Positions 1 through 64,000 of a stretch of DNA of 64,000 nt are shown piece by piece. The stretch comes from Tubulanus polymorphus. Taxonomy: Eukaryota; Animalia; Nemertea. A program made the position numbers and the translations under genes. The notes beneath the pieces were generated by a model. The model made no database searches, was not told the DNA's origin, and saw only the letters and a program-made list of their open reading frames with translations. The stretch is taken from contig NC_134030.1 of NCBI RefSeq assembly GCF_964204645.1, forward strand, positions 9,947,222 to 10,011,221. Direction: 5' to 3'. Position 1 is the first letter of the stretch, and every line of letters starts with the position of its first letter.

Positions 1-3000
1 AAAATGAGGATCATGGAGGTGGATATAAACAGGATCAGGGCAATTCAAACCTTTCAAAACAGATCTTAAATGATTTTTAAATTCCCTTGGACAATCCCAT
101 GCTAGTGTATCAGCATAACACAGTTTGTTACTTTTTGGGTAAAAAACTGCTAGTGCATAATGATTGGCAACAACATGTCCATAAGAATTTAGAAATACGA
201 AATCGTTTTGGGTGCCAACATGCAGGAAAAAAATTAGTTTATCACAACTTATGAGTGGATTAGGACCGAATCTTTTATATAAATTTGAAACATATTTCTT
301 AGCATCAAATGTAAGTGGCATCATAAATGCATGAATATTACAGTACTGTTCATTTATCATAGATGCAAAAGCATTTAACACAGATCCTTCAAACCATTTT
401 TGATTAGTCATCGTCTGAAGTTCTGATACAGATACGCTATTATTATTACCAACTGGAAATTGTTGAGAGGGTTTTAAGGAAAAGAGCATATTTGAAAATG
501 CTTGAATCTGTTCCCAATCGACTGAATCAGTGGGGCTTAAAGGCTTACTATTTACCCAAAGATTCATGGCAAAAAGATCTTGTTGTTTGGTTTTAGCATA
601 ATGTAAGAAAAGAAACCTATTAATCTGATCAATAGAATAGCAGCCTGTATCGAGTCTCACATGGATATTAATGGAAGGGTCACGGACAATCCTTGACTGC
701 ATCTGTGCTTTTATGTCCTCCAACTGATTTTTGTGGGGCATAGTGGGGGCATCATCAGCCAAATGACATGAATTAGACATGTCACAAATTCTGAATGACG
801 TGACCTTTGATGGCATAACAGGAGGAATTTTCAAAAACTGATAGTCATTGAGGCACATTTCTGTTGGATTGTAACTAAAATTTCTTCTACATACATGTTC
901 ATCATCAGAATCATTCTCATCACTATCATCAATTATGATTGGTTCGATACCTCCACCACCTGTGATACTTAGCTGTTTTTTGTTTTCCATCCAGCTATCT
1001 TCCTGCATCTTTAATCTTTCTATCCTTTCTTTCGAACTATCTTCCTGCATCTTTTCTGCTTCCTCTATCGTTCCTTCCGAGAAATTGTCACAAGCCGCGT
1101 CCTTTCCTTCTTCCTCCATTGTCCGCCTGAAATACACATTATCAACTCACTTTTTTTAGACATATGAATAGATAGAGTATGAAATTACCCATATAGGCCT
1201 AACATAAAACATGGGTATCTCTGAGTCATTTGCATTAAGTCATTTAGATTTGTAGGTACTAAATTAATTGAATTATGTTGTACTTACATTTCAGTATGGT
1301 TTAAACTAACATGGTCTAGAAGATCTTTCCAATTGGTGAATTCAACTCCGCAAAAACATGTCGAGTCAGCAGGATCCGTCTGTGGATGAATAACCTAATG
1401 TGGAAGAGCACATTAATCTGTTTTTGCTTCAACATCTAAGCAAAAATAACAAAAATGAACCCGCATCTCGCAGAAAGGGCATCAAACTTACATGTTCCAC
1501 TGACTTCCTTTTTCTGTTAAATCTTTTAGTATTGTGACAACTTCTATTGTAGCATCCCTGAATATGAAAACAAAGCTTTACAGCATAAATCATACCAATA
1601 CCAATGAATTTCTATAATTTCATTTCGAGAAACATATTACTCACGTTCTTAGTCTGATAAAAAGGAGTAAATAATTGAGGCTTTAAACAAATAGCAACAC
1701 CAGCCACATCAATTTTAGTCATGTACTGGAAAAAAAAGACAGATTTGTGCATGCACAGCCTTTAGGTAATTGTGAAATAAAAGTGACCAAACTAATATTA
1801 AATCATAAGTTCTTGAGATGATATGTACCTGGTCGAATGTGAAAAAGGCTCTTTGATCTTCACAACAGAATTGTTTCCTTGTATGATGCGCAACGTCAAA
1901 ACTGCTATACTGGATTGAAGGATACAAAAAACTGTTAAAATATATCTAACTTTATAAAGATAAATCACGTACAAATCACTTAGGAAAACAACTTTACCAC
2001 TATTGTTGAATCATCCCATGCTCTTGCTTGATCATCCTTCAATTTGTTTTTTGCTATCAGCTATCAATATGATTCATTAATTCAATGCAAGGATTTTGAA
2101 TAAAGTGGTTTCGTATTCAAGTTATAAAAACTAATTGCAAATCATTCATTTTCTAGGATATCAATGCTAAATGATTACCTTTCGTCGATGGACTGCTCTA
2201 CTTCTTTGCATCTTTTCAATCTCATATGGAAAGTATTGAGGGCACCTGATTAAGAATCATTCATTATTTCCAGTACAATCATAAAATTTATGTAGTTTGC
2301 ATACCTGGTAATTGGATAAAATAATGCAATTCTACGTACATTTCATCTTCATTTTTCAATAGCAGTAGTTCCATTATCCTGTTATTTATGAACTGATTTC
2401 CCTTACGGCTGGGGTGTAACAAGTCAGTCCTAGATCACAAAATTTAGAAAAAAACAAGTTAGTTTAAATCGCGAAAAAATGCACATAACCTACTGGGCTT
2501 ATTAAAATTAAACGATTACTTACGGTGAAAGGAGATCTCTTGAGAAGTGAAAATCAACGAACTTTACACCAAGTGTAAAGCATTCGCGGTGCAGCATTTC
2601 ATTGTAATGAAATATTTTTGTGTCAGCATCGAAACTTTAAAAAAGAAAGAAATTTAAAAATCATTACATCGATCATAAATATAGTACTTCAAGAAAAATC
2701 TATTCTTGATACTTACTCATCACATCGAGGAAAAAGAGCTGGTACAATGATGGTCCCAGTACATTTATAGAGCAACAATCGAATTAATTCAACGTGTCTT
2801 CGCAGAACAATCTCAAGCGGGACATCACGCGTCATATTATTTGTTCCAACATGGACGATTAGTTGTTCCACATTCAGCATCTTCACCTTTTTCAATTCTG
2901 TAATATACAACTAATCAGTAACCCAATGAAAATGAACAATATAAATCAGTACTGAACCGAGAAATTACCTTCCATCAATGTTTCAATGGTTCCTCCGGGG

Positions 3001-3083
3001 CACACGATCCTTGTCCATTCAAATAAGCCTACACCATCTAGCCCAGCATACTTTAAAATGCTGTCTGCTACGAGACCAATACG
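1..3083 (-). CDS. Spliced SGNH hydrolase / C2H2-like finger / Ulp1 (peptidase C48)-like multidomain protein; 3' end beyond window, start codon unresolved; probable transposon-borne gene
   Basis: Phase-compatible GT-AG exons (minus): 3083-2969, 2897-2717, 2634-2524, 2429-2340, 2245-2179, 2060-1998, 1909-1829, 1725-1645, 1557-1492, 1394-1288, 1126-1 (>=696 codons, open). SGNH blocks LVADS / PGG / HVGTNN / DLLHPSRKG. Finger CFCGVEFTNWKDLLDHVSLNH. C48-like motifs ELQTMTNQKWFEGSVLNAF, NHYALAV and YADTL. Confidence 0.8.
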
Positions 3084-4719
3084 CTACAAAAAAGATTATT
3101 TGTCAGTCTCAGGCCAATATCACAGGGAGGTGTGAGAGAGCACACTGGTTACTGTAAGACCCTACTACATGCAAAAGAAGTGACACATATATGTATATCA
3201 ATGTGATAGAATTGATTGAAAAAATTGTGCATAATAGTAGCTAGTGCCCAAAAATAGAACACAGTGTTATTGAAGTGAAAATTTCTAAAATCCTCTGAAG
3301 CGGTGCTTATTTGGTAGCTACATGGGTATTCTAATTGAATAAGCATAAAGATAAGCGTGCACACACAGTAGCCTATGCATAAACAAGGGCCAGTTTCACC
3401 TTCACCTAAAAGTCCTGCAGTGTGAAGACTAACTTGTTCACCTAAACCACCTCTACCAGGCTGTGGAAGGCCTAACATCAGGCACTAAATTAAAAGATTC
3501 CTCTAAATCAAATTATCTATAAACATCCTCTTAATTGCAGGCAGACTGATTCAGGGAGGGGTGCAGCCCAAAATAGGGCATACATATCAGTATCATATAT
3601 AATTAAAAATCAAAAGGGCACCAGATCATCAGAAAACATAATACCTATATTTTGGAAGTAGGCCTACAGAGAACATGTTTTGGAATATAAGCTTTTTAAA
3701 AATACTTGTTGATATTTTTAATTTTTCCTTTAAATTTCATTGCGACTTAAAAGTTTTAAGGGGTGTACACCCCTGTATACTCTCCTGATCTGCCCCTGAA
3801 TTGCCACTTAACAAAATTTCTCAGCTTAATTGTTGGCTAACTAGCTCAGTGAAACTGGGACCAGACCTAATGCATACACCCTCAGTGGCCAGGGCCAGGA
3901 TTAAACAGTTAGGCTACGTATATAAATAAAGGAATGAAAAGTACTTATCCTGAAATTGGTTAGGCTATCTATCTGCAACAAGAAATACATTTTCATTGAC
4001 TCTGAATACAGGGAACTACCATTCTTCTGTTTCGAGGCCTTAAAATTTATTGTTTATTTTTTGTTGCTGGATTTGGAATGGTTGTTGGAATATTTAAGGC
4101 CTAGTAGGTGGTGACTGTGTACGGGCAACATAGGCCTATACCCAGTGGCATGGCAATGGCATGCCACTGGGTACCCACTACTGCACTATAGTATACTGCC
4201 TACGGCTACTGCGACTGGTGGTTCGGTTGGCAGAAATTACTTGTTAACATGGGGGGGGGGGGGAGGGGGGAAGTAAGCGTGGATGAAGACAAATTAATTT
4301 AGCCGAGTAAGTAGCAAGCAAGTAAAGTAGTGGCAGTACAGTAGGCCTAGCGACAATGTGAGTGTGGTGGTAACGTGGCCGTGGTGGCAATAACAAGACT
4401 CCAAAACTGGCAAAAGCCAAAATTAAAAAGCCCTGCCGCCGCGCGGTCGCGACGCCTCGCCTGCACCACCGTGTACGATCCTCGCGGCGTTCACCAGTGT
4501 TACCCAGTGAGTTTTTTATAATCTTGCAATCTACCTCTTTTTTCAAACCAATATTCCCACCAACTGGTCCGGAGACAAGCTTAACACGTTCGGAAAACAT
4601 GATTCACAATCTTTTAATCAACAGCCAGCAAGAATACACTTGACAGAAAATTCAAATTCAGCGGTTAACCGTTAAAAGTGAGTTGTTTAGCTGTGGGAGT
4701 AACAAAAAGGCGATCTTGA

Positions 4720-4779
4720 TGACGTCACTAGCCATCGACCAAAACAGGCTTTCAACCTTTTGCAGTTTAAAGATGGCGG
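4720..4779 (+). promoter_or_regulatory. STT3B proximal promoter/5'UTR motifs: CRE (TGACGTCA) and YY1-like AAGATGGCGG over the start codon
   Basis: TGACGTCA at 4720-4727; AAGATGGCGG at 4770-4779. Motif match only. Confidence 0.4.
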
Positions 4780-5854
4780 ACACCGGGAAACACGATATAC
4801 GGGGCGCCCTGGCTAATCCCGGTGGTTGGACGAGTCTGTTGACGTTTTTTATCTTGTGCCTGGCGTGGTTGGGTGGATTTTGTTCTAGGCTATTCGCCGT
4901 TATCAGATTCGAGAGCATTATCCATGAGTTCGATCCTTGGTAAGCGATTTTAAACGCCAAATCATCGTCGCGTCGGTTCCTGCTAATTCATTTCCACGCC
5001 ACCAGGGGGAAGCACAACGAACATGTTTTCTGCGGGTAATTCGCTATGAGAGCCTATCATCAACGTGGGGTTGATACCATAACTAGCCACAGTCAGTGCA
5101 GCAGGCAGGCACTTTCGCAGAAGTCACTGAATGAAGAATATGCTGCCAAGTCCAAATTAAATTTCTCTCATCTCTGTCCCTCCTTCTTTCTCTTGGCTTT
5201 TCCCGAGTTATGTCACGGGTGTTTGTTGATGGTTTGGATTTTGTGGTTGATAATCTTGTGAGAATGGCACTAGATATACTGATTCTTAACAGCCTATAAA
5301 CAATTTCAACGCAACATATTTCTGTGATGTTTTGAATTTATTTCCAGTTTATGTTTTGCGCCATTCCATGCCCATCAACAAACACTGGCTTGAAGCTGTC
5401 AATGTCCGTCAATGCTTGAACCAATACCGGGCTTGGGTCTAGAATACAGCTCCTGGTGTTATTGATAATTTATGTATTTGTGGTCGGCAATAAGATAGCC
5501 AAAGAAGAGAAATGCCAAATGCTACTCGTTTAGGCTTTCAAGAACAGTGGTCACGATCATTAAACCTCTCTTGAACCTTTCTTTAATCCTGATGAAAACT
5601 ACACCAAAGACATAAGATAATAGCGATAACGACTGAACTGAGTTCGGATGTCATTACATACTTAATAGGCCTACCTGTTTTTTGACCAATCAGTGGTCCA
5701 AAAATTAGGCAGATTAAACATGTTGGACCAGATGCTCAGAAGTTTGTCCAAGATATTACCACAAATTGTTTTATATTCTTGTATTCCGATGGTATTTTGA
5801 TGATTTCACAATTTCATGAATTACTATCGGCAGATACATGTTACATGTGTCTGC

Positions 5855-5897
<43 letters not shown>

Positions 5898-8800
5898 TTA
5901 GTGATGATTTAAGTTCATTGTGACTATGGTACATGATGCACCATAGTAAAAATTAACTTAAATCATCACTATGTCTACTATCGACTGGTAAACTTTTGAG
6001 CTACTTGTCTTTGTTAGCCATATTAATACTTTATATTCAGTCTAGATCGAATTCTCCACGGATTTCTCTATTCGACAGGTTTAACTACCGCGCTACGCAT
6101 TTCATGGTCGAAAAAGGTTTCTATAATTTCCTCAATTGGTTCGACGAAAGAGCGTGGTATCCCCTGGGTCGTATCGTTGGCGGAACTGTAAGTATATTAT
6201 CCCTTTCGTTGTAATGTTTAATCCTTTCGCTGCAAGCGGGGTTGAATCATGGTGTGGCAGGGTGGGGTCCCCGGGTTGAAAGATTAAAGCAATTCGAATA
6301 CGAGAAAACCATTTACTTTTGATTGGGTCTAATTTGTTATGATGTTTCCTTGATGAAAATAGCTAGAAATACTATTTCCGATCTCCCACTGTCATGAAAC
6401 TGCAGCCGCATTACACACAATGAGCCCATGGCTGACCCTGAATCCTTGTCTGGTTATTCTAAAAAGATTTGATCGGTGATCGCCACTGAGCCACAATTGG
6501 TCAACAAGGCTCGATCGAGCCTGATACAACTTAAATTACTCCTAGCCCTTTTATTAACTATGTTCGGAAGTTATGAAGTAGAATAGCTTTAGATGCCCAT
6601 CTGGCGGTAATACGTAGTGTCGAAGTAATCAGTTGATATTGATCGTCGATCTCGTCTCTGTTTCCAGGTCTACCCGGGTTTGATGTTAACGTCTGGTTCC
6701 ATTCATTGGATTTTAAACATTCTCAACATACAAGTTCATATCCGTGATATATGCGTGTTCCTCGCCCCCATCTTCAGGTATGTGTAAATTGTATTATAAA
6801 TAACCATGATGGAAAACCATTCTAGTATGATCTTGAATCTTTCACTTACGTATACCGTACTGTTAAAGGGATCAGTTGAATTGGTTCTTTGGTTTCCGTG
6901 AGACCCTTATCCCATATTGTCGGTCTGTGTGTCTGTCTTTCAGCTCTACTTAGGTAGCTGTGTAAATTATTACAGTGGGTTGATCTTGATGAAACTTGGG
7001 TTCAGAGTTTGCATCGGGGTCTTATTGCGCGGTGCAAAGAATGGGTGCTGTGTGCCACTTGGCAGCAGAACTAGGCACTAAAAACTCTTTTGCGACAAGG
7101 CCTTGTAGATGATCACCTAACTGAGGAACTGGTTCGAAATGTAAAAATTAAGCTTGGCAAATTAAGCTATTGGCCCTAGATGCAACTTATCCAAAATGCG
7201 ATGGGAACTAACGCATGGGAATTTTGGAGTTCCAGAGTCAAGCCTGATCGCAAGAACCGTTGTCGCCTGTGGCTTGTCTTTCACTTCAATGGATGGTACT
7301 GTCTGTCAAACCCGCTTAATCGAGATTAGTTTGATCCGGATTTCAATCTAATCAGGATATCACACGCCTAGCCTATACGTGAATATGTGTGAGATAAGAT
7401 TTAAGTCCGGATTTCTGAAAAAAGCAGACTAATTTCCTCGGTTCGGAAATAATCCGGATTAAGCGACTTGGTTAGATGTCTAGGTTGTACATTTTGATGC
7501 CAGGTTCGCTATCTTCTGGGACTGTCAATAGGCCTAGCCTGATGAAGTGACGATAATGGAGATAATTATTAGAGTATTTTGAGTGCCAATATCTACGTCA
7601 GTGCGTGTGCGTTCGGCAATGTCAGTTTTATTACGTATCTCTTGACTATGTAATCGGTCATCTCTCCCTGGGGTGACGCATCATTGATGTTACTACCCCT
7701 AGCGTGTGGAATTGTCATGAATGCTGAATGCTTGAAACGCTCGGCTGGTTAGGCCGCTCACGAAACTTACTGTTTCCTGGTTCATGATAATAATAATTTC
7801 ATTTTGTCATATATGGACATTATGTATCTAAATTTTTCATACACACTTATACTACATCATTACACGGATGTATGGAAAGCCATCATCGGCTGTGGATCCA
7901 AGGAGGGAACCATACACCCCGCAATAGAACAAAACAAAGAAATTAATTGCGTTGATAAAAAAATTGAAAAATGATTGAATGATGGTTATATTCATTTTAC
8001 GCCAAAGTAAAGAATAGCAGTAGACAAACTTGAGACACGTAATCGTAAAGCCTAACCCATTAGCACTCAAGCCGCCCGAATCCGCCCGGCATTTTTTTCG
8101 TATGCTGCACGAAAACGGTTATAGTGGGATTCGAACCTAATAGCTTATGATTAACTATACACCTAAGTCCTCAAATACCAAACAGAAATGAACATCCTCC
8201 TATTTCAATTTCTCGAGTATTTCGAGTTTGAACATGACACATCACTTCAAATGTAATTAAGTTTGGATGAATTTTGGGGGCCAAAAGGACACGAATTTGG
8301 TGGCCCACCTCATCAAATATTACATCATATGAAAGCCTTGACTGTTTACTACAAAATAACACTAACTTGTAATGCATGGAAATAAACAGCAAATGAACTA
8401 TCCCATTAGCACTCAGGAATTGCACTGTAGTGTCAATTACTCCTTAGAAAATTCAAGGTAAAAATCTAAGTTCATCACCACGACTATGGCGATTACAGAG
8501 TTAACCCATTAGCACTCAGGAATTGCACTATGTAGTGTCAATTACTCCTTAGAAAATTCAAGGTAAAATCTAAGTTCATCACCGCGACTATGGCGATTAC
8601 AGAGCTATTTGGTTTCGTGATGAACTTAGATTTTACCTTGAATTTTCTAAGGGGTAATTGACACTACATAGTGCAATTCCTGAGTGCTAATGGGTTAACT
8701 CTGTAATCGCCATAGTCGCGGTGTTGCGACATTTGCTACGCTGATATCCGCACGCCCGCTGACTTTCGAGCGGTTTATGTCGGCGCGAAAAAGTTCCTCG

Positions 8801-11800
8801 CGCCAGTTCGAACAGATCGGCAGCTAGCGGCCTACTCCTGACTGAGCAAACGTAAACGTTTCTCTTCAAGTTCTGTCTGTATCTGCGAAAATTGAAACTG
8901 TATATTCGCAGCAGCAATTTCATGATAGGGAAACTGAAGAAAAAGTTCTCCATTTTACATTCTTCATGTCTGCGACTTCTTCTTAGACGCCTTTGCTCTT
9001 GTCGAAGGGAGGGAGCTATAGCTTGTCAGAGAACCCCCACCAGGGGGGTGGGCTGCGGCTGATTTATAAGAAAAATGTCTTGTGGGGGAGGGTGTTTTAG
9101 ACGTTCAGTTGCGATGCATAAAGGGTTAAAGATGATACAATAAGTAGGTAGCGATTTTGTGTATGATAAATCGTGGTGAATTGTTATAAGTGGCTCGGTT
9201 GTATCGATCAGAAATTGTTCCGATTCAGCTGTCGTGTTCAAACGCCGAGGTATTGAACATTTATTCACCAAGCGTTTTAGGTACTTAGTTTTGCTGGCGG
9301 CTTTGTGCATCCTGTCCCTACCTCTGATTTGATACCTACAGGCATGCATGGATTGCCTCAACCCCCTACAGACGTAACATCGGTACATTATCACCATTCT
9401 TCAAATTTTTTACCGTCTGGACTTCAACTCAGTGTTCAGGACCAGTAGCTCATAAATGAATCACTAACTTGAAAGTCATTTTTTATCTCCAATCTTTCAA
9501 AGTGGATCACCAAGACTTTGTACTATGTCTGAACGGCGCCAGAGCGATACCAACACCGTGCTTAGAAGGCGCGCTAACTGTCGCAAAAAATAGTGACAAT
9601 CAGGTTATCAAGCCGCATGTTATCATCAGTTCTAACTGAGAGTGAAATAATGCAAGATGAGCACGGTTTTGAGAAAATCTGTGTAAAAAATTTCAGTATT
9701 TTTTTACGCCGTGAAAACCGTTACAATAATGTTTGTATACATCGATACCTAGCATGCCTAGGGGTTCTGTGCGAGTCGATGTGCACTAAGTCATCAATAC
9801 TGGCGTTTCAAAATGAGAATTACAAACGTGAGTTTTGGCTTTCATTTTGTAATCAAATATATTTCATGACTCTTATTCTTATTTTTGATAAATCTCGAAA
9901 ACTATTTTTGAAAGGCTGTGCATTACGTCATCTGCAATGTGTCGAATATATTTCATGACTTTTTCATGACTTGATTTTCTATTCGTAGATTTTTCATGTT
10001 GTTTTTCTTTTTTGGGCGATCTATTATTGAGAGGATGCACGGTACTCCGTCAATATATATCTGGGCTAACTATTGATTCTATGATTATTCATATCATATT
10101 ACTAATTACTGACGATATTAAGTAATATATATCACGTGTTATTTTTCAAGGCGTCATAATTTTTCAAGTTCGTTGTTGTCACGTTTCTAAATTTGTTTTT
10201 AGCCTCATAAATGCCAGCTGCGCGAGCTGCGAAAGGGTTTCATGAATATAAAACGGTCCACGATACAATATTCTCCATATTTCACCTACGTGACAAACAC
10301 TTGTGTGAAAATCTCGAGCAAGAGTTTTTTGAGTGCTGTGCGATCGTGACGTGGCAGTGTTTCATAACATACTAATGCGACAGCGTTGTTATCAGCTGCT
10401 GAACGAAACTGTGATAATTTAACACGCGCAAAACCTGTGGCTAGGATTTGTTCTCTTTCTTCCTAAATATAAAGCTATTTTCGATGTGAAGATAAACACG
10501 TGTCACCCGAGGCTAGATATTCCCGCTGTTTTCTTTCCATTATTGTCTCTATATCGTATGATCACGATGGAAATGAAAGTATACTATGTATGGCCTATAG
10601 TATACTATACTAGAAAGCTGCATTCGGGCGATAGCAGGGGCGGATCCAGGAGTTTGGAATGGGGGGCGGGAGGCATCGGGCGTGAGCACCGCCGGTGCGA
10701 ATCCCCGAGGGGGTCAAGTGGTCCTACCCCAGAAAATTTTGAAATGTAGGATGCCGTATGCAATTTCCAGGCATCAGAAAACAAAATCTGCACCTGTTGT
10801 CTTCTTCAAAACCTATATCTCAGTGAAAATAAGGGGGGGCGTACGTCGCTTCCGGAACAACTATTCACACGGGTGCCAACTTATTCTAGAAGTGATTCAC
10901 TTCGCTTTGTCTCAGCATTGTTTATTTACTTTCGGAGTGGATGAAGTACAAGAACGCGCTCTCTAATCAGGTGCGGGCCAAATTTGATTCGGGCCTGATC
11001 CGTGCCGATTTGGCCCGGGCCAAATCATCTCTGTACGATAGCGGCTATAGAATGAACATCACTGGAGATTTCCTTCTGTCACTCTTTCAGTATGTGTCGC
11101 CACCTAGGTGCAGGACGAAATTTCCAGTGACGTTGGGTGATGATGTCGCTCGTGATTTCGAATTTAGTACATTAATTTCCCTGATAGATGAATTTCCATA
11201 ATTCTTAAATCTTAAGACTAGTCTGAAGTTATTAGATTGGCTTTAGAACTAAGTTGTTGCTTAGTAGCATGACAGGGCAACTGGCGCCTGAAGTTTATTG
11301 AACTGTAATGTGGTTCCACTGTATAACTTCATAGCCTGAGTCCGATAAGCTCCCGCCAGTGCTGCCATCTTCAATTGTGGATCGCACGACAACAAACATT
11401 GCTCATATTGAGATCCGTGCTGCCACGCTGTGGTCAAAATATGAACTAAGTTATCGTGAGATGTGTTGTCATCGGTATGTTGAAAAGAGGATTGCTCCAA
11501 TAATAATCAAATCATTTCTCCGTCTATAATATCTGGTTCAAATCCCGGCGATGAATTTTTCGATTTCGATCCCATTGGGTCACATGTGGAAGGCAGAAAA
11601 CCCGTTATCTATTGCTGCTTTGCAGCTATATTCATTGTAATGTGGTTCCACTGGAACTTGGAAATCTGATAACTTTCTCGTCCTCCCAACTGATACGATG
11701 AACTGCTGTACACGTATCAGTTTAGATGGAACATATTTTCTGGCCTTCTGAAGTTCATTATAACATGAGGTTCCACACACGGTAGTAAATACACTTGAGA

Positions 11801-12883
11801 GTTTGCTCATCAATCTGGAGTTAACTGTCAACAAGGTTATTTGTGTGAGACAAACACTCCCGGTCGAAGCATTCAGTTCCTGTTTATCATTATTTTAAAA
11901 ATTACAGCCAAGTTCGAGTCCGTTGAAAAGCAGCCCGTCACCTGTGAGAACTCGAGGCAAATGAAGATTTGTGGTGCGGTGATGCCGAGTGGTTTAAACG
12001 TTTGGATCTGGGAAGGATCTGGGAAACCAGGTCGTGGGTTCGAACCTCGTACATTACCATAGTGTCCTCGGGCAAGACACTTAACCTCATTGCCTCTCTC
12101 CACCCAGGAGTAAATGGGTGCGCGGTCTGATAGATGACTCCTAAGTGCTTATAGTAGCTGCTACTGGTTGGAACTGGTTCGCGAAATTACTCACGTTTGA
12201 GCATTGTTTAGTATCAAGTGAGTGGTTTACGTGTGAGCGCGTTCTCTTATTATATCTAATAAGCCACGGGCCAAATTTGGCTAGAGCCTGATCTGTGTTA
12301 ATTTGGCCCGGGCCAAAATCGTCTCCGTGTGATCGCGGCTGTAGTGTGCCGCTACTATAGGGCATTCTGCCTCGGGGAGGATTCAAACCTGACACTGGCA
12401 TCGAGACTGCCACGGAACGAAACCCTGTCTGACTAGCCCCGGCGTACGCGGTTACACGGGCTGCTTTTAGACGATGTGATTTTGAGTCGAGCGGAGTCTC
12501 TCTACTGTATAACTGTCAGAATTTTAAACCGGAAAGCTATCACCAGCTGCCATTGTTGTGTAATGATATATTAATTACGAAGCTAGTTGGGGGTAAGAAT
12601 TAATTAAGACCTGCATCGTGATCTATCGCGCGAAACATTTCGCAGATTGAATTTAGGAAAAATGACATTTTTCGCGCAGTACGAGTTGAAACGTTATAGC
12701 CGCGATCACACGTAGGTGATATTGCCAGTGACAAAATTGGCACGGATCAGGCTCGAGTCAAAATTGGCACGTGTCTAATGAGAGAGAGCGCGTTCATGCG
12801 TACACCACTCACTCGATACTAAAAATGCATCTGAATCTGTATCACTTCCGGATCCAGTTGCAATTCATACACGCACACGCGCG

Positions 12884-12920
<37 letters not shown>

Positions 12921-13084
12921 TTCCCGTGCTAAAATTCGGCTCGGGCCTAGTCTAACGTTTTTTTTGCGGGGCCCAAATCTGTCCGGGGGTGGGCCAAAAC
13001 TGTTTCCGCGATTGCGGCTCGAGGTTAACCCATCAGACGCCACAACTTCATATATATGTTCCTGAATAAGGAACGATTAATAAG

Positions 13085-13181
<97 letters not shown>

Positions 13182-16100
13182 GCAGTGTATAGATTTGGTC
13201 AATCATTGGTCAAAAGTTTGACCTTTGACCTCAAACTATAGGTGGCGCTATAGTACAGCCGACGTTGTTAGGAGATACAAGTCGAGAACAAGCCCGCCAG
13301 AACTCGGCTCCGGATTTTTCGATTTCGTTACTTTTATCGATAAAGAAGCCGCGTCATTAATGTCGGTGGCGGAAGCAATTTAAATTCGACGAATTCTTCG
13401 CGGTCTTTAACGAAATGAGGGGTGCCGCCGCCTCGCGTAATTGAATAACAAGCGGATGTCGGGAGCGGTAATTATCGAAGGCGAAGATTTTAGTGCGTCG
13501 AGAGTAGAAAATTAAACGGTCCGGCTACGTAGTAGCCGTGGTAGTTAAGAGAATTTTTACCGACATTCATTCGGCGTCGTCGTCGTTTAAATGGAAAATC
13601 TATTGCGCAACAATCAATGAAATTTTCTAATTACGCAGTCAACAGCGGCGATGCACCCGCAACATTTTCAATTACCCTAGTCATTATTTGCCTGCATGTG
13701 AATTTAAAAAACACAAACCATTTATCGTGTTCGTCTCCCTGATACTTATCGCGCGTGTGGTACTTAACAGGTAGTGAATTGGTGCACCACGTCAGCCATT
13801 CAATTTTTTTCTTAAATTTTTTTTGAGTCTACTGTAATACAGGTTATAGGCCTAACGTTCGTTACCGGAAGTAGGTATCAGTTTTCGCGTCAACCAACTA
13901 CATTTCAATGAAAATCCGTTGGTTCAAGTTTCCAGTAAGCATTTTCTCAAAAACTATACACGCACTCACCTTTTCCAAGATTTCCCAATTTTTGTGAGAA
14001 AATGCTTACTGGAAACTTGAACCGACGGATTTTCATTGAAATGTAGTTGGCCGACGCGAAAACTGATACCTACTTCCGGTAACGAACGTTAGGCCTATAA
14101 CCCGTATTGGGGTATAGAATTGTTGCAGCATACGCACTTCCTTGAAATATGAATTTTCCTCACATTAAAGCTCCTTATATCCAGGAATGACTGAGGTCTG
14201 TTTCGAGCCTGACATGTAACACATCATACTTATTACAGAGAACCCATAAACCAGATTAGTTACCAGTAAATTGGTTCCGAATGATCCGAATAAAAGGGGC
14301 TTTACTGTCGTATAAAGGCTGGTTTGATTTTTGCTTCTTGATTGTCTATGAAACAGATTCCTTTTAAGACAGAAGAACTCTCTGTTATTTAAATCTAGCT
14401 ATGTCCTATACAGTGTGCACCTAATTGATATTTTTGAACAAATTTCATAGTTGGATTGTTGATGATTTATTGTTATTCATTTCTATTTCAGTGGCCTGAC
14501 TGCGTTGGCTACGTATTTATTGACGAAGGAACTATGGAGCTCAGGGGCTGGATTGTTTGCTGCGTGTTTCATAGCTATAGGTATGTCCAGTGATTTCTCC
14601 CGGCTCACGAAAATGCTGTTTATACGTTTCCGATAACGATCTGCTGCCTGGACCCCTGATACGCTTCCAGCGTTCTTATAGTTTTCATCGCCGAGGCTTC
14701 ACCCGTGTTCAAGACCTCAAGGCCCCTGGGCCCAGTTCCACAGTTCTGAGTTAAGATTTGACTCTGGGTAAACTCATTGAAAATGAACTAACTTTAACTC
14801 AGGGTTAACTCTAACTCACGACTGTCGAACTAGGTCCTGATGTTTAAATTGAAAATGTATTGAAAGCACATGTCTAAAATCTCTAATGTGGTAGTTAATG
14901 TTGATAAAGAAGAGTGGTTACGGGTTGCTGTGTGATGCCTGGGTTGGCTGTTGGGCAGCCGTGGCCTAGGCTCTAATTCGGTCTTGAATCTTCAGGCTGG
15001 TTTTCAGTTTTAGGATAAGCTATAGAGCTAAAAAGTTGTGAAAATGAACTGAAGCCATGACGGCACGATTTACCCTAGACAGAGTCCCTACAACTCCTTG
15101 ATTCCATAAAAACTCCTAACTCGAAAATGCTTTTAAAAGTGCTCGGAACTCCTTTCTTTTAAGCAAAATAGCCAAAACTTCCTCAATATTGAGAAATAGG
15201 CAATTAGGCAATTTTTGTCTAGTTCGTAGTTGTACAGTCGACTACGCGTTAATCAGATGGGTGCAATTGGGACCAGGATTTTTTTTAGCCGATTAGCCGG
15301 TTACCGAATTAGAAACCGGGTTTAGGCAGTGTATAGGATAATTAAGGTCTGCTTACAAAAACCGCCAAATTAACGGTGTACCAAGATAAACAGTATACCG
15401 ATTCAACACCACCAAATTAACGGTGTACCAAGATAAACAGTTTTCTGGAGGAGTCTACTGACGTAATTTTGGGATACGAACGCAATGCGTGTGGACGTCC
15501 TCAAATTTTAAACTTTCTCTTTTAAAACTTCTTATATCATCCGGTAATGACCGATCTGTAGGTATCTTGATAAAAGTAACGGTACATATCTATATACGGT
15601 ATATGATGTGATGTTTGATTTTTTGTTTACAGTGCCTGGCTACATCAGTCGTTCCGTTGCTGGTAGTTACGACAATGAAGGAATTGCTATATTTGCGCTT
15701 ATGTTCACGTATTATTTATGGGTTCGTATTAACGATGCTAATAATAATAGTAATAATAATAATAGTACCCTGAGCCGTCAATATCGACAAGAAATTCTCA
15801 TCCGTCTCTCTGTGCCTATCGTTATATATATTTGTCGTAGTTGAAAGTTTATTTTTCAAAAAAAAAAAATCTTTTTCAGATAAAATCCGTGAAGACCGGC
15901 TCGATCTATTGGGCGGCTCTTTGTTCACTGTCGTACTTTTATATGGTAAGCATACTGCGCGGGCGGTGATGTAAAGCTTGTGACGTACCAGACGACGAAT
16001 CCCTTCGGCCAAAGTTGATGCATTTAAAGTCTAGTTATTTTTGTCTGGCGTGGATTTCGTTTTGGATATTTCTCTTAGTCTTTAGAACGCACGCCTCAAT

Positions 16101-19100
16101 TTGGTCTTAGTACGACCGATGAAACTGTGCGCTCTGATAAACCATCGTTTTTATATCCATTTTGAACAACACAACTCTGTTGAATGATTGCTAAAATGTC
16201 TTCTTTTTCCTATGTTAAAAGGAGAAAAGATTTTTCAACTTTTAACGATTTTCGTTTCCATATTGTTAAAATTGATTTAGTTCATGGAATCGAGTCTCTT
16301 TTCTCTGATTCAAATAAGAGGACTTTCAGGCGCAATCTTTCAATACAGTGTAAAATGGATCTAAAAACGATTTTATATTCAGACTGCACATTTTCACTGG
16401 TCGTATCAATACCAAATTGAGCTATGTGTTCAAAAGATAAAGATAGAGATATATCCAAAAAAAATCAATCCTAGACAAAATTGAATGAACATTAGTCAAA
16501 TAAATCCACCAATCTAATGATCACATGATTCAGTTTGTATTTTGTGGAGTAAAATTCACCTAGAACATGCCACAGGCTTTACACACTACAGACAAGCCTG
16601 GATTTAAAAGATAAAAAATGAATAAACCATTTTGTGGCATGTATCCCTATAATGGTTTATCAATTCTAAGATTTGATAACGATAAGATTTCTCAAAATCT
16701 CCTTATAAAGGCGGCATCACCTATCAAACATTTTTGAATATTTAAATAACTGTCGATATACTGCGCAGAAGGGTAGACGCAGTGTAGCGGTCCGTCTTCC
16801 ACCGTACACCGCACTGCGGTGGAATTTTCAAAATGTTTCCAATTTTCGCCGGGTAGAATAGGGTTTAATCTTGTGTTCTTGTGTTTTTCAGGTGTCAGCC
16901 TGGGGCGGTTACGTATTCATCATCAATCTAATTCCACTTCACGTGTTCGTACTACTGTTAATGCAGAGATTCTCGAAAAGAATTTATATAGGTTCGTTTC
17001 GATGAAAATCATCAGTCGGCCCTGTCCCTTAACCTCTTCGCTACCATGCGTGACATATATTTACGTCGCAAATAACGACCTTCTCTCACCATGCGCGACG
17101 TATATTTACGTCGCAAATATATTCATTTACTACAATTGCTGGTGTGGTGAGTCACTACGCCGCTGGTGTATAGACGTACTAAATGATCGTCTGCTTCAAT
17201 TTAGTTACACAATTTACTCATAGATGGCGAATCAGTGCCTCAAATACTGAACTGAATCGAAAATATGTCAAAATATGGGAAAATGCTCTGGTGAGGGGCG
17301 TTACATTACCTATGGTAGCGAAGAGGTTAATGTTGTATCATCAACGGTCGTAGTAGAAGTCGAATAAACACTCCATTCCATGTATGCTGTAGATGATAGA
17401 AGAAATCCCACGATTCGAATTTTATATGATAAAATTTCTTGACCAACTTTTGGGTAATCTTCGGCGTGTGCACTGTCCATGTGAAGAAATTAACGGCGTT
17501 TTCTTGTTTCTTTTTCCCCGTTACAGCGTATACTACATTTTATATACTCGGATTAGTAATGTCAATGCAGATACCATTCGTCGGATTTCAACCATTAAGA
17601 ACCAGCGAACACATGGCGGCAGCCGGTAAATATTTCTTTACAATCTTCTCGAATAGTTACCCGATTCGCGGTTCGCGCGGTACCTGGAAATCGGAGAAAA
17701 CTAGGGAATTTCGTAACGATACGTGTCGGTGGAGAATTAGGAATTTGATCGATTTTCCTCGTAATCATCTGACGTATAACATGGCCTATGCCAAGCGAAG
17801 TGCAATTCTTCAGCAATTTTTCTCGAAAATCACCTTCACCCACCGGTAAACACTAAATCACCGACACCCCAGTAATATGATCGTGTATGTTCATTTTTCC
17901 ATTTCGGAAACTTGAAAAATTGCCGAAATACTTGGAGGAGATATCGAGAGGCAATTGCTCAAAAGTTTAAGTTAACTAGTGGATAGTCGACATAGTGACG
18001 ATAAAAAGTTCATCGTTACTATGGCCTTTATCCGCCGGTTATCTTTTAACCGACTTTTGAGCTACTGGCCCCAGAATTTTGAATTCCTGTGACGGCAGGA
18101 AGAATAAGATTATGTTATGAAGACCGCCTTGATGAATGGATTAATTTGGTTAAGTTTAAATCATTAAAAAAAAGCTGTCCTCAGCACTCAGATATTACAT
18201 AGAATCTATCATCTACTACATCGTAGCGGTGAGGGGTCTTCCCAAAATACCTAGGTCCAGTTGCTCAAAGGTTGCTTGAAGCTAACTGGCGGATAAATAC
18301 CATAGTGATAATGAACTTTTTAATTGTTCCTATGTCAACTATCCACTCGTTGACTCCAACTCTAACCAACTTTTCACCAACTGTGCCACGATTACAGGCA
18401 GTTTGCTCGGTGTATTTCTGAGGAGGAGTCATTCCTGTTTGCTGAAGAAGGTTCTACGTGAGAAACATAATCGGAAGCCGTCGTCGTGTACCTACGCGGT
18501 ACGAGCAAAAGATTCATTTTCATTAGTGTATTGAAATTTATTTTTTATTGAAATTTAAAAAAAAACAAGCTTTCCAAATTGTCAGATCCGTCGTGGAAAG
18601 TTAGCTGTTTCTGGCATGATGTTTCGGCTCACAAAACTGAGTATTTTAGCATGCGACGGTACTTCGCCCAAAGATTTGCATTATGTGCTGCCATCTGGTA
18701 TTGCCAATATACACTACTGTGAAAAAATAATCAGTTCGTGCTGCCATCATGTGCAGTTTAACTGCAATATCAGTATTTTACAGAAATTTTCCTCAAAAGT
18801 CCCGCTTTCTTCATAATCCCTGGTTCTCATCCCTGAAACAATTAAACCATCAAGCTGAGTGCATACATATATGTCATGTGTATCGTACTTGATTATTATA
18901 CGTCGATATTGGTTTATTGCAGAACTTACGTACACACGATAAAAACAAAACTGACAGCTGACTGGCAACACGGTGTATTAGATATTTAATAACCGACAAT
19001 CTTTTCACCATAGGCCTACATCAGTATTGAACCATCTGCCCGTCCATCAATATATACATAGGCCTATAGTAATTGCCGCTTTTGAACATGTTGCAATATA

Positions 19101-22100
19101 ATGATTTTCACGAAGGATTAACCCTATTACACCTATGTATCTATGTAGTAGCATAAGTTTTTTTCGAACATATCCATAGCTTATTTAGTCTTACTTTTAC
19201 CCTTCAGCTGGGCGCACGTCCACGTAGACTTTGTTACTGCACAACAGTCTACAATTTTGGACGAATTTTCTCATGATTTGGAATCTGGGAAGGCTGCCAA
19301 ACTATTTCAAGCGTTTTGTAATGCAAGGGAATGGGAAAAAATGAAAATCAAGATTTTTCAATTGTTCCAGTCTTTTCATGAAATAATTGAAGCGCCAGGA
19401 AAAAAATATGAAAGGAGTGTAAATTGTGTTCAATTGAATTCAAATGATGGAGAAATCGAATGACTCCTGCAGCTAAAATTGTAACCCTTAAAATGAAAAG
19501 ATTTGTGTTAAGGTCTGGGACCAGTAAACTGCTCAAATATTGAATACAAAGGAAAGCAATGCTGTCTAGGTTTAGTCATGTTTCAGTTATTCATAGGTTT
19601 ACACGTATGGAAAGAAATAAGAATGAAATGGCACAAATTCTACATGAAATCTTGATTTTTTTGAGGATTTTTTTATAATTTTCTAGGTGTGTTCGCGTTG
19701 TTACAAGCGTACGGTGGACTGAAGTACGTGCAGTCGTTCCTCAGCAAACGAGAATTCAGGAATTTTTTTATATTCGCGTCGTTGGTCGCGGCGGGTCTAG
19801 TCTTCGCCGGAGTCGTCGGTCTTACCTATGCGGGTAGGTATTGTTACGTGTTAGGATGTACATTATACATAGATTGACAGGGTCCCTACAACTCCTTGAT
19901 TCCTTAAAAACTCCTTCTAGAGGGAAAATGCTTTTAAAGTAGCTTGAAGGTCCTTCAATTTGAGAAAAATGCTCAAAACTCCTTTGAAACTCCTTCAATT
20001 TGGAGAAAAAAGCCAATTAGAAATTTTAGAACTTGTACAGTAAATAGACTACGGCTAAATCGGTACAGTTAGGACCAGGATTTGTTGCCCAATTAGATGG
20101 TCACTGAGTTAGAAAGGATAGGAATTTGTTTGCGAAACCTCGGACTTAACGGTTTACTGAGATAAACAGTACCAATTTAGGAGGAGTCTACTGCAATTAA
20201 GATATGAAACTAGATTTGAATTGTCCCTTTAAAAACTCCTCGAAACTTCCTAAATCCAGGAATGACTTGATATGTAGGGACAATTTCTTGGGTTCAAATT
20301 TATTGTTACCATGCCCATAGGCCATGATTTTGGCATTATGAGACCACCGACAAAAATGAAGTAACTATAACCCTAGTTTATCCAGGCCCTCGAAATGATC
20401 TAACATTGAGTATAAATACCCACGTATAGTAAAGTAATATGTTGTGATTAAGATGTCACAAGTCTGAATTTAAAAATGAGAAGGACAATATGGGACCTTA
20501 CATTTTCCTCCAATTTAATATTTTGTTTAATCCAAATAACGTGGAATGGGTTACTTACTGTAAGGCAATTTCGGTTTTCTTGTAGGTTACGTCGCTCCGT
20601 GGAGCGGTCGGTTCTACTCCCTGTGGGATACGGGATACGCTAAAATTCACATCCCGATCATCGCATCGGTGTCCGAACACCAGCCTACGACGTGGGTGTC
20701 GTTTTTCTTCGATTTGCATATCCTTGTTTGCGTGTTCCCCGTCGGCGTTTGGTTCTGCATCAAAGAGATCAATGACGAACGCTTGTTTAGTAAGTATTGT
20801 CGTCGAAACGCCGACTTAACTGTTTAGAGGGCGGCAGTTGACCTGGAAAACTCGGTGAATGAGTTTAATCTAAAAAAAAAAATCAGGGAAAACTCGGGGA
20901 ATTTGACAAATCTTACCAAAACCCTGGGGCCAGTTGAATAGTCATGGCTTAGACTTAAGATCAATCTAAGACCAACTTCGTTCTATAGCCAATCTAATGA
21001 CTTAAGATCTAAGACCACTTTTGGACTTAAGTCACGACTGTGCAACTGGCCCCTGGGGCCGGTTCCGTAGTCAAGACTCAACACCAAAAGTGGTCTTAAA
21101 TCTTAAGATTGGTCTTAAGTTTTTAGATCGGCCATAGAACTAAGTTGATCTTAGAACGGGTCTTAAGTGTAAGTCATGACTATGCAACCGACCGGAGACC
21201 AGGAGAACGCAGGGAATTCGAATAATGTTATCGATAGCGTGTTTCTCACGCAGTACGTGATTCACTGAAAAATGAATGAATTGTAACATTTCTAACCTAG
21301 AAATTTCTCGTATTTGTACTCGCCTCGGGGAATTTTGTGCAATCTCGTGGAAAAATCTGGGGAAATTTCTAGGTTTAGAATGAAACCAGATTGTAACTAG
21401 AAGTTTTATAGATAAGCCGTCGGGCGTATAAAGTGGGGTATATAAACCACAACTTCAGTGACTCGTTGATATTTAATGCACGGACGATATATTTTGTTTT
21501 GCAGTTGTTTTATATGCAATTACGGCGTCTTATTTCGCCGGCGTGATGGTGCGTCTGATGTTGACGTTGACGCCGGTCGTGTGCGTCCTGGCGGCGATCG
21601 CGTTCTCGAAAACGTTCAGCTTGTACCTGAAAGACGACTTGCCGAAAGATAAACAGCTGCGCGACCACGACGAGTCGACCGACCAGAAAAACGATAAGTA
21701 TTACGATAAGGTACGAACAATCCCGACTGTTGGCCTGCTGGTAACTGACCGATGAATGATGCTGATAAAAAACTCTTTAGGAGTCATCCATTTTTTACAA
21801 AAGAAGATTTCTGGTTATTTTTCATGACTTCCTACGCAATGATATTATGCACAATCCCTAACCCATTTATTGTAAATTAATTCTCGTCATGACTGTTCTA
21901 TTTTGCAGGTTGGAAAAACGAAAAAGATCAAAGAGGACAAACCGAAAGACGAAGGGCCGCTGGGTATGAATATCAAGACGATAGTATGCATAGCGATGTT
22001 GATGATGTTGATGTTGTTCGTCGTACATTGTACGTGGGTGACGAGCAACGCGTACTCGAGCCCGAGTATCGTGCTAGCATCGTACGGACATGATGGGTAA

Positions 22101-25100
22101 GTTGGATTTTTAGATATAACTATACATCCGGGTCCAGTTCCACAATTGTGAGTTAGAGTTAAAATCCATTCATTTTCGATGAGTCCAATCTTGAAGCAGA
22201 ACTGTGGAACTGGATCCATGGGTCAGTTGCTCCTATGTTTTGTAGAGTTAAGCAGTGGATAGTTGACATAGCGACAATCAAAGGCCATTTGTCACTATCG
22301 TTTTTATCCGCCGGTTATGTTTAACCAAGTTTTGAGCAACTAGCCCCTGCAATGTAGGGTTATGGGGCGATAGGCTTAACTAAGAACCTTCCAGGAGACC
22401 AGAAAACCAAACCCCTCATTCCTCCATTGACAAAACCGATATGGGAAATAGCGAAAAGATGACGGCTTTCTCATTAAACTATTCAAAAATCTGTAGTTTA
22501 AACCATCAAAAATTTATCCCCCGTTAGAAAAATATCATATAAGAACTAGGTAATTCCATTCTCCAAATTCATATGTATCTACTACTAGGATGGCTTTTCC
22601 TTTCAGATCAAGAAAAATTTTGGACGATTTCCGAGAAGCATACTATTGGCTAAGAGAGAACACCGATGACAAGGCGCGAGTGATGAGCTGGTGGGATTAC
22701 GGATATCAAATAGCTGGAATGGGAAATAAAACAACGCTAGTTGATAACAACACGTGGAATAACAGTCATATCGCCTTGGTAAGTTTCCCATAACCAAATA
22801 GCCCTACAGGGCGCCCGCATCCGCCCTACCTATTACTCCTCAGGACCTGGTTCCACAGTTCTGAGTTAAGAGTTAATTCTTGTGTTGAGATTAGTTTATT
22901 TTCTATGTTTTTACTCTTAATTCAAATCTTAACCGTGGAACTAGATCCTGGCTGCCCGAATCCGCCCTGCCTTTTACTCCTCTAGTTGCCTGAATCCGCC
23001 CTGACCTTTTCGTCTGCTACACAACGGTTACTGTGGGATTCAAACCCATTTGCTTAGGATAATTTGGACCCAAGGCGTCTTCTGCTAAATCCGTATGCTC
23101 TAAGACATGTTATCATTCTGAACTAGAAGCCGGTTATAACATTGCATGTTTCGACACTGTTCTTGAATATCTGAGATCTGTGTAAGCACTCCGCCTCGGA
23201 GGTTTTTACTGATAATGAACTACCAAGCGACACCTACAAATACTGATCATCAGGACTTCACGCGAAAATGTATCGGAAGGAGTTTGAGAGGCGCAGTGGC
23301 TGAGTGGTTTAAGCCGCCAGTCACTGGTCTCGTCAATCCAGGGTTTATGGGTTCAAACCCTGGTGGCGACAGAGTTTCTTGGTCGAAGGTTCTTCTCTGG
23401 TCTCTCCCCAATTGGGAAAAAGAAACATCGAACCTGTGTGGCGCTTAGCGGGTATAGGGTGTTAAAAAAAAAATGTATCAGAAGGCTGCAGTTAATAGCT
23501 TTTAATTCTTCTGAGCTCTTGAATTGAATGATCATTACCCCGATTTGATTTTTTTTTGGCAGGTCGGTAAGGCGATGTCGTCGAACGAATCGGCTGCTTA
23601 CGAAATTATGAAGGAACTCGACGTCAACTACGTGCTGGTGATATTCGGGGGCGTGATCGGTTATTCCGGCGACGACATCAACAAATTTCTGTGGATGGTT
23701 CGCATTGCCGAGGGCGAACACCCTAAAGACATTCGGGTGAGTTGTTTTTGACGGCGCGATGAACGTTCATCTTAACCAATGGGGAACCCGCAAAACCAGG
23801 AGCTATCCCACCAGATGGCGGGACGAGCATGAGGTCGTCCGTTTTCAAAATTTTTTCATTTTCGATGAACTTCGAACTGGATTTTCAGACTCCCAAATCC
23901 GTATATCATCGCCAACCAAATATACAATACTTTCATTCTTCTACTCAGATGTAGATGGTCTGAATGTGGATGACAATCTGTTAGAGAATCTGCCGGATCC
24001 TCGCCTGCAATACGCGGAATCTGCCATTGCAGTGCGGCTACCCCCTTCGCCTTGTGAATGCCCTGTAATTTGGGTTTCTTTGTGCCAGCCATATGGGAAA
24101 CTGTCCGCGATTTAAAGGGTTCATTATATCTCGAGGGGAAACTTTTTATGTCACTTACTATATTTGTTATCATCGTTCCGACGAAGGGACTAACAAGTGA
24201 TTGATTTGAATATTTCAGGAGTCGGATTATTTTACAGCGCAGGGTGAATTCCGAGTCGATGCTGGCGGCTCGCCCACATTGCTCAACTGTCTCATGTATA
24301 AACTTAGCTATTACAGATTCGGTGAACTGCAGGTACGTACGCGATGCAAATGATGATATCTGTTCAAGTCTAATGTCTATTCCAACTTAATTTGAGAGCA
24401 CATCAAGTGGCCTAGCTCAGTCATTTTTGGCTGTACATACCTGATAAAAGTCTTATAAGGACCAGAAAGGACTGGCAGTTGAACTAAAACATTGTTTTTT
24501 AATACATTCTACATTGTATTGAAGGATTGCAAAAAAGTCTGTGTTGAAATAATAGCCTGATTCTAATATTAGGTTGACAAAATGAAAATTTAAAAAATCC
24601 GTTGAAAATTATGTGGTCATGCAGCATAGGGTTAGTAGAGAAAATACTACTGGAAATCAGGGAATTTTGTAAAATAAAAATCAGGGACAACTCCGGGAAA
24701 TTGTATGAATAACAGGGTCAATTCCTATTTTAAGATCAAGCAATCTGGGAAAAGTCATGGAAATTAGTATGTTGAGATGGCTAGATCGCTTGTAAAATAA
24801 AACGGTTTCCGTCTATGTCTTACGTATTTGACTTTGTTAATTAATTGGATGCTTGATGCTTAGCAGATAATCTGCGATATCTGAGATCTAGTCTGGGAAA
24901 ACAACGTGCATGTCAGGGAATAGTCGGTGGAAAAAGCAAGTCGAATAAAAGTGGGCACCCTGTCTTGGCAAACTTACCGGTAACTAACCCGCATAATTTT
25001 GTGCGTATTTTCAGCTGGACTTCCGAACCCCGCCCGGGTTCGACCGCACTCGTAACGTCGAAATCGGTAACAAGAATATAAAACTGCATCATTTAGAAGA

Positions 25101-26177
25101 GGCGTACACAACCGAACACTGGCTAGTACGCATATACAAGGTGCTAGACCTCGACAACCGTCAGAAAGTCGCCGTGCCCAAAAAACCAGCCAAAAAAGTT
25201 TTATCGAGAAAGGTGCGTTAGATATGTGTGATATATTACTTGCGGCATGGAAAAAAACGTTTTCGACGTGTTTCGTTTTACGGTGTGCGTTGAATTGAAA
25301 GCAGGAAACGCCAAACGGAAAAACATTTTTCGCGAGACAAGCATTGCTGTTTTGTATTGTCAAAAACGTTTTTCAACCCGTGTGCGTTTGATGTTTTGTG
25401 TTTTGCAAAACATCCACAGCCGAATCAATATCCAATTGCCGCATCGCATGGCATCATACTCTTAAAAATTGATTTGAATAACTGAGTGTATTGTTGCACC
25501 ATGGATTCTATCCAGTGCAAGAACTGTTATCAACGTGTTTTCGTTATGCCATTACACGGTTCATCGTTCGTGGGTAAAACATTAACTCGAAGTGCTATGT
25601 GAAAAACGTGTTTTGTTTTTAAACTGGCGTTTTGCAACGTACATTGGGCTTTACGAAGGCATGTTTGTAAATGATACGTTGGAAAATGTTACATGGTTCC
25701 CACAATACAGGGAAATTGGGAAAAACTCGGGAATTTTGTAATAATATTTCCAGTTAGGAAATATTCGGAAATTTCAAAAATTTTCCTCTAATCAGGGAAA
25801 TATTCGGAAAATTCATTTACATTTCACGTATTGCATTTGCCCAGGGGAACCAACTTCAGCAATTTCTCTTTGAGAATCGCCTTGATCAGCCACAGGAACA
25901 ATTAAAATGTTGAGACTGTGGTATGATGATATCTGTTCATTTTTACGAAGGCTCCGTTTTCCATTTGGAAAAATTTAAAAATCAATACTTGGTAAAAAGT
26001 TGGGAATTTTTTATTCATGTAACTCTGTGGGATGATGTTATGAAAATGCTTTCTGCAGTCGCTTTCATTTTTCCTCATCGGTTGTTTTCTTTTTAGACGA
26101 AAACTCGAAAACGCGGCTCCATCAAACTGAAACCGAAAATCGTGAAGGGCAAAAAGCCGAAGACCAAGAAGAAGTGA
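4773..26177 (+). CDS. STT3B: Dolichyl-diphosphooligosaccharide--protein glycosyltransferase subunit STT3B (770 aa, 17 exons)
   Basis: Exons 4773-4939, 6079-6187, 6668-6777, 14492-14580, 15633-15721, 15880-15945, 16892-16991, 17527-17625, 19687-19833, 20586-20789, 21505-21710, 21909-22096, 22607-22778, 23563-23736, 24219-24332, 25015-25212, 26097-26177 (2313 nt, in frame, all GT-AG). Motifs [37 protein letters not shown] (STT3B-type), [24 protein letters not shown]. Lysine-rich C-terminus. Confidence 0.97.
5859..5897 (+). repeat. (AAT)n microsatellite
   Basis: About 13 AAT units in STT3B intron 1. Confidence 0.95.
8403..8723. mobile_element. Foldback structure of ~102-bp units with a piggyBac-like TTAA-CCC...GGG-TTAA core (8506-8694)
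   Basis: Tandem unit at 8403-8504 and 8505-8604; inverted copy at 8617-8723; ends CCCATTAGCACTCAGG / CCTGAGTGCTAATGGG flanked by TTAA. Confidence 0.7.
11971..12140 (+). mobile_element. tRNA-derived SINE with conserved central body
   Basis: A-box-like TGATGCCGAGTGG, B-box GGTTCGAACC, then GTGTCCTCGGGCAAGACACTTAACCTCATTGCCTC...CACCCAGGAGTAAATGGG, typical of invertebrate SINE bodies. Confidence 0.75.
12695..13020 (-). repeat. Dispersed repeat family with GGCCCGGGCCAAA / GATCCGTGCC motifs; contains a (CA)n tract
   Basis: Related copies at ~10850-11050, ~12215-12345, ~38280-38580 and ~59100-59170. Confidence 0.6.
13088..13180. repeat. (TA)n microsatellite inside a piggyBac-like MITE copy (homolog of 40250-40558)
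   Basis: About 46 TA units; flanks match the element at 40250-40558. Confidence 0.9.
13840..14104. mobile_element. Tc1/mariner-type MITE with ~110-bp terminal inverted repeats
   Basis: TA|CAGGTTATAGGCCTAACGTTCG...CGAACGTTAGGCCTATAACCCG|TA; near-perfect arms, ~35-nt loop, TA TSD. Confidence 0.8.
14728..14838. mobile_element. Short palindromic MITE (GGGCCCAGTTCCACAG family)
   Basis: Copies at ~22130-22218, ~22845-22950, ~43387-43497 and an interrupted copy at 46274-46883. Confidence 0.7.
17033..17326. mobile_element. piggyBac-type MITE
   Basis: 15-bp TIR CCTCTTCGCTACCAT / ATGGTAGCGAAGAGG with TTAA on both sides (17029-17032, 17327-17330). Confidence 0.85.
20927..21194. mobile_element. Inverted pair of Harbinger-like MITEs (GGGCCAGTTGCA TIR, CTTAAGAC-rich core)
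   Basis: Copy 1 at 20927-21052 flanked by CTG; copy 2 at 21056-21194 in opposite orientation. Further copies at 43609-43866 (pair), 58484-58621 and ~29043-29135. Confidence 0.75.
23281..23469 (+). mobile_element. tRNA-derived SINE with poly(A) tail and 16-bp TSD
   Basis: A-box GTGGCTGAGTGG, B-box GGTTCAAACCC, A-tail; TSD AAAATGTATC(G/A)GAAGG at 23265-23280 and 23470-23485. Confidence 0.8.
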
Positions 26178-28147
26178 ACGGAATTCAAAACAGTCGATCA
26201 TAGGGTATAATAATTGAAGAATCAAAAAAAAAGAAGAATCGGAGATTCGCGTGGTCGCGTCACCATTTCAAAATCGCGACCAGTTTCTCATTGATGTAGA
26301 TGTATTAAGTTCTTCAATATCAAATAAGGCTTACGGTTATAGTAAGCTACTTACTAATATAATAACTCTCTTTTGTTTTGTGTGGACATTTCGAAATGGT
26401 GTCACGGGCGAAATTTTTTATGTAGTGTACTGTCTTGGATTAAATTATAAAAAAATAAAGTGTGCGTCTTTTTTCAAATCTCTGCGAGGGAAGTCTTTAT
26501 GTGTGTGCGTGTACGCATGTGGCTTCGATTGCGAATCTTACGAAGGTACTTAGTGCTCCCATGTGGATCCGCCCCTGAATTTGATACATAATTTATTGGA
26601 TGATGCGATTACGATCTGGATTCAGAAGTAATTAAATTCAGTTCTAAGATAATTGAAAATGGGCCAGTTTTGATAGGGTTTGACTGACTACTCGTCATGC
26701 TATCTGGCCGAAGAGCTGGTGTTGTGGCGGTCCGTTCGAGAGTTTGCGGTAGTTAGCTACGAAGTTATTTGTTGAATTTCGTAGGTACTTTCTCTAAAAC
26801 CTGGGGATACATTTTTTGTGTAAATTATGAAATAAAAGTTGAGAAAAGAAGAAAACACGGAAAACGTTACTTCAAGTAGAATTAAGTGGTTTGAGTGAGT
26901 TATTCAAGTTGAATGGTATATAGTTTGTACATAAGTTTACAAATCTTAGTTAATTGGTTTATATCCAAGTTGATTGGATCGGACCTGGACGGAGTCTAAT
27001 GTGTTCTAAAAAACCAAAATAATTGTTACAAAAATGTAAATGTTGTTTGTGCTCTTGATTGCTACAACGCACTTCAGAGAATTGAATCAAATCTATCTTG
27101 TTTGGCACTGCAGTCATTCTATGCTAGTCATTCGCCATTTAAGCGCGAGGGCTAGAAATCGGAAAAATGGGGTCCGGGGGGAAGTGGCAGCAGATACACC
27201 GGGCTTAACCTGCGGACGTAGTCTTTGAACCTTGTTCCATAGTTAGAGATGGATTAGAATTTAATTCCAGTCACGGACGATATAAGTGAATCTGCAACTA
27301 TATAACTCGGTTTGTGCTTGCTTATTTCTCAATTGGAATAATCGTTTGGCTTATAGAAGACCAACAAATATAAGAAGAAAAACGTTCACCGACTTAGCCT
27401 ACTTCATGCTTAAATGCAGATGCTTACTTGAGTAACCTATCAAAGGACGTAGCTATGTATTTACACGTACTGAGAGTGCTAGTTTTTAGACGGTGTAAAA
27501 CTTAAACCCGAAGGTTAACTGAATTTCAATTGAGTTAATCAGTTGTTAATACTAGTTTATAAAACTGGTCCATTTTTTGATAGCAGGAAAACGCAAACTG
27601 CATTTCTTAATTTCAGTGATTTGGGGTTAGATTTAAGTGTTTGAAACTAATACATGAAATAATGTCGAGAGAATTCTATAATGTTAACAAAAAACTAAAG
27701 TCCAAAAATGTTTCCTAGAGCCGTTACTTTATTCGATGTTTCAACTATATTCATAATTTCTGTTGTAACTCGTTATTCCCGAAGATGACTTTTAGAATAA
27801 AGTCGATACGTCAAAACTATAATCAGCTCAAGGAGACATTTTTGGACTTTTTTTTCGTTATCATTGCAGGATTTCCTCCATATTACACACGGACAAGACG
27901 GATATAGTGTTTTATCAATGGTGAACGTGAAATTATGTTTTAGACGTGTAGAGATAAGGATTTCGCAGGGTTGTGGAATATTGCTGTGTGTTATGAAACT
28001 GAAAGTATATTGTAAATCACTCGTAAAACTGTTATCTGTTCGCTGTAGCCATTGTTTTCTTTTTCTTATTCATTATCAAGCCTTATCAGCACTCAGGATA
28101 ACCATTTTAGTATGGAACGGTGTTAACTGATAAATGATTCATTCTAA

Positions 28148-28930
28148 AGGCTGGCTTATGTCGACAAGCAACGCGACGCCTACCGACGCAACTGGGTTTA
28201 TCGCCGATTAGCGGCCTACGAGAGGCCGCCAGTTGCTCCTCAATCGGTTCGACATAAGCCGGCTTGTGACGGCAACGCGACGCCTACCGACTCGTCGCAA
28301 GCCGTATCCGGCTAGTTGCCCATGTTCTACTCCGGCCTACGGTAGGCGGGCAGTTGCTTTCGATCGCAGCCGACATCAGCTCATCTGCGACGTGACGGAA
28401 CTGAGCGCAGGGGTTCCAGCCAATGAGAGACCGCATATACATAGTACAAATTATCACCGCTAGTTAGCGTCATTCGTAATTAATCATGAACTTTCAAATT
28501 CAAGTAGTTCAAAACGTAAACCAAACCTTCAGCACGGCAGAGGACTGGACCGAAGATCTAGAAACGAAATTGGTAGAATTATGGTGTGAGCGGCCATCTT
28601 TATAGATGTCGCTAGCACGTTGTATTCAAAACAGAATCAGAAAGATCAAAGTCTTAAAGAAATAGCTTTTCTAATAGAAGTATATTTCCTAATAATTCAA
28701 ATTTATTCTCAAAATGCTTATCACGTGACCATTTGAGCCGTTGCAGTTGCTAGTAATCGCAACCGACATAAGCAGGGAAGCAACTGGGAGGATCTCATAT
28801 CATGCTAGTCGGCCTCCGTTGCTGCGAATCGGAGCGCAGTCGACATAAGCTTGGCTGCGATCGCGGTTGCTCTCAGTTGCGTCGGTAGGAGTCGGTAGGC
28901 GTCGCGTTGCTTGTCGACATAAGCCAGCCT
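28148..28930 (+). mobile_element. Non-autonomous PIF/Harbinger element with a degenerate MADF/Myb-SANT ORF remnant
   Basis: ~40-bp TIR AGGCTGGCTTATGTCGACAAGCAACGCGACGCCTACCGAC; TAA TSD at both ends; internal frameshifted WTEDLETKLVELWCERPSL(Y)DV...QKDQSLKEIA at ~28547-28680. Confidence 0.85.
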
Positions 28931-31428
28931 TAAAGAGGTCATTGCAAACTAGCCAATTAATATTTGTGCCATCGCGTTAACCCCCCGACGTTAAAGCTTA
29001 TTGAGTCGAACAGATAATTGAAGCTTGAGACTCCTATTTACGGGCCAGAGTAATGGCTTAGATTTAAGACCAGCCTGAGACCAACTCAGTTCTATACATA
29101 TAGCCAATCAAACTCATGACTGTGCTATTGGGCCCTGGGATACAAATGATGTCAATTCGATGCAGTCAGAATCAGTTTGATTCTAAATCCAAAAAAAAAT
29201 GCAGTTTAGTAACAGATAGAAAACAGGGGTGCCAGACTTTTAGGTCATTTAAGAGTAGGGAAAAGCCATAAGTGTGCAGATTATGTGAGGGGCTCTCTGT
29301 GGCTTGCTTCACTCCTGGATGATATTCTTACTTAAAGCCCGCGTCTCTGTCATCTGTGGGGTAGAGGTTATTGGCTCGTTTGTATTGGGTTTTCATGAAA
29401 TGTTTTATTTTCTTTTTCTGTATCTTTCACATTCTTTGATCGGTGTGCGTACATCAAGTGGTGTTCATTGTGTATATGTTGTATACACAATTTACTTTAT
29501 AAGCGTTATTTTCACGTCTATATTTTGACCCTCCTCTTTTCAAGTAGTTGTCAAGTTCTATAACAGAATCCCTTGTACTGGTTGCACAACCAATGCTCAG
29601 ACTTCAATCAATAGCGATATTGCATTCTTCTTATTAAGCAAGACCAGGTCGAGGCAGTCGCTTATTTGCCATGCTAGTAGCAGTTGAAGAAAGTAGGGTG
29701 TTCTGAGATATTGAAATCATTTATTTCATCGATTGATTTTCGATTTTTTGATTTTCAAAATATTCTTCCCCAGTGTGTTGAATAATGCTTCAGTGTGTCT
29801 ACACTGTGGTGCGGTGTATTGTTAGTTACTAATATTTCTATATGTTTGACATGGGCTGTCATCATGGAGATAAAAACTAATTACTAATATCAATCCACTG
29901 CGATGCGATGTATTTGTGAAGTCCATCACTGATTAATACACTGCACCGCTGTGTAGATGCACTGAAAGGGTTGAATTCGATTTTGTATCCTTACAAACTC
30001 ACCGCACCTACTGTGAACGAAACAGCGGTTTTAGCTGTCTAATACTCGAGCAACTGGACCCTGTACGTTAGAGATCAAGCTTTTTATCTTCTGAACCCTC
30101 ACCATGATGAAATACTGCCATATGCCATATTACACGCGAACCAAATGAGATTTCGCTACAGCCAAAATTGATGACGCACTAGTTTGTTCATTTTTGAGAT
30201 GTATTTCATGAATGGATGGCCTAATCACAAGCATCACAAGCTTAATCACGCGCAATAATTTCAGGGTGAAGGTATAGGCATCGGGAATGTTAAATTCCTT
30301 TTAACTGGTTATCAGTTCTACTATGGACGTATAAGCTAGATCGTTAGTTCGTCTACGGTTCTACAAATTACTCTTTTTTACTCATTTCTCAACCCATCTT
30401 TATCCGTTCAATAACTAAGCAAAGTAAATCAGAGACTTAAAAACAAATTTCGAGGTATTTTCCTTGATAACTGAACATGCAAAGTCGAATGGTTATATAT
30501 TGTTTTTTTTTTTAATTTTGTGTCAGATGACGGTATAAATAATAGGCTGATTGATTATTTTTTAACGACATTTCATGTTTGGTTTATATATGTGTATCAT
30601 GGTATAGAAGTTTAAGTAACTTTATTATGTATGTATGTATGAAATGTAAAAAGAATAAATTTATTATTCTAATAAGTGTATTTGTTTATTCACTTATTTT
30701 CATGAAAACAACGGCCACCATTTGGCCATCTTGATTCTGATCGGGCTGCAGATGTGTCTAGACAACACGTATTAACCGGAGTATAAACCAAATATCAAGA
30801 TGAGCCATCGAAGTGCGTTGAAAACTCCCCAAAAAGCTTGATTCTATCTACTGTTGTATAGGAATAGACTATAAATTATAATTAATACGGTGGAACCGCA
30901 TCAAGGAAAGGATCTTCATCTTAATTCGCCGCAGCACCATTCGCAGACGATGTAACAAACAAAACACTACAGATGGATGAAAAATGAAAGCAATACAGTG
31001 TTGCATCCTCGTTTGAACCGGATACAATCGGATATAACAAAATATAGAATTTCGTCACGAGTAAGACTAGTCGATTAATTTCTTACTTGATATAACAGTG
31101 AACTATCGGTTATAACGCACAGATCTAGACCGGTGAAGTTCACTGTTTAAAGAGGTTCCACTGTAGATAGACCTTAGTGACTCGGATCAGATGCGCTAAG
31201 TAAAAATTCCACCATTCTATGAAGATTAAAAACCATCTTCAGAGCGCTATGCCGTCAATATCCACACCAGCCAGGTCCGGTGGCACAGTCATAACCTAAA
31301 GCCTCACTCAGGGTACCAATGAATCATAGGGTCAACTCATGTCGATCATCTAGGGGGGACCTGAGTTAGGCTTAAGTCCAGAGGTCCTTTTAATATAAGA
31401 CTTGTCTTAACTTGTTTGATTGGCTCTA

Positions 31429-31620
31429 CAGCGGAACCTCGTTACAACGAATTTCACAGGATCAGAAATATGTTCGTTATAACCGATAGTTTCTTAAAAC
31501 CAGTATGAAATTTGTTATAACCAGTATGAAATTAATCAGATTGTCTTTTGGGTCGAAATTCTATATTTGTTATATCTGATGAATCGATGTATCCGAGTTC
31601 GTTGTAACGAGGTTCCGCTG
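31429..31620. mobile_element. pogo/Tigger-like MITE nested in a CTTAAGAC-family MITE
   Basis: TA|CAGCGGAACCTCGTTACAACGAA...TTCGTTGTAACGAGGTTCCGCTG|TA; a related degenerate copy lies at ~30995-31165. Confidence 0.8.
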
Positions 31621-34600
31621 TAGAGCCAAGTTGGTCTAGACTGGTCTTTATGTGCGCTGGGGCCCCTGTACAATGCTCGTCTAGATAATTTGCATTTCGA
31701 AATTTCTTTTTGACAGGAATGATAAGATAATGCCAGCATGCAGGAAAAATTACTGAACAATGTTCGTTTTGTTTTGATATTCTACACATTTTTAAATTTA
31801 ATTAGAGGATATTACTCTTTACATAGTATATGATAACAACGAATACATTTTTTACCACATTGAATTAAAAACAATACCGTACGTGTATTTTGTGAGAACT
31901 CCATTATTAGTAAGCTTACGAAGAGGGCACTCGGCTATAATTCTCAGTTAAATAATCGTTAATAAGTGTAATACCACATGGGTGGACCCAGACAGGAGCA
32001 CAAGAAGGGCGTGCTCCGTTGCAATTTTCCCAGGCTCTTTTGAAAATATGGCGGCGTTATTTTTCTGGGCATTTTTCTCACCCGCAACTAATAAGACGGC
32101 AGTAAATGTCCCTCAAGTGCCTAGAAATTGTATGAAAATGCGCTGAAGTTTCCAAATTTCGCAGACCCTTGTTTTGGCTGCGTGAATACTTAAATACTTA
32201 ACTCGCCCCTTTTCAGCGAGTATATATGCCCTTTTTCATTTCTTCGTGCTCCTGTCGAAGTCTGACCTGGGATCCGCCCCTGTGTCGGAGATGATCACCG
32301 GATTATGATGATAGACAAACAAAGCAAAAAGTTTAGTCATAGAGCGTGTGCAGTTAAATACCTATTTCATTTCACATCGAAAAACAAGGCCACAGATGGC
32401 CCCCGCATAGCTTCCCCGGCAAAAACCTCCATATAACAATAAAAGATAAAGTTCATTAAGTATCCATCCAAAAGAGCTTGTTGGTCCAACACCTACTAGA
32501 AACAAATACTGTTAGTTTAGGGCTAGATACCAGTTATCATATTGTCCAAACACGAAGCCCTATTGAATACACGTCTAATTTATGATAATACAATGCCCAT
32601 CTCGATATCACACAATCATATTTCAAACGAAACGCAGGTGATTCTCGAGTTGATACCCTTTCAGTGGCGACTTAATACCAGAAAGTGCTGGAGATAATTT
32701 GAAAGTTTTTGTCAACTCCAGTGTGGAATTACAGGCACACAGCTTTGGTCTGTGGATCTACACCGCAGCACAGTGTATCGTTATATATTACCATGGTGCG
32801 GTGTACGAGCGAAGCCCATCAGCAGTTTATACACCGTACTGTAGTGTAGACACACTGAAAGGATTTATTCGATTTATTTTATTTCTTCAATGATTCAGTT
32901 TATTCGAAATTCGATTCAGGAGTATTAAATACTTTTTGTGAAATCAGGCCCAAGGCATCGGGAACCGGTTTCGTCAAGTTTTATGACACATTCGAAACGG
33001 AAGTTGACGAAATAGACGAAAAATCAACTGATTTCGAATTGGTTTGAATCCCAACAATGGAGTATTGGGGAACTGGAGCCTGAATAATCGTCCATAAGAG
33101 TCCATAATCGAAATTGAAATATGATCCGTAACATAAAAATAAAGACTCAAACATATAATACATATGTATGCAGTTTAAATATCGCGATTGCAATCAGAAA
33201 ATTAATATTTGAGCAATAAACAATAAATTTAAGTAAATCTATGCGTGTAGCAAGAGTACATACCGGGCAAGACGATAACGACATTTTTGGCACAATATAC
33301 AAATTTTCACACTTATAATACAAAAAATCAATGGTCGAGGGTCAGACCGGAATTTATAAAGTACTATACCGGGTATGTACGAATTCCAGCGATTTAATTA
33401 TGGATTCTAGGCTGCTCAAACCACGAGGAACAAAGCCTAGAGTGCGCCAAATATACCAACAATAGTTACTATAACGCGATTAAGGTCATTAAAATTTCGA
33501 ACGAAACCGACGCACGTAAAACGTTATTATAGGTACAATATACCTGTGCACATGTACATAGAAATAAAACTTTGAAAATAAAGAGAAAACGAGACGCGAG
33601 AAATTTTTCCATAAATTTTCTACACAAGATATATAACACGTTGATATAAATATGAACACGGGAAAAACCTCCACATTAGAATCAGGCGTAGTTCGAAAGA
33701 ATTTACATATCCATTCAGATATAACATCAGTGATGCTACTGTTGACGTCTCTTTTCACGAGTAATATATTAAAGTCTTCGTGTAGTTATATAATCTTCCA
33801 ATTTGATTGCGCAGGAACCTCATCTCAACTGACATTTTCGATTGAAATAAGCCAGAAGTTTCAAATCGGAAATTAAGTACCGGTACAAAAGCCGGAAGTT
33901 TGTCATCTGATCACCGTGCTTTCAAGAACTGATCATCAAAGCTTCATCAAACAATGGTGAATGTCTTCAGAGGATTGGTTTCAAGCCAGAGATAGATATC
34001 CGTATTGATTTAGATGTACAACACGGAACCGAATATACAATCTTTTCTTTTTACGCACAAGAAACCGACAAAATTGATTCAAATATTCATTTTCGAATTT
34101 TCTCTTTTAACGCGGATAAGGAATCAACCAATTTTTTCTGCTAAATTCTCACTTACGTACATTTACAAAACGTCCTGTCAAAATTTCATCACAGCCTTAA
34201 TAACAGTTTTCATATTTCACTATTCCCATATATGATATCGATATATACATTTTTCACTCTATATTAATCCCTGTCCTTCACAAGTCTGAAGGCCAAGCCT
34301 ACTAGATTAAAGAAAACAAAGTCCAAAAACATTAAAATAACCAGTACACAGGCCTACCGGTTTACAATAAATACAAGAGGGCAAATTTCGGATTGAAGTT
34401 CCAGCTGTACTGTAGCTACAATGAACATAATATACCTGGAAGTATTGACCTGAATTGATCAATAAAATCGATAAAGTGACTTGAGGGGTCCAGCCTTAGA
34501 GAACCACCCTTATCAAAATAAGCAAAGCAGAATCATCTCTCTTCTTCGTCAAAACATTGAACCTTGCTTTTGCGGAATTTCCACACGCAACAGTTACATC

Positions 34601-34983
34601 ATTTCTTTGTAACAGTCGAGAAAGTAAGAGAACTTCTTTTCATCTTGTTTTACACCGATGAATACCTCAATTAGTTAACCCACACAGTTTCAAAATCAAT
34701 CAAATATTATATCATTCGTAGTTAATCAAACAAATAGTTAAACTAGATCTATTTGGAATGGTGTTTCCATTAAGCGAGAACTAATGTGATCTTCATCTTT
34801 TTCAATTAACGTTTCTGCAGTTTTTTTGTTGTTATTTTTCTAATTAAGAGTATACATAGTTCTATACATACATACATACATACATACATATGTAAACTTT
34901 TTTATTTCATTACATTAACAACAGGCAATCGAAATCTTGTTCTTCGAATATTGGTTTTAATTTTTTTGTAGATTCTAAGAATC

Positions 34984-37900
34984 TTACTGCGTTTTGAAGT
35001 GTTCTTCGATGTGTTTATTCAACGCGTCCGGACTGTCGAACAGGCGTTGACACATTGGACAACTCATGCCGAAATGATTCTGCACGTGGTCTTCGAATTG
35101 AAGTTGCGGATATTCCGAGCTGAACGTGACGCCGCATACCGGGCAAAGTTTCTGGGGTTCGCCGGCCGCATCAGAAAACCTACAAAATTTAGAATCTTTC
35201 TATCAAAACGCTTGCCATTCCATTCCTTATGTTGTCTTTAAAACCGTCAGTTGAGGTATCAATCCCCTGCCTGTACCCATACCCTAAGACAAGTATCATT
35301 TCCCATCATCATCATCATCATCATCATACAGCACCTCATAAATACAAATTTTGTGGGCAAAAGTGAAATTGTCGTATTAACCCTTTCAGTGCTGACTAAT
35401 CAATGAATAGTGCTGGAGATGATTTGAAAATTTTGGAAAATTCCACCCTTGTGTGTTGAATAACGGGAATACCACTATAGTGCATACACACCGCGGCGCG
35501 GTGAATCGTTAGTTACTCATATTTCACTACATTTGACAGGTGCTGCCATTTTCAATAGAGATAACAACTGATGATTACTAATTACATCAATACACCGCAG
35601 TGCGGTGTACTAGCAAAATCCATCACCGATTTATACACCGCACTAGAGTGTAGATGCACCCGAAAGGGTCAGAGTTTTTCATATTATCCAAATCTTGGGC
35701 TGGTTGCTGAAAAGTTGGTTACAGTTAACCATTGATAACCATTGATAGATAATTGACATGGTGACAATTAAAAGTTCGATAGATAATTGATAATCAATAG
35801 ATAATTGACATAGTGACAATTAAAAATTCAATGTTACTAAAGTATTTATCCGTTGGTTATCTTTAACCGACCTTGGACTGGCCCCAGCAACTGGCCCCAG
35901 GATTGATATAGATATGTTAGCTGGGACATGCTGGAAATCATCATAATAAATGGGTTCCATCTTGAACCGAATCGTAATTACAAGGTTCAGCCGTATCATT
36001 GTTTACCATCAAAGAAGGCCATAAGTCTATATATACAACCTCTTAGCTTTGATATTCAATGTCCTTTGTAAAGAAGGTACTTAACATACCTCTCTTTGTT
36101 TTTTTGAGGTAGCTGCCATAAAAATGTCCTACTTATTTATCTTGTACATGGTTCTAAAAAGTTTCTATGAAATGAGTTTATCTCTCGTTGAAAAATATCA
36201 ACCCTTTCAATATCCATTTTTGTGCAATTTCCAGCGCGTGTGGTGATCACAGGGATAAAATGTTTTGTCCGTCATTTACAAATAAAGATACCTCGCGCTG
36301 GGTCCAGACAGGAGACTTTCACGATCAATAAGGATGGCAATAGTCTGAAGACTGTTGGAGGGAGGGTTCAGACAGTAGATTGATAGCTGAATCGATGATA
36401 CTCATTTTGTATAGACACTTCTTGAAATCACTATATCATAACTGATAGTTACCAGTACGGGGACACACATATACATACCCTTCTTCATCATCACAGTCTT
36501 CACCAGTTTCAGGAACGATATGATCAACATTTTCGCGTACTCGAATGTCTTCTACAATGTAATCATATCATATTATTATTTACTGTCAAAGGAAGGCCAT
36601 AGCCCTAGATAGGACATGTAGATCTTTAGTGTCCTTTGTGATATAGGTATTCACAAAGTAGCTCTCTTAAATTGTTAACTGCTATAAGTCCTACTTTATG
36701 TCTCATGGTTTTGGCTTAAAGTTTCTATCGTATAAGTTTTCATATATCCTAATAGTCATCTTCAGGAATACTGATACAATACTCCTGGAGATAACTGTTA
36801 GGATATAATCAAAACGTCAAATGAACTAACTACTAGCTCAAGAAAACGTTTTTGCACCTTATCATTTTTCTTTATTAATTGTCGGATTCCCTTTATATAT
36901 CATTGTCACAACACAAATATAGTGTCTTATTAATGGTGACTCTCATACTGTTAAATGTTGAAATTAAGAAAAAAAATCAGAATTTTCGGTCGTTCTCTAA
37001 GAACTGTTATTATGGAATGATAATGGTTTTAAGGGAAAGACCGATAATCAGGATTTTTAGAATAAAATTTCAACATTACGATATTTTAGATTTTTCGTCT
37101 CATGATTGTGAGACTTATCTAAGCTTATCTAACTTTCATACCTAGTCTAGTTGGAGTTTGGTAGCTATCGTTGACGTGGTGCACCGCCTTGAAAACCGCG
37201 GCGAGTTTAGCAGACGGCAAAACCTCTGGTTGCAACGGCAGCGGATACTCGGTCACCGGCTGCGACAGTATGTCCGACGAGTCGTCGGTGTCGTCGCTCG
37301 GCGGCGCCGTCGGTTTGACGACGATATTCGCGCGGCAGAATCCATCGGTTTCCGAAACGGGCGGCGATGACGACGACCCAGCCGATGCCTCATCATATTC
37401 GTCATCGTTACGTCGTCGTTGTTGAAGCGATTTGATGCGGTCGTTGATGTACGACTCGAATCGCTGTTTGTCTACGTTGTCGCCGTCAGTCGCGGTGTTG
37501 CGATTCGACTGAACTAATCGCGCGACGCCTGGGAATGTTTTGCGATCCAAACGCACGACTTCGAACTTCGTCGGATGCGTCGCATTGGACGACGTGGTGA
37601 GTTTAGCCTGAAATGAATGTGAAAATTATATCTAATTCATCGTTCCCAAGGTTACATGACTTAGAAATTCCCAAGTATTTCAAATGGGTGATTTTTCCAA
37701 ATGGAAATTGGGCCTTAATTAAAATGAACAGATGCCATCATTCGTACTACATTTTAATGTTTGCTGGTTGATAAAGGAGATTTTCAGGATAATTTGCTGA
37801 AGAAAGTTCCCCTTGGCAAATGCAATACGTGAAATGTATATGAATTTCCCCCAATATCTCCCTGACTAGAAGAAAATTTCTCAAATATTTCCAAACTGGG

Positions 37901-40900
37901 ATTTATCATTTCAAAATTCCCAAGTTTTTCCCAATTTCCCAGTACTGCGGGAACCGTGCTAATAGCATTCGTCCTGGGAACCGAGAAAATAGCACAACGT
38001 AAAAGTTTTTACCATTTTAAACCCTTACGTTTGGTTTTCGGGATTTTTGAGTAAACGGGTTCATGTTTATAAGACTTGGAAGAATAAATAAACCCGGTAG
38101 AATATGACTGATGTATGTAAAACCACGTTCGTAGATATTTACCTCATTTCTCCAAAATCTGACTTCATTTTTCAACGAATCGATTTCTGTCTTTTGCCTG
38201 TCAATAACATCCTGCAATGCATCCACATAGAATTCATACATATTCCGGTTATTTAGAGGCTTAGCTTATCAAGACGAATAAGCCACGATCGCGCGAGCAT
38301 CCATTGGCCAAGGAACAACTGTTCACACAAGGGTGCCAAATGGGCCCATGTCTGTTTGGCCCGACCAAAAATGTCAGACCAGACCCTAGCCGAATTTTAG
38401 CACAGGTCAAACTGGTGCACGTGAATTGCAACTGGTTCCGGAAGCGGTTGACTTTGGTTTTTTTAAGAATTGCTTAGGATCGAGTGAGTGGTTTAAGCGT
38501 GAACGCACCCTCTAATTAGGCAAAATTTGACTCGGGTCTGATCCAGGCCAACTTGGGCCTGTCTGAAAAGGTTGGTACTGGCCGCAGATAGATACCGCCA
38601 AATCGAATGACGATCATAGTACGTACGCACCTGTAGAACATGCACGCGTTGATTGTAATCGAATTTGAGATCCTCCATATTCTTATTTGATCTCTCAAGA
38701 TTTTTCCGATACTGACGCACTTCGTCGAGAAACTGCTGTTGCAGCACGGTGTTACGTTCTTTCACGTGTTGCAGCATCTGTTTGTATTTCACTTTCTTTT
38801 CGGTGCGCGACTCCAGTTCGACGGAGAGCGATTCCAGTTGAGCTTGTAAATCGACCGGTATGTGTTGTTGCTCGGCTTCGGTCGCGTCATCGTCGCGGAT
38901 GATATCATCCTTTTCGACTTGCGTGCAACTTTCGCGTAGGGCTCCTGTCATTTAGAAATAGGGAAAATGTTTTTTTACGGACGACCACGCGCAATAATTT
39001 TGGTCAATTCTTTTATCTATACTATATAAGAACAACGGCGAAACTTTGCTTCAAGTTTGCACGGTCGGTGCGCTATTCATTAACAAGTTTATGTTACCAA
39101 ATGAAAGATACCGAAAGGTTAGTTATAAGTCATAGCTTCAAGCTTAGGTGCCTAATATGAATGCAGCTGACAGATTTCAAAATTGCTGAAACCGATTGAT
39201 GACCCTCGATCTAGCATCAATTTAATTGCTCTATTGCTTTACTCTATCACTATTGAATTACGCGAACTTACGGTCGAGGAAACTACGTAATTCCTGGTTT
39301 CTCGGGGTCGGCTGCTTGTCAATACACGCCGTTGACGATTTAGTCTGCAATTGTTGGCTTTCGCAAATGACCGGAGTACTGGTGCCGCTGGTCACTTGTG
39401 AAACTGAAAAATGCAAACCGTACAAGGGTCTTGTAACAGAAGCCCGACAACAATATATCTGCCCATTGATACCTGTACCCCTTGTTCATATATGTTCACC
39501 AGCAGTCACCTCTTTCCAAGTAAATAGAAATGGAATCTGATCTCTGATCAACAACAAGGGGCCAGTTTCACAAAACGAAATTATCCATAAGTAGTTGACA
39601 AACTATTCATTTTGACAAACTCGTCGACAAAACTTTTCAAACTCACTTCTCATGAGCCAAAGCTTCTCTCGTCATAATGGAAAGTTTGCAATTCTAAATA
39701 GCAGGAAATCATTATTTCACAGTTGTGAAACTGGGCTATTGTTTCTTGCAGGTTTAAAATTGAAAAGTACCGATTTTCTTTGTTTTCTTCAGTTCACTGT
39801 GCAGCTTTCTGCATTCAACGAATTTTGCCTTGTACTCGTCAGCACCCATACACAATCTCTCCTTCAAATCGGTGATCTCGCGACGCAAATCTGACTCGAC
39901 CTGTTGCTTCAAACGCTATAGTCAAGAAAGATGTACAAATCAATTTACGTTCCGAGGAAAATAATTTTATTAGTCATTTGTTGCGATCGCATCGTTCTTT
40001 TTTTTCATATTCTATCTGTATATTCTAACACCTCAATACTTGTGGATATATCCGTTCCATAATATTTATTGTACCGTATTGTATTTCTATTATAGTGACA
40101 TGTTAATAAATCATGAGTTATGAGTAGAGACCATGACAATGATTTAAGGATTTTAGAGCCCATTCCATGATACTCAAGACCTCGAATTGACCCATTCCCA
40201 TTTAAAAAATTTTAACAACTTCATGGACTGCCATGAACTGGTATGTTTACCCATTAGACACCGCAACTTCATATTTATGTTCCAGAAAAACAAACGCTTA
40301 ATTAGCCAATGAAATTTGCATATAAAGATTAAGTAGAGATACAGTGTGATAACTACTGAAAATTATGAATTATAACAATTGGTTATTCTGAAGATAATCA
40401 TACAGGCTTTCCATCGCTGTATAGATTTGGTCAATCATTGGTCAAAAGTTTGACCTTTGACCCCGTCAAACTATAGGTGGCGTAACAGTACAACGGACGT
40501 AGGCGGACGTTCTGCGGAGATACGAGTCGAACGTCGACGGATTCTGCGGTCTAATGGGTTAATACACTATTGCACGTACAGTCAATTGGTTACAGACAAT
40601 TTGGTTAGGCTAAGTCATCGTAGACGAAACAATCGTTATGTTGATGCTTCATCCAAATGATGACTGACGCTTAGAAAATTGAACTGTACATATGTACAAA
40701 TTAGGACTCACAAATACTGACGAGTTCAGAAATGTGACTAATTAACAAGCGTTGACCGTGTAGGACGATACGCGAATAAAAAGTACGTACCTGAGTTTTG
40801 ATTGTGTCTTCCAGTTGTAGGCGAATCTCTTCGTATTGTTTGCGATATTTCGACAGGCGTTTCTCCAAACACAGCTGCGCCGTTTTCATCGCGAAGATCG

Positions 40901-43900
40901 CGCCGTCCTTCTCCTTCTCTTCCTCTTTCACTTTTTCGACGTATGTCTGCTTCTCCTCGAAGCCGTCGTTCAATTCTTCGAGCAAATTCACTTTCAACTT
41001 CAAACTCTGATTCTCCTGTAATCGAGTGAAACAGTCAAAACCTGCTTATTTTCAGATTGCTGAACTGTTTTTTGAAAGTGCTGGGGATAATTTGAAAATT
41101 TTCGAAAAATTCCAACCCAGAGCATTGAATAACGGGTATACCGCTTTAGTGTATACTCCATGGTGCGGTGTATCATTAGTAACTAGATATTTCACTAACT
41201 TTGACAGGTGCGGCATCTGTCAATACAGATAAAACTCATAACTAATTGCATCAGTACACCGTACCGCAAAGTTCATCCCCGATTTATACACCGCACCGAA
41301 AGGGTTTTAATGATTAAATTCTGATGCGAAAACGAACTAACTACAGTTGAGTTACAAACAACTGACATTCTATCACCATACTTTCGTGATCATCGAGCCT
41401 TTGGCCAATCCATACTCGAGTCGACATAAACCAGTTGAATTTCATCGGTTTCAAATAATCTAGATTATCAAGTAGGTAGGTTTTATTGTATTTTCTATAG
41501 TTTTCTTGCAACATCATTCTGGTATAAATTTTGATAAATCTAATAACTACCTGGTGTACTCGCGATACGCACCTTATCAAGTCTGTCAATTTCCTCCTTA
41601 AGCGTGAACGTCTTGGTCTGATAATCGGCCTCTAGTCGCGCCACTTGTGACTTTATGATGTGCTCCTGCGAACGTGCCTTCTGCAACAACAAAACTACAC
41701 GGTGTAGATATCTTTCAGTATCTTATTCTCGATTGCATACGATAAAGACCTGGGTTCAGGTACAATATGTCCACATGGTGAACTAAGGTGACAATCCAGG
41801 GCTGGTGGAAGCAAGTTGACATTGGCCTGGCTTATATTTAATGGCGCAAGGCATCCGCAGAAAAACTTTTTTCAAGCTAGGAGTTGGCGGTCTTCCCTGT
41901 CAAAATTAATTTTAAATGGTTGCATTTCGAAGGCTTCAGGGACTATTTGAAACCAAACCATAGTTTTCCGGTATCATGATTTAGACGCAGCTGTTTCAAA
42001 ATCAATCATACGGAAAAGGGACGAAACATGAACGCAAGTCCCAAGTTGGCCGATAAAATCCTTCATTTACCTCGAGACTTTCGGCCATTTTGTCATGAGC
42101 CGCGTGAACTGCGATGACCTCATCGTTCAGCATAGATTTACACTGTTGAACAGTAACAAGTTTGTCCTCGGAATTCTTCAGCTGTTCTTGTAGATCGTCG
42201 ATTTGTTGCTGAAATTTACAATTTTTTTCTTTTTAGTCATGTACCGGTCTTTCTTCGCTTTGACATTTCTTATTGCCTATTTTCCGAAATTGAAGGAGAT
42301 TTTATTGAAGATCCTTCAATTTTGAGAATTAGGTAATTAAAAAATGTTTGTAGTTGTGCAATTAACTATGAATTGTTGGCATTTCACTCAAATTAAAGGA
42401 TATTCAAGGACCTTGAAAAATATTAATGGTTTAGGAGAAGTTTTTAAGGAATCAATGACCTGCGAAAGGAGTTTCAGGCATTTTGCTCAAATAAAAGGAG
42501 TTTCAAGCACATGATGGCAGCAAAGATGGCAGCACCTGTCAAACATAGTGAAATATTAGTAACTAACGATATACCGATCCGCGGTGTATACGCACTTTGG
42601 TGGTATTCCCGTTATTCAACACCCGTTATTCAAATTATCTCCAGAATTAGGGTATTGATTAGTCAGCACTGAACGGGTTAAGGAATCATGGAGTTGTAGG
42701 GACCCGGTTACCGCAGTACATATATGAGTTAAACTTGACACGAACCTTGTCACAAGCGGAAATAGATGTCAGCTGATCGAGTTTTGCACGTTCGTCATTC
42801 AGTTCGGTTTCCATTCGGTTCAGGAGATGTTGTTGAGCTTGTTTACTGTCGTCTTGTTTTTTCAGTTTACATTTCAAAGACTCGATTTCTTTCACGTAGC
42901 TGCCGACCACCGATTCCGAGCTCGTGAAATGGTTCTGAAATACGTGTGTGAAACGTAAGCATCTTGAAATGAAATTATTCAGTGTGTCCCTCAACACCTA
43001 TTATTATCATTCATATATTAATAAAGAATCCACAATTGACTGTGGCAATCGAGGATTCCATTTGTGGCAAACAAAAGATCCATCTCCCAGCAAGAGTGTT
43101 CAATAGAACATCGGTGCCAGGTTTTTTCTCAGATTCGATTAAAATCTAATTCATGATGAATGATGAATAAATTGGGCGCCAATGTAATAGCGGATACGGC
43201 GTAGTTTTCTAGTATAAGTAGATAAACGCTAACCATCGGATATCACGAAAAACAATGAAGTTTTCGTTGTCCTGCGACTGTAATCCAGAGAAATCTCACA
43301 ATAAATCAGCGAAAGATGTTAAATTTAGTAGAAGACGACAATATGTTTAGAGCAACGTTTCACCTGAACGCTATAAGCCATCATCTGGATCCAGTTCCAC
43401 AGTTGTGAGTTAGAGTTAACTCTGAGTTAAAATTAGTTCATTTTCAATGAGTTAAGTCAGGGTCAAATTTTAACTCTGAACTGTGGAACTGGACCCAGGC
43501 ATTTGCGAGTACTGCGGGATTTCTCTCGATTATTCACCTTACACGGATATTGTGCATCATCTCACTGCGTCAACTAACCACTGACAAACATTTGAGCAAC
43601 TAGCTTCAGGGACCAGTTCCATAGTCATGGCTTTGACTTAAGACCAATCTAAGACCAACTTAGTTCTATAGCCAATCTAACAACTTAAGACCAGTCTTAA
43701 GATTTAAGACCACTCTTGGACTGTGCAACTGACCTCAGGGGCCAATTTAATTCCAAAAGTGGTCTTAAATCTTAAGACTCGTCTTAAGTTGTTAGATTCA
43801 ATGGCTATAGAACAAAGTTGGTCTTAGACTGGTCTTAAGTCTAAGCCATGACTATGCAACTAGCCTGCGTAACGATGATTGCAGAAAAATATCTTCGTCA

Positions 43901-46900
43901 TCTCTCATTTACTCATACCTTGTAGAGTTCTTTTTCTTCCTCGAGCATTTTCAGTTTGCCGAACAGCGCGTCTTTCTCGCTAGTCAAGCCTTTTATCTTG
44001 TCTTGCAGCGCCTTGATGTACACCTCGTTCATCTCCAGTCGTTTCAGGATTTCATCTTTCTCCTAATAAACAAAAAAAGAACAGCTCCGCGTGGATATAT
44101 AGACGATGATTTCACCGTTAATTCTAAATTCTGAAAATTCTGAAGTTCATATTTCAGACCAAATACAGGTACCCGGTATCTCTCGAAATTTACTACAATC
44201 TACAGTAAAAAAGTCCTTTTCGATGTCACCGATGAGACCATTGAAAAATATGGCGTCATAACGAATATGGCGTTAAAAAAGAATGGGTACATGTATTTTC
44301 AACGAATTTGGGTTAAATTGAGCAAATTTGTTCTCTGGAAATGGCTGCATTAAAACTTCGTTGATTAACTTTGACTGTAGTTGGTCGATACACAAATTCA
44401 TATTGGTTGAATATTACTGATTCATTTTTGTGACGTAATATATAGGCAGCAAAACTTACAGTGGAAATGGTCTTAATTTTCTCCCTTAACGATTCCTGCA
44501 AGAGAGCCATGTCATTCGCCTCCGACAGAAGACTATCAGACTTTTCTTTTAGTTCCTGAAATGCATATTCAAGTCATACACAGTACAAGTCATAGCTACT
44601 ATGCATTGTTAGACTGGCACCGAGCAAGGTGCAGTCTGGTGTATTTGTACTAAAGTATCTCTCGTATTATACCTTCCAGTAACTACAACGGCACATTTAT
44701 AAAAACGCCATCAGCGTCGGATCCCTGTTATAAGCCTGTGCTTAAGAAAACTCAATCACTATTGTATACAGTGTGTTTGTGTCAATAAAATCCAGAAGTA
44801 AGATTTATGATGCCCTACCACACTGCGGAACACAAAAACATAATTCTTTTATTCCACTAACTAAAACATATTCCGACTAGGGAATAACCATCTGGGATCA
44901 AGTAAAGCATTGCCAAGATTTTATGTATGGATTCATATCTACTTTGTTCCTCTTATAAAATGAAATACCCTTGCTATTAGTGATATGCATGACACCTAGT
45001 GGCTACTATCTAGTTAATCAAGTTAGTCTCGAACTCCTTTTCATCACAATACTTTATTTAAGAAAGGCCGCTAAACAACCCGACCTTGTTAAAGATATTC
45101 CTCAATCTTGAGGTAACCATGCTATTGGTTTAAGGAAAAAAAACTTATTGGAAAACTTATTCAATAAATTACCTTGTTTTCTTCCTGTAATCTGTCAATT
45201 TTCTCATGATCGCTAGCCACTTGTTGACTGGCTTCAGCGAGCTTCACCATTAAATTAGAACGCTCTTTGTCCAGTTCAACGCAAGCCTTAAAAAGACGTT
45301 AGTCGAAATGTAGACGGTAATTGAAGCGTGATAAGGGAATGAATGATCCCTAACCCAGCGCCACTAGCAGAATCCTTGCTTGCCGCAGTAGGTACGCGGC
45401 TATTATCCGATATTCGAATTTCGAGTCGAAAGTGAAAACCTACCTGATCGAGTTTGGCATTTTCATCTTTCAGCTTTTGAATTTCGGTTTCGAGTACGAT
45501 AGTCTTCGACGTGACGACGAGCATGTCGCATTCGTCGTCGCTGACCTCGACGAAATCGTTCGCACACGGGCTCTTGAATTGGAACGGCGTGCTGGCACCG
45601 CGAATTTGTCCCGAATTCGCGACGTAGCAGAACTGATAGAAGTCACCGTCATCCTTGGGAAGGACGTGAGCTGAAAGTCAACAAAAATGCATAGTTTGTA
45701 CGAGTGAACTGATATTAATAAATTTAACAAATAATAACCCGCAGTAGATATATAGAAAAGTTTACTATCTGACAGTTTTGGGGTTGCTTAAAAACGCCAT
45801 CATAAGAGGATCTAAAATGACCAATAATGTATTGTATCATTATTGTATCATTTTAGTTTCTCTGATGATGGGGTTTAGAAGTAACCCCGAACTGTCAGAT
45901 AGTAAACTTTTCTTTTTCTATAGGCCTATATCTAACTGTGGTTTTTTATTTGTTAGCGTAGTTTGTATGATTGAATATTAAGTCCAGCAATAACATTTAA
46001 AATCCAGGATCCAGTTCCACACTTCCACACTTCCACAGCCTAATTCAGTGTTAAAATCAGTTCATTTTCAATTCTATCACGTCATATAGGCCTATTTGAA
46101 TTTTTAGTACATGTATAACAGTTAACACAGCTAAATCCAGATCATTTATGGTTAATGAATTCAATCCGGTTTATGACTGGTAGACTAAATCTCAGTATTC
46201 AAAGTTAATTAGCAAAACCCGCAGTTGATGATACAGTTGTTAAAAATTTATTCTTATCTGACAGTTTCAGAGGGGCCTGGTTCGACAGTTGTGACTTTAA
46301 CTAAACTCAAGAGTTAAAATCAGTTCATTTTCAATTTAGTCGAATCTAGTCAGTAACCTGCGCGTGGTTTAGTTTCACGATCGGATATTTCAAGCCCATC
46401 CGATTATAAAAGCTTACCACTGACGATTAGGCCTGCGTTTTTCAAAGCAGTGTTAAGTTATCCCTGTGATAAGACTATCCCAGTGTTAAATTTAACTATC
46501 CCAGTGATTGTTATCATAGGGATAACTTCTCGTTTTTCAAAAGCATTTTATCCCAGTGATAACTATCACCGGGATAAGAGCTTTATCCCAGTGATAACAA
46601 AAAATCCCAGTGATAACAAAAAGAAAATGGCAGCCATTTTGATAATTTATCCTGGTGATAGTGTTGCTATCACCACCTCGGAGGTGTGTTAACTTTATCA
46701 CTGGGATAGCTGATTTTATCTCGGTGATAAAGTTAACACAGGTTTGAAAAACACACTATCCCAGTGATAAAAATATTTAACACCGGGATAGCGATTTATC
46801 ACCGGGATAGGGCTTATCACCGCTTAGAAAAACGCAGCCTAGGTAACTAACTAAGTCGAATCTTAGCCCGTGGAACTGGATCCTGAACGTCTTCCTAAAG

Positions 46901-47225
46901 ACCGGATATTTTTCGGCCTACCTTGAAATAGAACGTTTCCCCTACATTCCGATCCCGGCTTGTAATCGGACGGCAGCACGACCCAATGAAAATAGATGTA
47001 CTCGCGCGAAGAACTCCAGCCGACCTTGTACAGCCCGATCCAATCATACGCGGTCGCGTTGTGTAGCGGGGTCACCGTGAAGCGGCACTCGACGTGCGCG
47101 TCGGTCGGGTAGGTCTCGGCGACGTTGTGAAATATGACCTGCGCGTAGTCGGACTGTGCGAGCGCGTTGTACATCGCGAAGCCGGCTTCTTCGTCGATGT
47201 TGATATGTTCGTAATCGATTTCCAT
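34984..47225 (-). CDS. TAX1BP1: Tax1-binding protein 1 / CALCOCO-family selective autophagy receptor (~999 aa, 17 coding exons)
   Basis: Exons (minus) 47225-46922, 45670-45444, 45286-45173, 44555-44460, 44062-43919, 42934-42746, 42208-42071, 41680-41573, 41015-40791, 39915-39771, 39403-39272, 38944-38631, 38211-38143, 37607-37142, 36551-36479, 36351-36292, 35179-34984 (3000 nt in frame; the two small 36-kb exons are less certain). SKICH (DWIGLYKVGW, FYQFCYV...RGASTPFQF), DMLVV CLIR, long coiled coil, two UBZ fingers (CPVC..HVQNHF, CPMC..HIEEHF). Confidence 0.9.
35381..35668. mobile_element. piggyBac-like MITE (TTAA-CCCTTTCAGTG family)
   Basis: Related copies at ~29790-29970, ~32656-32862, ~41040-41305, ~42530-42680 (reverse) and ~62059. 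Confidence 0.7.
40250..40558. mobile_element. piggyBac-like MITE (CCCATTAGA...TCTAATGGG)
   Basis: Short TIRs flanked by TTTA/TTAA; homologous copy at ~13030-13300. Confidence 0.65.
46347..46853 (-). mobile_element. TAGTTAGTTACC-family element with 9-bp TSD, carrying a nested MITE
   Basis: TSD AGTCGAATC at 46338-46346 and 46854-46862; ends TAGTCAGTAACC / GGTAACTAACTA. Other copies at 48818, 49235, 49691-50537 and 63901. Confidence 0.75.
46431..46839. mobile_element. Harbinger-like MITE with internal repeated TATCNCNGTGATAA palindromes
   Basis: TIR G(C/G)CTGCGTTTTTC..AAGC.GTG.TAAG; TAG on both flanks; more than ten internal palindromic motifs. Confidence 0.75.
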
Positions 47226-49490
47226 GATTATTCGATCCACGCTATAAACGGAAGTAGAAAATTTTAAAATCTGCACGTTTATCTTAAAGACAGACCAGTG
47301 GGGCCAGGGTAAAAAAACACTAAGGCTAACACTAATGCACTAAGGCTAGAAAAATTGGTACCTTGTTTCTCTGCTCTGCTGAGCTTAAAAGTTGACGCGG
47401 CTGGCCACCTATCTACCCTGTACATTACTTTTTTATAAAATCGTGATCAATTTTACCATAACAGACCCTATATATGCTACAGAAATGAACTGATTATAAA
47501 CTTTATTACATTTTACAAAAATGACCCGACCGCTGCGGAGAAACAAGGTATCATTTTTGTTTAGCCTAAGACTAAGGACTTTTTCAGCAATTTAGACCCA
47601 AAAGGAAAGACTTTTCAACTTGGAAAGAAGTACTTTCCAGTAAAATGAGGGCTCAAAAGGAAGCACTCAAGCAATGCCTTCCCCAGAATACTAGCCATGT
47701 AGACCAGTCATACATTCCAGGGTAATTCCATAGCACTTTCCTGTACATTCAATCCTGACTGACAATTGAATTACCAGGCATAAGTACTAAATACTTGTAC
47801 AGTCGAATTAATTAGCAATAAAATTGCGTGTGAAAAATACATAAAAATCAAATTTGGATGGAATTTTTCATCAAAAGGAAGGACTTAGAGTCAAAAAGAA
47901 GGACAAAGATGATGTTTGTTCAAACTTTTTCCAAAAGTAGGACTCGGAAGGAAACCCTGTAAGAGCTGGTCATGATCTATGGTGATAAGAACCCAGAAGG
48001 CGCTGTTTATTGATAAAAAGAGATATCAAGGCAATGTGGCATTATTCCAGTAAAGGCTATTACGCTGACCTTTATACTGGGTATGATACATAATTAGAAA
48101 ATCTATCTCAGTGCCGCCAACCTCAGAAAGGTGCTATCAGTAACAAATTGAATTTTTCCAGTAACATTCCATTGAAATATATGAAAGAGAATGTTCAAAT
48201 TAATCGGTAGGCCTAATCAACAGTAAGACCTTCAGTAACATCGTTTATATTTTTGTATGCATCAAACTAAGCATTTCTCGTTATAAAATGGTAACAAATA
48301 CTGAATATCAGGAACAGTTGGCAGCTCTCCTATTTTTACATCTACGGTAAAAACCGGGGGTTGGAGTTAAGAATGGGAGGGGGGTTAGGTTTCGGGCTAG
48401 TTTAAAATTCTATTCATATCTAATTTTGATATTCAGGGATGGAATTATGACCTAGTAAGGTTTCTGAGTTGGAATTTGGGCTAGATTCAAGCGTTAGCTA
48501 GTCTGAATCCTAGAGGGGTAGATACTAGACTAATGGTAAGGGTAAGGTTCAGGATTATGAAAAATAATTAAAAGTTTGGACAACCGAACGCTAGGCCTAT
48601 ACCTGACGTATAGAAAAGTGACCAAAAATGCAGTCTCATAACAATGGATGGACAGGCGGTACATCTAAAACTTGGAGGTGATATTTTGCCGATGCAGCAT
48701 TATTCAACTAAAAGCTTCTTTGTGGACATCTATGTATATATCGAGATTTACTAATAAAAATAACAATAAAATCATTTTATTAGGTAAGGGATAGGGGTTT
48801 CGATAGGGTTAGGATCTTAGTTACCTAATCGGTGGTGGTAAGCTTTAAGGGCTTATATCCGATAGTGAAACTAACCCACCAGTCCCTAGGGCTTAGAGGG
48901 TTAGGGTTAGGTTTAGGATCGATTTTACACAGCTGGGAATTAGGTAAGGATTAGGTTGAGTGCTATATGTAGTTCCAATAGCCATTCGTAGAGATTCAAA
49001 GAACCTCTATAGTAGAGAATCCCACACTGATAAAACGAAAGTAGATTAGAAGTCCGAAAAAAAGTTTCCTATAGGCCTATAGCTCATGTGTTTTTATTCA
49101 TTCGACGTTTCAACTATAGACTAATAGTCATCTTCAGGAATATTGAATTAACAAGAAATTCTCTACTATATCGTTACAACACGAAATAGTGTTTCTTCAA
49201 TGGTTATCAAAGAACCTCTATTGTTTATCTATGCTTAGTTAGTTACCAAATCGTTGGTGATAAGCTTTTATAATCGGGTGTTCGTAATGTCCTGGCGTGA
49301 GTTCGGGCAATCTCTTTTTACTCGATTTTCTCCAAATCCCCAATTTTCAAAGTTGCGCGTAGTGTAAATTTAGCCAAATCAGAACGAGTTAAAAGTCGTC
49401 AGCAATAGTGTTACCTTTTTTATTAGGTAGAAGATATTTTACCAGATCCGGTCACCGACTTCTGAACTCTATTTTTCCGGATATCGTCTC

Positions 49491-52106
49491 TAATTGGTTG
49501 ATTTACTCCGCGCATGCGCAGAGAGGTGCGCGACTTAGAAAATTCGAAGGAAGTGTGGAGAACAGAGTTTGAGAAAATAGAGCGGATAGAGCGAGACTCG
49601 AACCGGGGCTAGTAAATCCCAATAGACCACCGAGCTCGCTGAAAACCACCCGAATGTTTTAACTACATATAGCCTCTTCTTAACCTACCCTAGTTAGTTA
49701 CCTAATCGTTGGTGGTAAGCTTTTTATAATCGGATGGGCTTATACCAACGTTAGGGATGACAAGGACCAAAACACGGTTGAAAAAAGTAACACTTCAAAA
49801 GTATACTTTCTATTCACTTCAGTCCACAATTAATGGCTTAATTCATAAACTAACACAGGTACCTTTCGAAATAATCCAATTTTAAGTATGTTTCGAGTGG
49901 TTAATCAACATTATTTTGAGAAATTAATTAATTTCTCCACCAATTTCGCCATTGGCCGCCATTTCTCTGTATTGCACATGTGGCATGATAAGACAAGGGG
50001 ACCTACAAGGATTTATATAAAACTTCCAAGACGAAACGACAATTTTTGTTTTCGATGGTTTTCCAACTTATATTTCAAATCTTCGTGTTTTCCATAATAA
50101 ATAATGAAATAATAAATTCTGGTAAAAGAAAAATGTGAATAAGTGTTGATTTCTTAATTTTTTTCAATTTCGTCGTTTCGCTTCGTTAGTTTGTGCTGTT
50201 GTCCTGGCCTCAGTCCACAGGTGCCAGCACCTCCAGTAATTTTCAAAATGGCAGCTGTTGACCCGACGGATATTTACTCTCACTTTACGGCCGATTTGCA
50301 CATGGATTAAGATCATCAGGTGAGGTGTTATAGGTATCAGACAAACTACGAATCTGTTGTGCGTCGATTACAACAAAAAATAGACGGATATCTTAAGAGA
50401 CAATGAAATGCCAGGCAAATTACTCGTCAGTCAAATTGGCTGACGAAGATTTCATACAAAAATGACCTTCCCATTCCTGACTGTGGTTTGTGAAAATATC
50501 CGATTGTGAAACTAAACCACAGACAGGTTACTGACTAACCCTACCCTACCTATCCCTAGTTGTGAAACGGAACCCTCTGGACTCTCTTCTCACCTTCTTG
50601 ACACTAACGCTATCGAAACCCTAACCCTAAACCCAATAAAATGATTTTATTGTTACATAATATTCGGATCCGGCAAAATAGCGTTCAGAAGACGGTGACC
50701 GCATCCGGCTAAATAATCACTTTTTTATTAATTAGGAATAATGCCACGTCAGAGAATATCCACTGCCCTAAACCTTTACTTAGCGATGTGATATTAGATG
50801 ACAACATTCAGAATCAGAATGAATGAAAATTTGACTTTGTTTACAAATATAATTTCAATCTGAATGAATCAATTTCCTTTTGGATATGGAATGGATTTCG
50901 GATTGCCTACCGTCCGTCCTTTGTTTTTAGACAAGTAAGAAGACAACCTTCTCGATAAGTGATCGTGTACGAATCAAAGTGAGAGTTGACAACAGTAGTT
51001 TCAATATCACTAATTCCCCGTATTGCTAATACGTATGTGATTTTTATTCACCACACAATTGCAATGTTTTTATTTGTATGTGACGTCATCGAATTTACTT
51101 CCGCGTTTGCAAACTTCAGACGCCAGAGAGCGGTACTAGCTTGAACTACCTTCGACCGGGTTCGAATCCCACAATAAATGCTGAATCAAAAAAGAATCGT
51201 ATTGAAATCCTATTTATCAAATACAATTCTGATACAAGAAAATAAAATGATAACAATAGAAAAAATAGGTTAAGCTGAAACTACCAAAAAATGCCATTGT
51301 GTATCGTCCTAGGTCTATGCTGGTTACGATCTAACCGTAAGCCGAACAGTTTTACGCCGATTATCAAAATCTGATTTAATTCCTCCAATTTCGCCTTTTA
51401 GATTGCGGATACCTATGAATGATTTGGACGTGTCGATTCTAAACGATTTTCTCCGATATAACAGAAGTACTTTTTTGTAATTTTATGAATGTCCATCGTA
51501 GAATTTGAGACGTTGTCAATGTCAACAAACAAATTCAATTCAATTAATTATTTAATAACCTTTAAAATTTTAATTGATTGAAGTTTATCTAATCAGGTCT
51601 TTAACGACGAATATGGAGTGATTGATAATGATGATGACGGATGAAATTAAGGCTTTAGGTGAAGTTGGTGCCCCGGCTCTTGTCAAAAGTATTTCAAGGT
51701 AATCTTCAGTAGCCTTTTTTATTAAAAAGTGGCTATATTTACGGCGTTGTAAACGTAAAGCGGTCGTAAATTCTATATTTACGACGGTTTTATATTGAAT
51801 TTAGGATTATGCTCTAGAGAGGAGACGATTAGTGTCAAGAGGGTCCAGAGGGTTAGGGTAAGGGTCCGTTTTACCCCCTAGGGATAGGATTAGGGTCAGG
51901 TGAGGCTATATGTAGTTAAAAAATTCGACTGGTTTTCAGCAAGCTCGGTGGTCTATTGGTATGATGCTGCGCTAGTGATTTACTGGCCCGGGTTCGAGTC
52001 TCGCTCTATTCCGCTCTATTTTCTCTAACTCTATTCTCAACACTTGCCTTGAATTTTCTAAGTCGCGCACTACAGTGCGCATGCGCGACATGAATTAGCC
52101 AATCAG
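49491..52106. promoter_or_regulatory. Divergent TAX1BP1/ERICH2-like promoter region bounded by inverted tRNA-like repeat copies carrying NRF1 and CCAAT motifs
   Basis: Inverted ~190-bp copies at 49491-49676 and 51902-52106; GCGCATGCGC at 49510 and 52077; CCAAT at 49493 (minus) and 52099; TGACGTCA and ETS-like ACTTCCG at ~51081-51102. Transcription starts are not determinable from sequence. Confidence 0.45.
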
Positions 52107-55100
52107 AATGAAACGTCGTAAGTATAGCTGCTGTCGTCCGTCTACGGCGTCGTAAAAATATCCTGAGCGTTTTTTATTGTCGAAACCAATTTATCACACA
52201 TTTCTGTACCGGTATGCTGTTCCTATCTGAATGTAGTAGTTAGGCTACTGGCATTTAATATCTATGTCTTAACCCTGGAGTTGAAATGATTGAAAATGAA
52301 TTTGTCTTTTAGGAATACATAGGACCTTTTTGTTTTACATATTGTCATTGATGCTAATTATCAAGTAGTCCTAGTTTGGTTTTGTTTTGCTAGGACTAGT
52401 AATTCAATGTCTTACCTTTAGGCCAAATTCAAGCAGTGGCGCGAGACCCCCATCACGAGATGGTGGAAGACCCCCTTCGCGAGATGGAGCAAGACCTCTT
52501 TCACGAGTAAGATTGAGTACCGTATATCTTGGAATATCGCTCAGTTTTATCAAGGCAAAAATTAGTCTCTTAGTCGTCTATAAGTCACTATTGTCTCTTT
52601 TTAAGCAAAGTTCATCGGGTGGAATTGAAGTATTACCATCCACTGGTGTAGAAAATTCACTCGAAAATGGATTCACAGTAAGGTAATATCATGATGTAGA
52701 GGGCCTCAATTGCTAATAATTGTATGAATTTGTTCTGACATCCCTCATACAGGATGATTCCTCAATCAGCAGCCACTTAGGCTTAGTGCACTGTCAAAGT
52801 CTATTAAGAGACCAGCAATAGGACAAGAAAAACATTTAGCTTAAGGTCATAACAAATTTAGTTAGCCCTAGAGTTCATCAAATTTGAGCACGATTCGGCG
52901 CCATTCGTTCTTAGAAAAGCTTTGCATTTGATAAAGAAAGGATGTAAGCAGAGATTTTAACAGAGGCGATGTCTTCTTTTATTGATTATAATTCTTTTAT
53001 TGATTAATCTCTTTATCGTATTTTAGAAGCCGTCCTGACTCCGCGCGAAGCATAACTCCCGTGAAACAAGTGGCACTACCTTCGATTCCGCGAAAATCTG
53101 AAAAGTCAGTGCAAAGAGAATATTCGAAATCTTTTCGAATGTTTTTTTTTTTTTAATTCTCTTCTGTATCGCATTACGTTGATTTTCCTTCCACAGAAAA
53201 GAACCTGCGTCCGATTACGACTATCACAACGAACAGAAAGTGAATTTGAAAATGAGTAAAGCTGGAAGGCAGAGGTATGTGCAAGCTTTGAATCTTCCAT
53301 TAAAGGAAATTCCCACATGAAGCAAAGAAAGAATGAGTGCCCCCCGTAATTCAATAGTAGAGGATTCGGAAAATTGAACGCATTTAAACTGACTGAGAAA
53401 CATCTGGGCTGGGTTTCATAGACGCAGAATCAAGATAATCCCCCGGAACATTTTGAAATTTGTCAGTTATTACTATGGTCAGGGGCGGATCCAGACCGTA
53501 TTAGCCGTATTGCCCAATAGGGTCTAGAATTTTTAAGTGCCCTTCGAAATTTCACCGGCAATATTTTTGACGGCATTATTTCAGCAACCGCTAATTCCTT
53601 GTCCGTAATCCGGGCATAATTATAAAATTAATCGGTATATACTGCTGCCGAGAAAATGAGGAGAGATAATCATATTTGTAAAGCCTTTAATCATGATGAA
53701 TTAAAAAGGGCACTTTCCTTTTGCAAGGGGCACTCATGCTTTAGATGAGGGCACCTTGTCCTTGCCTTTTCAGGGAGGGCTAAAGGGGCACTCGTACTTT
53801 AGAAGAGGGCACTATACGCGGAAAATGTTGAAGAAAAGGGCAATTTTTGCCTAATTTTTAAAATTTTAGGGGCACTTTCGGTTTGGAAGATGGCACACAA
53901 CATAAGGATAAATGTGAAGACGAGGCAATTTTTGCCGATTGTTAACAATGAAGGGGCACTTAGCCGTATTCTGTATAATTGTTAAGGGGCACTTTTAAAG
54001 ATTATAGGGGCACTAGGCGAAGTTGGCGACAACCATTCTTTCATGGGTTCGCCAGCTTCATTTTTTATTCGCATCTGTTGAAATCTTGTCTCGAATTCGT
54101 TTATTCTGGATTGCTCTGCTAGCCTCTAGAAGCCCTCTAAAAGCCTTTAAATGGTACCATATTTTCAAAATTTTCTGGGGGTGGGCCTTCGGCGCTCGCA
54201 TTAACCTGGATACTGGGTGTGCCCTAAGATCAGAAAGGTGCCCTTAAATTTCCTTCCAATGCTGTCTACCCACCCCCCTGGATCCGCCCCTGATGGTTTT
54301 TCATTGTTACTATGGTGGTTGTCACCCAGAGGTTGAAGATTTACCCCTAGGGGTAACTTCGATACCCAGTCTATGAAATCGGGCCCTGCTTTTCTGTAAA
54401 GGGTATGGACTGTAGATGCAGTTTTCACTAATAAAGCGCTGGTGAACATTTTTTTAAATGACAAGGGCGTTATATGAATTTACAGATAATAATTATAGTT
54501 AATTGACATACAATTAAGCCTGTTAATTGATGTGGTGACTATTAAAACTGTTAATTGACATGGTTACAATTAGAACTGTTAATTAACATGGTGGAAATTA
54601 AGACTGTTAATTGACATGTTGACAATTAAAACTGAACTTACAAGCGAAATCCCACAATTGAAGACTACATAAGTTAGAAAACTGAATTTCTTTTAGACCA
54701 CAACGTTGATGGAGTTGCTTGAAAAAGCAACATCATAAACTTTAGAAATTTTCAATTCTTCATGTATGGGGATTTTCCTTTAATTTTATTTTTTCACCGA
54801 TGAGTGTGTTTCAATCACGCGTAAAACTGTATTGTTCCGTGTGTGTCCAAATGGTGCCATGTTTTAACCAACTTCTGAACGAGCCAGATTTCATAGGTTC
54901 ATTTGTGGCAGAAATCTCTGACACTTTTTTTCATTCAATAGTCACGATGCCAGAAATCCGGAAAATCAAGGAAAACTAATAAAGCCAATCGAAGAAATGG
55001 ACTTGAATGATGGTGATATACCTGTAGGACCTGGTGGTACGGGTAATTCATACATTTCTTTTTTATATTCGATATTGAATATGAAATTAGCTTACTGTTG

Positions 55101-57715
55101 TCCTACTCGCACAGCTAATGATCGGCTTGCCAGAACCATCCACCTTCAGACATTCAGCATTTTAGTCTTGACGATCTCGTTTCAAAGTTGGGGGTAAAAT
55201 AAATAATGTTGGTAATTTATTAATATATCAGTTCATTTTCAATCAAAGATCTCTGTAAAAAGATCAAAGACAAAGGTGGAGTCGTGAACACAGGTAGAGC
55301 TTGAGGAAGAGCTTGCATGATTAAAATTTGGAAACATTGTAATAATGGATCGCATGTCTTGAGGAGTTAGGCCCATAAGGCAGCAGTACCTTTGTTTAAC
55401 CTGTGTGGAACATTTGAACACTTGTAAAAGAGTTTTCCATGATAATGGTGATGAAAATAATAATAATGATGATAACTATTTAGGCATAGATTTATATAGT
55501 TCCTGTTCCATTCAAGAAATGTTCAGCAGCATTGCCAATCTTCCATGCATTAATCATCCGTTGTTCCAATGGTTTATTGAGCTAAGATCTTTTATACCCA
55601 ATCCGCAAAATCCATAGGAGATCAGTTCGGACCGAATGATGAAGACAGCAATGATGACGATGGCGATGAAGATGAGACAAGTAGTGAGGAGGTTGAAGAC
55701 GATGATGATGATGAACCAGTAAAAGCACCTACTGAACTCATCATGGAAGTAAGAAGTCTGAAGTATTTGAAGAATTGATAATCCTGTCATTATCACTATC
55801 ATGGACTGGGGTCCTCTTAGTCTTCATTTCTGTGGTTTAGTTTCACAATCGGCCAGCTCACTAATTGGTGAACTCAGTCAACTAGGTCGAGTGGCTAGGC
55901 TAGTTCAGTCAACTAGGCTGGTTCAGTCAGGCGGATCAGACCGGTCCGGTCAATTCAGTCATCTAACTACATACCGGTACCTAAGAATTGATTGTAACAA
56001 AGGGAAACGTCACATAGGTTTAAGCCAGCGTTCATCATACCTTGTTGAACCCTTTTTTCTCGGTAACTGAATGATTAGAACCAAAGCAGACCCTGTGATG
56101 TAATCAACCTAGACCGATGTTGAGCAGCTTCATTTATATGCAAATCAAAAAGAAAACAATATTTTGTCACCTGCAATTCACAGAACATGTATGGACAATT
56201 TCACTATTTGTTGATTTTCAGTTTCTGCATTTTGTAATGAATGAAGAATTCGAGAACGCCCAGAAACTGTGTAAATTAAGTAAGTCTCCCTGTAGTATAG
56301 TACAAGTTTTATTTGTACAGTAGACCGCGCTTTAAATCCGATCATAAATCCGATCTATTACAAGAAATCATGATTAAACATCACATTTTGTATAGGTGAA
56401 CTGTAAATGATACTAATCCCGATTAAACTGATCTGATTTAAAGCTGGGTCTAAAGCTTAATTGAGAGAAATTGAATTCCTCGACAATAAACAAGTAATTT
56501 CATTTTCAGTTTTGGTTTATGAACCGGATAATAAAGAGGCAAATACGTTCCTTCCGCTCATCGAGGAAAAGCTACAATTAGGCAAGTTGAAATTTTGAAA
56601 TGAATCGTAGATTTAATAATTTCGGTAAAGCTAGTTCTTCTCATATCGTAGCATTTCCATTCAAGATTCTTTTATTTCGTTGACTGCAGATGAGGAGAAT
56701 TCTGACAATTCAGATTCCGATGAAGATTCTGGTGATGACGACGATGAAGATGATGATGGTGAGAGTGACAACCAAGAGGAAGACAGTGATGTATCTGGCA
56801 GGTATGTTTTGTTTAAGGCACATCATCAGTATTTAGTCAATAGACCATTTCGTCAGTTTTAAGAGAATTTCCGGTACAATGAATAATCTATACACTACCA
56901 TAGAACACAGGAATTGCCAAAAAATTTCCTCATATTTTTTTGATTATGCAAATTAATGCAAATGAGGCATGAATTTGAGGTGCAAAAGAATGTATCTTTT
57001 AAATGGTGGTGCGCAAAGATTTTTGATTGCAGACAAAGATGGATACAATCTCTCACTTAAACCCTAATACATTGCATTTACAGAAAAAATGGCAGATTTT
57101 GCAACAGAGGGGGAGGGGGTTGAAAAATTCAAATTTTATGCGTACGTAATAAATGAATGATCCTCAGTCAAACCCGCTTAATCTGGATCGGCTTAATCCG
57201 GATTTTGGTCTAATGTGGCTTAATCCGGATTTTGGTCTAATGCGGACAAGATTTGCAGTTCATGTGGTCATTAGTACAAGTTAATGACTTAAAATCTGGA
57301 TTTCCTGTAAACTGGTAAAGAGTTTTGTTGGTCCCAAATCATCCGGATTAGGCGGATTCTACATGTAATGTATGGAATAACAAACTGTAGTACAGAGTGT
57401 ATAATAAATGATTAATAAGCGAATGGAAAAAACCCATTATTATGCATCACTGAACATGCCATGTCTTTAATTGCTTTTTGTTCGATGGACAAGCGGAACA
57501 GGGGTTAGTGCAATGTGGACATTCTGTGCACTGTCAAAAGGGTCAAATTTTTTGCTGGCGTCTTTTATGGACAACCGCTTATCATTTGTTTTCTTTTTTC
57601 GTATATACATAGTAGTTCGGAAGAAAGTAGCAGCAATGAAGAGGACAGCGATGAGGACAATGATAAGGCAAAAGAGGAGGGTGATGAGAACCGGGAATTG
57701 ACAAAAAACAACTGA
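51628..57715 (+). CDS. ERICH2: Glutamate-rich protein 2-like (~334 aa, 12 coding exons)
   Basis: Exons 51628-51698, 52422-52506, 52606-52682, 53027-53104, 53197-53274, 54942-55036, 55249-55293, 55618-55748, 56222-56279, 56510-56581, 56690-56801, 57613-57715 (1005 nt in frame). Core APTELIMEFLHFVMNEEFENAQKLCKLILVYEPDNKEANTFLPLIEEKL resembles ERICH2, flanked by D/E/S tracts. The 5' exons are less certain. Confidence 0.75.
53480..54292. mobile_element. hAT-like non-autonomous element (CAGGGGCGGATCCAG TIR) with internal AGGGGCAC repeats
   Basis: 15-bp TIRs; about ten GGGCACT motifs; related ends at ~3540-3798, ~10635, ~26565 and ~31980-32282. Confidence 0.65.
54498..54635 (+). repeat. ~28-bp minisatellite (TTAATTGACATGGTGACAATTAAAACTG)
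   Basis: About five degenerate tandem copies. Confidence 0.75.
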
Positions 57716-59689
57716 CCCCTGCAGTTGACTGGTTCTGAATGGAATCATTTCAAGTCGTTTGGATGCATTTAAAGCAAAATCCAGTCACTTGTACATTCGG
57801 GATTAATGACGGATGAATTTGGATGTGCACTGCTTCTAGATTTAATTATATTTTTCATTACGAAGTACTAGGTGCGCGTATTTGAAAGACCAGAAATCGA
57901 TATGATCTGTGATACATTTTAAAACGTTGTGTTTTCCGTCCAGCTATGAGCGATCGTAGTTTAATGTTTTTATGATCAACTACGCCTCTCTGCAGCGTAG
58001 GTTTCACTTGTATTATCCCATTGTGCGTGAATATGGCATCATTGATCGGGTGTCAAGCTGGTGTACGTCGTTTTCATATTAGTAGTTACATAAGGGGATG
58101 TATCCTATGGGATTTTGACGATACCCAGCATCTACAACGAAATTGGTCCCCTATTAATATTAACCGAAAGTGAAAACGGTAGTTTAAAGTGTTTGTGTGA
58201 AATGAAACGTATCAGTTTTATCAAAAAATCGTTGTATCAAAATTGTATGAAAAGAAATGTTTGCTTGTATCCAATGTACGAAATACATCGAAACCTTGTG
58301 TTCTTGTAAAATATATATATATATATATATATTATACGACTTGATCGAAATTCTGAAGTTGGTTGTTTTTTTTTTTTGGTCACCATTTCTTGTAGGCTGA
58401 AGAAATATGAAAAACACAGCAAGGTGAAAAACCTATCCACGGTCATAGATTAAGTTATATCCTCGGCACATTTTAATCACCAGGGGCCGGTTGCATAGTC
58501 ATGGCTTAGACTTAAGACCAGTCTAAGACCAACTTAGTTCTATAGCCAATCTAACTACTTAAGACCAGTCTTAAGATTTAAGACCACTTTTGGACTTACA
58601 TCACGACTGTGCAACTGGCCCCGGAAAAACGGATGTCGGTCCGCGAACGCTCTAATCAACGCGAGAAAAGTCATTTTCACTGAATTATTTCTCTATGTCG
58701 AAAAAATTATATTTGTTCTCTGATATTTTATTGTCAAAAACTCTTAAATCACCGGGAAAAATATATCTCGATGCATTTTTTATTAACGTGTATTAATTCT
58801 CACCCACTAAGCGGCGTACGCTCGATTTGATCGCTACGCATGCCCGCTTGTATCGGGCGTATTGCAGGCGAATTCGTTGGTGAACTCAATCGTGGCGATC
58901 GGGCGAAAAAATACGACCGTGTGCTCTTAGCTTCAGGGTACCTATTTAAAAAGGAATAGTAGTAAAGCACATTGTAACACAATGATTCAGTGAAATATGG
59001 CGCCAAACGCCAACACGCTTGAGTTTAGAAAGCAATATGAAATTCGTGGTACATGTAGCATATGATGGACCACAAAACTCTCAAAACATACCGGTACATT
59101 TTTCACACCAAATGGGCCCTGTCCCGTTTTGCGCTGAATGCTATGTGGGTCACAGGGCCCGTTTGCGCTTGCGGCCCGATCGCATTACCCAAACTACCCT
59201 TTTCAAATTGCTGCCCTTAAGTGCCTATTCCAGTTTTTAGCTTCAAAGAATCCTAGATCTGCCCATGAGTCTAGGGGTCATACATTTATTATACGTACGC
59301 ATTGGGGCCGAGGGGTCTCCTTCATTGTTCGATTACTTGACATAGGCTTCGCCACGAACCGGCCATTATCGGGACTGGGTGAATGGTGGCCATGCTCGGC
59401 CTTGATCACTATTAATTTCGGACTAGGTCTCGTAAATTGCGGCCCGGTGGTTTTGAAATCAGCAAATCGGGTGGTGAGGCTAACCTGGCAACTGACTGAA
59501 TCAGACTTGATCACAAATTAAAACTACCGTTAACTTGGAGTCAAATTCAACATTTGAAACGCGTCAGCAGTAAGCTATACAGATTGTAATGGATATTTCT
59601 AGCTGTAAACCGCGCGTGAGCAAATTTGAGAAATTGATAAATTCTGTGTTCATCCCAAACATATATACACCGACAGTTCATCAGAAACC

Positions 59690-60818
59690 TCATTTAGAAC
59701 AGGCTTTCCTTAGAATATCAACGGACGACTTTCTGAATTTGTCATGTGTCACACAATATATAATGAAATTAACTGACGAATCAATGATAGAAAATGCCAA
59801 AGCTATTTGTCTAAAACCAACATCCAATTTAAGTAAAATACGAAACATGGCGTCTAACCGATCGAGAAAACCAAAACCTTCACAAATAATAAACAATAAA
59901 ACTACCGATAAAACCATCCTTAAAACCCTCATTTCCCTTCTAGACGATTCATCAGTTACGCCGAGCTTTGAACGTCGAGTAACCCGACGGTAAAATATCA
60001 CCGAAATAAGAATTAAATTGATAAATGCTAAAAAGCACCCAAGTGGAAACGCGGCAGTAAGGTACAGAAAGATAATCGGCTCAGAAAGTCCAGAATTTTA
60101 AAGCAAAAGACTTCCGGATTATGGTGGTACGATGCAAAATGTATGGCCAATGGTCTGGACAGTTCAGGAATCCGATATGTCGTCTGGTTATAAACTGACA
60201 AAAATGTCCAGAAAATGCAACCAATGAAATAAACAACATCGCATATTTGGAGATCAAATGTTTGGGGGATCGCTCTAGACTGAGTCTCAGTACAGCGCAC
60301 CAGTTACGTGTCATCTGAAATATATAGAAAAACGGCAAAGAAATTGAAATAAAGATCAATCCGAAACTCCAGTCATCTACGCGAAATAATAAATCACCCA
60401 AAACGGTGTAAATATACGCAGTTCTAAGCGGATAAAGAATGAACGCAGCGATCATAAACAAAAGATCGTTCAAAGCGAGAATTTTGATGAGAAAATAAAC
60501 ATCAGATTTAAATTGTTTTAGAACTAACAACGTGAATGCGTTGAATGTTAAACCCAGTACCGACGCCGGTAGATAACATCCCAAATACATTAAAACATTG
60601 AATTCTAATTTGGTTTTAACCGGGTAAGTTAGACCTTTCTGACACAAGTTGAGCTTCAAAGTTGGGCCGCTCCCAGTCGTAACAGAACGAGAGATGTCAT
60701 CGAACATCTCCAGCGATATGAAAGCTCTGCTAGACTTTTCTATTGTTCTATTATTTGCCTCCGGTCGAATCGTCCCTAATTGAAGCGTAAATTGGACGTA
60801 GATTCTTCGCCGTTTCAT
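59690..60818 (-). pseudogene. Intronless class A GPCR (FMRFamide-receptor-like / chemoreceptor-like), frameshifted
   Basis: TM1 LGLTFNAFTLLVL, TM2 LALNDLL and TM3 RNWCAVLRLSLER lie in one frame. TM5 IIFLYLTAAFPLGCFLAFINLILI, TM6 and TM7 DSSVNFIIYC lie in another. Frame break at ~60085-60100; intracellular loop 2 is truncated. Confidence 0.75.
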
Positions 60819-61162
60819 CACGCCGGCCCGGTTTGATTCTCTGCCATAGAATTGTCACCCGCTGTAATTTATCTAACAAAAGACTCATAAACTAGGCGTC
60901 CACGATTCAATTCATACGACAAACTTTTTTCGCATTTCATCATTTCTCTGGTGCAGTGTCTGAAAACAGCGCCAGGCATTGTGTCGACGTACTAACCTTA
61001 AATAGATTTTGAGTAGTTTGCATTTTTCATTAACTCGAAATAGAATTTGCAAACCTTCAAATTACATAAGACTCCGAGGTAATTAACCGAGCGAATCTTT
61101 CGTCCACAATTATAAATCCACAGATCATATCAAATGTTTTTGACGTTTTTGGCGCAGGAGTT

Positions 61163-62865
61163 ACCCCTGTGAAGCTGGCTCCCGGTTCCCGGTTCATTAT
61201 TCGGCTCCCGATTCAAAATGCTTTTGAACCGGGAGCCGAATCGGGAACCGGGAACCGGGAGCCGGCTACTGGTTCAGCTCCCAATTCAAAATGCTTTTGA
61301 ACCGGGAGCCGAATCGGGAACCGGGAACCGGGAGCCGGCTACTGGTTCAGCTCCCGATTCAAAATGCTTTTGAACCGGGAGCCGAATCGGGAACCGGGAA
61401 CCGGGAGCCGGCTACTGGTTCAGCTCCCGATTCAAAATGCTTTTGAACCGGGAGCCGAATCGGGAACCGGGAACCGGGAGCCGGCTACTGGTTCGGCTCC
61501 CGATTCAAAAGCATTTTGAACCGGGAGGAAATCGTCACACGCGTGGTGTTAATTCAGACGTCTCGATTAGCCTGGTGGCCGAGGTCAAGGTCGCACTCAT
61601 TTCAGCAGACATAGTTACGTAATTATGTTTACCTGCTGTCCGCAATAGAGTCGAATCGAATAAGTAGCCAGCTTCACATTTTGCAATTGAGACGTCTAAA
61701 CAACCATCTTATCTCTGCGCCAATGTTAGTGGTCTCACTGTTTTACCATGCAGCCGTGGTAACTATTGGATTAGAATTTTGTGTGCGCTCTCATTTCAAG
61801 CTATTTTCGGTTTAGGGATGAGAAAAATGTTCTTTTATGTTTTCTATGGAATTTGATAGATAGGAAAATATTAAGTTTAATAGAATATTGAAGTGATTGT
61901 TTTTTCATCTTCGACAATGGATTTACCCTGCATGAAGGGTGATTTATACGGCGGGCAGAAAGCGTCTGTTTATTTTATATCTTACAATTTCATGGGCTTG
62001 CAGATATTGTTTTCTTGGGGATTCGATAACTTTCGTTAGAAACTTTCTCTCTTCTTAACCCTTTCAGTGCTGACTAATCAATACCCTATAGCTCGGGAAC
62101 AATCGATGGTTTATTGATTAAATGATTAAAGAGGCGAATAACATATGAAGAAGTCGATTGGTGACGAGAAAAACGACCGAGCAATACGCACGTTCTTAAA
62201 CCAAGTTATGTTATTAATAGACGCAGCTTACTGACGTATAGCTACATACAGCTGACCGCGAGTCTCGCGGTCGCATACGCAATCGTGTTTACACGTCTGG
62301 ATTGGCTCGCGCCACACCTGGCGATTTCTTGTCAAGGTCGAGGTCGAGTTTGTTTATCAGCAGAGTAGACATAGTTACGTAAAATGTCTGGACTACGGCA
62401 TAGTGTATACCAACGCCACCTGGCGAATAAGTAGCCAGCTTCACATTTTGAATCGGGAGCTGAACCAGTAGCCGGCTCCCGGTTCCCGGTTCCCGATTCG
62501 GCTCCCGGTTCAACAGCATTTGAATCGGGAGCTGAACCAGTAGCCGGCTCCCGGTTCCCGGTTCCCGATTCGGCTCCCGGTTCAACAGCATTTTGAATCG
62601 GGAGCTGAACCAGTAGCCGGCTCCCGGTTCCCGGTTCCCGATTCGGCTCCCGGTTCAACAGCATTTTGAATCGGGAGCTGAACCAGAAGCCGGCTCCCGG
62701 TTCCCGGTTCCCGATTCGGCTCCCGGTTCAAAAGCATTTTGAATCGGGAGCTGAACCAGTAGCCGGCTCCCGGTTCCCGGTTCCCGATTCGGCTCCCGGT
62801 TCAAAAGCATTTTGAATCGGGAGCTGAATAAGGAACCGGGAACCGGGAGCCAGCTTCACAGGGGT
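61163..62865. mobile_element. Foldback/MULE-type element with long TIRs made of 73-bp tandem repeats
   Basis: Ends ACCCCTGTGAAGCTGGCTCCCGG / CCGGGAGCCAGCTTCACAGGGGT; 9-bp TSD GCAGGAGTT (61154-61162, 62866-62874); 4 full units left, 5 right. Confidence 0.9.
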
Positions 62866-63278
62866 GCAGGAGTTGGGAAAATGAACATTGCTGCAGAGTT
62901 CTGATACCACCACACAAAACCAGTCAGTCCCGCTTTCCAAACAAATCTAACCGGGCCGGATTCAGTGCGTTTTTGCAGAGCGGACTAGCAACACTAGCTT
63001 TTAACTGAAAAAAAATCAATTGGTTCCTATTTTCTAGAAGCTATCAATGAAAGTTATCTATTCGAAAAGAACTTCTGGATAAACACTATCGAGATCTGAT
63101 GAACCGCTGCCCGAGTAGTACCCAGTCGCACTTCTGGCGGCCCGCACAGGTGCCGGACCGGTGCCCGCGGATCAGATGAAAGCCGAGGCCACTGGGCGAT
63201 TTCGTCGGCGGACGAAATTGCCCAGTGTGTCTTCGGCTTCGGGACAGACATACTCAAAATCAATAAAAGTATGGCCTT

Positions 63279-63420
63279 CTCTTTCGGTCTTTTAGACCTT
63301 TTGAGCACTGGAATTCCACGTATATCCCACCTCTTTCGGTCTTTAGACCTTTTTTGAGCACTGGAATTCCACGTATATCCCACCTCTTTCGGTCTTTTAG
63401 ACCTTTTGAGCACTGGAATA
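63279..63420 (+). repeat. ~52-bp tandem repeat (about 2.7 copies) inside a GC-rich structured segment
   Basis: Units start at 63279, 63331 and 63384; each contains GGTCT..AGACC and TGGAATTCCA palindromes. Confidence 0.85.
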
Positions 63421-63770
63421 TACGGCGTGGAATTCAGGGCCCGAGACCGGCAGCGCCCCGTGGCGCGGCGTGCGCGACGCCCGGCCACCAGAGATGTCTG
63501 ATAAATCGAAATATTTTGCAACAAAACCATAGAAATAATAAAACTTTTATCTCTTAAGTCACTTTTTTTGTATTATGTGATATTATCGCTTTTCCCCAGC
63601 CCACGCTTCGTAGCAATAACGTTTTATTGAATTGAATTGTTGATGCCGAAGCCGTGTTTTACTTGATTTGAATTGTGTTGAGTATTCAATACAATTCAAT
63701 TCTCAACATTTCAAGGTCGTAGAGTTTAAAATTGCTGTGTAAAGAAAAAATTTTCAATCGCGGCGAAAAA

Positions 63771-63875
63771 ATGCCTGGACTCGTGGATGAGACGAAATGC
63801 AAATTGAAGGAGCTAATGAACAAAAAGGAATCGATTGAAAGTGATATCAAAGAATTAAGTGAGGTTTTAGAGACG
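63771..63875 (+). CDS. PSMD9: 26S proteasome non-ATPase regulatory subunit 9 (p27/Nas2), coding exon 1
   Basis: MPGLVDETKCKLKELMNKKESIESDIKELSEVLET|GTAAGT resembles the Nas2_N helix (ELMxxKxxIExxIK...VLE), with a phase-0 donor after VLET. Confidence 0.7.
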
Positions 63876-63900
63876 GTAAGTAGCCATGGTTGGTAGGAGC

Positions 63901-64000
63901 TAGTTAGTTACCTAATCCAAATCGTTGTTGGTGGTAGCTTTTTATAATCGGATGGCTTATAGTTATACCATCTGTGGTTTGTGAAAATATCCGATCGTGA
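63901..64000 (+). mobile_element. TAGTTAGTTACC-family element (uninterrupted copy, truncated by window end) in PSMD9 intron 1
   Basis: Joins the two halves that are separated at 49691-49747 and 50481-50537. Confidence 0.7.

Follow-up and report, generated by a model that had tools for sequence, protein, structure and literature searches.

The left end of the window (the whole analysed stretch of 64,000 nucleotides) raised the question of whether a chain of short exons in it forms a real gene, and whether such a gene belongs to the host or to a mobile element. An earlier note on this DNA had described 11 exons that splice in frame into at least 696 codons and had interpreted them as a young transposon accessory gene in which an SGNH hydrolase, a C2H2-like finger and a Ulp1-like protease are fused. 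The chain was reproduced exon by exon: from window position 3083 to 1 on the minus strand, the 11 exons had AG acceptors and GT donors, were separated by introns of 71-161 nt and, with the phase carried over, read through 696 codons without a stop. A loose search for exon chains gave 252 alternatives; thus, an in-frame chain is by itself weak evidence, and the surroundings of the chain and its conservation were examined.

Copies in the genome terminated at window position 4763 and at L011:3125, to the left of the window, which are the boundaries of an element of 11,639 bp (G000:C6:9940346-9951984). Window positions 1-4763 make up the right-hand 41% of this element. Target site duplications of 9 bp were found around 10 of the 10 copies examined, with a sequence that differed from copy to copy and, in one of these copies, a shift by one base. 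Mutator elements generate target duplications of 8-11 bp, usually 9 bp; the terminal repeats of classical MuDR elements are long, and those of 44 bp observed here are shorter. At least 10 full-length copies with 97-100% identity were present in the genome together with deletion derivatives, among them some of roughly 2 kb, and the whole 1,918-codon frame of the last exon was intact in seven copies with ca. 100% identity, in agreement with the young transposon gene originally proposed. Because the locus is multicopy and has inverted repeats and target duplications, the possibility of a host gene was ruled out. These results suggest that the element is probably an autonomous and recently active Mutator-like (MULE) cut-and-paste DNA transposon, and that the window carries the front of its single esterase-like/C48/transposase gene.

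The element carries one gene on the minus strand, with approximately 12 exons and 2,254 codons if every exon is used (Table 1). The gene model was compared with a diverged paralogous (sister) family on contig C7, the transposase part of which is 32-41% identical. The 11-exon model contained no start codon; this would be supplied by a probable first exon at 4600-4535, which is located 163 nt from the element end and is followed by a first intron of 1,451 nt. Its sequence MFSERV... was kept at the matching place in the C7 family (tblastx E 0.002). The exon at 4600-4535 was preferred over a candidate at 3478-3434 (MLGLPQPGRGGLGEQ) because the former is conserved in the C7 family. Exons E6a and E6b had no counterpart in the cross-family comparison. 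The basic stretch in E8 is possibly a nuclear localisation signal. The open frame of the last exon comprises 1,918 codons counted from window position 1146; its in-window part encodes an acidic linker and then, from ca. position 660, the Ulp1/C48-like domain. An automatic gene call, P0001, agrees with this model in the junctions of the last four exons; it starts at the Met in E7 and so omits the esterase exons, and ca. 250 residues are missing from it in all.

Table 1. Features of the element (window positions unless L011 is given; L011 positions lie left of the window)
Feature	Position	Strand	Observation
Right target site duplication, 9 bp, AGTTTAAAG	4764..4772	.	
Right terminal inverted repeat, 44 bp	4720..4763	.	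local alignment of both ends, 1 mismatch
Probable first coding exon, MFSERVKLVSGPVGGNIGLKKE (MFSERV...)	4535..4600	-	ATG to phase-0 GT donor, in frame with acceptor 3083
Exon E1, SGNH block I (LVADS, Ser nucleophile) and block II (CPGG)	2969..3083	-	58% aa identity to C7 family
Exon E2, SGNH block III (HVGTNN)	2717..2897	-	58% aa identity to C7 family
Exon E3, SGNH middle part	2524..2634	-	61% aa identity to C7 family, 42% to L061
Exon E4, SGNH block V (TDLLHPSRKGN; Asp and His)	2340..2429	-	exon-profile structure matches
Exon E5, MCPQYFPYEIEKMQRSRAVHRRK	2179..2245	-	GT-AG; 58% aa identity to C7 family, same frame
Exon E6a, optional	1998..2060	-	phase 0-0; canonical sites, open frame
Exon E6b, optional	1829..1909	-	phase 0-0; canonical sites, open frame
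Exon E7, Met at which P0001 begins	1645..1725	-	37% aa identity to C7 family, weak
Exon E8, basic stretch KRFNRKRK	1492..1557	-	50% aa identity over 18 residues to C7 family, weak
Exon E9, C2H2-like finger CFCG-x12-H-x4-H	1288..1394	-	56-58% aa identity to C7 family
Last exon, 5.7 kb, intronless	1..1126, on to L011:5393	-	
C48-like domain, catalytic His (160-162, NHY) and Asp (109-111, YADTL)	109..162	-	17 residues apart
Left terminal inverted repeat	L011:3125-3168		partner of 4720..4763
Left target site duplication, AGTTTAAAG	L011:3116-3124		

In its N-terminal third, the predicted protein contains an SGNH/GDSL esterase-like module (E1-E4), a short linker, the C2H2-like finger and the C48 domain. 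The C48 domain is followed by a Ser/Thr-rich repeat linker and a Cys-rich region with a GATA-type finger, and the C-terminal part contains a MULE DDE core, after which come a putative SWIM finger, a pair of C2H2-like fingers and a PHD finger; all of these from the catalytic Gln and Cys of the protease onwards are encoded, in this order, by the last exon left of the window. The domains first described are, therefore, the N-terminal third of a transposase gene and not a separate accessory gene, and the leftward extension suggested in the earlier note as a search for a transposase led to the MULE DDE core in the same last exon. Pfam searches with the whole last exon and with each exon detected solely a PHD finger (E 3.5e-5) and a weak GATA finger (E 0.0026), both in the last exon, together with a weak zf-C2H2 and a weak Lipase_GDSL_2 match. 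The GATA finger was clearer in a relative, P0004 (E 6.6e-6). The zf-C2H2 match of E9 (E 0.043) was under the Pfam cut-off; comparison with the C7 family indicated that E9 is a real, conserved coding exon, as first proposed, and a canonical C2H2 finger occupies the equivalent position in the relatives P0002 and P0003. A word-index protein search matched only the window's own protein and one relative, and the database relatives of this Pfam-blind Ulp1-like/MULE family numbered 1,236, largely unannotated.

The AF2 model of the transposase core had a pLDDT of 85, and the ten ESM-Atlas clusters nearest to it were all PF10551 MULE clusters (TM by query 0.56-0.67, 225-294 residues aligned); the language-model neighbours of the core were also MULE/SWIM clusters (score 0.96). 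The motifs D...D...CxxH...TNNxTE and CxC-x12-CxH were kept in relatives with 30% identity, and the SWIM-type finger CTCEAFIMIGQPYFCKH, which gave no match to Pfam SWIM (PF04434), was conserved in P0002, P0003, P0004 and P0007. By conservation and spacing, the candidate DDE residues are the D in GIDVKHD, the D in QHDKD, followed by CNFH, and the E in TDNITERKF. Neither PF10551 nor PF00872 matched the 1,918-residue frame at E up to 0.1, or P0003, P0004 and P0007 at E up to 0.01. The earlier note listed Zisupton as well as Mutator among the transposon groups that carry Ulp1, and a match to the Pfam MULE family is missing; the element might accordingly be placed in Zisupton (KDZ), with which it shares a large multi-domain transposase, or in a further superfamily with Ulp1. 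This placement is extremely improbable, as PF18758, the KDZ transposase family that marks Zisupton proteins (PMC9297572), matched neither this protein nor P0003, P0004 or P0007, the duplications were of 9 bp in 10 of 10 copies as against 8 bp for Zisupton (PMC12730594), and the ten nearest folds were all MULE. The core folds as a MULE, and the element is a diverged branch of Mutator/MULE.

The protease assignment was examined with residues, fold and family profile. The His and Asp codons were located where they had been reported and correspond to H406 and D423 of P0001. The Gln and Cys, which had been expected left of the window, were found there in LQSCSSVCG, with the Gln codon 57-59 nt (L011:9941-9943) and the Cys codon 75-77 nt (L011:9923-9925) beyond the left edge; the catalytic set of P0001 is, in order, H406, D423, Q479 and C485, with six residues from Gln to Cys. 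In the 63-sequence family alignment, H167, D184, Q240, C246 and G247 were nearly invariant. The AF2 model of the C48 domain (pLDDT 93.3, pTM 0.89) gave 28 top Foldseek matches that were all Ulp1, SENP1/2/3/5, NEDP1 or fungal Ulp1-like proteases, the best being 1euv (E 6e-9) followed by SENP2 (1e-8) with a TM by target of 0.65-0.70, and the family profile matched Ulp1 (1euv, E 2.6e-9) and SENP1 (2e-8). PF02902, the Pfam C48 family, matched neither this protein nor, in a genome-wide six-frame scan, any copy of the element, and was passed by 9 of 63 relatives at E up to 0.01 (best E 4.6e-5). The predicted fold and the profile thus agree on the Ulp1/C48 reading, and the model confirmed a papain-like clan-CE fold of the C48 type. 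The domain is like Ulp1/SENP (1euv, 1tgz and 2iy0) in fold (Foldseek probability 1.0), in the order and spacing His-17-Asp and Gln-6-Cys, and in the W(L/F) and H(W/Y/F)...DS/TL motifs, its His/Asp segment aligning to HW...DSL of Ulp1. It differs in sharing only 13-16% identity and in having an insertion of ca. 55 residues between Asp and Gln with conserved His and Cys residues, which possibly form a metal site.

Clan-CE proteases of adenovirus, poxvirus and ASFV cleave polyproteins. The C48 domain of the element might likewise act mainly in cis, cutting the protein of ca. 2,254 residues into esterase, protease and transposase pieces rather than removing SUMO, and such a role is compatible with the main reading of the element. 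A processing protease would suit so long a protein, in which low-complexity linkers connect independent modules; the fold search also returned ASFV pS273R and monkeypox I7L (E 5e-4 to 1.6e-3), and the family is too distant from Ulp1 to pass Pfam. Nevertheless, Ulp1/SENP were the best matches in fold and profile by three to five orders of magnitude, and in the alignment the Trp of the substrate-tunnel motif falls on the RWLND segment of Ulp1. We therefore regard processing as the main function as unlikely, and a Ulp1-type isopeptidase as the preferred reading of the domain.

The four SGNH blocks reported earlier were present in order, with ADS and PGG in E1, GTNN in E2 and DLLH in E4; the C7 family has ADS, PGG, GTNN and DFLH. 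The D..HP..G motif was shared by the C7 family and a further locus, L061, in which blocks III and V were both kept. Matches to known esterases were sought exon by exon. Profile positions ca. 60-112 of PF13472 matched E2 weakly in three paralogues (E 0.06-0.26), and a profile of the three E2 sequences weakly matched the SGNH structures 2hsj (E 0.016) and 4c1b (E 0.21), the latter being the esterase of ZfL2-1 ORF1p. A profile of E4 matched residues 148-170 of 4c1b (E 0.042), the GDSL protein 4q7q (E 0.12) and the acetyl esterases 5b5s/5b5l, and all of these matches fell on the C-terminal block V of the targets. The matches of E2 (block III) and E4 (block V) to 4c1b were, thus, colinear, each being weak and obtained with a single exon. 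When BLAST and a custom HMM of the ORF1-type esterases of this genome were applied to single exons, the block III segment was matched and nothing else. As a single exon, E1 had no Pfam or PDB match, and its profile found nothing relevant in the PDB; E3 had no match in single-exon searches, phmmer of E2 alone against the PDB gave chance LRR matches, and a six-frame genome-wide PF13472 scan gave no signal at any copy of the element. E1-E4 appear to encode an SGNH/GDSL-type esterase-like module, the homology of which is weakly supported at the exon level.

The comparison with the C7 family provided another line of evidence. Nucleotide similarity between the two families was restricted to E1, E2, E3 and E9, the SGNH exons were 58-64% identical at the amino acid level, and the intron positions and phases of E1-E4 as well as the donors of E1-E3 were conserved with GT-AG in both. 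The SGNH part thus consists of real conserved coding exons, as had been claimed. Between the families, pN was 0.25 and pS 0.75 (pN/pS ca. 0.34, with dS saturated), and this sequence comparison showed selective constraint on the putative esterase and finger exons. Divergence of exons and introns among copies of the same family was uninformative, as these copies decay neutrally and their exons are kept no better than their introns. MULEs are known to capture gene fragments (PMC6431247), and the esterase exons could accordingly be a fragment of a host or retrotransposon gene that is carried passively in the style of Pack-MULEs and has no function for the element. The contrast between the intron-rich 5' part and the intronless 5.7-kb last exon fits such a capture, as does a relic at C4:9.94 Mb that is present once and shares this exon layout. 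Purifying selection between the families, the retention of all catalytic residues and splice sites, and a frame that stays open into the transposase make passive carriage very unlikely.

The distribution of the module among relatives bears on whether it is fused to the transposase. No esterase was found in P0003, P0004 and P0007, upstream in a third family of the same genome at C6:15.72 Mb, or upstream of P0002 in L032, in which a Pro-rich repeat occupies the upstream frame. Because it is absent from these relatives, the esterase-like module is not a core part of the transposon lineage. This absence from P0002-P0004 and the third family would also be expected if the gene had two products, that is, if the esterase exons (exon 0 to E5) encoded a small protein of their own or served as an alternative 5' leader and the transposase began at the Met in E7, where P0001 starts, with no fusion. 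E6a and E6b between E5 and E7 are unsupported, and as the end of E5 and the start of E7 are both in phase 0, the link between E5 and E7 is only formal. On the other hand, the chain is open and in frame through all the exons with or without the two optional ones, no in-frame stop lies between E5 and the donor, the C7 family has the identical exon order ahead of its transposase exon, and the first exon lies 163 nt from the element end, a second promoter region not being apparent. Two separate products are thus doubtful. We give roughly even chances to the overall proposal that selection maintains an SGNH esterase of the retrotransposon style as an integral N-terminal domain of a DDE cut-and-paste transposase, in one protein with a Ulp1-type protease.

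Based on these results, the following mode of action is hypothesised. All exons would be joined in a single mRNA. The DDE core would excise and reinsert the element, generating the 9-bp duplications, while the GATA, SWIM and C2H2 fingers would bind DNA and the PHD finger would read chromatin. The C48 domain is predicted to be an active isopeptidase that may act at the donor or target site and strip SUMO or a related modifier from the transposase or from repair or silencing factors; alternatively, it may cut the giant protein itself. That it counters SUMO-dependent silencing, as suggested in the earlier note, is speculative. The esterase may be a weak acetyl or lipid esterase that binds phospholipid, as in non-LTR ORF1 proteins, and its role here would be independent of an RNA intermediate.

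To our knowledge, the role of the esterase domains in the ORF1 proteins of retrotransposons has been unsettled since 2003. Published ideas tie the ORF1 esterase to RNP assembly and membrane targeting (PMC3905857). Selection on an esterase encoded together with a DNA transposase would point to a role in which RNA is not needed. If the proposal is true, the esterase must serve mobile elements in a way that involves no RNA or RNP intermediate, its target would be something that the two transposon classes share (for instance, membranes or the nuclear envelope, lipid or acetyl chromatin marks, or host defence), and the element would be a tractable DNA-transposon system for testing the role of the esterase. 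Because seven of its copies are intact and identical and its ends are sharply defined, the effect of disabling the esterase or the protease could be read directly as excision and reinsertion in a simple cut-and-paste assay. The locus also holds a lesson for annotation: a gene behind ten short introns can be missed, and the three enzymatic domains were all unrecognised by Pfam.

Among known systems, the closest are the Mutator/MuDR transposases with Ulp1 and PHD domains of hydra and lancelet (Bao, Kapitonov and Jurka 2010; PMC2836005, Figure 1e and Discussion), in which plant KI-MULEs and CUMULEs are cited (Hoen 2006; van Leeuwen 2007). These share with the present element the MULE DDE transposase, the Ulp1/C48 and PHD domains, inverted repeats, short duplications and multiple copies. 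The esterase plus deSUMOylase architecture had been called unusual in the earlier note; this holds for the esterase but not for the combination of Ulp1 and PHD, which is published for Mutator transposases. Compared by published domain make-up, the present element differs in two respects: the exons ahead of the protease, which introns separate, encode an SGNH-like module and a C2H2-like finger, and its C48 domain is too diverged for PF02902. An esterase on a cut-and-paste transposase appears to be undescribed.

SGNH esterases occur in non-LTR ORF1 proteins of ZfL2-1 (4c1b) and the CR1, RTEX and Penelope clades (PMC3905857), and rotifer LTR elements have a GDSL ORF3 (PMC5408684). The four-block layout is the same, and the HxGTN(D/N) block resembles that of many ORF1 esterases of this genome; in CR1-like ORF1, to go by a title cited in PMC5408684, a PHD finger occurs in one protein with the esterase. 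In contrast to these, the carrier here is a DNA transposon, which has neither an RNA intermediate nor an RNP. The module has ADS instead of GDS in block I, is interrupted by introns and has probably been fused to a transposase, its putative kinship with the ORF1 esterases resting on the weak exon-level matches. The SGNH hydrolase of the platyfish Y Helitron (PMC4021074) is likewise carried and multiplied by a DNA transposon. However, that gene was captured from the host by a rolling-circle element, and the case does not involve a domain that is read in one frame with a DDE transposase and kept under selection in several element families.

The window, at G000:C6:9947222-10011221, is eukaryotic and AT-rich, and the assembly to which it belongs (G000) comprises 268 Mb in 77 contigs. 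When the genome was searched for copies, as the earlier note had proposed, window:1-1200 was found at least 12 times at ~100% identity. Copy homology ended sharply on both sides, so that the element measures 11,639 bp; it has 44-bp inverted repeats at its ends, and 9-bp direct duplications, differing in sequence, flanked all 10 copies examined. The complete frame of the last exon (1,918 codons) was intact in seven copies at ~100% identity, the others being broken or internal-deletion derivatives. These observations bear out the suggestion of a young transposon gene.

Features of the element and of related loci (positions without a prefix are those of the window)
Feature	Position	Strand	Observation
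Element ends	4763 and L011:3125		sharp ends of copy homology
Probable first coding exon	4600-4535	-	ATG, MFSERV..., phase-0 donor; 163 nt inside element end; conserved in C7 family
Exon chain	3083 to 1	-	11 exons
Exons perhaps skipped	2060-1998, 1909-1829	-	phase-0/phase-0
Last exon's frame	from 1146; L013:393-6146	-	leaves across left edge
C48 His codon	160-162	-	
C48 Asp codon	109-111	-	
C48 Cys codon	75-77 nt beyond left edge	-	in LQSCSSVCG (Gln-x5-Cys-Gly)
Asp-Gln insert	106 to ~56 nt beyond left edge	-	residues ~424-478 of gene call P0001
Subterminal tandem repeats	L011:4402-4999, L011:5206-5211		left of window, 3' of stop; 166-171 bp, 3.2-3.5 copies; at L011:5206-5211 this copy is ~458 bp shorter than most others
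Internal-deletion derivatives	G000:C4:1004859-1006953 and similar		~2 kb, both element ends kept; natural non-autonomous copies
C7 sister family (L059/L060)	G000:C7:~9325000-9335800		common esterase exons; in this copy, start of big exon tandemly duplicated (two matches, 1,638 bp apart) and E4 split by extra 230 nt when compared with the copy in the window
Third MULE family (L063/L064)	G000:C6:15723173-15728515	-	1,787-codon frame, 37-47% identical to this element
Esterase relic (L061)	G000:C4:9934000-9941000, L061:~3161-3733	+	single copy; broken off at ~L061:3757
Repeat cutting the relic	long frames, L061:3839-7000		multi-copy; resembles protein-primed DNA polymerase, Polinton/Maverick-type element
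Pfam-positive C48 frames	G000:C4:26328541-26329038, C2:24206705-24207202		two 1,758-codon frames, Peptidase_C48 E ~1e-12
Lipase_GDSL_2 matches	e.g. G000:C2:17698839, C1:1678555, C10:4494091		>100 places genome-wide

The frame of the last exon continued for 1,536 codons in the neighbouring DNA. On the complete frame, Pfam gave just two matches, one to a PHD finger (E 3.5e-5) and a weak one to a GATA finger. Motifs located 3' of the protease part (GxDxKxDF, QHDK...LCNFH, LTNNxTERKF and CxC-x12-CxH) were kept in relatives at 30% identity. An AF2 model of this core had a pLDDT of 85, all ten of its nearest ESM-Atlas clusters carried PF10551 MULE (Mutator-like DDE transposase), FAR1/FHY3-type proteins included, and its language-model neighbours were MULE/SWIM clusters. 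The gene encodes the transposase of this transposable element. The earlier reading of an accessory gene is thus refuted, since the C48 part, and probably the SGNH part, belongs to the same gene as the transposase and the last exon runs on into the MULE core; the young transposon, Ulp1 domain, SGNH module and C2H2-like finger of that reading stand, and its counter-silencing role is speculative. On the two features compared, Zisupton was rejected as an identity: PF18758, the family marking Zisupton proteins (PMC9297572), was matched neither by this protein nor by its more distant relatives P0003, P0004 and P0007, and the duplications are 9 bp, not the 8 bp of Zisupton (PMC12730594).

Exon-by-exon reading with the phase carried reproduced the proposed in-frame chain exactly, with AG/GT at every splice site, introns of 71-161 nt and 696 stop-free codons. 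The junctions of its last four exons were those of the automatic gene call P0001, and the predicted product with every exon used would have 718 + 1,536 = 2,254 residues. Since a loose search for in-frame chains returned 252 alternatives, independent support was sought. Copies of the same family were uninformative because they showed neutral decay. In the C7 sister family, the transposase part of which is 32-41% identical to that of this element, E1-E4 were retained at 58-64% aa identity and E9, the coding exon of the proposed C2H2-like finger, at 56-58%, in unchanged order. Nucleotide similarity was confined to E1, E2, E3 and E9, and the introns were unalignable; the E1-E4 intron positions and phases and the E1-E3 donors were identical (GT-AG), and pN was 0.25 against a pS of 0.75. 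E5 was 58% conserved in the proposed frame, and E7 and E8 were weakly conserved. For exons 2060-1998 and 1909-1829, comparison with the C7 family gave no support; these may be skipped in the transcript.

The Gln/Cys part of the Ulp1-like domain, predicted to lie left of the window, was present there, and the His and Asp codons were where they had been proposed. Pfam C48 matched neither this protein nor this locus in a genome-wide scan. An exhaustive profile search gave 1,236 relatives, many of them 300-600-residue proteins aligned over the C48-like domain alone. Across 63 aligned sequences, the residues H, D, Q, C and G were nearly invariant, with C48-like spacings (His+17=Asp, Gln+6=Cys), and nine of the 63 matched Pfam Peptidase_C48. 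The family profile matched Ulp1 (1euv, E 2.6e-9) and SENP1 (E 2e-8), two motifs of the profile pairing with Ulp1 segments, RW(L) with RWLND and H(W/F)...YxDSL with HW...DSL. The AF2 model (pLDDT 93.3, pTM 0.89) had Ulp1, SENP or NEDP1-type proteases as its best 28 Foldseek matches (best E 6e-9). Because residue conservation, the family profile and the modelled fold agree, a C48 fold with an intact predicted catalytic set in the transposase protein is considered established. A ~55-residue insert separates the catalytic Asp and Gln; its nearly invariant His and Cys (H216, C229 and C233 of alignment A3) may form a candidate metal-binding site, which is not known in Ulp1/SENP proteases. P0007 (2,251 aa) has two tandem Ulp1-like domains ahead of the MULE core. 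The Pfam-positive frames on C4 and C2 represent a different Ulp1-carrying element of the same genome.

SGNH searches were run separately for each exon or exon profile. The block III exon matched Lipase_GDSL_2 at E 0.06-0.26, at identical profile positions in three paralogues, one of which also matched the SGNH-like OSK domain of Oskar (E 0.05). For E2, a profile built from three sequences had two SGNH structures as its best PDB matches, 2hsj (E 0.016) and 4c1b (E 0.21), the latter titled ORF1-ENCODED PROTEIN and mentioned by code in the ZfL2-1 esterase paper (PMC3905857). The best match of the E4 profile was 4c1b residues 148-170 (E 0.042), followed by GDSL and acetyl-esterase structures, all in the C-terminal block V. 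Because E2 and E4 match one structure colinearly and the SGNH catalytic residues are all kept between this element and the C7 family under purifying selection, E1-E4 probably encode an SGNH-type module, as had been suggested; its fusion to the transposase is likely. The esterase was absent from P0002-P0004, P0007 and the third family, in which neither esterase nor C2H2 exons were matched within 7.5 kb upstream; on these sequences, therefore, the module is not fixed in this transposase lineage. P0002 and P0003 (other organism; intronless gene in L032) have Pro-rich repeats where the esterase region would be. The relic on C4 carries E2-, E3- and E4-like exons (33-42% aa identity) with unchanged intron places and with GTND and DGIHP retained, and may either be an ancient relative or have supplied the esterase module. 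Many Lipase_GDSL_2 matches fell within frames of 440-510 codons that occur in multiple copies and encode a CCHC knuckle ahead of the esterase, an arrangement seen in ORF1 proteins of non-LTR elements.

SGNH esterases are known in ORF1 of CR1, L2, RTEX and Penelope elements and in ORF3 of rotifer LTR elements (PMC3905857, PMC5408684), and a host SGNH gene was captured by a Helitron (PMC4021074). In the open-access text searched, outside which Repbase Reports lies, no report of an SGNH module within a DDE cut-and-paste transposase gene was found. For hydra, lancelet and plants, Ulp1 domains and a PHD finger have been described in Mutator transposases (PMC2836005); the domain pairing is the same here, with a C48-like domain that is very diverged.
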